Made by a program: the position numbers and the translations under genes
DNA from: Opitutia bacterium KCR 482
GTDB lineage: Bacteria; Verrucomicrobiota; Verrucomicrobiia; Opitutales; Intestinicryptomonadaceae
Direction of reading: 5' to 3'
DNA length: 32,000 nucleotides
NCBI GenBank assembly: GCA_029269845.2
Contig: CP149973.1
Location: 1,110,001 to 1,142,000, forward strand
Part shown: one piece after another, positions 1 to 32,000 of the stretch
How the letters are laid out: every line of letters starts with the position of its first letter
How positions within the stretch are numbered: position 1 is the stretch's first letter
Notes under the pieces: generated by a model
The model's database searches: none
The model's input: the letters and a program-made list of their open reading frames with translations, nothing else
What the model was told of the DNA's origin: nothing

Positions 1-720
1 CTTAGTGGAGCTGTCGTCCTTGCTGAAACGCTTGGCAAGCTCGGCGAAGTCCTCGCCCTTTTTGAGTCGTTCGACGATTTCGGCGGCGAGCTTGCGGTTT
101 TCGTCGATGCTTGCATACATGCCCGTTTTGAGGGTAATAAGCCTGATTTTCACGCTCGCGGGAGAGTACCATTTGGACTTGTTGGCGTCGTAGTACTCCT
201 TGATTTTCGCGGGGCTGATTTCCGACACCGTCTGGCGTTTCTGCCCCTGCATGTAGCCCACGATGATGTCCTTTTCCTGCTCGGCGCGGAACTGCTTTAT
301 TGTCTTGCCCTGCGCCTGCACGAACTTGACGAACTCGGCGCGGTCGCCGTTGAACTCGCGGTTGAGGTAGTCGTCGAAATGCGTGTCGAGGTAGGACTGC
401 GGAATGGTCATGCCCTTCGACTTGAACTCCTTTACGATAAGCTCGCGGTCAACCATGTTCTGGACGATTTCGCGCACGTAGGCGTTTACGCGGCTGGTGA
501 ACTCGAACTCGGAACGCGCCGCCGCGCGGATTTGCGGAATGAACGGCTCGACCTCCTTCATGACCTCCGCGCGCGTGATGACCCTGTCTTCGACGACCGC
601 GATGATGTTGTTTGTGCCGAGCACGCGTTTGTTGTCGGGGCGCAGAAGCCCCTGCGCAAAAGTCTGGCTGGCGGCGAGCGCTAGCATTGCAAAGGCTGCG
701 GTAAAAAATCCTGTCTTCAT
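1..720 (-). CDS. SurA/PpiD-like periplasmic chaperone with parvulin-type peptidyl-prolyl isomerase; 3' end cut by the window edge
   Basis: The frame is open to position 1 and is absent from the ORF track because it has no stop in the window. The start is ATG at 720-718, overlapping the mfd stop by 4 nt (ATGA). My translation begins MKTGFFTAAFAMLALAASQTFAQG (signal peptide). It continues with SurA_N-like text (IIAVVEDRVITRAEVMKEV...VDRELIVKEF) and the start of a rotamase domain (VKIRLITLKTG...GEDFAELAKRFSKD). Confidence 0.7.
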   Translation of the reverse strand, partial: MKTGFFTAAFAMLALAASQTFAQGLLRPDNKRVLGTNNIIAVVEDRVITRAEVMKEVEPFIPQIRAAARSEFEFTSRVNAYVREIVQNMVDRELIVKEFKSKGMTIPQSYLDTHFDDYLNREFNGDRAEFVKFVQAQGKTIKQFRAEQEKDIIVGYMQGQKRQTVSEISPAKIKEYYDANKSKWYSPASVKIRLITLKTGMYASIDENRKLAAEIVERLKKGEDFAELAKRFSKDDSSTK

Positions 721-3700
721 ATTTTCCTAAGCGATGGAACGACGTTTGTTAAAAATTTTTCAATCTCCGCGAGTTTGGCATTCGCGCCGCGTTTCGTCAA
801 GCGGGGAAAACGGTCATTGAGTCTGAAATATTCGGGGTTGCTTCCGCCGCGCCTGCGCAGTTTGAGGGCGTCGCCCTGCGTCTCCACGCCGACGAAGCCG
901 CAAGACTCGGCGCAGACGCGCACGCGCCCGACTTTCAAAAGGTATTCGGCGGGCTCCGGAATTTTCCCGAACCTGTCCGCCATTTCGAAGCGTATTGCCT
1001 CAATCTCGTCGAGAGAGGCCGCCATCGAGATTTTGCGGTAGAAGTCTACGCGCAGCTGGGTTTGCGGAATGTAGGCGGGCGGAATGTACGCCTTGACGTT
1101 TTCGCCGCCGCCGCGCTCCATTTCGCGGATTCTGATTTCCTGAAAGTAGTTTTCGGTGTTCGAGACGTCTGCCTCGTTCCTGTCGGCCTCGCCCATTTTC
1201 ACGAAGTCCAAATCGACCGCCGCCCGCTCTATTCCGCAAGCCTTCTCGCCTTTCAAAAGGGCGACGCTGCGCTTCAAGAGGGCGCAGTAGAGGTCGAAGC
1301 CCACGCCCGCGATGTGCCCGCTCTGCTTTGCGCCGAGCAGGTTGCCGCAGCCGCGCAGCTGCAAGTCGCGCGTGGCGATTCTGAAACCCGCGCCGGGCTT
1401 GTTGTACTGGCGGATTGCCCCGAGGCGTTTGCGCGCGCTTTCCACAAGCCCGGCGTAGCGGTGGAGCAAGAGCCACGCGTACGCGCGGCGGGTGAACCTG
1501 CCTACGCGCCCGCGCAACTGGTAGAGCTGCGCAAGCCCGAACTTGTCCGCGCCCTCTATGATTATCGTGTTGCAGTTGGGAATGTCCAAGCCCGATTCGA
1601 TGATTGTAGTGCACACAAGAATGTCGTACTTTCCGTCAACGAACTGCGACATCAGGCGTTCGAGCCTGTTTTCGCCCATTTGCCCGTGGCCTACGGCAAT
1701 CCGCGCGTCGGGGAACATTTTGCGGAGGTTTTCGGCGGTCGCCTCTATCGTCGAAACGCGGTTGTGGAGATAGAAGACCTGCCCGTTGCGGGCAAGCTCG
1801 CGCCCGACGGCCTCGCGCACGGCGTCGTCGGAATACTCGCGGACGACGGTTTCGACGGGAAAGCGGTTTTTAGGCGGCGTTTCCATGAGGCTTATCGTCC
1901 GCGCGCCCATCATCGCAAAATAGAGGGTTCGGGGAATCGGGGTCGCGCTCATCGAAAGAACGTCGACGCCCTCGCGCATTTTCTTTATGCGCTCCTTGTG
2001 CTTTACCCCGAAGCGGTGCTCTTCGTCCACGACAAGCAGCCCCAAGTCCCTGAAATCGACGTCCGCCGAAAGCAGGGCGTGCGTGCCTATTATCACGTCG
2101 ATTTGCCCCGCCGCGAGCTGCGCCTTGATTTTTTCGGACTCTCCGCGCGTCCTGAAACGCGAGAGCATTTCCACGACAATCGGATAGCCCGCAAAGCGTT
2201 CGCGGAAATTCCTGAAATGCTGTTGGCACAAAATGGTTGTGGGGCACAGAACCGCAACCTGCCTGCCCGCCATCGCGCACTTGAACGCCGCCCGCATTGC
2301 GACCTCGGTCTTGCCGAAGCCGACGTCGGCGCAAAGCAGCCTGTCCATGGGCTTGGAGCTTTCCATGTCCGCCTTGACGTCGGCGATTGCCCGCAGTTGG
2401 TCGGGCGTTTCGGTGTAGGGAAAGGCGTCGTCGAACTCGCGCTGCCACTGGTCGTCGGGCGGGAAGGCGTAGCCCTTGGCAAGCTCTCGGCGCGACTGCA
2501 TTTCGAGAAGCTCCGCGGCGTAGTCGAGCGCGGCAAGCTCCGCCGCCGACTTTACTTTTATCCACGATTTCGAATCGAGCTTGGCAAGCTTGGGGTGCTT
2601 TTTGTCCAAGCCGATGTAGCGGCTCAGCAGATACGACTTGTGAAGCGGCAGGTAGAGAATTGCGCCGTCCTCGAATTCGAGCTTTATTGCCTCCTCCTTT
2701 TTGCCGTCGAAGTCGAGCTTCACGACGCCCAAGTAGCGGCAGACGCCGTGCCCCAAGTGGACTACGTAGTCGCCCTCGCCGAGTTCGGAAAAGTCGAGTA
2801 GCTGGTCCACCTGCGCGCGGTGCGAGAACATTCTGCGGCGCGGTTCAAGCTCGGTCTTTGCGCGGCGTCCGAAGAAATCGCGGACGCCCACGAACGCGGC
2901 CCCCGCCGCGTCTCTCGAAAGTATTTTCCAGTCGGGGCGGATTTTCCCGAATTTGGAAATCAGAAAGCCCTCGCCGAACGACGCGCCCACAAAGCGGCAG
3001 TCGAATTTCACCCGCGCGTCGGCGAACATGCGCTTTGCAAGCTCCCTGTCGCCCTCGCCGTCGGCGGCGAGGAACACGTCGATTTTTTCGGCCCGCCAGC
3101 CGCCTATGCGCTTGACGAATTTTTCGCGCAGTTTTGTTTCCGACTCGAAGCGTTCCGCGCCTATTTCGCCCTCGGCGGAAACCGACTGCAAGAGAGCCTC
3201 GCACGGAAAGTCGGAAATGTCCGCGCCCGCGAACATTTCGCCGCAAATTTCGACTTCGGAGACGCCGACCGACCTCTCGTTTCTGTCGAAGACGCGCTTG
3301 AAACTGCGCGGCGAAAACGACATGTCCTCGGGGTGCGAAAACAGCTCAGAAAATTTGGACTCCAACACCGCAGGCTCTACGAAAATCCATTCCGCCGCGC
3401 CGCGTTTTTTTGGCAGGTAGTCGGCGGCGTTGCAATCCGAAGCCCCGTCGGAAGTCGGCACGGCGTCTATTCGTATCCGCGGTATTTTTTCGTCGGCAAG
3501 CTGGGTGTCGGGGTTGAACGCGCGAATGGAATCTATTTCGTCGCCGAAAAAATCGAGCCTCACGGGGAACGTAGACGCCACGGGGTAGATGTCCACAACG
3601 CCGCCGCGCACCGAAAACTGGCCTGGGGACTCGCACAAAACTTCGTTGTAGTATCCGTATTCGACAAGCCTGCTTCGGAGCGTATCCATTGCGATTTCCG

Positions 3701-4100
3701 CGCCCTTTGCGATTTCGAAACTGCGCGACGCGCTCGGCGGCGGCGCGGCGTCGAAAAACGCCGACGGCGTGGCAAGCACCACCGTCCTGCGGTCGACTTC
3801 CGCCGACTCCGACATGGCGTTGAGCGTGCCGACGCGCTCGCAGGCGGCGTCGAAACTTCCCGCGTCCGACTGCGACGCGTCCGCATTTGCGGGCAGAACT
3901 TTTACCGAAAACGCCTCCCCGCCCAATTCCATGAAATATTTTAGGCGCGAATACGCGTATTCGCACTCAGAAAACGTCTCGAAAAACACGAGGCTAAGCC
4001 CGTTTCCGCGCCCCAAAATAGCCGACAGCGCGGCGGGTCTTGCCGAACGCGCTATATTCGGGAAAAACGTCCTTTCGCCTGTCGGTTTGGAGCGCAGCAT
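717..4100 (-). CDS. mfd: Transcription-repair coupling factor Mfd
   Basis: 1127-aa ORF. It has the superfamily-2 helicase Walker A (DVGFGKTEVAMRAAF), the DEEHRFG box and the SATPIPRTL motif. The overall length and CarD-like and C-terminal regions are typical of Mfd. Confidence 0.95.
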   Translation of the reverse strand: MLRSKPTGERTFFPNIARSARPAALSAILGRGNGLSLVFFETFSECEYAYSRLKYFMELGGEAFSVKVLPANADASQSDAGSFDAACERVGTLNAMSESAEVDRRTVVLATPSAFFDAAPPPSASRSFEIAKGAEIAMDTLRSRLVEYGYYNEVLCESPGQFSVRGGVVDIYPVASTFPVRLDFFGDEIDSIRAFNPDTQLADEKIPRIRIDAVPTSDGASDCNAADYLPKKRGAAEWIFVEPAVLESKFSELFSHPEDMSFSPRSFKRVFDRNERSVGVSEVEICGEMFAGADISDFPCEALLQSVSAEGEIGAERFESETKLREKFVKRIGGWRAEKIDVFLAADGEGDRELAKRMFADARVKFDCRFVGASFGEGFLISKFGKIRPDWKILSRDAAGAAFVGVRDFFGRRAKTELEPRRRMFSHRAQVDQLLDFSELGEGDYVVHLGHGVCRYLGVVKLDFDGKKEEAIKLEFEDGAILYLPLHKSYLLSRYIGLDKKHPKLAKLDSKSWIKVKSAAELAALDYAAELLEMQSRRELAKGYAFPPDDQWQREFDDAFPYTETPDQLRAIADVKADMESSKPMDRLLCADVGFGKTEVAMRAAFKCAMAGRQVAVLCPTTILCQQHFRNFRERFAGYPIVVEMLSRFRTRGESEKIKAQLAAGQIDVIIGTHALLSADVDFRDLGLLVVDEEHRFGVKHKERIKKMREGVDVLSMSATPIPRTLYFAMMGARTISLMETPPKNRFPVETVVREYSDDAVREAVGRELARNGQVFYLHNRVSTIEATAENLRKMFPDARIAVGHGQMGENRLERLMSQFVDGKYDILVCTTIIESGLDIPNCNTIIIEGADKFGLAQLYQLRGRVGRFTRRAYAWLLLHRYAGLVESARKRLGAIRQYNKPGAGFRIATRDLQLRGCGNLLGAKQSGHIAGVGFDLYCALLKRSVALLKGEKACGIERAAVDLDFVKMGEADRNEADVSNTENYFQEIRIREMERGGGENVKAYIPPAYIPQTQLRVDFYRKISMAASLDEIEAIRFEMADRFGKIPEPAEYLLKVGRVRVCAESCGFVGVETQGDALKLRRRGGSNPEYFRLNDRFPRLTKRGANAKLAEIEKFLTNVVPSLRKI

Positions 4101-4112
4101 CGGGCGACGCGC

Positions 4113-4919
4113 CTATTCGGCGGATTCGGATTTTTCCGCCGCGTAGTCTTTCAGCGCGGCGCGGGCGGCCTTTGTCTCCGCCGATTTTTTCGAGCTTGCC
4201 GTAGCCCGCGCAAGCGACTTGCCGTTTACGAGCACTTCGACCTCGAACATTTTTTTGTGGTCGGGGCCGCTCTGAGAAACCAGCGCGTACGAGACGATGT
4301 CGCCGCGCTTTGCGGCAATCTCCTGCAACGCGCCCTTCGGGTTTTGCGACTGCACGAGAGTCGGCAGCTCCTCCAACTTGCGCTTGTACCACGAAAGTAC
4401 CGTGGCGTGCGCCGTGGAAAAATCGGAATCGAGAAATATCGCGCCGACAACCGACTCGAAAGCGTCCTCAGCCGCCGACGCGCTCTCGCGGATATCCTCC
4501 GCGCCTTTCGGCAAAAGCAGGCATTTGGGGATTCCCAGCCCGCGCGAAAGCTCCGTCAAAAACGAGCCTTGCGTGAGCGCGATTCTTATTTTCGTAAGCT
4601 TGCCCTCGTCCTCATCTTCGAACTTTCTGAAAACGGTGTCGGTGATAACCGCCTGCAAAACGGCGTCGCCCAAAAATTCGAGCCTCTGGTTCGACTTTAT
4701 TTTGCGCTCGAAGCCCACCGACCCGGGGTGCGTCAACGCCTCGCGCAAAATGGACTTGTCCCTGAAAACGTAGCCCAGCGACTTCTCCAACGCCGCGATT
4801 TTCGCGCGGCGCGACATCTCCGCCGACATTCCGCGCTCGCGCTTTGCCCTCTTCATCGCCTTTGCGCGCTTTGCGACGGCGGGCTTGAAAATCGTCTTGA
4901 TGTATTTCTTCAATTCCAT
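4113..4919 (-). CDS. rnc: Ribonuclease III with a Lys/Arg-rich N-terminal extension of about 45 aa
   Basis: The RNase III signature NQRLEFLGDAVLQAVITD is present, followed by a C-terminal dsRBD-like region (GPDHKKMFEVEVLVNGK). The start at 4919 lies 3 nt after the parA stop. An internal Met (MSAEMSRR...) is an alternative start. Confidence 0.9.
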   Translation of the reverse strand: MELKKYIKTIFKPAVAKRAKAMKRAKRERGMSAEMSRRAKIAALEKSLGYVFRDKSILREALTHPGSVGFERKIKSNQRLEFLGDAVLQAVITDTVFRKFEDEDEGKLTKIRIALTQGSFLTELSRGLGIPKCLLLPKGAEDIRESASAAEDAFESVVGAIFLDSDFSTAHATVLSWYKRKLEELPTLVQSQNPKGALQEIAAKRGDIVSYALVSQSGPDHKKMFEVEVLVNGKSLARATASSKKSAETKAARAALKDYAAEKSESAE

Positions 4920-4922
4920 CGT

Positions 4923-5705
4923 TTACGGACGGAGGAAAAACCTCTTGTCCACCTCCTTGGCGAGCTTTTCGTATGCAAAAGAGCCCTCATTCCACTTGGC
5001 GTATTCGAAAATCGTCTTGCCGAAGCTCGGAGCTTCCGCAAGCCTTACCGTGCGCGGAATGAGCGTGTTGAACACAAGCCCGTGCAGGTAGTTTTTGACC
5101 TCTCCGAGAACCTGTTTCGAAAGGTTTGTGCGCGAATCGTACATCGTCATCACGACCCCGCCGACTTCGAGAGTGTCGCTGACGCCGGCCTCGCGAAGCT
5201 GCTCCACGACGCCCATTATCTGCCCAAGCCCCTCCATCGCCAAATATTCGCATTGGAGCGCGACAAGCAGGTAGTCCGCCGCGGCGAGAGAGTTCATGGA
5301 AAGAAGGCCGAGCGACGGCGGCGCGTCTATCACGATTGCGTCGAAGTCTCCCGATTCTTTCAGCGGGGCGATGCAGTCGCGAAGCCTTGCGAGGTAGTTT
5401 TCGCTGCCCGAAAGCTCGACTTCAATGGCGGAGATGTCGGTTTCGGAGGGAATAAGCCAGAGGTTTTTGCGGCCTGTCTCGACGATTTTGTCGCGCGCGG
5501 AACCCTCCCCGTGCATGACTTGGTAGAGGCTCGCCCCGCGCGTCTTTTCGAAGCCAAGTGCGCTCGTTGCGCTCGCCTGTTGGTCCATGTCGACAAGAAG
5601 CGTGCGTATCTTCCTGCGAGCAAGCCCCGCCGACAGATTCACGGCGGTCGTGGTCTTCCCCACCCCGCCCTTTTGATTTGCTATTGCGAACACTTTGGCT
5701 GACAT
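4923..5705 (-). CDS. parA: ParA/Soj-family partition ATPase; no parB adjacent
   Basis: The deviant Walker A is [19 protein letters not shown]. The protein is 260 aa and reads as typical Soj-like sequence throughout. Confidence 0.9.
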
Positions 5706-5843
5706 GCAAAGAAGTTTCGCATTTATTTATTTTTTTTAAACAAAAAAATGGCGTCGGACGAATAAAATTTCACCCCGCGCCCCCGAAAACAGGCGAAGCG
5801 AATTTTTCGCGGAATTAAATTCGGCAACCGCAAATTGCAAAAA

Positions 5844-5915
5844 CACTCCCACGGGGAGTCGAACCCCGATTGACGGTACCGGAAACCGTAGTCCTATCCA
5901 TTGAACGATGGGAGC
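5844..5915 (-). tRNA. tRNA-Arg (anticodon CCG)
   Basis: The reverse complement is GCTCCCATCGTTCAATGGATAGGACTACGGTTTCCGGTACCGTCAATCGGGGTTCGACTCCCCGTGGGAGTG and folds as a cloverleaf. The anticodon stem is ACGGT/ACCGT with loop TTCCGGT. The T arm is CGGGG-TTCGACT-CCCCG. Positions 1 and 72 form a G:U pair. CCA is not encoded. Confidence 0.85.
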
Positions 5916-5931
5916 AACAAATGAAAGACTC

Positions 5932-5960
5932 TATAATTACGAAACGGCGGCAAAAAACAA
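5932..5960 (-). promoter_or_regulatory. Candidate sigma70-like promoter for tRNA-Arg
   Basis: On the minus strand, TTGTTT (5960-5955), a 17-nt spacer and ATTATA (5937-5932). This would place the transcription start about 10 nt before the tRNA 5' end. Confidence 0.35.
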
Positions 5961-5976
5961 GGAGATTTTACGATTC

Positions 5977-6004
5977 TTGAAAAAAACGGCAATCGGCATA
6001 CTAA
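5977..6004 (+). promoter_or_regulatory. Candidate sigma70-like promoter firing into the structured spacer upstream of glgP
   Basis: TTGAAA (5977-5982), a 16-nt spacer and TACTAA (5999-6004). It sits back-to-back with the tRNA-Arg candidate promoter. The spacer contains the CGGCAATCGGC motif. Confidence 0.3.
5987..5997 (+). repeat. 11-nt motif CGGCAATCGGC (copy 1 of 3)
   Basis: It matches CGGCAATCCGC, found twice on the minus strand beside element copy B, at 10 of 11 positions. Its orientation relative to the structured element is the same. Confidence 0.5.
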
Positions 6005-6034
6005 TTAAAAAAATTACACGCATAGAGCGTGCAC

Positions 6035-6168
6035 GGGGGGACAGGCGGAAATTTTCGCGGTAGCGAAAACCGCCTTTTGGGGGCGGCAACCCCCTCCGTT
6101 GGCGTCAAGGCTCCAGCCTTGGGGGAGCGGGTGGTGAATTTCGCAACGCGAAATCCACCCCATGGGGG
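6035..6168 (+). repeat. Periodic G-tract and hairpin array
   Basis: G tracts lie at 6035-6040 (G6), 6079-6083, 6121-6125 and 6164-6168 (G5 each). Their starts are spaced 44, 42 and 43 nt apart. The intervals are filled by hairpins: H1 6044-6074, H2 6079-6094, H3 6107-6120 and H4 6130-6159. Confidence 0.6.
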
Positions 6169-6189
6169 ACACCGCATTTTACGCTCAAT

Positions 6190-6330
6190 GCGCGGCAACG
6201 CCGCGCTGCTTAGGCTTGTCAAGTTGCGTATAGAAATGTGGCTTTGCGCAGTGAGGCGTAGGGAGCGTACTTAACGTACGTGACCAAGCCGCAACAAGCG
6301 AAACGCATTTCTATGCCAGCTTCACAAGCC
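6190..6330 (+). ncRNA. Unclassified structured element, copy A (candidate sRNA, leader or REP-like repeat)
   Basis: It folds as a long irregular hairpin with helices P1-P5. It is about 77% identical, by hand alignment, to the reverse complement of 8935-9076, with 9 compensatory pair changes. G.U pairs exist only in the plus-strand reading. Confidence 0.45.
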
Positions 6331-6346
6331 CCCCCCCCGAAAATGC

Positions 6347-6374
6347 TTGTAATGGGAAATGGGCTACTTATAGT
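6347..6374 (+). promoter_or_regulatory. Candidate sigma70-like promoter for glgP
   Basis: TTGTAA (6347-6352), a 16-nt spacer and TATAGT (6369-6374), about 30 nt upstream of the glgP ATG at 6404. Confidence 0.4.
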
Positions 6375-6403
6375 CGGAGCGTTTTTTTAACAAAACATTC
6401 TCT

Positions 6404-8905
6404 ATGAGCAAAGACAAAGCCAACATTAAAGCAAAGTCGGACGAAAAGATTTTCACCGACGCGAATTCCTGTCCGTTTTTTGTAAGCGACAACACCGAAG
6501 GAATGAAAAAGGCAATCCTTTGGCATCTCGAAACGTCGCTCGCGCGCGACCGCAAGACGGCGTCCATGCGCGACTGGTGGGTTGCGTCAGCCCTCTCCGT
6601 GCGCGACCATATCATGAAGCGGTTCATCAAAACGATGAACAAGCAGTACGAAGGCGACGCCCGCAGAGTATACTATTTCTCGCTCGAATACCTCGTCGGC
6701 AGACTCACCGAAGACGTGCTCGTAAACACGCACCTGCTCGAACCCACAAAGGACGCGCTTAAATCTCTCGGAGTAGACCCCGACGAAGTAATAGCGCAGG
6801 AGGTCGATATGGGCTTGGGCAACGGCGGCCTCGGCAGACTCGCCGCGTGCTTCCAGGACTCTCTCGCAACGCTGAACTACCCCGCAGTCGGCTACGGAAT
6901 CAGATACGAATTCGGTCTGTTTACGCAGTCGTTCGAAGACGGCAGACAGGTTGAATCGCCAGACAACTGGCTTAAATTCGGCTGCCCGTGGGAAATCGTC
7001 CGCCCGCAGAGAACGGTTAGAGTGCCCGTGGGAGGCACAGTCAAAGGAATGATGGACGACAAGGGCGACTGGTCGCCCGTCTGGAAGCCCGTCAACGAAA
7101 TTCTCGGCGTTCCGTGGGACATTCCCGTCGTCGGATACGGCGCGGAAACGGTAAACTTCCTCAGGCTTTGGGAATCGAGGGCGTCGAACGAGTTCGATCT
7201 CGACGCCTTCAACGAGGGCGGCTACACGCAGGCCGTCCACGAAAAGGCGATGAGCGAAACTATATCCAAGGTGCTCTACCCGAACGACAAAACCGAAAAC
7301 GGCAAATACCTAAGGCTTCTCCAACAGTACTTCTTCGTGTCGTGCTCGTTGCAGGACATTATCCGCAGATACATATCGGAACACGCCGACTGGTCGAAAT
7401 TCACCGACAAAGTCGTAATACAGCTCAACGACACGCACCCTGCAATCGCAATCCCCGAACTCATGCGCCTGCTCATGGACGTGCACGGGCTTTCGTGGGA
7501 CGAATCGTGGGCTATGTGCACAAAGATTTTCGCCTACACAAACCACACGCTTCTGCCCGAAGCTCTGGAAAAGTGGTCGGTAAACTTCTTCGAAAAGCTG
7601 CTGCCGCGCCACCTGCAAATCATCTACGAAATCAACGCCCGCTGGATGGACAAGGTCAACAAAATGTACCCCGCCGACCCACACAAGCGCGAATGCCTCT
7701 CCATTATAGAGGAAAGCTCGCCGAAGATGGTGCGCATGGCGTATCTGGCGGTCGTGGGAAGCTTCAGCGTGAACGGCGTCGCCGCGCTCCACACGGAGCT
7801 TCTCAAAGACTCGGTTCTGCGCGACTTCTACGAAGTCTCGCCCGAAAAATTCAACAACAAGACAAACGGCGTCACGCCGCGCCGCTGGCTTAAAGTCTGC
7901 AACCCCGGGCTTTCGTCGCTCATCGACACGAAAATCGGCGACAAGTGCTGGGTCAAGAACCTCGACGACCTGCGCGCGCTCGAAAAATACGCCGACGACC
8001 CGTCGTTCCAAGACAAGTTCATGGCGGTAAAGCTCGAAAACAAAAAGAAGCTCGCCGCGGTAATCAGGAACTCCTGCGGGGTGGAGGTAAACCCGAACGC
8101 GCTCTTCGACGTGCAAATAAAGCGTCTGCACGAGTACAAGAGACAGCACCTCAACCTGCTCCACATTCTCACGCTCTACCGCGCCCTTCTGCACAACCCC
8201 GACATGGACATTCCCCCGCGCGTGTTCATCTTCGGCGCAAAGGCGGCTCCCGGCTACGACATCGCAAAGAACATCATCTACGCAATCAACAAAGTCGGCG
8301 AAAAAATCAACTCCGACAAGCGCATAAACGGCAAGCTCAAAGTTGTGTTCATTCCCAATTACAGCGTGTCGGCGGCGATGAACATCATTCCCGCGGCGGA
8401 CGTTTCGGAACAGATTTCGACGGCAGGCAAAGAGGCGTCGGGCACGGGCAACATGAAGCTTGCGCTCAACGGCGCGGTGACGCTCGGCACGCTCGACGGC
8501 GCTAACGTGGAAATCAAGGAGGAAGTCGGCGACGACAACATCTTCATCTTCGGACTTACGGTCGAGGAGGTGCAAAAGCTCAAAGGCGGCGGCTACAATC
8601 CGTGGGAATACTACGCCAAGAACGCAAACCTCAAAGACGTTCTCGACTGGCTTGTGTCCGACTATTTCATGCCGTCGAACCCCAACGCCTTCATGCCTAT
8701 GCGCAAGTCGATTCTCGACTGGGGCGACAACTTCATGGTTTGCGCCGACTATCAGGCATACTGCGACGCGCAACAGCGCGTTGGAGAGGCGTTCATGGAC
8801 AAACGCCGCTGGGCGAAAATGGCGATTATGAACACCGCGCGAATCGGCAAGTTTTCTTCCGACCGCACAATCCGCGAGTACGCCGAAGACATCTGGAAGT
8901 TGTAG
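6404..8905 (+). CDS. glgP: Glycogen/maltodextrin phosphorylase (GT35)
   Basis: 833-aa ORF. The pyridoxal-phosphate lysine motif [28 protein letters not shown] is present, and the family-typical N-terminal region reads [10 protein letters not shown]. Confidence 0.95.
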
Positions 8906-8910
8906 GATTA

Positions 8911-8921
8911 GCGGATTGCCG
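8911..8921 (-). repeat. 11-nt motif CGGCAATCCGC (copy 3 of 3, 3' flank of element copy B)
   Basis: The plus strand reads GCGGATTGCCG. It is identical to 9102-9112. It lies between the glgP stop codon and copy B. Confidence 0.5.
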
Positions 8922-8934
8922 AGAGCTTCCTTTG

Positions 8935-9076
8935 GGCGCGTGAAAATGGGCAAAATAAAGGCGTTTCGCTTGCTGCGGCTTGGTCATGTACATAAGTACA
9001 CTCCCGTCGCCTCGCCGCGCAAAGCCGCCTTTCTTTACCCGTTTTGACGCGCCTAAGCAGCTTGGCTTCGCCAAGC
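8935..9076 (-). ncRNA. Unclassified structured element, copy B (inverted relative to copy A)
   Basis: The reverse complement aligns with 6190-6330 and has the same P1-P5 architecture. The 25-nt core at 8961-8985 differs from 6282-6306 at one position. Confidence 0.45.
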
Positions 9077-9101
9077 GATGAGTTTTTAGACGTTGTTATT
9101 T

Positions 9102-9112
9102 GCGGATTGCCG
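9102..9112 (-). repeat. 11-nt motif CGGCAATCCGC (copy 2 of 3, 5' flank of element copy B)
   Basis: It is an exact direct repeat of 8911-8921, 191 nt away. Confidence 0.5.
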
Positions 9113-9190
9113 CTTTTAATTTTACTCAAAACTCGCTTCGCTTGTTTTGGGAGAATTTAGGTTGCTCCGCATTTAACCTATGAAGCAACA

Positions 9191-9219
9191 AACGCCGCCC
9201 TGTTCGGGGCGGCGTTTTT
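9191..9219. terminator. Bidirectional intrinsic terminator
   Basis: The stem is ACGCCGCCC/GGGCGGCGT (9192-9200/9207-9215) with a 6-nt loop. A T5 run follows on the plus strand and a T-rich tract (GTTTGTTG) on the minus strand. It lies just downstream of the minus-strand gene that ends at 9245. Confidence 0.8.
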
Positions 9220-9244
9220 GTTTGCGGGTTGTCTGCCGCGTTTG

Positions 9245-11266
9245 CTATTTGTAGAAGCGCAAGATTACAGGCTCGAAAACTTCCGCGCGGACTGGCACGG
9301 AAATCTTTTTGTCGGCGTCCTGCGCGAATTCCACCTTGCGCCACTTGCCGTCGCCGCCGAGCATTTCGGCTTTCGTAAAGCTCTTTGTAGAGCCGAACGT
9401 AAGCGGCGAAATCGGGTCGATTCCGACTGTCGTAAAGACGACGAATTCCGAGCCGTCGTCGAGGGTGAAGTTTTTCAGGTAAACTTCGGCGTCGCCGTCG
9501 TACCACACCGAGAACGGCGCGAGTTTATTGAACAGCAAAACATACTGCGCCTTGCGCGATTCCGTCAAATGGTTCGGTCCCTGCGGCAGCGAGCCGAAAA
9601 CGACAACCCTGCCGCCGAGCGAATTTTCGAAATACGTCGAGGCTGGCGCGAGATATTCGGCGAGTTTTTTGTCGCCGTATGTGTACGGCAGGTGAATGAA
9701 GTCGGAGTAAACCAGCGTTTTTTCGGACAGCGGTTCGAGCTTGAACGCGGTCGTCGGAGGCTCGCAGAATTTTCCCGCCGCCTCGCCGCAATTTGCGCCG
9801 AAGCGCTCGCGCGTGATTTTTACGGACTTGTCCCACGGCGAAACTTTCACGCCCGTGTGTCTGCCCAGCCCGCGGTTTTGGATTTCAAGCGCGGCTGCGC
9901 CGTCGAGCACGCAGCCGAGCGAGAGCACCCTTTCAAGCTCGGCGTTCGAGAGCCTTTTCGCCGTGCTTCCGCGCAGAAACGCGGGGCGGTCGAGCTTCGA
10001 AATTTCCGTGTACGAAACAGGCAGCCCCATGACGCCCGTTATCGAATCCCAAAACGAGTCGTTGCCCATTTGCAGGGTTTCGCCGCGCCGCAGAGTGGTG
10101 AACGAAGGCGCGACAATTTCGGTAAGCCCTACGCGTTTCGAGCGGCGGAAACAGCGCAGAATTTCGTCGTACATGCCCCTGTTTTCGGCGAGGATTTTCT
10201 TGTACGCCCCGCCGCTTTCCGGTTCGTAGTCTACAAAGCGGTTCGGCCAGTATTTCGCGCCGCTCGCGCCTTCGAGAATCGAAACGACAAGTCCGGCGTG
10301 GAGCGTGCGCGCGCTTGTGAAATAGCGGTTTCGCGGAAAGGTGTCTATTTCGGCGTAAACGCGGTCGGGCTTGGCTGCGACGTTTTGCACCACAAGCTGG
10401 CGGGCGGTGAAGTAGAGGTCGCGGCATTTCGGGTTGTAGTAGCGGGCGTTGCCGATTCGCAAAACGGAGGGCTGCCCCTTTGCGGCGAGGGTGCGGGCGA
10501 TTTTGCCGTCGTGCATCATGTCGGCGGGCGAGCCACACATAAGGCAGGGGATTGTCGGGTCGACGGAGTCTATCGCCTCCCTTATGATTTTCGCAAGTTC
10601 GACGAGGGATTCGCCGTCCACCGCCATCGCCGCGGCGGAAATTTTTTTGTCGAGCTCGGAGCTTCCCGCGAGGTGTTTTTTGAGCTGCTCCCGGGTGAGG
10701 TCGTAGCCGAAATCGCGTTTGAGCTTCGCCAAATGGAGCGGGCAGAGGCAGCCGTTGCGCCCGCCCATCACGCGGAAGTCGTCGTCGACCATAATCGCCG
10801 CGGGCTTGAGTTTTGCGACGCGCACAACGCATTCGCGGATATATTTGCGGAAGTTTTCGTCGAGCGGGCAGACGATGTTTTTCGTCCAGCCGCCGACGCC
10901 GTCGTCGCGCGAGACGAGCTGCCGGAACGGGTGCGGAACTTCAAGCTCGAAGCCGTGCCCGAGGGTTGCCTGCAAGATGATTCCCGTCTTGCAGTCGGCG
11001 TTGCCAATCGCGTTCCGCAGGCGTTTGTACTTTTCCTCGTAGAGCGAAATTTTGTCGAACGGCGGATTGCCCTCGGGCACTAGAAAAAACGAAACCATGT
11101 GAATGTCTGCGACATTTTCGGCGGACATTTTCTTCAAGTCCTCCGCCTGTTTCTCCACCGTTTCGTCGAAAAGCATCACGAGGTCGAGAATCTCGACCCT
11201 GTCCGACGCCGCCTGCGCGGACATCGCGGCAATCCCTCCGCATAAAATCGCAAATAATTTTTTCAT
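9245..11266 (-). CDS. Secreted protein of unknown function, possibly a GH42-like TIM-barrel glycoside hydrolase
   Basis: This is the 686-aa ORF of the track. I prefer the internal start at 11266 (MKKLFAILCGGIAAMSAQAAS, a signal peptide), which gives 673 aa. Segments CPLDENFRKY and GCLCPLHLAKLKRDFGY resemble the Cys-cluster region of GH42-type enzymes. That comparison is from memory only. Confidence 0.8.
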   Translation of the reverse strand: MKKLFAILCGGIAAMSAQAASDRVEILDLVMLFDETVEKQAEDLKKMSAENVADIHMVSFFLVPEGNPPFDKISLYEEKYKRLRNAIGNADCKTGIILQATLGHGFELEVPHPFRQLVSRDDGVGGWTKNIVCPLDENFRKYIRECVVRVAKLKPAAIMVDDDFRVMGGRNGCLCPLHLAKLKRDFGYDLTREQLKKHLAGSSELDKKISAAAMAVDGESLVELAKIIREAIDSVDPTIPCLMCGSPADMMHDGKIARTLAAKGQPSVLRIGNARYYNPKCRDLYFTARQLVVQNVAAKPDRVYAEIDTFPRNRYFTSARTLHAGLVVSILEGASGAKYWPNRFVDYEPESGGAYKKILAENRGMYDEILRCFRRSKRVGLTEIVAPSFTTLRRGETLQMGNDSFWDSITGVMGLPVSYTEISKLDRPAFLRGSTAKRLSNAELERVLSLGCVLDGAAALEIQNRGLGRHTGVKVSPWDKSVKITRERFGANCGEAAGKFCEPPTTAFKLEPLSEKTLVYSDFIHLPYTYGDKKLAEYLAPASTYFENSLGGRVVVFGSLPQGPNHLTESRKAQYVLLFNKLAPFSVWYDGDAEVYLKNFTLDDGSEFVVFTTVGIDPISPLTFGSTKSFTKAEMLGGDGKWRKVEFAQDADKKISVPVRAEVFEPVILRFYK

Positions 11267-11311
11267 AGATGCTTGAAAAATATTAAACGCGCTGTTTGAT
11301 TTCAACGCAAA

Positions 11312-11947
11312 ATGAAAGACGATTCAGTAAACAGTTTAGTCGAAACCGTAAAACGCCTGCGCGCGCCCGACGGCTGCCCATGGGACAGGGAACAAACGCA
11401 CAAGTCGATACGCGGGCACCTCGTCGAGGAATGCGCAGAGCTGCTCGAGGCAATAGACCTCGAAAGCCCCGAAAAGATGCGCGAGGAGCTCGGCGACGTG
11501 CTCATGCACATAGTCCTCCACGCCGAAATAGAGAGCGAAAACGGGCACTTCGACTTCTACGACGTCGCGCGCGAGCTTAACGAAAAGCTCGTGCGCCGCC
11601 ACCCGCACGTCTTCGGCGGACAAAAGGCCTCCGACAGCGGCGAAGTCCTCAAAATTTGGCAGGACGTAAAAACGAAGGAGAAAAAGGAGCGCGCCGTCGG
11701 AAAGCTCTTCGACGGCATTCCGCCGCAGCTCTCCGCCCTGCGCTACGCGCTCGACATCGCAAAAAAGGCCGACGCCCAAACGCTCGACGCCGCGGCGAAA
11801 GCCGCGCCAAAAAACGCCGCAACGGAAATCGGGCGCGAAATGTTCGAGCTTGTCAGAAAGGCGGCGGCGGAAAAAATCGAACCAGAATCCGCCCTGCGCG
11901 ACTATATTTTGGAAATCCGCGCGGAGGCCGGAAAAGAGGGCAAATAG
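11312..11947 (+). CDS. mazG: MazG-family nucleoside triphosphate pyrophosphohydrolase
   Basis: N-terminal sequence LRAPDGCPWDREQTHKSIRGHLVEECAELLEAI...ELGDVLMHIV...KLVRRHPHVFG is typical of MazG. Confidence 0.9.
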   Translation: MKDDSVNSLVETVKRLRAPDGCPWDREQTHKSIRGHLVEECAELLEAIDLESPEKMREELGDVLMHIVLHAEIESENGHFDFYDVARELNEKLVRRHPHVFGGQKASDSGEVLKIWQDVKTKEKKERAVGKLFDGIPPQLSALRYALDIAKKADAQTLDAAAKAAPKNAATEIGREMFELVRKAAAEKIEPESALRDYILEIRAEAGKEGK

Positions 11948-11950
11948 CCA

Positions 11951-12697
11951 GTGCCCGAACCAAAAGCAAACGCATTCTTCACGACGCTTTCGGCGGGCGG
12001 GAAAACCGTCCGCGTAAAAGTGGAGATTGCGGAATCCAAACGCGCAAAACGCTTCTGCGCGCGCGTGGTCGGCAAAGACGAAATCTGCCTGACAAAACCC
12101 GCGCGGTCGTCGAGGCGCGCCGCGCTCGAATTTCTGGAATCGGTCGCCGAATGGGCCGTGGCGAGGCTCGCCGAAGCCCCCGAGAAAATTTCGCTGCGCA
12201 GATATCTTTCCAAAAATCCGCGCGTCTACGCCGGCGGATTCGAGTGGCGCGTGTGGCTTGAAAAATCGCGCACCGACGCGTTTTTCGTGGAAGACGCAAA
12301 AAACCGCGAAGTAGTGTTTTCGTCGCCCGAACCCGACGCAAACGGCGACAGGCTCGCGGAGGCGTTCGCGGAGTTTGCGGCAAAAAAAATCTGCGCAAGC
12401 GCGGCGGCGGCGGCGGAAAAATTCGGCGTGGAATATTCGCGCATAAGCGTGCGGAACCAGTCGGGACGCTGGGCGTCGCGCTCGTCGAGCGGCGCGCTCT
12501 CGTTCAACGAAAGAATGCTTCTGCTGCCCTGCGAGCTCCAAAACTACATAATCTGCCACGAGCTTGCGCACGCGCGCTTCATGGACCATTCGGTGTCGTT
12601 CTGGATTTGGCTCGGCCGCCTCTGCCCGCACGCAAAGCGGCTCGACCGCGAACTTTCAAAACTTTCGGGCAAACTCTTCGCTGTGTCGCTAAAATAA
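11951..12697 (+). CDS. YgjP/DUF45-type HExxH metal-dependent hydrolase
   Basis: The C-terminal motif is YIICHELAHARFMDHSVSFWIWL. The start is GTG, 3 nt after the mazG stop. Confidence 0.8.
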   Translation: MPEPKANAFFTTLSAGGKTVRVKVEIAESKRAKRFCARVVGKDEICLTKPARSSRRAALEFLESVAEWAVARLAEAPEKISLRRYLSKNPRVYAGGFEWRVWLEKSRTDAFFVEDAKNREVVFSSPEPDANGDRLAEAFAEFAAKKICASAAAAAEKFGVEYSRISVRNQSGRWASRSSSGALSFNERMLLLPCELQNYIICHELAHARFMDHSVSFWIWLGRLCPHAKRLDRELSKLSGKLFAVSLK

Positions 12698-12756
12698 AAT
12701 TACCTCCGGCAACCGAAAAGCATACGCTGGCACACGCTTTCACCAAAGGACTATAT

Positions 12757-13962
12757 ATGATGAAGAAAAAACTGCTCGCAATAATTTCGGCAACCGCAAC
12801 CGTCGGGTGCGCGTTCGCCATCGAAGTAAAGATAAATCTCGGCAAAAAATTCCAGACGATAGAATATTTCGGCGCAAGCGACGCCTGGGCAACGCAATAT
12901 ATCGGCGACTTCTGGAGCGACGCGCACAGGGAGAAAACCGCAAGGCTGCTGTTCTCGCAGAAGCTCGACAAATACGGCAATCCCGAGGGCGCGGGGCTTT
13001 CGCTCTGGCGCGTGAATCTCGGCGGCGGAACGTTCGACGGCAACACTTCGCAGATCGAACCCGAATGGCGCGCGGCGCGGTCGTTCCTGCCCGAAAACTC
13101 CGAAACGCCAGACTGGTCGCGCTGCGCGGGGCTTCGATATTTTATGGAGAAGGCGCGCGACTACGGCTGCGGAAAATTTATGCTCTTTTCGAACACTCCA
13201 CCGATACAGTGGACGCTCAACGGCAAGGGCTACGCGGCAAGGGGCAACCCCGCGGCAAACCTCAAGCCGGAAGCCTTCGGCAAGTTCGCAAACTATATGG
13301 CGGACGCGGCAAAACACTTCATCGAAGAGGGCTACAACATCGAATACATAAGCCCCGTAAACGAGCCGCAATGCCCGTGGGACTACACGGGCGCAAAACA
13401 GGAGGGTTCGCCGTGGCGTTGTTCCGACATGAAGAAAATCCTCGAAGAGCTCGACCGCGCAATAGGCGAGCGCAACATCGGCACGAAAATCTTATTCGGC
13501 GAAACGGCGCACCACGTCTACAATTACGCCGACAAATCGTCCCCGAAAACGCCCAAACACTGGGAGAATCTTTCCGAAGAGGAACGCCCCGCACTCATTA
13601 TACAAAAGTTTTTCGACAAAAGCGGAAAATTCCATATAGGCGGCTTGAAACATCTGGCAAGGCAGCTAGCCTCGCACGGCTACCACACGCACACAAACGA
13701 CGCCGACGACACAAAAGCGGTTTCGGCAACCGCCTTTCTTTCGCCCAACGGCGGCAGGATAGTCGCGGTCTTCGTGAACATGAAAGACTCGGACGAGCCC
13801 GTGTCGGTCGCCCTTCCGCAAAAGTTCGCGAACGCAAAACGCTCTGTCTACATAACCGACGGGCGGCGCAACTTGGCTCTCGAAAATTCGGCGGACGGCT
13901 CGACGGGCAAAATTTCGCTCTACCCGCATTCAATAACAACGGTCGTTTTCGACGCGCGATAA
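12757..13962 (+). CDS. GH30-like secreted protein, apparently missing barrel strands beta7-beta8
   Basis: I place the start at the ATG at 12757 (MMKKKLLAIISATATVGCAFA, a signal peptide), not the track start at 12607. FGASDAW, the acid/base-type motif SPVNEPQ, LFGET and SHGYH follow the GH30 order. The sequence then runs directly into the C-terminal beta-sandwich (AVSATAFLSPNGGRIVAVFVN...ITTVVF). Confidence 0.75.
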   Translation: MMKKKLLAIISATATVGCAFAIEVKINLGKKFQTIEYFGASDAWATQYIGDFWSDAHREKTARLLFSQKLDKYGNPEGAGLSLWRVNLGGGTFDGNTSQIEPEWRAARSFLPENSETPDWSRCAGLRYFMEKARDYGCGKFMLFSNTPPIQWTLNGKGYAARGNPAANLKPEAFGKFANYMADAAKHFIEEGYNIEYISPVNEPQCPWDYTGAKQEGSPWRCSDMKKILEELDRAIGERNIGTKILFGETAHHVYNYADKSSPKTPKHWENLSEEERPALIIQKFFDKSGKFHIGGLKHLARQLASHGYHTHTNDADDTKAVSATAFLSPNGGRIVAVFVNMKDSDEPVSVALPQKFANAKRSVYITDGRRNLALENSADGSTGKISLYPHSITTVVFDAR

Positions 13963-13983
13963 GCCGAACTCATACACGCAAAA

Positions 13984-15408
13984 ATGAAAAAAATTCAGAA
14001 TGCGATTTTCCGCTTCTCTCTCGCGCTGTCCATGCTTGCCGCGTCGGCCCACGCGCAATTTAAGGACGCCGCGCAATTCGGGTTTCTGCCCGAAAACGAC
14101 GGCTTCAAAAACGCCGAGGCTCTGCAAAAGGCGGTAGACGGCGGAGGAACGATTGCCGTTTCGAAAAAAGGCGTCTACGCAATCTCGAAGGAAATAAGAA
14201 TCGGCGACAATACGCACCTTGTTTTCGGCGCGGATACGGTCGTAAGAAAGACGGCGGCAAAGGGCGCGTCCTTCCCCTACGCTTTCGTCAACAAGGGCGC
14301 GTACGACAAAACGTTCAATGAAAATATCCGCATAACGGGGCTGAATTTGTCGGTCGGCGGAATCGACCAGTGCAATACTCCGATTGTCGGGCTAATCGGG
14401 CATCTGTCGTTCTTCTATGTAAAAGACCTGCGGATTGAAAACTTCCGCTGTGCCGACTTGGAGAAAGGACAGTTCTGTATCCAGATTTGCGCGTTCGAAA
14501 ACATAATCGTGCGCGACGCAATCATCAAAGGCAAGAAGGACGGCGTGCACCTCGGACGCGGCAAGACATTCAAAATAGCCGACTGCGACTTCACCACATT
14601 CGACGACGCAATAGCCCTCAACGCCCACGACTACTCCACCTCAAACCCCGAACTGGGCTGGATTGAAGACGGCGTCATAGAAAACATCGTAGACCGCAAC
14701 GAAGAAAAAACCGTGGGCTACTTCTGCCGAATCCTCGGCGGCTCGTGGACCGACTGGCGCGAGGGCATGAAAATACAACGCTCCGACAGCGTCGTATCCG
14801 ACGGGCGAATCTACCGAAGCGTAAACAAACCCGACGGCAAAACGTACATATCGAAAACGCGCCCGACGCACAAAAGCGGAACGCAAACGCTCGACGGCAT
14901 TCTCTGGCGCGTCGTGCAGGACGGCGCGACATACACCGCGGGCGTGCGCAACGTGGTCTTCCGCGACATATTTTTATACAAACCGCGCACGGCGTTTTCC
15001 GTGCACTTCGACAACGGCGTTTACAGCCGCTCGTACTATCCGAACGCGCCGTTCGTGTCGCAAAGCGGCTTGGTGTTCGACAACGTCCGCGTGATGTTCG
15101 ACGAGCCGAAACCGTTTCTGACGTCGCTTACCCCGATAGACTCGATGGTCATGAACAACTGCCATTTGAAGAAAAACAAAATTCTGTTCTTCTGCAATTC
15201 GGACATGAAAGACTTCGGCAAAACCTCCATGAGATTTTCGAACTGCACGTTCGACGTCCCCGAAAACTTCGTGCTAATCGAAAACAAAATAAAGAACAAA
15301 CAGCTCGACGTACGCGCAAGAGGCTCTATTTTGCCCAACGGCAAACCCGCAGTAAAAGACAGACTCGACCGCGATTTCTTCGACTGCGACTTTTTGGAGA
15401 AAAATTAG
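13984..15408 (+). CDS. Secreted right-handed beta-helix protein (pectate-lyase superfamily, GH28-like)
   Basis: The signal peptide is MKKIQNAIFRFSLALSMLAASAHA. The N-terminal FGFLPENDGFKNAEALQKAVDGGGTIAV pattern and repeated I/V-x-N/D turns are typical of beta-helix glycanases. Confidence 0.75.
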   Translation: MKKIQNAIFRFSLALSMLAASAHAQFKDAAQFGFLPENDGFKNAEALQKAVDGGGTIAVSKKGVYAISKEIRIGDNTHLVFGADTVVRKTAAKGASFPYAFVNKGAYDKTFNENIRITGLNLSVGGIDQCNTPIVGLIGHLSFFYVKDLRIENFRCADLEKGQFCIQICAFENIIVRDAIIKGKKDGVHLGRGKTFKIADCDFTTFDDAIALNAHDYSTSNPELGWIEDGVIENIVDRNEEKTVGYFCRILGGSWTDWREGMKIQRSDSVVSDGRIYRSVNKPDGKTYISKTRPTHKSGTQTLDGILWRVVQDGATYTAGVRNVVFRDIFLYKPRTAFSVHFDNGVYSRSYYPNAPFVSQSGLVFDNVRVMFDEPKPFLTSLTPIDSMVMNNCHLKKNKILFFCNSDMKDFGKTSMRFSNCTFDVPENFVLIENKIKNKQLDVRARGSILPNGKPAVKDRLDRDFFDCDFLEKN

Positions 15409-15578
15409 GGACACTCAGACGGCGATTTCACGCACTTGCGTGGCGCAGGGCACACGCGGATTTCCCTATGCATAGTAGTTGACGAAACGCCCTACTAAAC
15501 TTTTATCCCAACGCACTCTAAAAATCTTCGTGCGCAAGCACTCTAATTTTAGGCGCGTTAGAGCGCCGTGATATTTGG

Positions 15579-15607
15579 TTGACGATTAAAAATACGCACT
15601 AATAATT
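15579..15607 (+). promoter_or_regulatory. Candidate sigma70-like promoter for glnS
   Basis: TTGACG (15579-15584) followed 15-17 nt later by TAATAATT (15600-15607). The glnS ATG is at 15630. Confidence 0.35.
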
Positions 15608-15629
15608 TTGCGCCGAATTCTTTTAAACT

Positions 15630-17309
<1,680 letters not shown>

Positions 17310-17474
17310 GAGTCGGAAAGCGGAGCGGCGGCGAAAATACGCGGCGATTCGCGCAATAAAAAAGTTGACGAACCGCCGCGCGGCGCAAAAATATATTCAA
17401 TTTTTACGGCAGCCGCAGCGCGAACGCGCCGCCGCGCAAACCAAACAAAAACATTTACAACAGAACAACAGACA

Positions 17475-18341
17475 ATGAAAGTTTACATCAACGGAAAATA
17501 CTACGACGAAAACGACGCAAAAGTGTCGGTTTTCGACCACGGCTTTATGTACGGCGACGGTATCTTCGAGGGTATCCGCCTCTACAATAAAAACGTCTTC
17601 CGCCTGCCCATGCACATGGACAGACTCTTCCGCAGCGCGAAGGCAATCATGCTCGACCTGCCCTGGACAAAACAGGAAATCGCCGACGCCGTCTGCGACG
17701 CCTGCCGCACAAACAACCTCACCGACGGCTATATCCGCCTGATTATCTCGCGCGGCAAAGGCAAGCTGGGCCTCTCTCCCTTCACCTGCTCCGACCCGCA
17801 GCTTATAATCATCGCCGACCAAATCCAGCTATACCCGAACGAAACGTACGAAAAGGGCTTGAAGGCAATCACCGTTCCCACGCGCAGAAACTCGCACGCG
17901 GCGCTGCCCCCCATGGTCAAGAGCCTCAACTACCTCAACAACATTCTCGCGAAAATCGAAGCCTACAAACTGGGCTATCAGGAATGCCTGCTGCTCAACA
18001 ACGAAGGCTACGTCGCGGAATGCAGCGGCGACAACGTGTTCATCGTTTTCGAAGACAAGCTCATTACGCCGCCCGTCAGCTGCGGCTCGCTCGGCGGCAT
18101 GACGCGCCGCGCGGTGCTCGACGTCGCAAAGAGGCTCGGCATTGAAGTCGTCGAAAAGCCGCTCGCGCGTTTCGACGTCTGGACGGCGGACGAATGCTTC
18201 CTCACGGGAACCGCGGCAAAGCTCATTCCCCTCGTCGAACTCGACGGCAGAAGCATCGGCGACGGCAAACCCGGCCCGATTACCAAAAAGCTCCTGCAAG
18301 GCTTCAACGAAATCGCGCCCGTGGAAGGCACAAAAATCTAA
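17475..18341 (+). CDS. ilvE: Branched-chain amino acid aminotransferase (class IV)
   Basis: N-terminal sequence AKVSVFDHGFMYGDGIFEGIRLY. The protein is 288 aa with class IV aminotransferase sequence throughout. Confidence 0.85.
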   Translation: MKVYINGKYYDENDAKVSVFDHGFMYGDGIFEGIRLYNKNVFRLPMHMDRLFRSAKAIMLDLPWTKQEIADAVCDACRTNNLTDGYIRLIISRGKGKLGLSPFTCSDPQLIIIADQIQLYPNETYEKGLKAITVPTRRNSHAALPPMVKSLNYLNNILAKIEAYKLGYQECLLLNNEGYVAECSGDNVFIVFEDKLITPPVSCGSLGGMTRRAVLDVAKRLGIEVVEKPLARFDVWTADECFLTGTAAKLIPLVELDGRSIGDGKPGPITKKLLQGFNEIAPVEGTKI

Positions 18342-18364
18342 GTTAAAGACAACGGTTTAATTTG

Positions 18365-18404
18365 GGCGCGTTTTCGGACGAATGAATCCGAAACGCGCCT
18401 TTTT
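18365..18404 (+). terminator. Intrinsic terminator after ilvE
   Basis: The stem is GGCGCGTTTTCGGA/TCCGAAACGCGCC with one bulged T and an 8-nt loop, followed by a T5 run (18400-18404). Confidence 0.85.
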
Positions 18405-18413
18405 CATAAGACA

Positions 18414-18794
18414 ATGGCAAATACCGACAGAGACAGAATGGCGAAAACGCTGGGGCTTGAAACGCTCGAATGCAAATTCGGCGCGGCGAAAGTCCGCGGA
18501 AAAGCGGAGGAAAAATTTTTGAACGGGGTGGACATCGCCCATGGCGGCTTTTTGTTCACCGTTGCCGACTTCGCGTCGGCGCTGGCGGCAAACGCCGACG
18601 GACGGGTCGCGATAAGCTCCGGGGCTTCAATCAACTACCTCTCGCCCTGCCCCGCAAACGAAACGGTTGTGGCGGAGGCGTCGATTTCGTATTCCGACGA
18701 AAAAACCGCGCTCTGCGACGTCGCGATAAAATCGGCGGAATCGGGAAAAACCTTCGCCGTATTCCAGTCGAGAATGATTTTCAAAAAGCGATGA
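18414..18794 (+). CDS. PaaI-family hotdog-fold thioesterase
   Basis: 126 aa. The central motif GVDIAHGGFLFTVADFASALAA is typical of PaaI/4HBT-type thioesterases. Confidence 0.8.
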   Translation: MANTDRDRMAKTLGLETLECKFGAAKVRGKAEEKFLNGVDIAHGGFLFTVADFASALAANADGRVAISSGASINYLSPCPANETVVAEASISYSDEKTALCDVAIKSAESGKTFAVFQSRMIFKKR

Positions 18795-19978
18795 AAAAAC
18801 TTCTGGCAACCCTCGCGGCGGCGGCTCTGGCGTGCGCGGCAACCGCGCAAAGCCTCGGACAAATCGGGGCGCAACGCAGACAGGCGGACGCCGCGGACGG
18901 CGGCGCAATAGCCGCAAAGGCGATGGCGGGCGACGCCGCCGCGCAGCTCGCGCTCGGCTCGTTCTACGCAAAGGGCGCGAACGGCTTTCCCGCCGACGCG
19001 GCAAAGGCCGTGGAGTGGCTCGAAAAATCCGCCGCGCAAAACGAAAAGGCGGCGATGGCGTACTTGGGCTACATCTACGGCGAGGGGAAACTCGTCAAGC
19101 GCGACTTCGCAAAAGCCGTGAAATGGCGCGAAGCCGCCGCAAACGCGGGCGACGCCAACGACAAATGGTCGCTCGGAAACGCGTTCCTGTACGGATTCCT
19201 CGTGCCTAAAGACCAGCTCAAAGCCCTGTACTGGATTACCCTCGCGGCGGAAAGCGGCAATGCCGACGCCGTGGTGAAGCTCGTCGAAATACACGAAAAC
19301 CTCGGGAACAAAGAGGAGCTTGCGAAGTGGCGGGCGAAGTTCGCGCAAATGCAGCTCGCGGCGGCGGAAAGCGGCAACGCGGTGGCGATGGCGGCTGTCG
19401 CCGAAAAGTTCATGTCGGGCGAAGACGGGCTTCCGCGCAACCGCGCCCGCGCAGTGTTCTGGTACAAAAAGGCGGCGGACGCGGGGCATGCGGAGTCAAT
19501 CGAGAAAGTCGCAAAGATGTACGCGCGCGGACGCTTCCTGCCGCAGAATCAGGAAAAGGCGCAATACTATTTCGAAAAGCTCGCGGAGAAAGACCCGTCT
19601 TGCTGTTTCAAAATTTCGTCGATGTACGCAGAGGGCAGGAACGGCTTCCCCGTAGACGCGAAAAAATCCGCCGACTGGTTCGCGCGGGGCGCAAAAAACG
19701 GCGACACCACAAACAGAATCTACGCGGCGTACAGATACTGGAAAATCGGCGAGACCGACACTGCGTTGAAGTTTTGCGGCGAAGTCGAAGAGGAGGCGGG
19801 AAAGTCGCTCTCCGCGCTCGGCGCAAACGCCGCCGATCCGAAAAACGTGCAGGCGGCGATGCTAAAACGCGCCCTCTACGCGGCGAAACTCATGCGCGAA
19901 AAAATTTCCGCGGGAGCAAAAGCCCCCGACACGCTCGACGAATACTTCGCAATCCGCCGCGCTCAAACGGAGCTTTGA
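18791..19978 (+). CDS. Secreted Sel1-repeat (SLR/TPR-like) protein
   Basis: The start ATG at 18791 overlaps the thioesterase stop (ATGA). The signal peptide is MKKLLATLAAAALACAATAQS. Repeated units of the form A..W..KAA..G...A...LG..Y..G are present. Confidence 0.85.
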   Translation: MKKLLATLAAAALACAATAQSLGQIGAQRRQADAADGGAIAAKAMAGDAAAQLALGSFYAKGANGFPADAAKAVEWLEKSAAQNEKAAMAYLGYIYGEGKLVKRDFAKAVKWREAAANAGDANDKWSLGNAFLYGFLVPKDQLKALYWITLAAESGNADAVVKLVEIHENLGNKEELAKWRAKFAQMQLAAAESGNAVAMAAVAEKFMSGEDGLPRNRARAVFWYKKAADAGHAESIEKVAKMYARGRFLPQNQEKAQYYFEKLAEKDPSCCFKISSMYAEGRNGFPVDAKKSADWFARGAKNGDTTNRIYAAYRYWKIGETDTALKFCGEVEEEAGKSLSALGANAADPKNVQAAMLKRALYAAKLMREKISAGAKAPDTLDEYFAIRRAQTEL

Positions 19979-19994
19979 AAAAGGCGCAACAATT

Positions 19995-20357
19995 ATGATT
20001 AGAAAAATAAACGACACCCTGCTCTACCTCCTCTTCTGCTTCCTACTCGGAACGGGAATAATGCTCGAATACACTTTCGTAAAAGGCGCGGGCATGCAAA
20101 CGGTCATGGGAATGGGAAAGCACGACTGGGAGACCCTGCACCTGTACGCGGGTTTTGCGGCGGCGGCGTGCGCGCTCCTGCACATTCTGCTGAACGCAAA
20201 ATTCGTCAAAAACGCGATTTGCAAAAAGAGCAAGGCGGCGGCGGTTCTTTTCGTCGCGGCGGGGCTTGCGCTCGCGTTCGGAATCGGCTTCTACCCAAAG
20301 AAAACCGCGAAGCCCGCGGCGCAAGCCGCGCTTCAAAACTGCCCGACGCAAAAATAA
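19995..20357 (+). CDS. Small integral membrane protein (DUF4405-like, low confidence on the family)
   Basis: 120 aa with three predicted hydrophobic helices. Conserved His residues occur in HLYAGF and LLHILLN. Confidence 0.65.
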   Translation: MIRKINDTLLYLLFCFLLGTGIMLEYTFVKGAGMQTVMGMGKHDWETLHLYAGFAAAACALLHILLNAKFVKNAICKKSKAAAVLFVAAGLALAFGIGFYPKKTAKPAAQAALQNCPTQK

Positions 20358-20401
20358 AATTGTTGCGCTAAACGCCGAAAAAGAAAGAATATTGGCGATA
20401 T

Positions 20402-21241
20402 ATGGAATACAACGGACAGCTTTCGCCGTCACAGACGACGGAAATTTTGCGCGAAATCGGACACTCGCCCGTAAAAAAGTTCGGGCAGAACTTTTTGGTG
20501 GACGCAAACATTGTGAGGAAATCGCTCGAACTCGCCGAAGTCTCCGCGGGCGACACCGTTGTGGAAGTAGGCCCCGGTTTGGGGACGCTCACGGGCGCGC
20601 TGCTCGAACGCGGCGCAAAAGTCTACGCCGTCGAGCTTGACAAAAGGCTTTTCGAATTTCTGAAAGGCCGTTTCGGCGGCAACCCGAACCTCGACCTAAT
20701 CAACGCCGACGCCGTGGAATACCCGCTTGCGAACCTGCCGCCCGACGCCGACAATTTCAAGGTTGTGGCAAACCTGCCCTACGCAATCAGCACGCCGTGG
20801 CTCGACAAAATCCTCGCGGGCAGGCTTCCTCAAAAGATGTCGCTCATGCTCCAAAAGGAGGCGGCATTGCGCTTTGCGGCGCGGAACGGCTCTGGCGAAT
20901 TTTCGCCGATTTCCGTTCTGCTCTCGGAGGCTTACGACGTGCAGACGCCCCACAAAGTGTCGGCGGCGTGCTTCCACCCGCGCCCGTCGGTCGATTCCAT
21001 GCTGCTTCCGCTTTCGAAAAAGCCCGACGCGTACACGTTCGCGCCGAAAACGCGCGAGATTATGAGGGCGGTGTTTTCAAAACGCCGCAAGCAGATACTT
21101 TCAATCGCAAAAAGCGCGGGCGCGGACTCGGCGATTCTGCTCGAATGGCTCGAAGCCTCCCCCGACCTGCCGCCCGACAGACGCCCCGAGGCAATCGAAA
21201 ACCGCCACTGGGTCAACCTCGACAAACTTGCGCGAAAATGA
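20402..21241 (+). CDS. rsmA: 16S rRNA (adenine1518/1519-N6)-dimethyltransferase
   Basis: KKFGQNFLVD and the SAM-binding motif VVEVGPGLGTLT are present, together with NLPYAISTP. Confidence 0.95.
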   Translation: MEYNGQLSPSQTTEILREIGHSPVKKFGQNFLVDANIVRKSLELAEVSAGDTVVEVGPGLGTLTGALLERGAKVYAVELDKRLFEFLKGRFGGNPNLDLINADAVEYPLANLPPDADNFKVVANLPYAISTPWLDKILAGRLPQKMSLMLQKEAALRFAARNGSGEFSPISVLLSEAYDVQTPHKVSAACFHPRPSVDSMLLPLSKKPDAYTFAPKTREIMRAVFSKRRKQILSIAKSAGADSAILLEWLEASPDLPPDRRPEAIENRHWVNLDKLARK

Positions 21242-22020
21242 AAACCGCCGCCGCATTGCTGTGCCTTGCCGCCCTCGTCTACTGCGGAATTTTGGCGGCG
21301 GCAAAACTGTTCGCAAACGCGCTGATGTTCCACCCGCCCGCGCGGACATACGTCAAAACGCGGGAGCTTTCGTTTTTCGAAATGCCCGACGGCACGAAGC
21401 TCGCCGCCCTCATGCTGAAATCGGGCAAGCCCGACGCGCCCAAAATCTTCTACTGCCACGGCAACGGAGAGGACTTGGGGCTTGTCCGACCGGGCTTGGA
21501 GGAGCTTCGCAAACGCGGCTTCGACGTGTTCTCGTACGACTACTGCGGCTACGGATTTTCGGAGGGCAGACCGACCGAGAAAAACCTCTACGAATCGGCG
21601 GAGGCGGCGTGGAATTACGCCGCCGCAAAATTCGGCTACGCGCCCGAAAACACCGTGCTCTTCGGCTTCTCGCTCGGAAGCGCGGCGGTGTGCGCCGTCG
21701 CCGAAAAGCGGGACGGCTGGCGCGGGATAATCCTCGCGGGGGGAATCGCAAACGGCGCAAAAACGACGCTCCCGATAGACATCATTCCGTGGAAAATACT
21801 CGACAATTCGTCGAAAGTGGCCGAGTTTAAATGCCCGCTGCTAATCCTGCACGGAACGCGCGACGCGATTGTCGCCCCGCGCAACGCCCGCGAAAATTTC
21901 GACGCGGCGAAGTGCCCAAAGAAGCTCGTGTGGCTGAAAGGCTACGGACACAACAACATTTCGTCGTCGCCCGAATACGCGGCGGAAGTAGAAAACTTTA
22001 TAAAAAATCCGAAATTATGA
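21238..22020 (+). CDS. Alpha/beta-fold hydrolase with an N-terminal membrane anchor
   Basis: The start ATG at 21238 overlaps the rsmA stop (ATGA). The nucleophile elbow is GFSLGS. The distal LILHGTRD and GYGHN motifs complete a Ser-Asp-His arrangement. Confidence 0.8.
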   Translation: MKTAAALLCLAALVYCGILAAAKLFANALMFHPPARTYVKTRELSFFEMPDGTKLAALMLKSGKPDAPKIFYCHGNGEDLGLVRPGLEELRKRGFDVFSYDYCGYGFSEGRPTEKNLYESAEAAWNYAAAKFGYAPENTVLFGFSLGSAAVCAVAEKRDGWRGIILAGGIANGAKTTLPIDIIPWKILDNSSKVAEFKCPLLILHGTRDAIVAPRNARENFDAAKCPKKLVWLKGYGHNNISSSPEYAAEVENFIKNPKL

Positions 22021-22577
22021 AAAAAGCTCTTGTAATACTTTTCGACAAAGTGGAGGAATTGGAGGCTATCGCCCCCGTGGATATTCTGCGCCGCGCCCGC
22101 GTGGACGTGACGACCGCCGCCCTCGGCGACTCCCTAGAAATTATCGGCAGAAGCGGAATCGCGATTGACGCCGACGAACCTTTCGCGGAGGCGTGCAAGA
22201 AAAATTTCGACGCGGTAATCCTCCCAGGAGGCCCCGGGGTATACGACATTCTCGACATGCACCCCGACGACATCGCCCCCATGCGCGGGCTTTTCGAACG
22301 CCATTTGAACGGCGGGAAAATCGTGGCGGCAATCTGCGCGGCTCCCATGGTTCTTGCGGAAATGGAGATTTTGAAGGGGAAAAAATGCACGGCGCACCAG
22401 TCGGTCGCGGACAAAATCGAAAACGCCGACGTTTCGAAAAACGTCGTGCGCGACGGCTGCGTGATTACCTCTCGCGGCGCGGGAACGGCGGTGGAATTCG
22501 GTCTTGAAATACTCGCGGCTCTCGAAGGCGGAAACGTCGCCGACGAAATCGCAAAATCAATCTGCTTTTCAAAATAG
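22017..22577 (+). CDS. DJ-1/PfpI/ThiJ-family protein
   Basis: The start ATG at 22017 overlaps the upstream stop (ATGA). VILPGG and the nucleophile-elbow Cys in VAAICAAP are present. Confidence 0.85.
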   Translation: MKKALVILFDKVEELEAIAPVDILRRARVDVTTAALGDSLEIIGRSGIAIDADEPFAEACKKNFDAVILPGGPGVYDILDMHPDDIAPMRGLFERHLNGGKIVAAICAAPMVLAEMEILKGKKCTAHQSVADKIENADVSKNVVRDGCVITSRGAGTAVEFGLEILAALEGGNVADEIAKSICFSK

Positions 22578-23978
22578 ATGCTCGACGAAGAGGCAGTTCT
22601 TAACGGCGCGAGAAACGGAAACGAAAGTTTCCTCGTGGCGAACGTCCTTGCAATGACGGCGATTCCCGCGCTTCTGCTCGGCGGCGGCTCGGCTCTCGCG
22701 GGCGGGCTTTTCCTCGCGTTCGGGGTGCTTGCGCCGCTGAACGTGCTTGCGTACTCGCGCGGCTGGGCGGACGCGCCCAAGCACACTTTCGCGCTCTACC
22801 TTCTTGCGCTCTCGCCGTTGATTGCCCAGCTTGCGCTGACGCTCGCGGGCAGCCCCGTCCTTGCGGAAGACGCAAACGGCAACCTGACGCTCGCGCAAAC
22901 AGACGCGCCGATAGTATCGGCGGCGTTCCCGTTCTCGGCGGCGGTGTTTTCCGACCTCGCGAATCTGGCGGCGGCGGCGTGCGGGCTGTCGATTCTGTTT
23001 ATCACAAGCTCGCGCTACATAATACGCAAAATACTTTTCGCGGGCGCGTGCATGGCGGCTGGGCTGTCGGTTTTCGGACTGCTGAAAATCCCGCTCGAAA
23101 CTATCCCGCAACTGCCGCTTCCGTCGCTCGGCGAGCACTCGTTCTCCACTTTCGCCGACGCCCCGCAGTGGGCGGCGTTCGGCATGCTCTGGCTGGGAGC
23201 GGCATTCGCGACGGCTCTCGGCTCGCCGCAGAGGTTCAGGCTCGAAACTTTCGCGACGTCGCAGAGACTCGCGGCGGTCGCGGTTGCGGCGGCGATTCTG
23301 CTCGGCATTCTCAAAGCGGGGACGCCCGTCGAAAAGACGCTGGCACTCGCGCTCGCGGGGGCGTCGTTTGCTCTGCTTGCGCTCGACACGCTTCCGACAA
23401 AAAGAAACGCCGAACGCAATGCGGCGGCAAGGCATTTGAAGTCCGAATACAAACGGGCGCACCTTGCCGTTCCCGCGGCATGCTACGCGGCGGCGGCGGT
23501 CGCGGCTTTTCTCTTCGCGGCAAAAACCGTTTCCGACGCGGCGGCGGACGGCGCGGGCGGACTTTTCGAAACGTCGATACCCGCCGAAATCCGCGCGGGA
23601 ATCTTGGAGGACTCGCGCAAACTCGCCGAAACCGCGCCGGCTACGGGCTGGGGAAGCGCGTCCTACAAAACGCTCATGGCGTTTTCGCAGGGCGCGGACT
23701 TGGGCGGCGAGCCGACGGAATCGCCGCGCTCGGACCTTCTGCAAAAGCTGGTCGAAAACGGGAAAGTCGGGCTAATTCTTGCGGCAATCGCGCCGATTTT
23801 CCTGTTTGCGGGAACGCTGTTCGGCGGCGGATTCTCGGCGGCGTCGCTTGCGCTTCTGCTCTCGGCGGTCGCGGTCGCGGCGGCGGGAGTCGTAGACGCG
23901 CCGTTCCAAAGCACGGCGGTGTCGGCAAGCTTCTGGATAATCGCGGCGGCGGCGTACAAATGGAAAAGGTCGAAATAG
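22578..23978 (+). CDS. Ala/Leu-rich polytopic membrane protein, possibly O-antigen-ligase-like
   Basis: 466 aa with many hydrophobic segments. It starts directly after the upstream stop codon. The family assignment is only a guess. Confidence 0.65.
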   Translation: MLDEEAVLNGARNGNESFLVANVLAMTAIPALLLGGGSALAGGLFLAFGVLAPLNVLAYSRGWADAPKHTFALYLLALSPLIAQLALTLAGSPVLAEDANGNLTLAQTDAPIVSAAFPFSAAVFSDLANLAAAACGLSILFITSSRYIIRKILFAGACMAAGLSVFGLLKIPLETIPQLPLPSLGEHSFSTFADAPQWAAFGMLWLGAAFATALGSPQRFRLETFATSQRLAAVAVAAAILLGILKAGTPVEKTLALALAGASFALLALDTLPTKRNAERNAAARHLKSEYKRAHLAVPAACYAAAAVAAFLFAAKTVSDAAADGAGGLFETSIPAEIRAGILEDSRKLAETAPATGWGSASYKTLMAFSQGADLGGEPTESPRSDLLQKLVENGKVGLILAAIAPIFLFAGTLFGGGFSAASLALLLSAVAVAAAGVVDAPFQSTAVSASFWIIAAAAYKWKRSK

Positions 23979-24053
23979 GCGCAAAATTTGCGCCGAAATG
24001 CGAATAATGTTGATTCGCGCGGGACATAATTCAAAAATAATCGGGATATTATT

Positions 24054-25469
24054 ATGAGTTCGGAAAACAAAAAACTTACGGCTTCGGGGCTTCCGAGAAT
24101 GGACGTCCACGAATGCACCGAAAAAATACGCATCACCGACGACGGCGAAGCCTACTACGGAATCACTAAAAAAGCTGCAATGGCGGAGGCGTCGCGCTGC
24201 CTGCACTGCCCCAAGCCGCGCTGCCAAATAGGCTGCCCCAACCACATCAACATACCCGAATTTGTATACGAAATCGCAAACGGCAACGTGGCGGAAGCGG
24301 CAAAAAAACTCGCGGCGCAGTCGACGATGTCGGCGATATGCGGACGCCTCTGCAACCAGAGCAAGCAGTGCGAAGGCTCGTGCGTGCTCGGCATACGCGG
24401 CAAGCCCGTGGCAATCGGCGCGCTCGAACGCTTCGCCGCCGACTATGTGCGAATCAACGGGCACACGCATATTCCCGAATGCAAGCCGCCTACGGGCAAG
24501 CACACGGCGATAATCGGGCTTGGCCCCGCGGGCATCACAGCCGCCGAAAAGCTTTCCGAGATGGGGCACGCGGTGGAGGTCTTCGAAGGGCGCGACCTCC
24601 CCGGAGGCGTTACGATGTACGGCATTCCCGAATTCAGGCTCCCGCGCGAAATCGTATTCGAAAGAATCTCGCGCCTCGAAAAAATGGGCGTCAATATCCA
24701 CTACGGAATCGGCATAGGCGAGCCGCCGTACAGCCTCGACGAACTGCGCGAACGCTACGACTCCGTCCTTGTGGCGACCGGCGCGTGGCGTCCGATAACA
24801 ATGTACATCGCGGGCGAATACGCAAAGGGCGTCTATACCTCGAACGAATTTTTGGCGCGTTTCAACCTCTCCACAATGGCTGGCGACAGAATGATGGTAT
24901 CGCCCATACACGCCGAAAACGTCATTACAATCGGCGGCGGAAACGTGGCGATTGACACGTCGAGAGTCGCGCTCAGGTGCGGGGCGAAATCGACGGTGGT
25001 TTACAGACGCTCGGTCGAGGAAATGCCCGCGCGCGCCGACGAAATCGAAATCGCCCGCAGCGAGGGCGTGGAGATAATCGGGAACACGCTCCAAAAGAAA
25101 ATTTTGTACAACAAGACGGGCAACGTCTACGGAATTGAATGCGTCAAGACGCAAATGGGAGAGCCTGACGCGTCGGGACGCCGCGTGCCAGTGGAAATAG
25201 AAGGCTCGGAATTCGTGCTCAACTGCGACACCGTCATTCTTTCGACGGGCAGCAAGCCGCGCGACCGACTTGCCCGCAACTGCATGCACCTCAAACTGAA
25301 CCCGAACGGCACGATAGCCGTAGACCCGCAGACGCTCCAAACCTCGATGGCGGGCGTGTTCGCGTGCGGCGACGTTGTTACCGGCCCGCTTACAATCGTG
25401 GGCGCGATGGTTCAGGCAAAACAGGCGGCGGAATCAATGGACAAATACCTGCGCGGAGAACTGCAATAA
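24054..25469 (+). CDS. GltD-family NAD(P)H-dependent oxidoreductase (glutamate synthase small-subunit-like, SudA-like)
   Basis: An N-terminal Fe-S Cys cluster (CLHCPKPRCQIGCP ... CGRLC...CEGSC) is followed by the dinucleotide-binding motif AIIGLGPAGITAA and the FEGRDLPGGVTMYGIPEFRLP motif. Confidence 0.9.
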   Translation: MSSENKKLTASGLPRMDVHECTEKIRITDDGEAYYGITKKAAMAEASRCLHCPKPRCQIGCPNHINIPEFVYEIANGNVAEAAKKLAAQSTMSAICGRLCNQSKQCEGSCVLGIRGKPVAIGALERFAADYVRINGHTHIPECKPPTGKHTAIIGLGPAGITAAEKLSEMGHAVEVFEGRDLPGGVTMYGIPEFRLPREIVFERISRLEKMGVNIHYGIGIGEPPYSLDELRERYDSVLVATGAWRPITMYIAGEYAKGVYTSNEFLARFNLSTMAGDRMMVSPIHAENVITIGGGNVAIDTSRVALRCGAKSTVVYRRSVEEMPARADEIEIARSEGVEIIGNTLQKKILYNKTGNVYGIECVKTQMGEPDASGRRVPVEIEGSEFVLNCDTVILSTGSKPRDRLARNCMHLKLNPNGTIAVDPQTLQTSMAGVFACGDVVTGPLTIVGAMVQAKQAAESMDKYLRGELQ

Positions 25470-25498
25470 CGCGCTATCCGCAACGCAAAAACCGAACG

Positions 25499-25529
25499 CC
25501 CCGAATCAGAAAAATCGGGGGAGTTTTTT
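25499..25529 (+). terminator. Candidate intrinsic terminator after the GltD-family gene
   Basis: The stem is CCCCGA/TCGGGG with a 10-nt loop, followed by GAG and a T6 run. Confidence 0.5.
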
Positions 25530-25581
25530 GTTTATGCGGGGCTTGAATTGCCCCGCGCAAAAAACCGCAAGACGCGCGGCG

Positions 25582-25606
25582 AAAAAAAAAGGCGCGGACA
25601 ACGCGC
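25582..25606 (-). terminator. Candidate intrinsic terminator after the DtxR/MntR-family gene
   Basis: On the minus strand, the hairpin GCGCG-TTGTC-CGCGC is followed by C and a T9 run (the complement of A9 at 25582-25590). Confidence 0.5.
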
Positions 25607-25673
25607 AAAACAAGGCAAAAAGCGACCCGCGGAAAAGCCGCATGCGCCGTTCCCGCGCCGCAACTAAGCCGTG

Positions 25674-26090
25674 CTATTTTTCGAGCGAATCGGGCGACGC
25701 CTCGCGGCGCAGTGTTGCGATGAATTTTACGAGCTTGCGCATGATGTCGTCTTCAAGCGCGTGCTCCATTTTGCATGCGGCGGAATCGGCGGCGGCGCTA
25801 TCGACACCGAGGAAGTCTGTAAAAAAGCCCTTCAATAGCTCGTGTTTGCGGCGGACGTTTACGGCAACCGCGCGGCCGTCTTTTGTAAGTGAAACGGGCT
25901 TGTATTTTTCGTATTCCACAAGTCCGCGCTCGGAAAGCGAATTGAGCGCGGCGGTGACGGAGGGTTTTTTTACGGACATTGCTATTGCGATATCCGTCGG
26001 ACGCGCAGTACCGTTTTTGGCTTCCAGCGAGGCTATCGCTTCGAGGTAGTCTTCGAGATTTTCCGATAATTTGTGGGGGTCGTCGTCCAT
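25674..26090 (-). CDS. DtxR/MntR-family metal-dependent transcriptional repressor
   Basis: 138 aa. N-terminal ENLEDYLEAI is followed by a winged-HTH region (TDIAIAMSVKKPSVTAALNSLSERGLV) and a dimerisation/metal region (RRKHELLKGFFTDFLG). Confidence 0.85.
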   Translation of the reverse strand: MDDDPHKLSENLEDYLEAIASLEAKNGTARPTDIAIAMSVKKPSVTAALNSLSERGLVEYEKYKPVSLTKDGRAVAVNVRRKHELLKGFFTDFLGVDSAAADSAACKMEHALEDDIMRKLVKFIATLRREASPDSLEK

Positions 26091-26172
26091 TGGTTGCGGG
26101 TAATGGAATTTGTTTTTTGGAGCGTTGTCAAAGATAAAAGCGCGGCCGCCGCAAAAAAAGCTAAAAAACGCC

Positions 26173-26200
26173 TTGACAAAGCGGACGGTCGGAACAAACT
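26173..26200 (+). promoter_or_regulatory. Candidate promoter for tRNA-Gln
   Basis: A perfect TTGACA (26173-26178), a 16-nt spacer and a weak CAAACT (26195-26200). This would leave a leader of about 10 nt before the tRNA. Confidence 0.3.
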
Positions 26201-26217
26201 TATGAGACTTTCAAAAT

Positions 26218-26291
26218 TGACCGATGGTGTAATGGTAGCACAAAGGTTTCTGGCACCTTTTGTTGGGGTTCGAGTCCCTATCGGTCAACCA
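26218..26291 (+). tRNA. tRNA-Gln (anticodon CTG), CCA encoded
   Basis: The sequence TGACCGATGGTGTAATGGTAGCACAAAGGTTTCTGGCACCTTTTGTTGGGGTTCGAGTCCCTATCGGTCAACCA has a U1:A72 pair, as in bacterial tRNA-Gln. The anticodon stem is AAGGT/ACCTT with loop TTCTGGC. Confidence 0.9.
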
Positions 26292-26293
26292 CT

Positions 26294-26331
26294 AAAAAAA
26301 AGGAATCGGCGCAAAACCGATTCCTTTTTTT
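26294..26331. terminator. Bidirectional intrinsic terminator (tRNA-Gln on plus, GH31-like gene on minus)
   Basis: An A8 run, the stem AGGAATCGG/CCGATTCCT with a 7-nt loop, then a T7 run. Confidence 0.85.
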
Positions 26332-26415
26332 GTTATCCGCCGCGCCGCGCAGCCCCCGAAGCGGAAGCCGCAAAAGCAAACGTCTGGGCGGATTCGCGCA
26401 AAACCCGCAGGGGCG

Positions 26416-28005
26416 TCATTCGGAAATTCGCGTAAAATACGGAAGCCGCTCTATGGGCGCGTCTATCTTCACGGTTCTGCCGCCGTCGAACACATTGCCG
26501 AGTTCGTCGCGCCACTTGCCCTTGGGCAGGCGCACGGTTCTGAAATCTTCTTTCGTGACGACGGGAGCGACAAGGTATTTGTCGCCCAGCATGAACTGGT
26601 CCACGACATCGGCAAGCCCCTCGTTCGGGAATTGGTATTCCATGGCGCGAACGATAGGCTCGGCGGTTTTTGCGCTATGGCGGGCAAGCTCCAAAATATA
26701 GCCCGCAAACTTGGTGTGGAGCAGCGCGGCGTCGCGGCAGAGGTCGAGGTGCTTTTTGTCGAGAACGCGCCACGGCGCGAGCGAAAACTGCATCATGGGC
26801 ATCAACGCCGAAACCTGCGCGTAGCGCACAATCAGCCGCTGATCGAGCTTGGTGCGGTCGATGTCGGCAAAAGAGTTGACCTCCCCGCCGCCAATCATGT
26901 CGGGGCAAGTATAGGCGTAGCCGATAAGCCCCGCCGAGAGCATGTGCGGAACAAGCTTTTGCATGTCCTCCCAACGGCAACGCTTGTCGTGAAGCCTCTG
27001 GACGAGGGCTTTGCCGCCCATTTTCCACGTTGTGCGCATTTCGTTGTACTCGAAGCGGTAGCCCAGCTCGGCCCAGCCTTTCGTATAGTCGGACGGAGTT
27101 TTTTCGGGCGAGAAAAATTTTACGTTCGGGCTTTTCACATGGTGCGTGTCGCCGCCGTCGAACTTGAATCCGTCGATGTCGAAATCTTTTTGCAGCTTGC
27201 GCAGGCGGGCTTCCAAATGGTCTAGGGCTTTCGGGTTTGTGGTATCGTACGATGCGCTGAAACCGCTCCACCACGGAATTATTGCGGCGCGCTTGCGCTT
27301 TCCGTTTTTTTCCATGAGCAGCACGCCCGCCTTTTCCCATTCGAGAAACTCCGCCCCAACCGAGCCTACGAACGGCCCGACCCAGTAAATCGCCTTGTAG
27401 CCCATGTCGTGAATTGCCCTGTTGAGGGCTTTGGGGTCGGGAATTTTTTTTGCGTCGAAGTCGAGCATGCCGCAACATCTGTCCCAGCCGCCGTCAATCA
27501 TCAGCACGCCGCAGGGGAAGCCGTTTGCGGCGATGTCCCGCGCGTATTTCAAAATGTTTTCGGTCGACTGCTCCCTGACAAGCTCAATCCAAGTGTTGAA
27601 CTGCGGCTTTGTGAAAAATTCCTCGGGCGGAATCCTTCCGTCGGGGGCGAAATGCTTTTTTGCGGCAGCAAGAAATGCGTCCCTGAGAGTGCTTCCCGCG
27701 GCGACGGGTTCGAGCTTTTCGAAGTCGGAAGTCAGCGTGATTACGCCGTCTTTTGCGTCGAGCGCAAAGGGCTTTTCGCTCCAAACGTAGCGGCCTTTCG
27801 ACGAAAGCAGAAAGGGAGCCGCCTGATTCGCCATGTGCGAGACGTTCAAATCGACTTTTTTCTTCAAGGTCGAAAACGGCATCTGGTCGCCGAGCATTGT
27901 CGCCGCGCCGTACCATTTTTCGCCGTCGAGCGGAGTTATCGTCGAAACGTGCGCGGCAAAAAGCGACTGCGCCGCAAGCAGAAAGGGAATGAGTTTTTTT
28001 AACAT
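26416..28005 (-). CDS. Secreted GH31-family glycoside hydrolase
   Basis: The signal peptide is MLKKLIPFLLAAQSLFAA. The text is GH31-like: VLMIDGGWD, DIDGFKFDGGD, TCPDMIGGG and DQFMLGDKYLVAPVV...VRLPKGKWRD. Confidence 0.8.
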   Translation of the reverse strand: MLKKLIPFLLAAQSLFAAHVSTITPLDGEKWYGAATMLGDQMPFSTLKKKVDLNVSHMANQAAPFLLSSKGRYVWSEKPFALDAKDGVITLTSDFEKLEPVAAGSTLRDAFLAAAKKHFAPDGRIPPEEFFTKPQFNTWIELVREQSTENILKYARDIAANGFPCGVLMIDGGWDRCCGMLDFDAKKIPDPKALNRAIHDMGYKAIYWVGPFVGSVGAEFLEWEKAGVLLMEKNGKRKRAAIIPWWSGFSASYDTTNPKALDHLEARLRKLQKDFDIDGFKFDGGDTHHVKSPNVKFFSPEKTPSDYTKGWAELGYRFEYNEMRTTWKMGGKALVQRLHDKRCRWEDMQKLVPHMLSAGLIGYAYTCPDMIGGGEVNSFADIDRTKLDQRLIVRYAQVSALMPMMQFSLAPWRVLDKKHLDLCRDAALLHTKFAGYILELARHSAKTAEPIVRAMEYQFPNEGLADVVDQFMLGDKYLVAPVVTKEDFRTVRLPKGKWRDELGNVFDGGRTVKIDAPIERLPYFTRISE

Positions 28006-28084
28006 AAAATAGCGGAATGTTCTATGCGGAAATTTTGCCGCACCCGTTCCAAGAGGTCAAGCTTTTGTTTGCCGCGGCTGCGGG

Positions 28085-28171
28085 GCGTTCCGCGCGTCGC
28101 CCGAAGCAAAAATTCTCCCGACAGCCGGCTTCCGAGAAGCTCCGACGCCGACGCGCGGAACGCATTTTTTT
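28085..28171 (+). promoter_or_regulatory. Terminator-like hairpin in the hisH leader (candidate attenuator, or 3' end of a small plus-strand transcript)
   Basis: A perfect 15-bp GC-rich stem, GCGTTCCGCGCGTCG (28085-28099) with CGACGCGCGGAACGC (28149-28163). The 49-nt loop contains the sub-hairpin GCTTC-CGA-GAAGC. The stem is followed by A and a T7 run (28165-28171), 39 nt before the hisH ATG. Confidence 0.45.
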
Positions 28172-28209
28172 CTCGCAATTTGCGCCCCCCGATATTTCCT
28201 TGTTTCAAT

Positions 28210-28833
28210 ATGAAAAATGTTGCGGTTATCGACTACGGAATGGGAAATTTAATGAGCGTTCTCCGCGCCTGGCAGCGCGTCGGCGCGAACGCGCGAATCA
28301 TCTCCGCGCCGGCGGAAATCGCGGACGGCGACATTCTCGTATTCCCCGGACAGGGCTGCATTGTGGACACAATCAAGCTGCTCAAATCGACCGGTTTCGA
28401 CGACGCAATTCGCGGCTGGATTGCCGCCGACAAGCCGTTTTTCGGCATTTGCCTCGGCTTGCAGGCGCTCTTCGAATACTCCGAAGAGGGCGACGTCGAA
28501 TGCCTCGGAATTTTTAGGGGGCGCGTCAAAAAACTGCGGCTCGACAGAAAATTCAAAGTTCCGCACATGGGCTGGGACAACATCGCGTTCAAACGCGCGG
28601 GCAACGAAAAACTGCTCGGCGGAATCGACGACGCCGACCAGTTCTACTTCGTCCACAGCTACTTTGTGGATACGCCGCAAACGGAAATCGTGCTGGGAAC
28701 GACGGAATACGGCGGGCAGGCGTTTACAAGCGCAATCGCGCGCGGAAACCTTGTCGCCACGCAGTTCCACCCCGAAAAGAGCCAGTCGAAAGGCCTGCAA
28801 CTCTATGCAAACTTCCTCGCGAACGCGCGGTAG
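28210..28833 (+). CDS. hisH: Imidazole glycerol phosphate synthase, glutamine amidotransferase subunit (stand-alone)
   Basis: I place the start at 28210 (MKNVAVIDYGMGNLMSV), not at the track start 28024. The catalytic Cys is in FGICLGLQ and the His-Glu pair in QFHPEKS. Confidence 0.9.
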   Translation: MKNVAVIDYGMGNLMSVLRAWQRVGANARIISAPAEIADGDILVFPGQGCIVDTIKLLKSTGFDDAIRGWIAADKPFFGICLGLQALFEYSEEGDVECLGIFRGRVKKLRLDRKFKVPHMGWDNIAFKRAGNEKLLGGIDDADQFYFVHSYFVDTPQTEIVLGTTEYGGQAFTSAIARGNLVATQFHPEKSQSKGLQLYANFLANAR

Positions 28834-28887
28834 GATTTTTTTGTTGCGAAATTTCCGCAAATTTCAATGATAGTTTAAATTGTGAAC

Positions 28888-30270
28888 ATGACAAAACCCG
28901 AAAACGCAAAAATCACCTTAAACGAAAAGACTTACGAGCTTCCCGTCGTAGAAGGCACGGCGGGCGACAAGGGCATAGACATTTCGAAGCTCCGCTCGCA
29001 GACAGGCTACATTACGCTCGACGAAGGATTTGCAAACACAGGGTCGTGCAAAAGCGCAATCACATACATCAACGGCGAAAAGGGAATCCTCTGTTATAGG
29101 GGAATTCCGATTGAGGTGCTCGCGGAAAATTCGACATTCATCGAAACCGCCTACCTCATAATTTACGGAGAGCTTCCCACGCGCAAACAGATGAGCGCGT
29201 TCTCGCAAAAAGTGCTCCGCAACGCAAGCCTCCACGAGGGCATGATGCACTTCTTCGACGGCGGATTCCCGTTCACGGCGCACCCGATGGCGATTCTGTC
29301 GTCGCTGCTAAACTCGGTCGGCTGCTACTACCCCAACATGGTCACAAACCACAGGGAGCAAGACTTGGAGCACTTCGACGACGCCGCCGCGCTCCTGCTT
29401 AGCAAAGTCCGCACGATTGCCGCAATGGCTTACAGAATGAAAAACGGGCTGCCCCTCATCTACCCCAAGCGCGACTTGGGATACAGCCAAAATTTCCTGC
29501 ACATGATGTTCACCGAGCCGTACCACGAGTACTACCCGCACGACGACATCACGAAAGCCCTCGACCTTATCCTCCTGCTCCACGCAGACCACGAGCAAAA
29601 CTGCTCCACATCGACCGTCAGAATGGTCGCAAGCTCCGGCGCAAACCTGTTCGCCTCGGTTTCGGCGGGCGTGTGCGCGCTCTGGGGGCCGCTCCACGGC
29701 GGCGCAAACCAGCAGGTTATCCAGATGCTCGAAGAAATCCACCGCAGCGGCGACGACGGCAGCGCGTTCGTCAAGGCGGCGAAAGAGGGCAAGACGCGTC
29801 TGATGGGCTTCGGACACAGGCTCTACAAAACATACGACCCGCGCGCGAAAATCCTCCGCGCCGCGGCGGAAAAGGTGCTGAAAATCGTCAAGGTGAAAGA
29901 CCCGCTTCTCGACATCGCCCAAAGGCTCGAAGAAATGGCGCGAAGCGACGACTATTTTGTGTCGAGAAACCTCTACCCCAACGTCGATTTTTACAGCGGA
30001 ATCATTCTCAAAGCAATCGGAATGCCGACCGACATGTTCACGGTGATTTTCGCAATCGGCAGAATGCCGGGGTGGATTGCACACTGGCGCGAAGTGGCGT
30101 CGCAGACAAAGGGCAAAATCAGCCGCCCCAGACAGATTTATGTGGGCGCGCCGATTCGCGACTACGTGAAAATGCGCTACCGCGAGGGCGAAATCCCCTC
30201 GGATTGGGAGGACGACGACCACAAGTCCTACGGCGGCGGCTCTTCCGAAAACGCCTCCGCAAAAGCGTAA
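28888..30270 (+). CDS. gltA: Citrate synthase (type II) with a short acidic/Gly-rich C-terminal tail
   Basis: [28 protein letters not shown] and [11 protein letters not shown] are present. I prefer the ATG at 28888; the in-frame GTG at 28882 is an alternative start. Confidence 0.95.
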
Positions 30271-30292
30271 TCAAACGCATTTGAAAATTCCG

Positions 30293-30320
30293 ACGCGCGG
30301 GCAACCGCGCGTTTTTTTTT
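30293..30320 (+). terminator. Intrinsic terminator after gltA
   Basis: The stem is ACGCGCGG/CCGCGCGT with a GCAA tetraloop, followed by a T9 run. Confidence 0.9.
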
Positions 30321-30424
30321 GCGCCCCCAGACGGCAACGCGCAAAGCCGAAGCTCGGAAGAAAACATTCCCGCCCCGCTCGGACGCCGCAAAACACACGC
30401 CGCCGCGGAAAAAAATCGGAATCG

Positions 30425-30454
30425 AAAAAAGCCCGCGAACCTTGCGGTTCGCGG
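30425..30454 (-). terminator. Intrinsic terminator after the feoB operon
   Basis: On the minus strand, the stem CCGCGAACC/GGTTCGCGG with a 4-nt loop is followed by GC and a T6 run. Confidence 0.8.
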
Positions 30455-30502
30455 ACTCGACAGCGTAATTATGATTAGAAGAAATATTTTCGCGAAGCGG
30501 TT

Positions 30503-30685
30503 TTAGCGTTTCTTTTCGGCGGAAATGTCCCAATGCTTGCCCGCCGCGCCGCAATGGCAACCGCCTTTGCACGCGCCGCCGCACGAGCACCCGCCGTTCG
30601 CCGCTTTTTTTATGCCGCGCGAAATCGTCATAATCGCGACATACGCGAGAATTACACCCAAGATAACGGATATTGCAGTTTCCAT
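30503..30685 (-). CDS. FeoB-associated Cys-rich small membrane protein
   Basis: 60 aa. One N-terminal transmembrane helix is followed by GGCSCGGACKGGCHCG. The gene lies 18 nt downstream of feoB. Confidence 0.8.
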   Translation of the reverse strand: METAISVILGVILAYVAIMTISRGIKKAANGGCSCGGACKGGCHCGAAGKHWDISAEKKR

Positions 30686-30703
30686 TTTATTTCCTTTCCT
30701 TTG

Positions 30704-32000
30704 TTATGAAATCAACTTTGTGCCGATGTTAAGCAGCGAACCGATTTGGTACACGATGAGAGTCGCGATGTACGCGAGGGCGAACAGCCCGAAGGTTTCG
30801 GCTATCGTGAGTTTCCAGGAGTTCAATTCGCGCTTCATGACGGCGAGTGTCGCCAAGCAGGGAATGGACATCAGCGAGAATAGCATCATACAGAAGCCCT
30901 GCAAGGGAGTGTAGACTTTTGCGAGCTTTTCGCGGAGCGTTTCGGACTCTTCGTCCGCTTCGCCCTCGGCGTAGAGAATGCCCAGCTGCGATACGAACAC
31001 TTCCTTTGCGGCGAGAGCGCCGATGCTTGCCGTGGTCAGCTTCCAGTCGAATCCGATGGGCGCGAACATGGGTTCGAGGAACTTTCCGATTCTGCCCGAA
31101 ACCGTGTATTCGAGCATTTCCGCGCTCTTTTCGTTTTCTATTGAAGCCACTTCCTCTTCGATTTTCTCTTCCGAAAGCTTCTTCGCCGCGCCCTCTTTCT
31201 GCACCTGTTCGACTATTGCGTCGTAGTCCTTCGAGAACACCGTCTTTTCGGGATACGTGTTGGCGATGAACAGGATTATCGATGTCGCGAGAATGATTGT
31301 CCCCGCTTTGTGGAGGTACATTTTACCTCTGTCCCACATGTGGAGCAAAAGGCTCTTCAACGTGGGCATGCGGTACGGAGGCAGCTCCATGAGGTAGACT
31401 TCGCCGTCGCCCTTGAAAAGCGTGTTGCGCATGAGCTTTGCCGCAAACAGCGCGACAACCACGCCTATTACGTACATCACCCACATCATCGCCGCCTGAT
31501 ACTGCGCCGCGAAGAACGCGGGGATAACGAGCGCGTAAATCGGAAGGCGCGCGCCGCAGCTCATAAGGGGAAGCACCATGACGGTAGCCTTGCGGTCGTT
31601 GTCCGATTCGATACAGCGTGTAGCCATAATCGCCGGAACATTGCAACCGAAGCCGAGAACCAGCGGGACAAACGAACGCCCCTGCAAGCCGAACTTCCTC
31701 ATGACGCCGTCCATTACGAACGCGGCGCGAGCCATGTAACCTGAATCTTCGAGAATTGCGATTGCAAAAAACAAAAACAGGATATTAGGCAGAAATACAA
31801 TCACGCCGCCGACACCCCCGATGATACCGTCGGTAACCATCGACCGCCAGAACGGAAGAGTGTCTTCGCTCCAAACCGACTGTACGAATTCGGAAAGGAA
31901 ACCGAAGCCCTCCTCAATCCAGTCCATAAACGGCTGGGCGCAGGTGAACGTGAATACAAACATCAAGTAAATAATGGCGAGGAACAGCGGGAGACCCACA
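30704..32000 (-). CDS. feoB: Ferrous iron transporter FeoB, membrane domain; 5' part lies outside the window
   Basis: The frame is open to the right edge of the window. The sequence is a polytopic gate-domain region (GRSFVPLVLGFGCNVPAIMATR ... LPPYRMPT), typical of the FeoB C-terminal half. Confidence 0.9.
   Translation of the reverse strand, partial: VGLPLFLAIIYLMFVFTFTCAQPFMDWIEEGFGFLSEFVQSVWSEDTLPFWRSMVTDGIIGGVGGVIVFLPNILFLFFAIAILEDSGYMARAAFVMDGVMRKFGLQGRSFVPLVLGFGCNVPAIMATRCIESDNDRKATVMVLPLMSCGARLPIYALVIPAFFAAQYQAAMMWVMYVIGVVVALFAAKLMRNTLFKGDGEVYLMELPPYRMPTLKSLLLHMWDRGKMYLHKAGTIILATSIILFIANTYPEKTVFSKDYDAIVEQVQKEGAAKKLSEEKIEEEVASIENEKSAEMLEYTVSGRIGKFLEPMFAPIGFDWKLTTASIGALAAKEVFVSQLGILYAEGEADEESETLREKLAKVYTPLQGFCMMLFSLMSIPCLATLAVMKRELNSWKLTIAETFGLFALAYIATLIVYQIGSLLNIGTKLIS

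Follow-up and report, generated by a model that had tools for sequence, protein, structure and literature searches.

Short palindromic repeats between bacterial genes are of several described kinds. Correia/NEMIS, ERIC/IRU, RUP and BOX elements are units of 100-270 bp that form long hairpins, lie beside genes and are co-transcribed with them; they can carry promoter- or terminator-like parts, vary between strains and break assemblies, and the repeat family reported here shares these features. REPINs and REP-BIMEs, which RAYT (IS200/IS605-like) transposases mobilise, are imperfect palindromes between genes and fold into long hairpins as single-stranded DNA or in mRNA, as our element would. Like our family, they make up mosaic clusters of palindromic units near the 3' ends of genes, and their presence and orientation vary by strain. 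Compensatory changes across the hairpin are reported to be common in REPINs (PMC3116915). REP families are known in Opitutus terrae, which is also a member of the Verrucomicrobia, and a REP is defined by a GTAG (or CGTC) tetranucleotide at one end of its stem-loop (PMC3733652).

The element studied here was noticed upstream of the glycogen/starch phosphorylase gene glgP, in a window of 32 kb, by which we mean the whole stretch of DNA that was analysed. Copy A (6190-6330, + strand) and copy B (8935-9076, - strand) form a diverged inverted pair bracketing glgP (6404-8905). With a degenerate third member, the window contains three relatives of the element, and they are listed here with the parts around them.

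5978-6014, + strand: R-type leader of the array, TTGAAAAAAACGGCAATCGGCATACTAATTAAAAAAATTACAC, with the recurring core CGGCAATCSGC
6015-6126, + strand: module X, a separate structured repeat
6015-6033: hairpin of X, terminator-like on the - strand
6044-6074, + strand: core of X, GGCGGAAATTTTCGCGGTAGCGAAAACCGCC
6127-6169, + strand: hairpin of module Y, GGTGGTGAATTTCGCAACGCGAAATCCACC, seen only in the array upstream of glgP
6190-6206, + strand: P1 of copy A, GCGCGGC AAC GCCGCGC
6213-6330, + strand: long irregular hairpin of copy A (module E, type A), with the conserved core 6282-6306 inside
6325-6334, + strand: poly-C tract of 10 C that begins in the final bases of the 3' arm; 6-10 C among strains
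6347-6374, + strand: promoter-like site of glgP, TTGTAA-N16-TATAGT, downstream of copy A
6404-8905, + strand: glgP, glycogen/starch phosphorylase, between the two inverted copies
8906-8934, - strand: tail of copy B with the downstream direct-repeat copy CGGCAATCCGCTAAT (8908-8921); it starts 1 nt past the glgP stop codon
8935-9053, - strand: long irregular hairpin of copy B (module E, type B)
9060-9076, - strand: P1 of copy B, GCTTGGC GAA GCCAAGC, followed on the + strand by GATGAGTTTTT; scored by the scan as terminator-like 3' of glgP
9077-9112, - strand: leader of copy B, TCTAAAAACTCATC, with the upstream direct-repeat copy CGGCAATCCGCAAAT (9099-9112)
15482-15575, + strand: third, degenerate relative, consisting of an E2-type leader, P1 GTGCGCAAGCAC, TTTTAGG and a collapsed hairpin, GGCGCG TTAGA GCGCC

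The original prediction described two copies with about 110 identical columns of about 143 and 3 gaps, folding into the same hairpin, and both points were borne out. A structure-aware alignment contains 112 identical columns of 149, 37 substitutions and 3 gap columns. A repeat search of the window returns the pair as two inverted repeats, I1 (6184-6273 / 8993-9082) and I2 (6276-6333 / 8934-8991), each 76% complementary. The fold common to A and B consists of a small P1 and a single long irregular hairpin, with a folding energy of -74.9 kcal/mol for copy A (z -7.3) and -74.4 kcal/mol for copy B (z -6.2); none of 200 shuffles folded as well in either case. Between the copies, ten base pairs are changed on both sides with pairing preserved (nine had been counted at first), and the U.G pair at 6239/6291 of copy A has become C-G in copy B. 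The 25-nt core, said to be near-identical in the two copies, has exactly two occurrences in the window, one perfect and one with 1 mismatch, where 0 are expected by chance.

An internal C.C mismatch (GTCAA/TTCAC) had been reported as kept in both copies. It is found in all five sequence types of the element, but in copy A of several strains it has been repaired to a C-G pair (TTGAC). The original prediction had found no signature motif of RNase P, tmRNA, SRP, 6S RNA or common riboswitches; in a search of Rfam 15, only two tRNAs in the window reach the gathering score and neither copy is matched up to E = 10. Single-nt gaps, three of them between A and B, and the indels in other copies break every reading frame, and a protein-coding element was rejected. 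A three-way junction closed by an outer helix P0 (TTAGGC / GCCTAA) was rejected as well; P0 appears in the minimum-energy fold of one of six extended copies (L017).

The paired changes had been read as selection on the fold rather than neutral decay, and this reading proved right, because the hairpin is kept by compensation across 11 copies of five sequence types (A, b, B, B' and E2). These copies comprise 50 consensus pairs, or 550 pair cells, of which 96.4% are standard pairs. Double changes are seen in 19 of the 50 pairs (48 cells), and none of 500 shuffles reaches the observed values. In a control in which the partner is slid by 1-3 columns, pairing drops to 30-43%. E2 has nearly all of P2-P4 rewritten and retains TTAGG, GTCAA, GGCTTTGCG, GCGAAACGC and TTCAC. 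Strong covariation can arise in a repeat family without marking a dedicated regulatory RNA, and covariation from two copies alone is insufficient evidence for a riboswitch or a small RNA gene. Fixed asymmetric internal loops with covarying stems are also expected of a protein-binding RNA, a point that weighs against a mobile repeat. Between the window and UBA4654, copy B of E is 97.3% identical and the third codon positions of glgP are 94.4% identical, a difference that is not significant and is at most a hint of constraint.

The strands are not equivalent. G.U pairs occupy 38 cells and A.C mismatches 9 (11 versus 4 columns); one U.G pair is invariant in all 11 copies, and 10 of them share a G.U pair. 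The forward strand, that is, the strand on which the element was first described, is the more stable one in 8 of 11 copies and is antisense to the adjacent gene in most loci, while type b copies with their tails included are equally stable on both strands. This leaves a tension: the better-folding strand is opposite to the strand presumed to be the 3' untranslated region, and a repeat model leaves the strand bias unexplained. Both the G.U excess and the better fold of the forward strand stand as observations against a mobile repeat.

The element had been presented as a two-copy structured RNA tied to glgP. Instead, it is a module of a dispersed mosaic repeat that also lies behind at least five other unrelated genes. 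An exact-core scan of one genome per species found four further copies, all in the MAG 'Opitutia bacterium UBA4654' (Verrucomicrobiota) and on four contigs. A fifth locus, upstream of glgP, is seen only in other assemblies of the lineage and not in this fragmented MAG. Genes with a further copy behind them are recA, a nitroreductase-family gene, a cation-efflux gene, a glycoside hydrolase gene and a CitMHS transporter gene, and all these copies belong to one species-level lineage (MAG UBA4654 and assembly OGFM01). In the metagenome scan, true copies occur only in assembly OGFM01 (L006, L010 and L017), as strain variants of the same loci. Another 14 metagenome loci with the 21-nt core were set aside as chance matches, mostly in coding-like sequence and with no common fold.

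A profile search recovered a much more diverged full-length member, E2 (8178-8330 in L010), and the collapsed E2-type stub at 15482-15575 of the window. The exact core is present at about 5-6 loci per genome, a count from which diverged members (E2, stubs) escape; tens to hundreds of loci are usual for REPs and MITEs, and the low number speaks against a mobile repeat. In about 140 kb of sister-species loci a covariance model of the kind proposed at the outset gave no match. In viral contigs, a gapped pattern gave 81 chance matches, none of which fits the covariance model, and the X core gave no match; BLAST searches of plasmid and phage collections were likewise without a match. No transposase, RAYT or recombinase was found in any locus examined, which speaks against a mobile repeat. 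A retron, a diversity-generating retroelement, a bridge RNA and an omega RNA were considered too; no reverse transcriptase or IS gene was seen beside any copy examined.

Each locus is a mosaic. On the forward strand, the order is an optional palindrome AAAAAATGCGGANGCATTTTTT (of the A6TGC..GCAT6 type, present in some arrays), R, often X (upstream of glgP with Y as well), R again, P1 and E. The R leader of the arrays reads CAAAACGGCWATCCGCATACTAATCTAAAAACTYCAT, and the leader as found at 5978-6014 is also present at L002, L003, L004 and L010; the reverse complement of the R core forms the -35-like TTGCCG of a divergent tRNA-Arg promoter-like site. Module X, which also contains a GGGGG/CCCCC hairpin and an AAGGC/GCCTT hairpin, recurs 5' of E at three other loci. 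On the 3' side of E there follow a small hairpin, CCCAAG-N5-8-CTTGGG, and a tail, GGGCWATSCGCTAA, in which the R core returns in degenerate form. In three strains, a direct repeat of 11-15 nt, CGGCAATCCGC(W)AA(Y), stands on either side of copy B; the other copies have only the degenerate tail. The idea that the R core is a native, widespread terminator targeted by the element was rejected; outside the arrays, CGGCAATCCGC occurs only as chance matches within genes.

In 7 of 8 full copies, a convergent gene has its stop codon 0-31 nt away from the tail. The genes abutted in this way are glgP, recA (two copies, in L003 and L010), a nitroreductase-family gene, a cation-efflux gene, an MGH1-like glycoside hydrolase gene and CitMHS, whose stop codon falls inside the E2 stem. 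On the sense strand of the gene, the stop codon is followed by the small hairpin, the long hairpin, P1, a conserved ATGGAG/GATGAG and a T-run. Because no terminator intervenes after the stop codon, this reverse strand is, judging by position, almost certainly transcribed as a 3' untranslated region. The scan scores 9060-9076 (+) and 6033-6015 (-) as terminator-like. P1 and the T-run are separated by 6-7 nt, whereas the canonical terminators of the genome have a hairpin and directly then a T-run.

Copy A is placed differently. It ends about 15 nt 5' of the glgP promoter box and 74 nt 5' of the start codon. Every glgP locus of the strains has a single such box, TTGTAA-N16-TATAGT, and so has that of the sister species, which is without the element; a near-identical box is found in another species besides. 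Because this conserved promoter box sits downstream of copy A, the sequence suggests that copy A is probably outside the glgP transcript and its 5' untranslated region.

Comparison with relatives indicates that the arrays are insertions and that they are unstable within species. In the sister species L022, whose GlgP is 88% identical, the tRNA-Arg gene is still beside glgP, with a 205-nt spacer that contains no X, Y or E; an ordinary terminator directly follows glgP, and the glgP box, ATGCTTGTAATGG-N-TATAGT, is the same as in the window. The site downstream of glgP is empty in L026 as well. At recA, the spacer to the GH42 gene is 123 nt with only a terminator inside in L122 (RecA 96% identical), about 480 nt in L003 and about 630 nt in L010. 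Close relatives, then, lack the element in the orthologous spacers at glgP and at recA, which is at odds with the glgP framing of the original prediction.

Within the species, collapsed, duplicated and stub copies occur in strains whose GlgP is identical to that of the window (L116-L118) or 98% identical (L006, L114), and this does not fit the glgP framing either. Copy B of E has collapsed to a short stem that lacks the inner part, the 25-nt core included, in L116 and L118, and L116 has a hybrid P1. The upstream array of L117 is tandemly duplicated as X-Y-half E-X-Y-E, with Y duplicated along with X, and a similar duplication is present in L006. L114 has only a stub, GGCGCGGCTCGCGCC..CTTCACAAGCC, in place of copy A of E, and its tRNA-Arg is inverted; a stub of this form is also found at the recA locus of L010. 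A further locus of the family, again hard to reconcile with a role tied to glgP, is inverted between assemblies: when UBA4654 and OGFM01 are compared, E has opposite orientations between the same two genes (L017 versus L004). The segment is bounded by inverted copies of its own 3' end, CAGCTTCACAAGCCC-AAG..CTTGGG. A simple inversion as the full difference was rejected, since the content differs too, X being absent and the ends unlike. Invertons, which are programmed invertible segments, occur in both orientations between fixed inverted repeats; at this locus no recombinase was seen.

One insertion reaches into a coding sequence. Compared with L003, L010 has a 265-bp unit within the last recA codons, which changes the RecA tail from ..EEEAEA to ..EEDSEG. 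An 8-bp duplication, CTTCTTCG, accompanies this unit as a single case, and the ends of the insert share only TTCCG...CCAAGC. Classical terminal inverted repeats bordered by target-site duplications are not evident, which speaks against a mobile repeat. Several short-read contigs break off inside X or E.

Together, our results suggest that E is probably the core hairpin of a new family of palindromic mosaic repeats, low in copy number and restricted to one lineage, which are mobile or prone to recombination and most akin to REPINs/BIMEs and hairpin MITEs. The covariation is genuine, and the glgP-centred framing as a functional RNA is not supported. The analysis demonstrates that the copies form a family, that their stems covary, that relatives have empty sites, that strains are polymorphic and where the copies lie relative to genes; a mechanism of mobility, the putative enzyme and any effect on transcript 3' ends are inferred.

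We propose that the family would be non-autonomous, with arrays assembled from a few modules: the A6TGC..GCAT6 palindrome, R, X, Y, P1, E, the small hairpin and the tail. Such arrays would be inserted into the intergenic DNA of one Opitutia lineage, mostly with the stop codon of a convergent housekeeping gene 0-31 nt away, and would go on changing by hairpin collapse, tandem duplication, inversion and replacement. The stems would covary because a folded hairpin with fixed internal loops must persist, and the hairpin may fold as single-stranded DNA in mobilisation, as a transcript, or both. The two copies around glgP would be incidental. Copy B would lie in the glgP 3' untranslated region, where P1 and the T-run may help to end or protect the transcript.

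One possible alternative, which we consider unlikely, is that the copies are small structured RNA genes on the forward strand, transcribed from the R leader with a start at or near P1 and spread by duplication or as mobile cassettes. Their internal loops (GGCUUUGCG / GCGAAACGC and the 25-nt core) are predicted to form a protein- or RNA-binding platform. Covarying stems with fixed loops would be expected of such genes, as would the two conserved wobble pairs, the preponderance of G.U over A.C, the greater stability of the forward strand, the low copy number and a conserved leader before every module, which in the window carries TTGAAA-N16-TACTAA. However, the promoter-like hexamers are weak and out of register between the E and E2 leaders, and no canonical terminator is found 3' of E on this strand. 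The copies are dispensable, being collapsed or deleted in strains with identical GlgP, and there are no copies in the sister species and no Rfam match. We also doubt that the opposite strand is a 3'-end module used by the host, which would be co-transcribed with the upstream gene, its long hairpin blocking 3' exonucleases or being cut by RNase III and its P1 and T-run ending the transcript, so that the function would lie in orientation and in the place behind stop codons, with mobility secondary. The placement of 7 of 8 full copies just behind a convergent stop codon with no terminator between would be explained, and so would the hairpin and T-run with which every module ends on the gene-sense strand, including the two sites scored by the scan. 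The hairpin at the start of X varies in sequence between loci and retains hairpin and T-run, and the sole stub between co-directional genes (15482-15575) is in the non-terminating orientation. Yet the conserved 6-7 nt (ATGGAG, GATGAG) between P1 and the T-run are unlike canonical terminators, copy A has neither an upstream gene on the gene-sense strand nor a T-run after P1, ordinary terminators suffice in the sister species, and the wobble-pair bias favours the forward strand. Small RNA genes and a host 3'-end module are both compatible with mobility.

That no selection acts on the structure, and that intrastrand template switching or arm-to-arm gene conversion mimics compensatory change, is very unlikely. 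Such self-correction would account for the repair of the C.C mismatch in copy A of several strains, the collapse of hairpins to short perfect stems and the hybrid P1 of L116, but self-templating should erase asymmetry, and five diverged types all retain an asymmetric inner third, bulges and the C.C mismatch; moreover, the loops are more conserved than the stems. A cis-regulatory leader or riboswitch of glgP was suggested by the location of copy A, 74 nt 5' of the start codon and on the same strand. We regard it as extremely improbable: the conserved promoter box stands downstream of copy A and ahead of the start codon, the sister species share the promoter without the element, copy A of L114 is a stub while promoter box and gene are intact, and the other copies lie behind unrelated genes. 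A further and rather improbable reading is that E, and perhaps X, are mobile cassettes encoding a structured RNA or a single-stranded DNA hairpin, whose invariant loops would dock a putative lineage-specific enzyme that homes the cassette to the nucleotides directly behind stop codons. The docking loops would be GGCUUUGCG / GCGAAACGC, the GUCAA / UUCAC C.C mismatch and the 25-nt core.

A mobile or recombination-prone palindromic mosaic repeat, the reading that we favour, may be set against the systems described before. Compared with Correia/NEMIS, ERIC/IRU, RUP and BOX elements, the inverted arms are internal here, with no consistent target-site duplication beside them, and the units stand in modular arrays split by a repeated leader and tightly placed at stop codons. 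The original prediction had named a MITE as the alternative to a functional RNA gene, given dozens of near-identical copies with terminal inverted repeats and target-site duplications. This was the better direction in which to look, but the family has no clean terminal inverted repeats, target-site duplications are limited to the single 8-bp case of L010 and perhaps the direct repeat around copy B, and the exact core is found at about 5-6 loci per genome rather than dozens. Filled and empty orthologous sites, as known from MITEs, are seen on both sides of glgP (L022), downstream of it (L026) and between recA and GH42 (L122). The arms, however, are internal, and P1, leader and tail lie outside them and are yet part of the repeated unit.

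With REPINs, the family has in common the inverted arms, here P2/P3, with compensatory changes (19/50 pairs at 96.4% pairing); its centre, however, is conserved and non-palindromic. It also has asymmetric remnants, here stubs keeping TTCACAAGCC. None of the 11 aligned copies has GTAG or CGTC where a stem ends; CGTC is confined to the interior of the P2 arm in types B and E2, in place of which A and b have TGTC and B' has CTTC. The unit is one 118-nt hairpin, whereas a REPIN consists of two REPs of 20-40 nt, and about 5-6 exact-core loci per genome contrast with tens to hundreds. REPs go with a cognate RAYT gene, present once and flanked by the repeats; no RAYT was seen in the loci examined, and the 11-15-nt direct repeat flanking copy B is a further difference.

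Two other systems invite comparison. Integron attC sites are imperfect hairpins of 60-140 nt behind ORFs, in which structure rather than sequence is kept and conserved bases are unpaired, and the TTAGGC / GCCTAA boxes of our element resemble their GTTRRRY / RYYYAAC. An attC site was rejected, as the box order is reversed (TTAGGC ... GCCTAA), the glgP copies are inverted and not direct, and housekeeping genes rather than cassettes stand beside the element; neither an integrase nor attI was seen at the loci examined. Small RNAs with long hairpins, of the 6S, SRP and Y RNA types, likewise have conserved internal loops and covarying stems. The family differs from them in being multicopy, strain-variable, dispensable and absent from the sister species, with no Rfam match to E = 10 and no terminator on the better-folding strand.

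Because it has no GTAG/CGTC tag, no terminal inverted repeats with adjacent duplications and no mobilising gene in view, we file the family under this general kind of repeat, as neither a REP nor a classical MITE. This mosaic repeat family of an uncultured lineage of Opitutia (Verrucomicrobiota) was undescribed until now. It breaks assemblies, alters the last recA codons in one strain, occupies the 3' untranslated regions of core genes and appears to drive inversions and duplications at its loci. Its placement just behind stop codons could be of mechanistic interest if the hairpin proves to be recognised by an enzyme. Should E be a cassette docked by such an enzyme, its mode of targeting would be distinct from that of RAYT/REP, of integron attC sites and of group IIC introns, which insert after terminators.

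Modules X and Y of the array upstream of glgP (window 6015-6169) are structured repeats independently of the hairpin module E. The hairpins of module X are both nested and adjacent, and the module is found again at three loci, namely those of recA, a nitroreductase and a glycoside-hydrolase. Rfam gave no match to these modules. The tRNA-Arg gene has a promoter-like site at window 5965-5992 (-), TTGCCG-N16-TAAAAT, whose -35 hexamer is supplied by the reverse complement of the core of leader R (CGGCAATC). In the strain contig L114 (2700-2950), which encodes a GlgP 98% identical to that of the window, tRNA-Arg has the opposite orientation with respect to glgP, together with its promoter region, and the stretch from the gene of the ParA-like ATPase to the tRNA-Arg differs in sequence.

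On the other side of the array, a poly-C tract at window 6325-6334 separates copy A of the hairpin from the -35-like box of glgP. This homopolymer, located ~12 nt upstream of the glgP promoter-like site, is length-variable, with 10 C in the window and 6-10 C in other strains. Copy B, the inverted copy beyond glgP, carries a 34-nt insertion in its 3' arm at L006 (4110-4160) and also at L111, bounded by a 13-nt direct duplication (AAACGCCTTTTAT). At the 3' end of recA in L010 (1585-1850), a locus of the same lineage, a repeat unit is inserted within the last codons; the acidic C-terminal tail is replaced (..EEEAEA to ..EEDSEG) and the new stop codon is supplied by TTAG of the inserted element.

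The window also contains a degenerate copy of the diverged E2 type at 15482-15575, which consists of leader, P1 and a collapsed hairpin and lies between two co-directional genes. Just downstream is a TTGACG..TAATAAT promoter-like site for the gene starting at 15630, which encodes 559 aa and matches a glutaminyl-tRNA synthetase-family gene of the sister loci.

A 673-aa protein without a Pfam match is encoded at window 9245-11265 (-), and its position beside mazG and ygjP is kept in sister species. Just downstream of glgP in another Opitutales species (L028, 12500-13120), inverted repeats of ~50 nt surround an AT-rich segment of ~540 nt; candidate readings are an invertible segment and an unrelated MITE.
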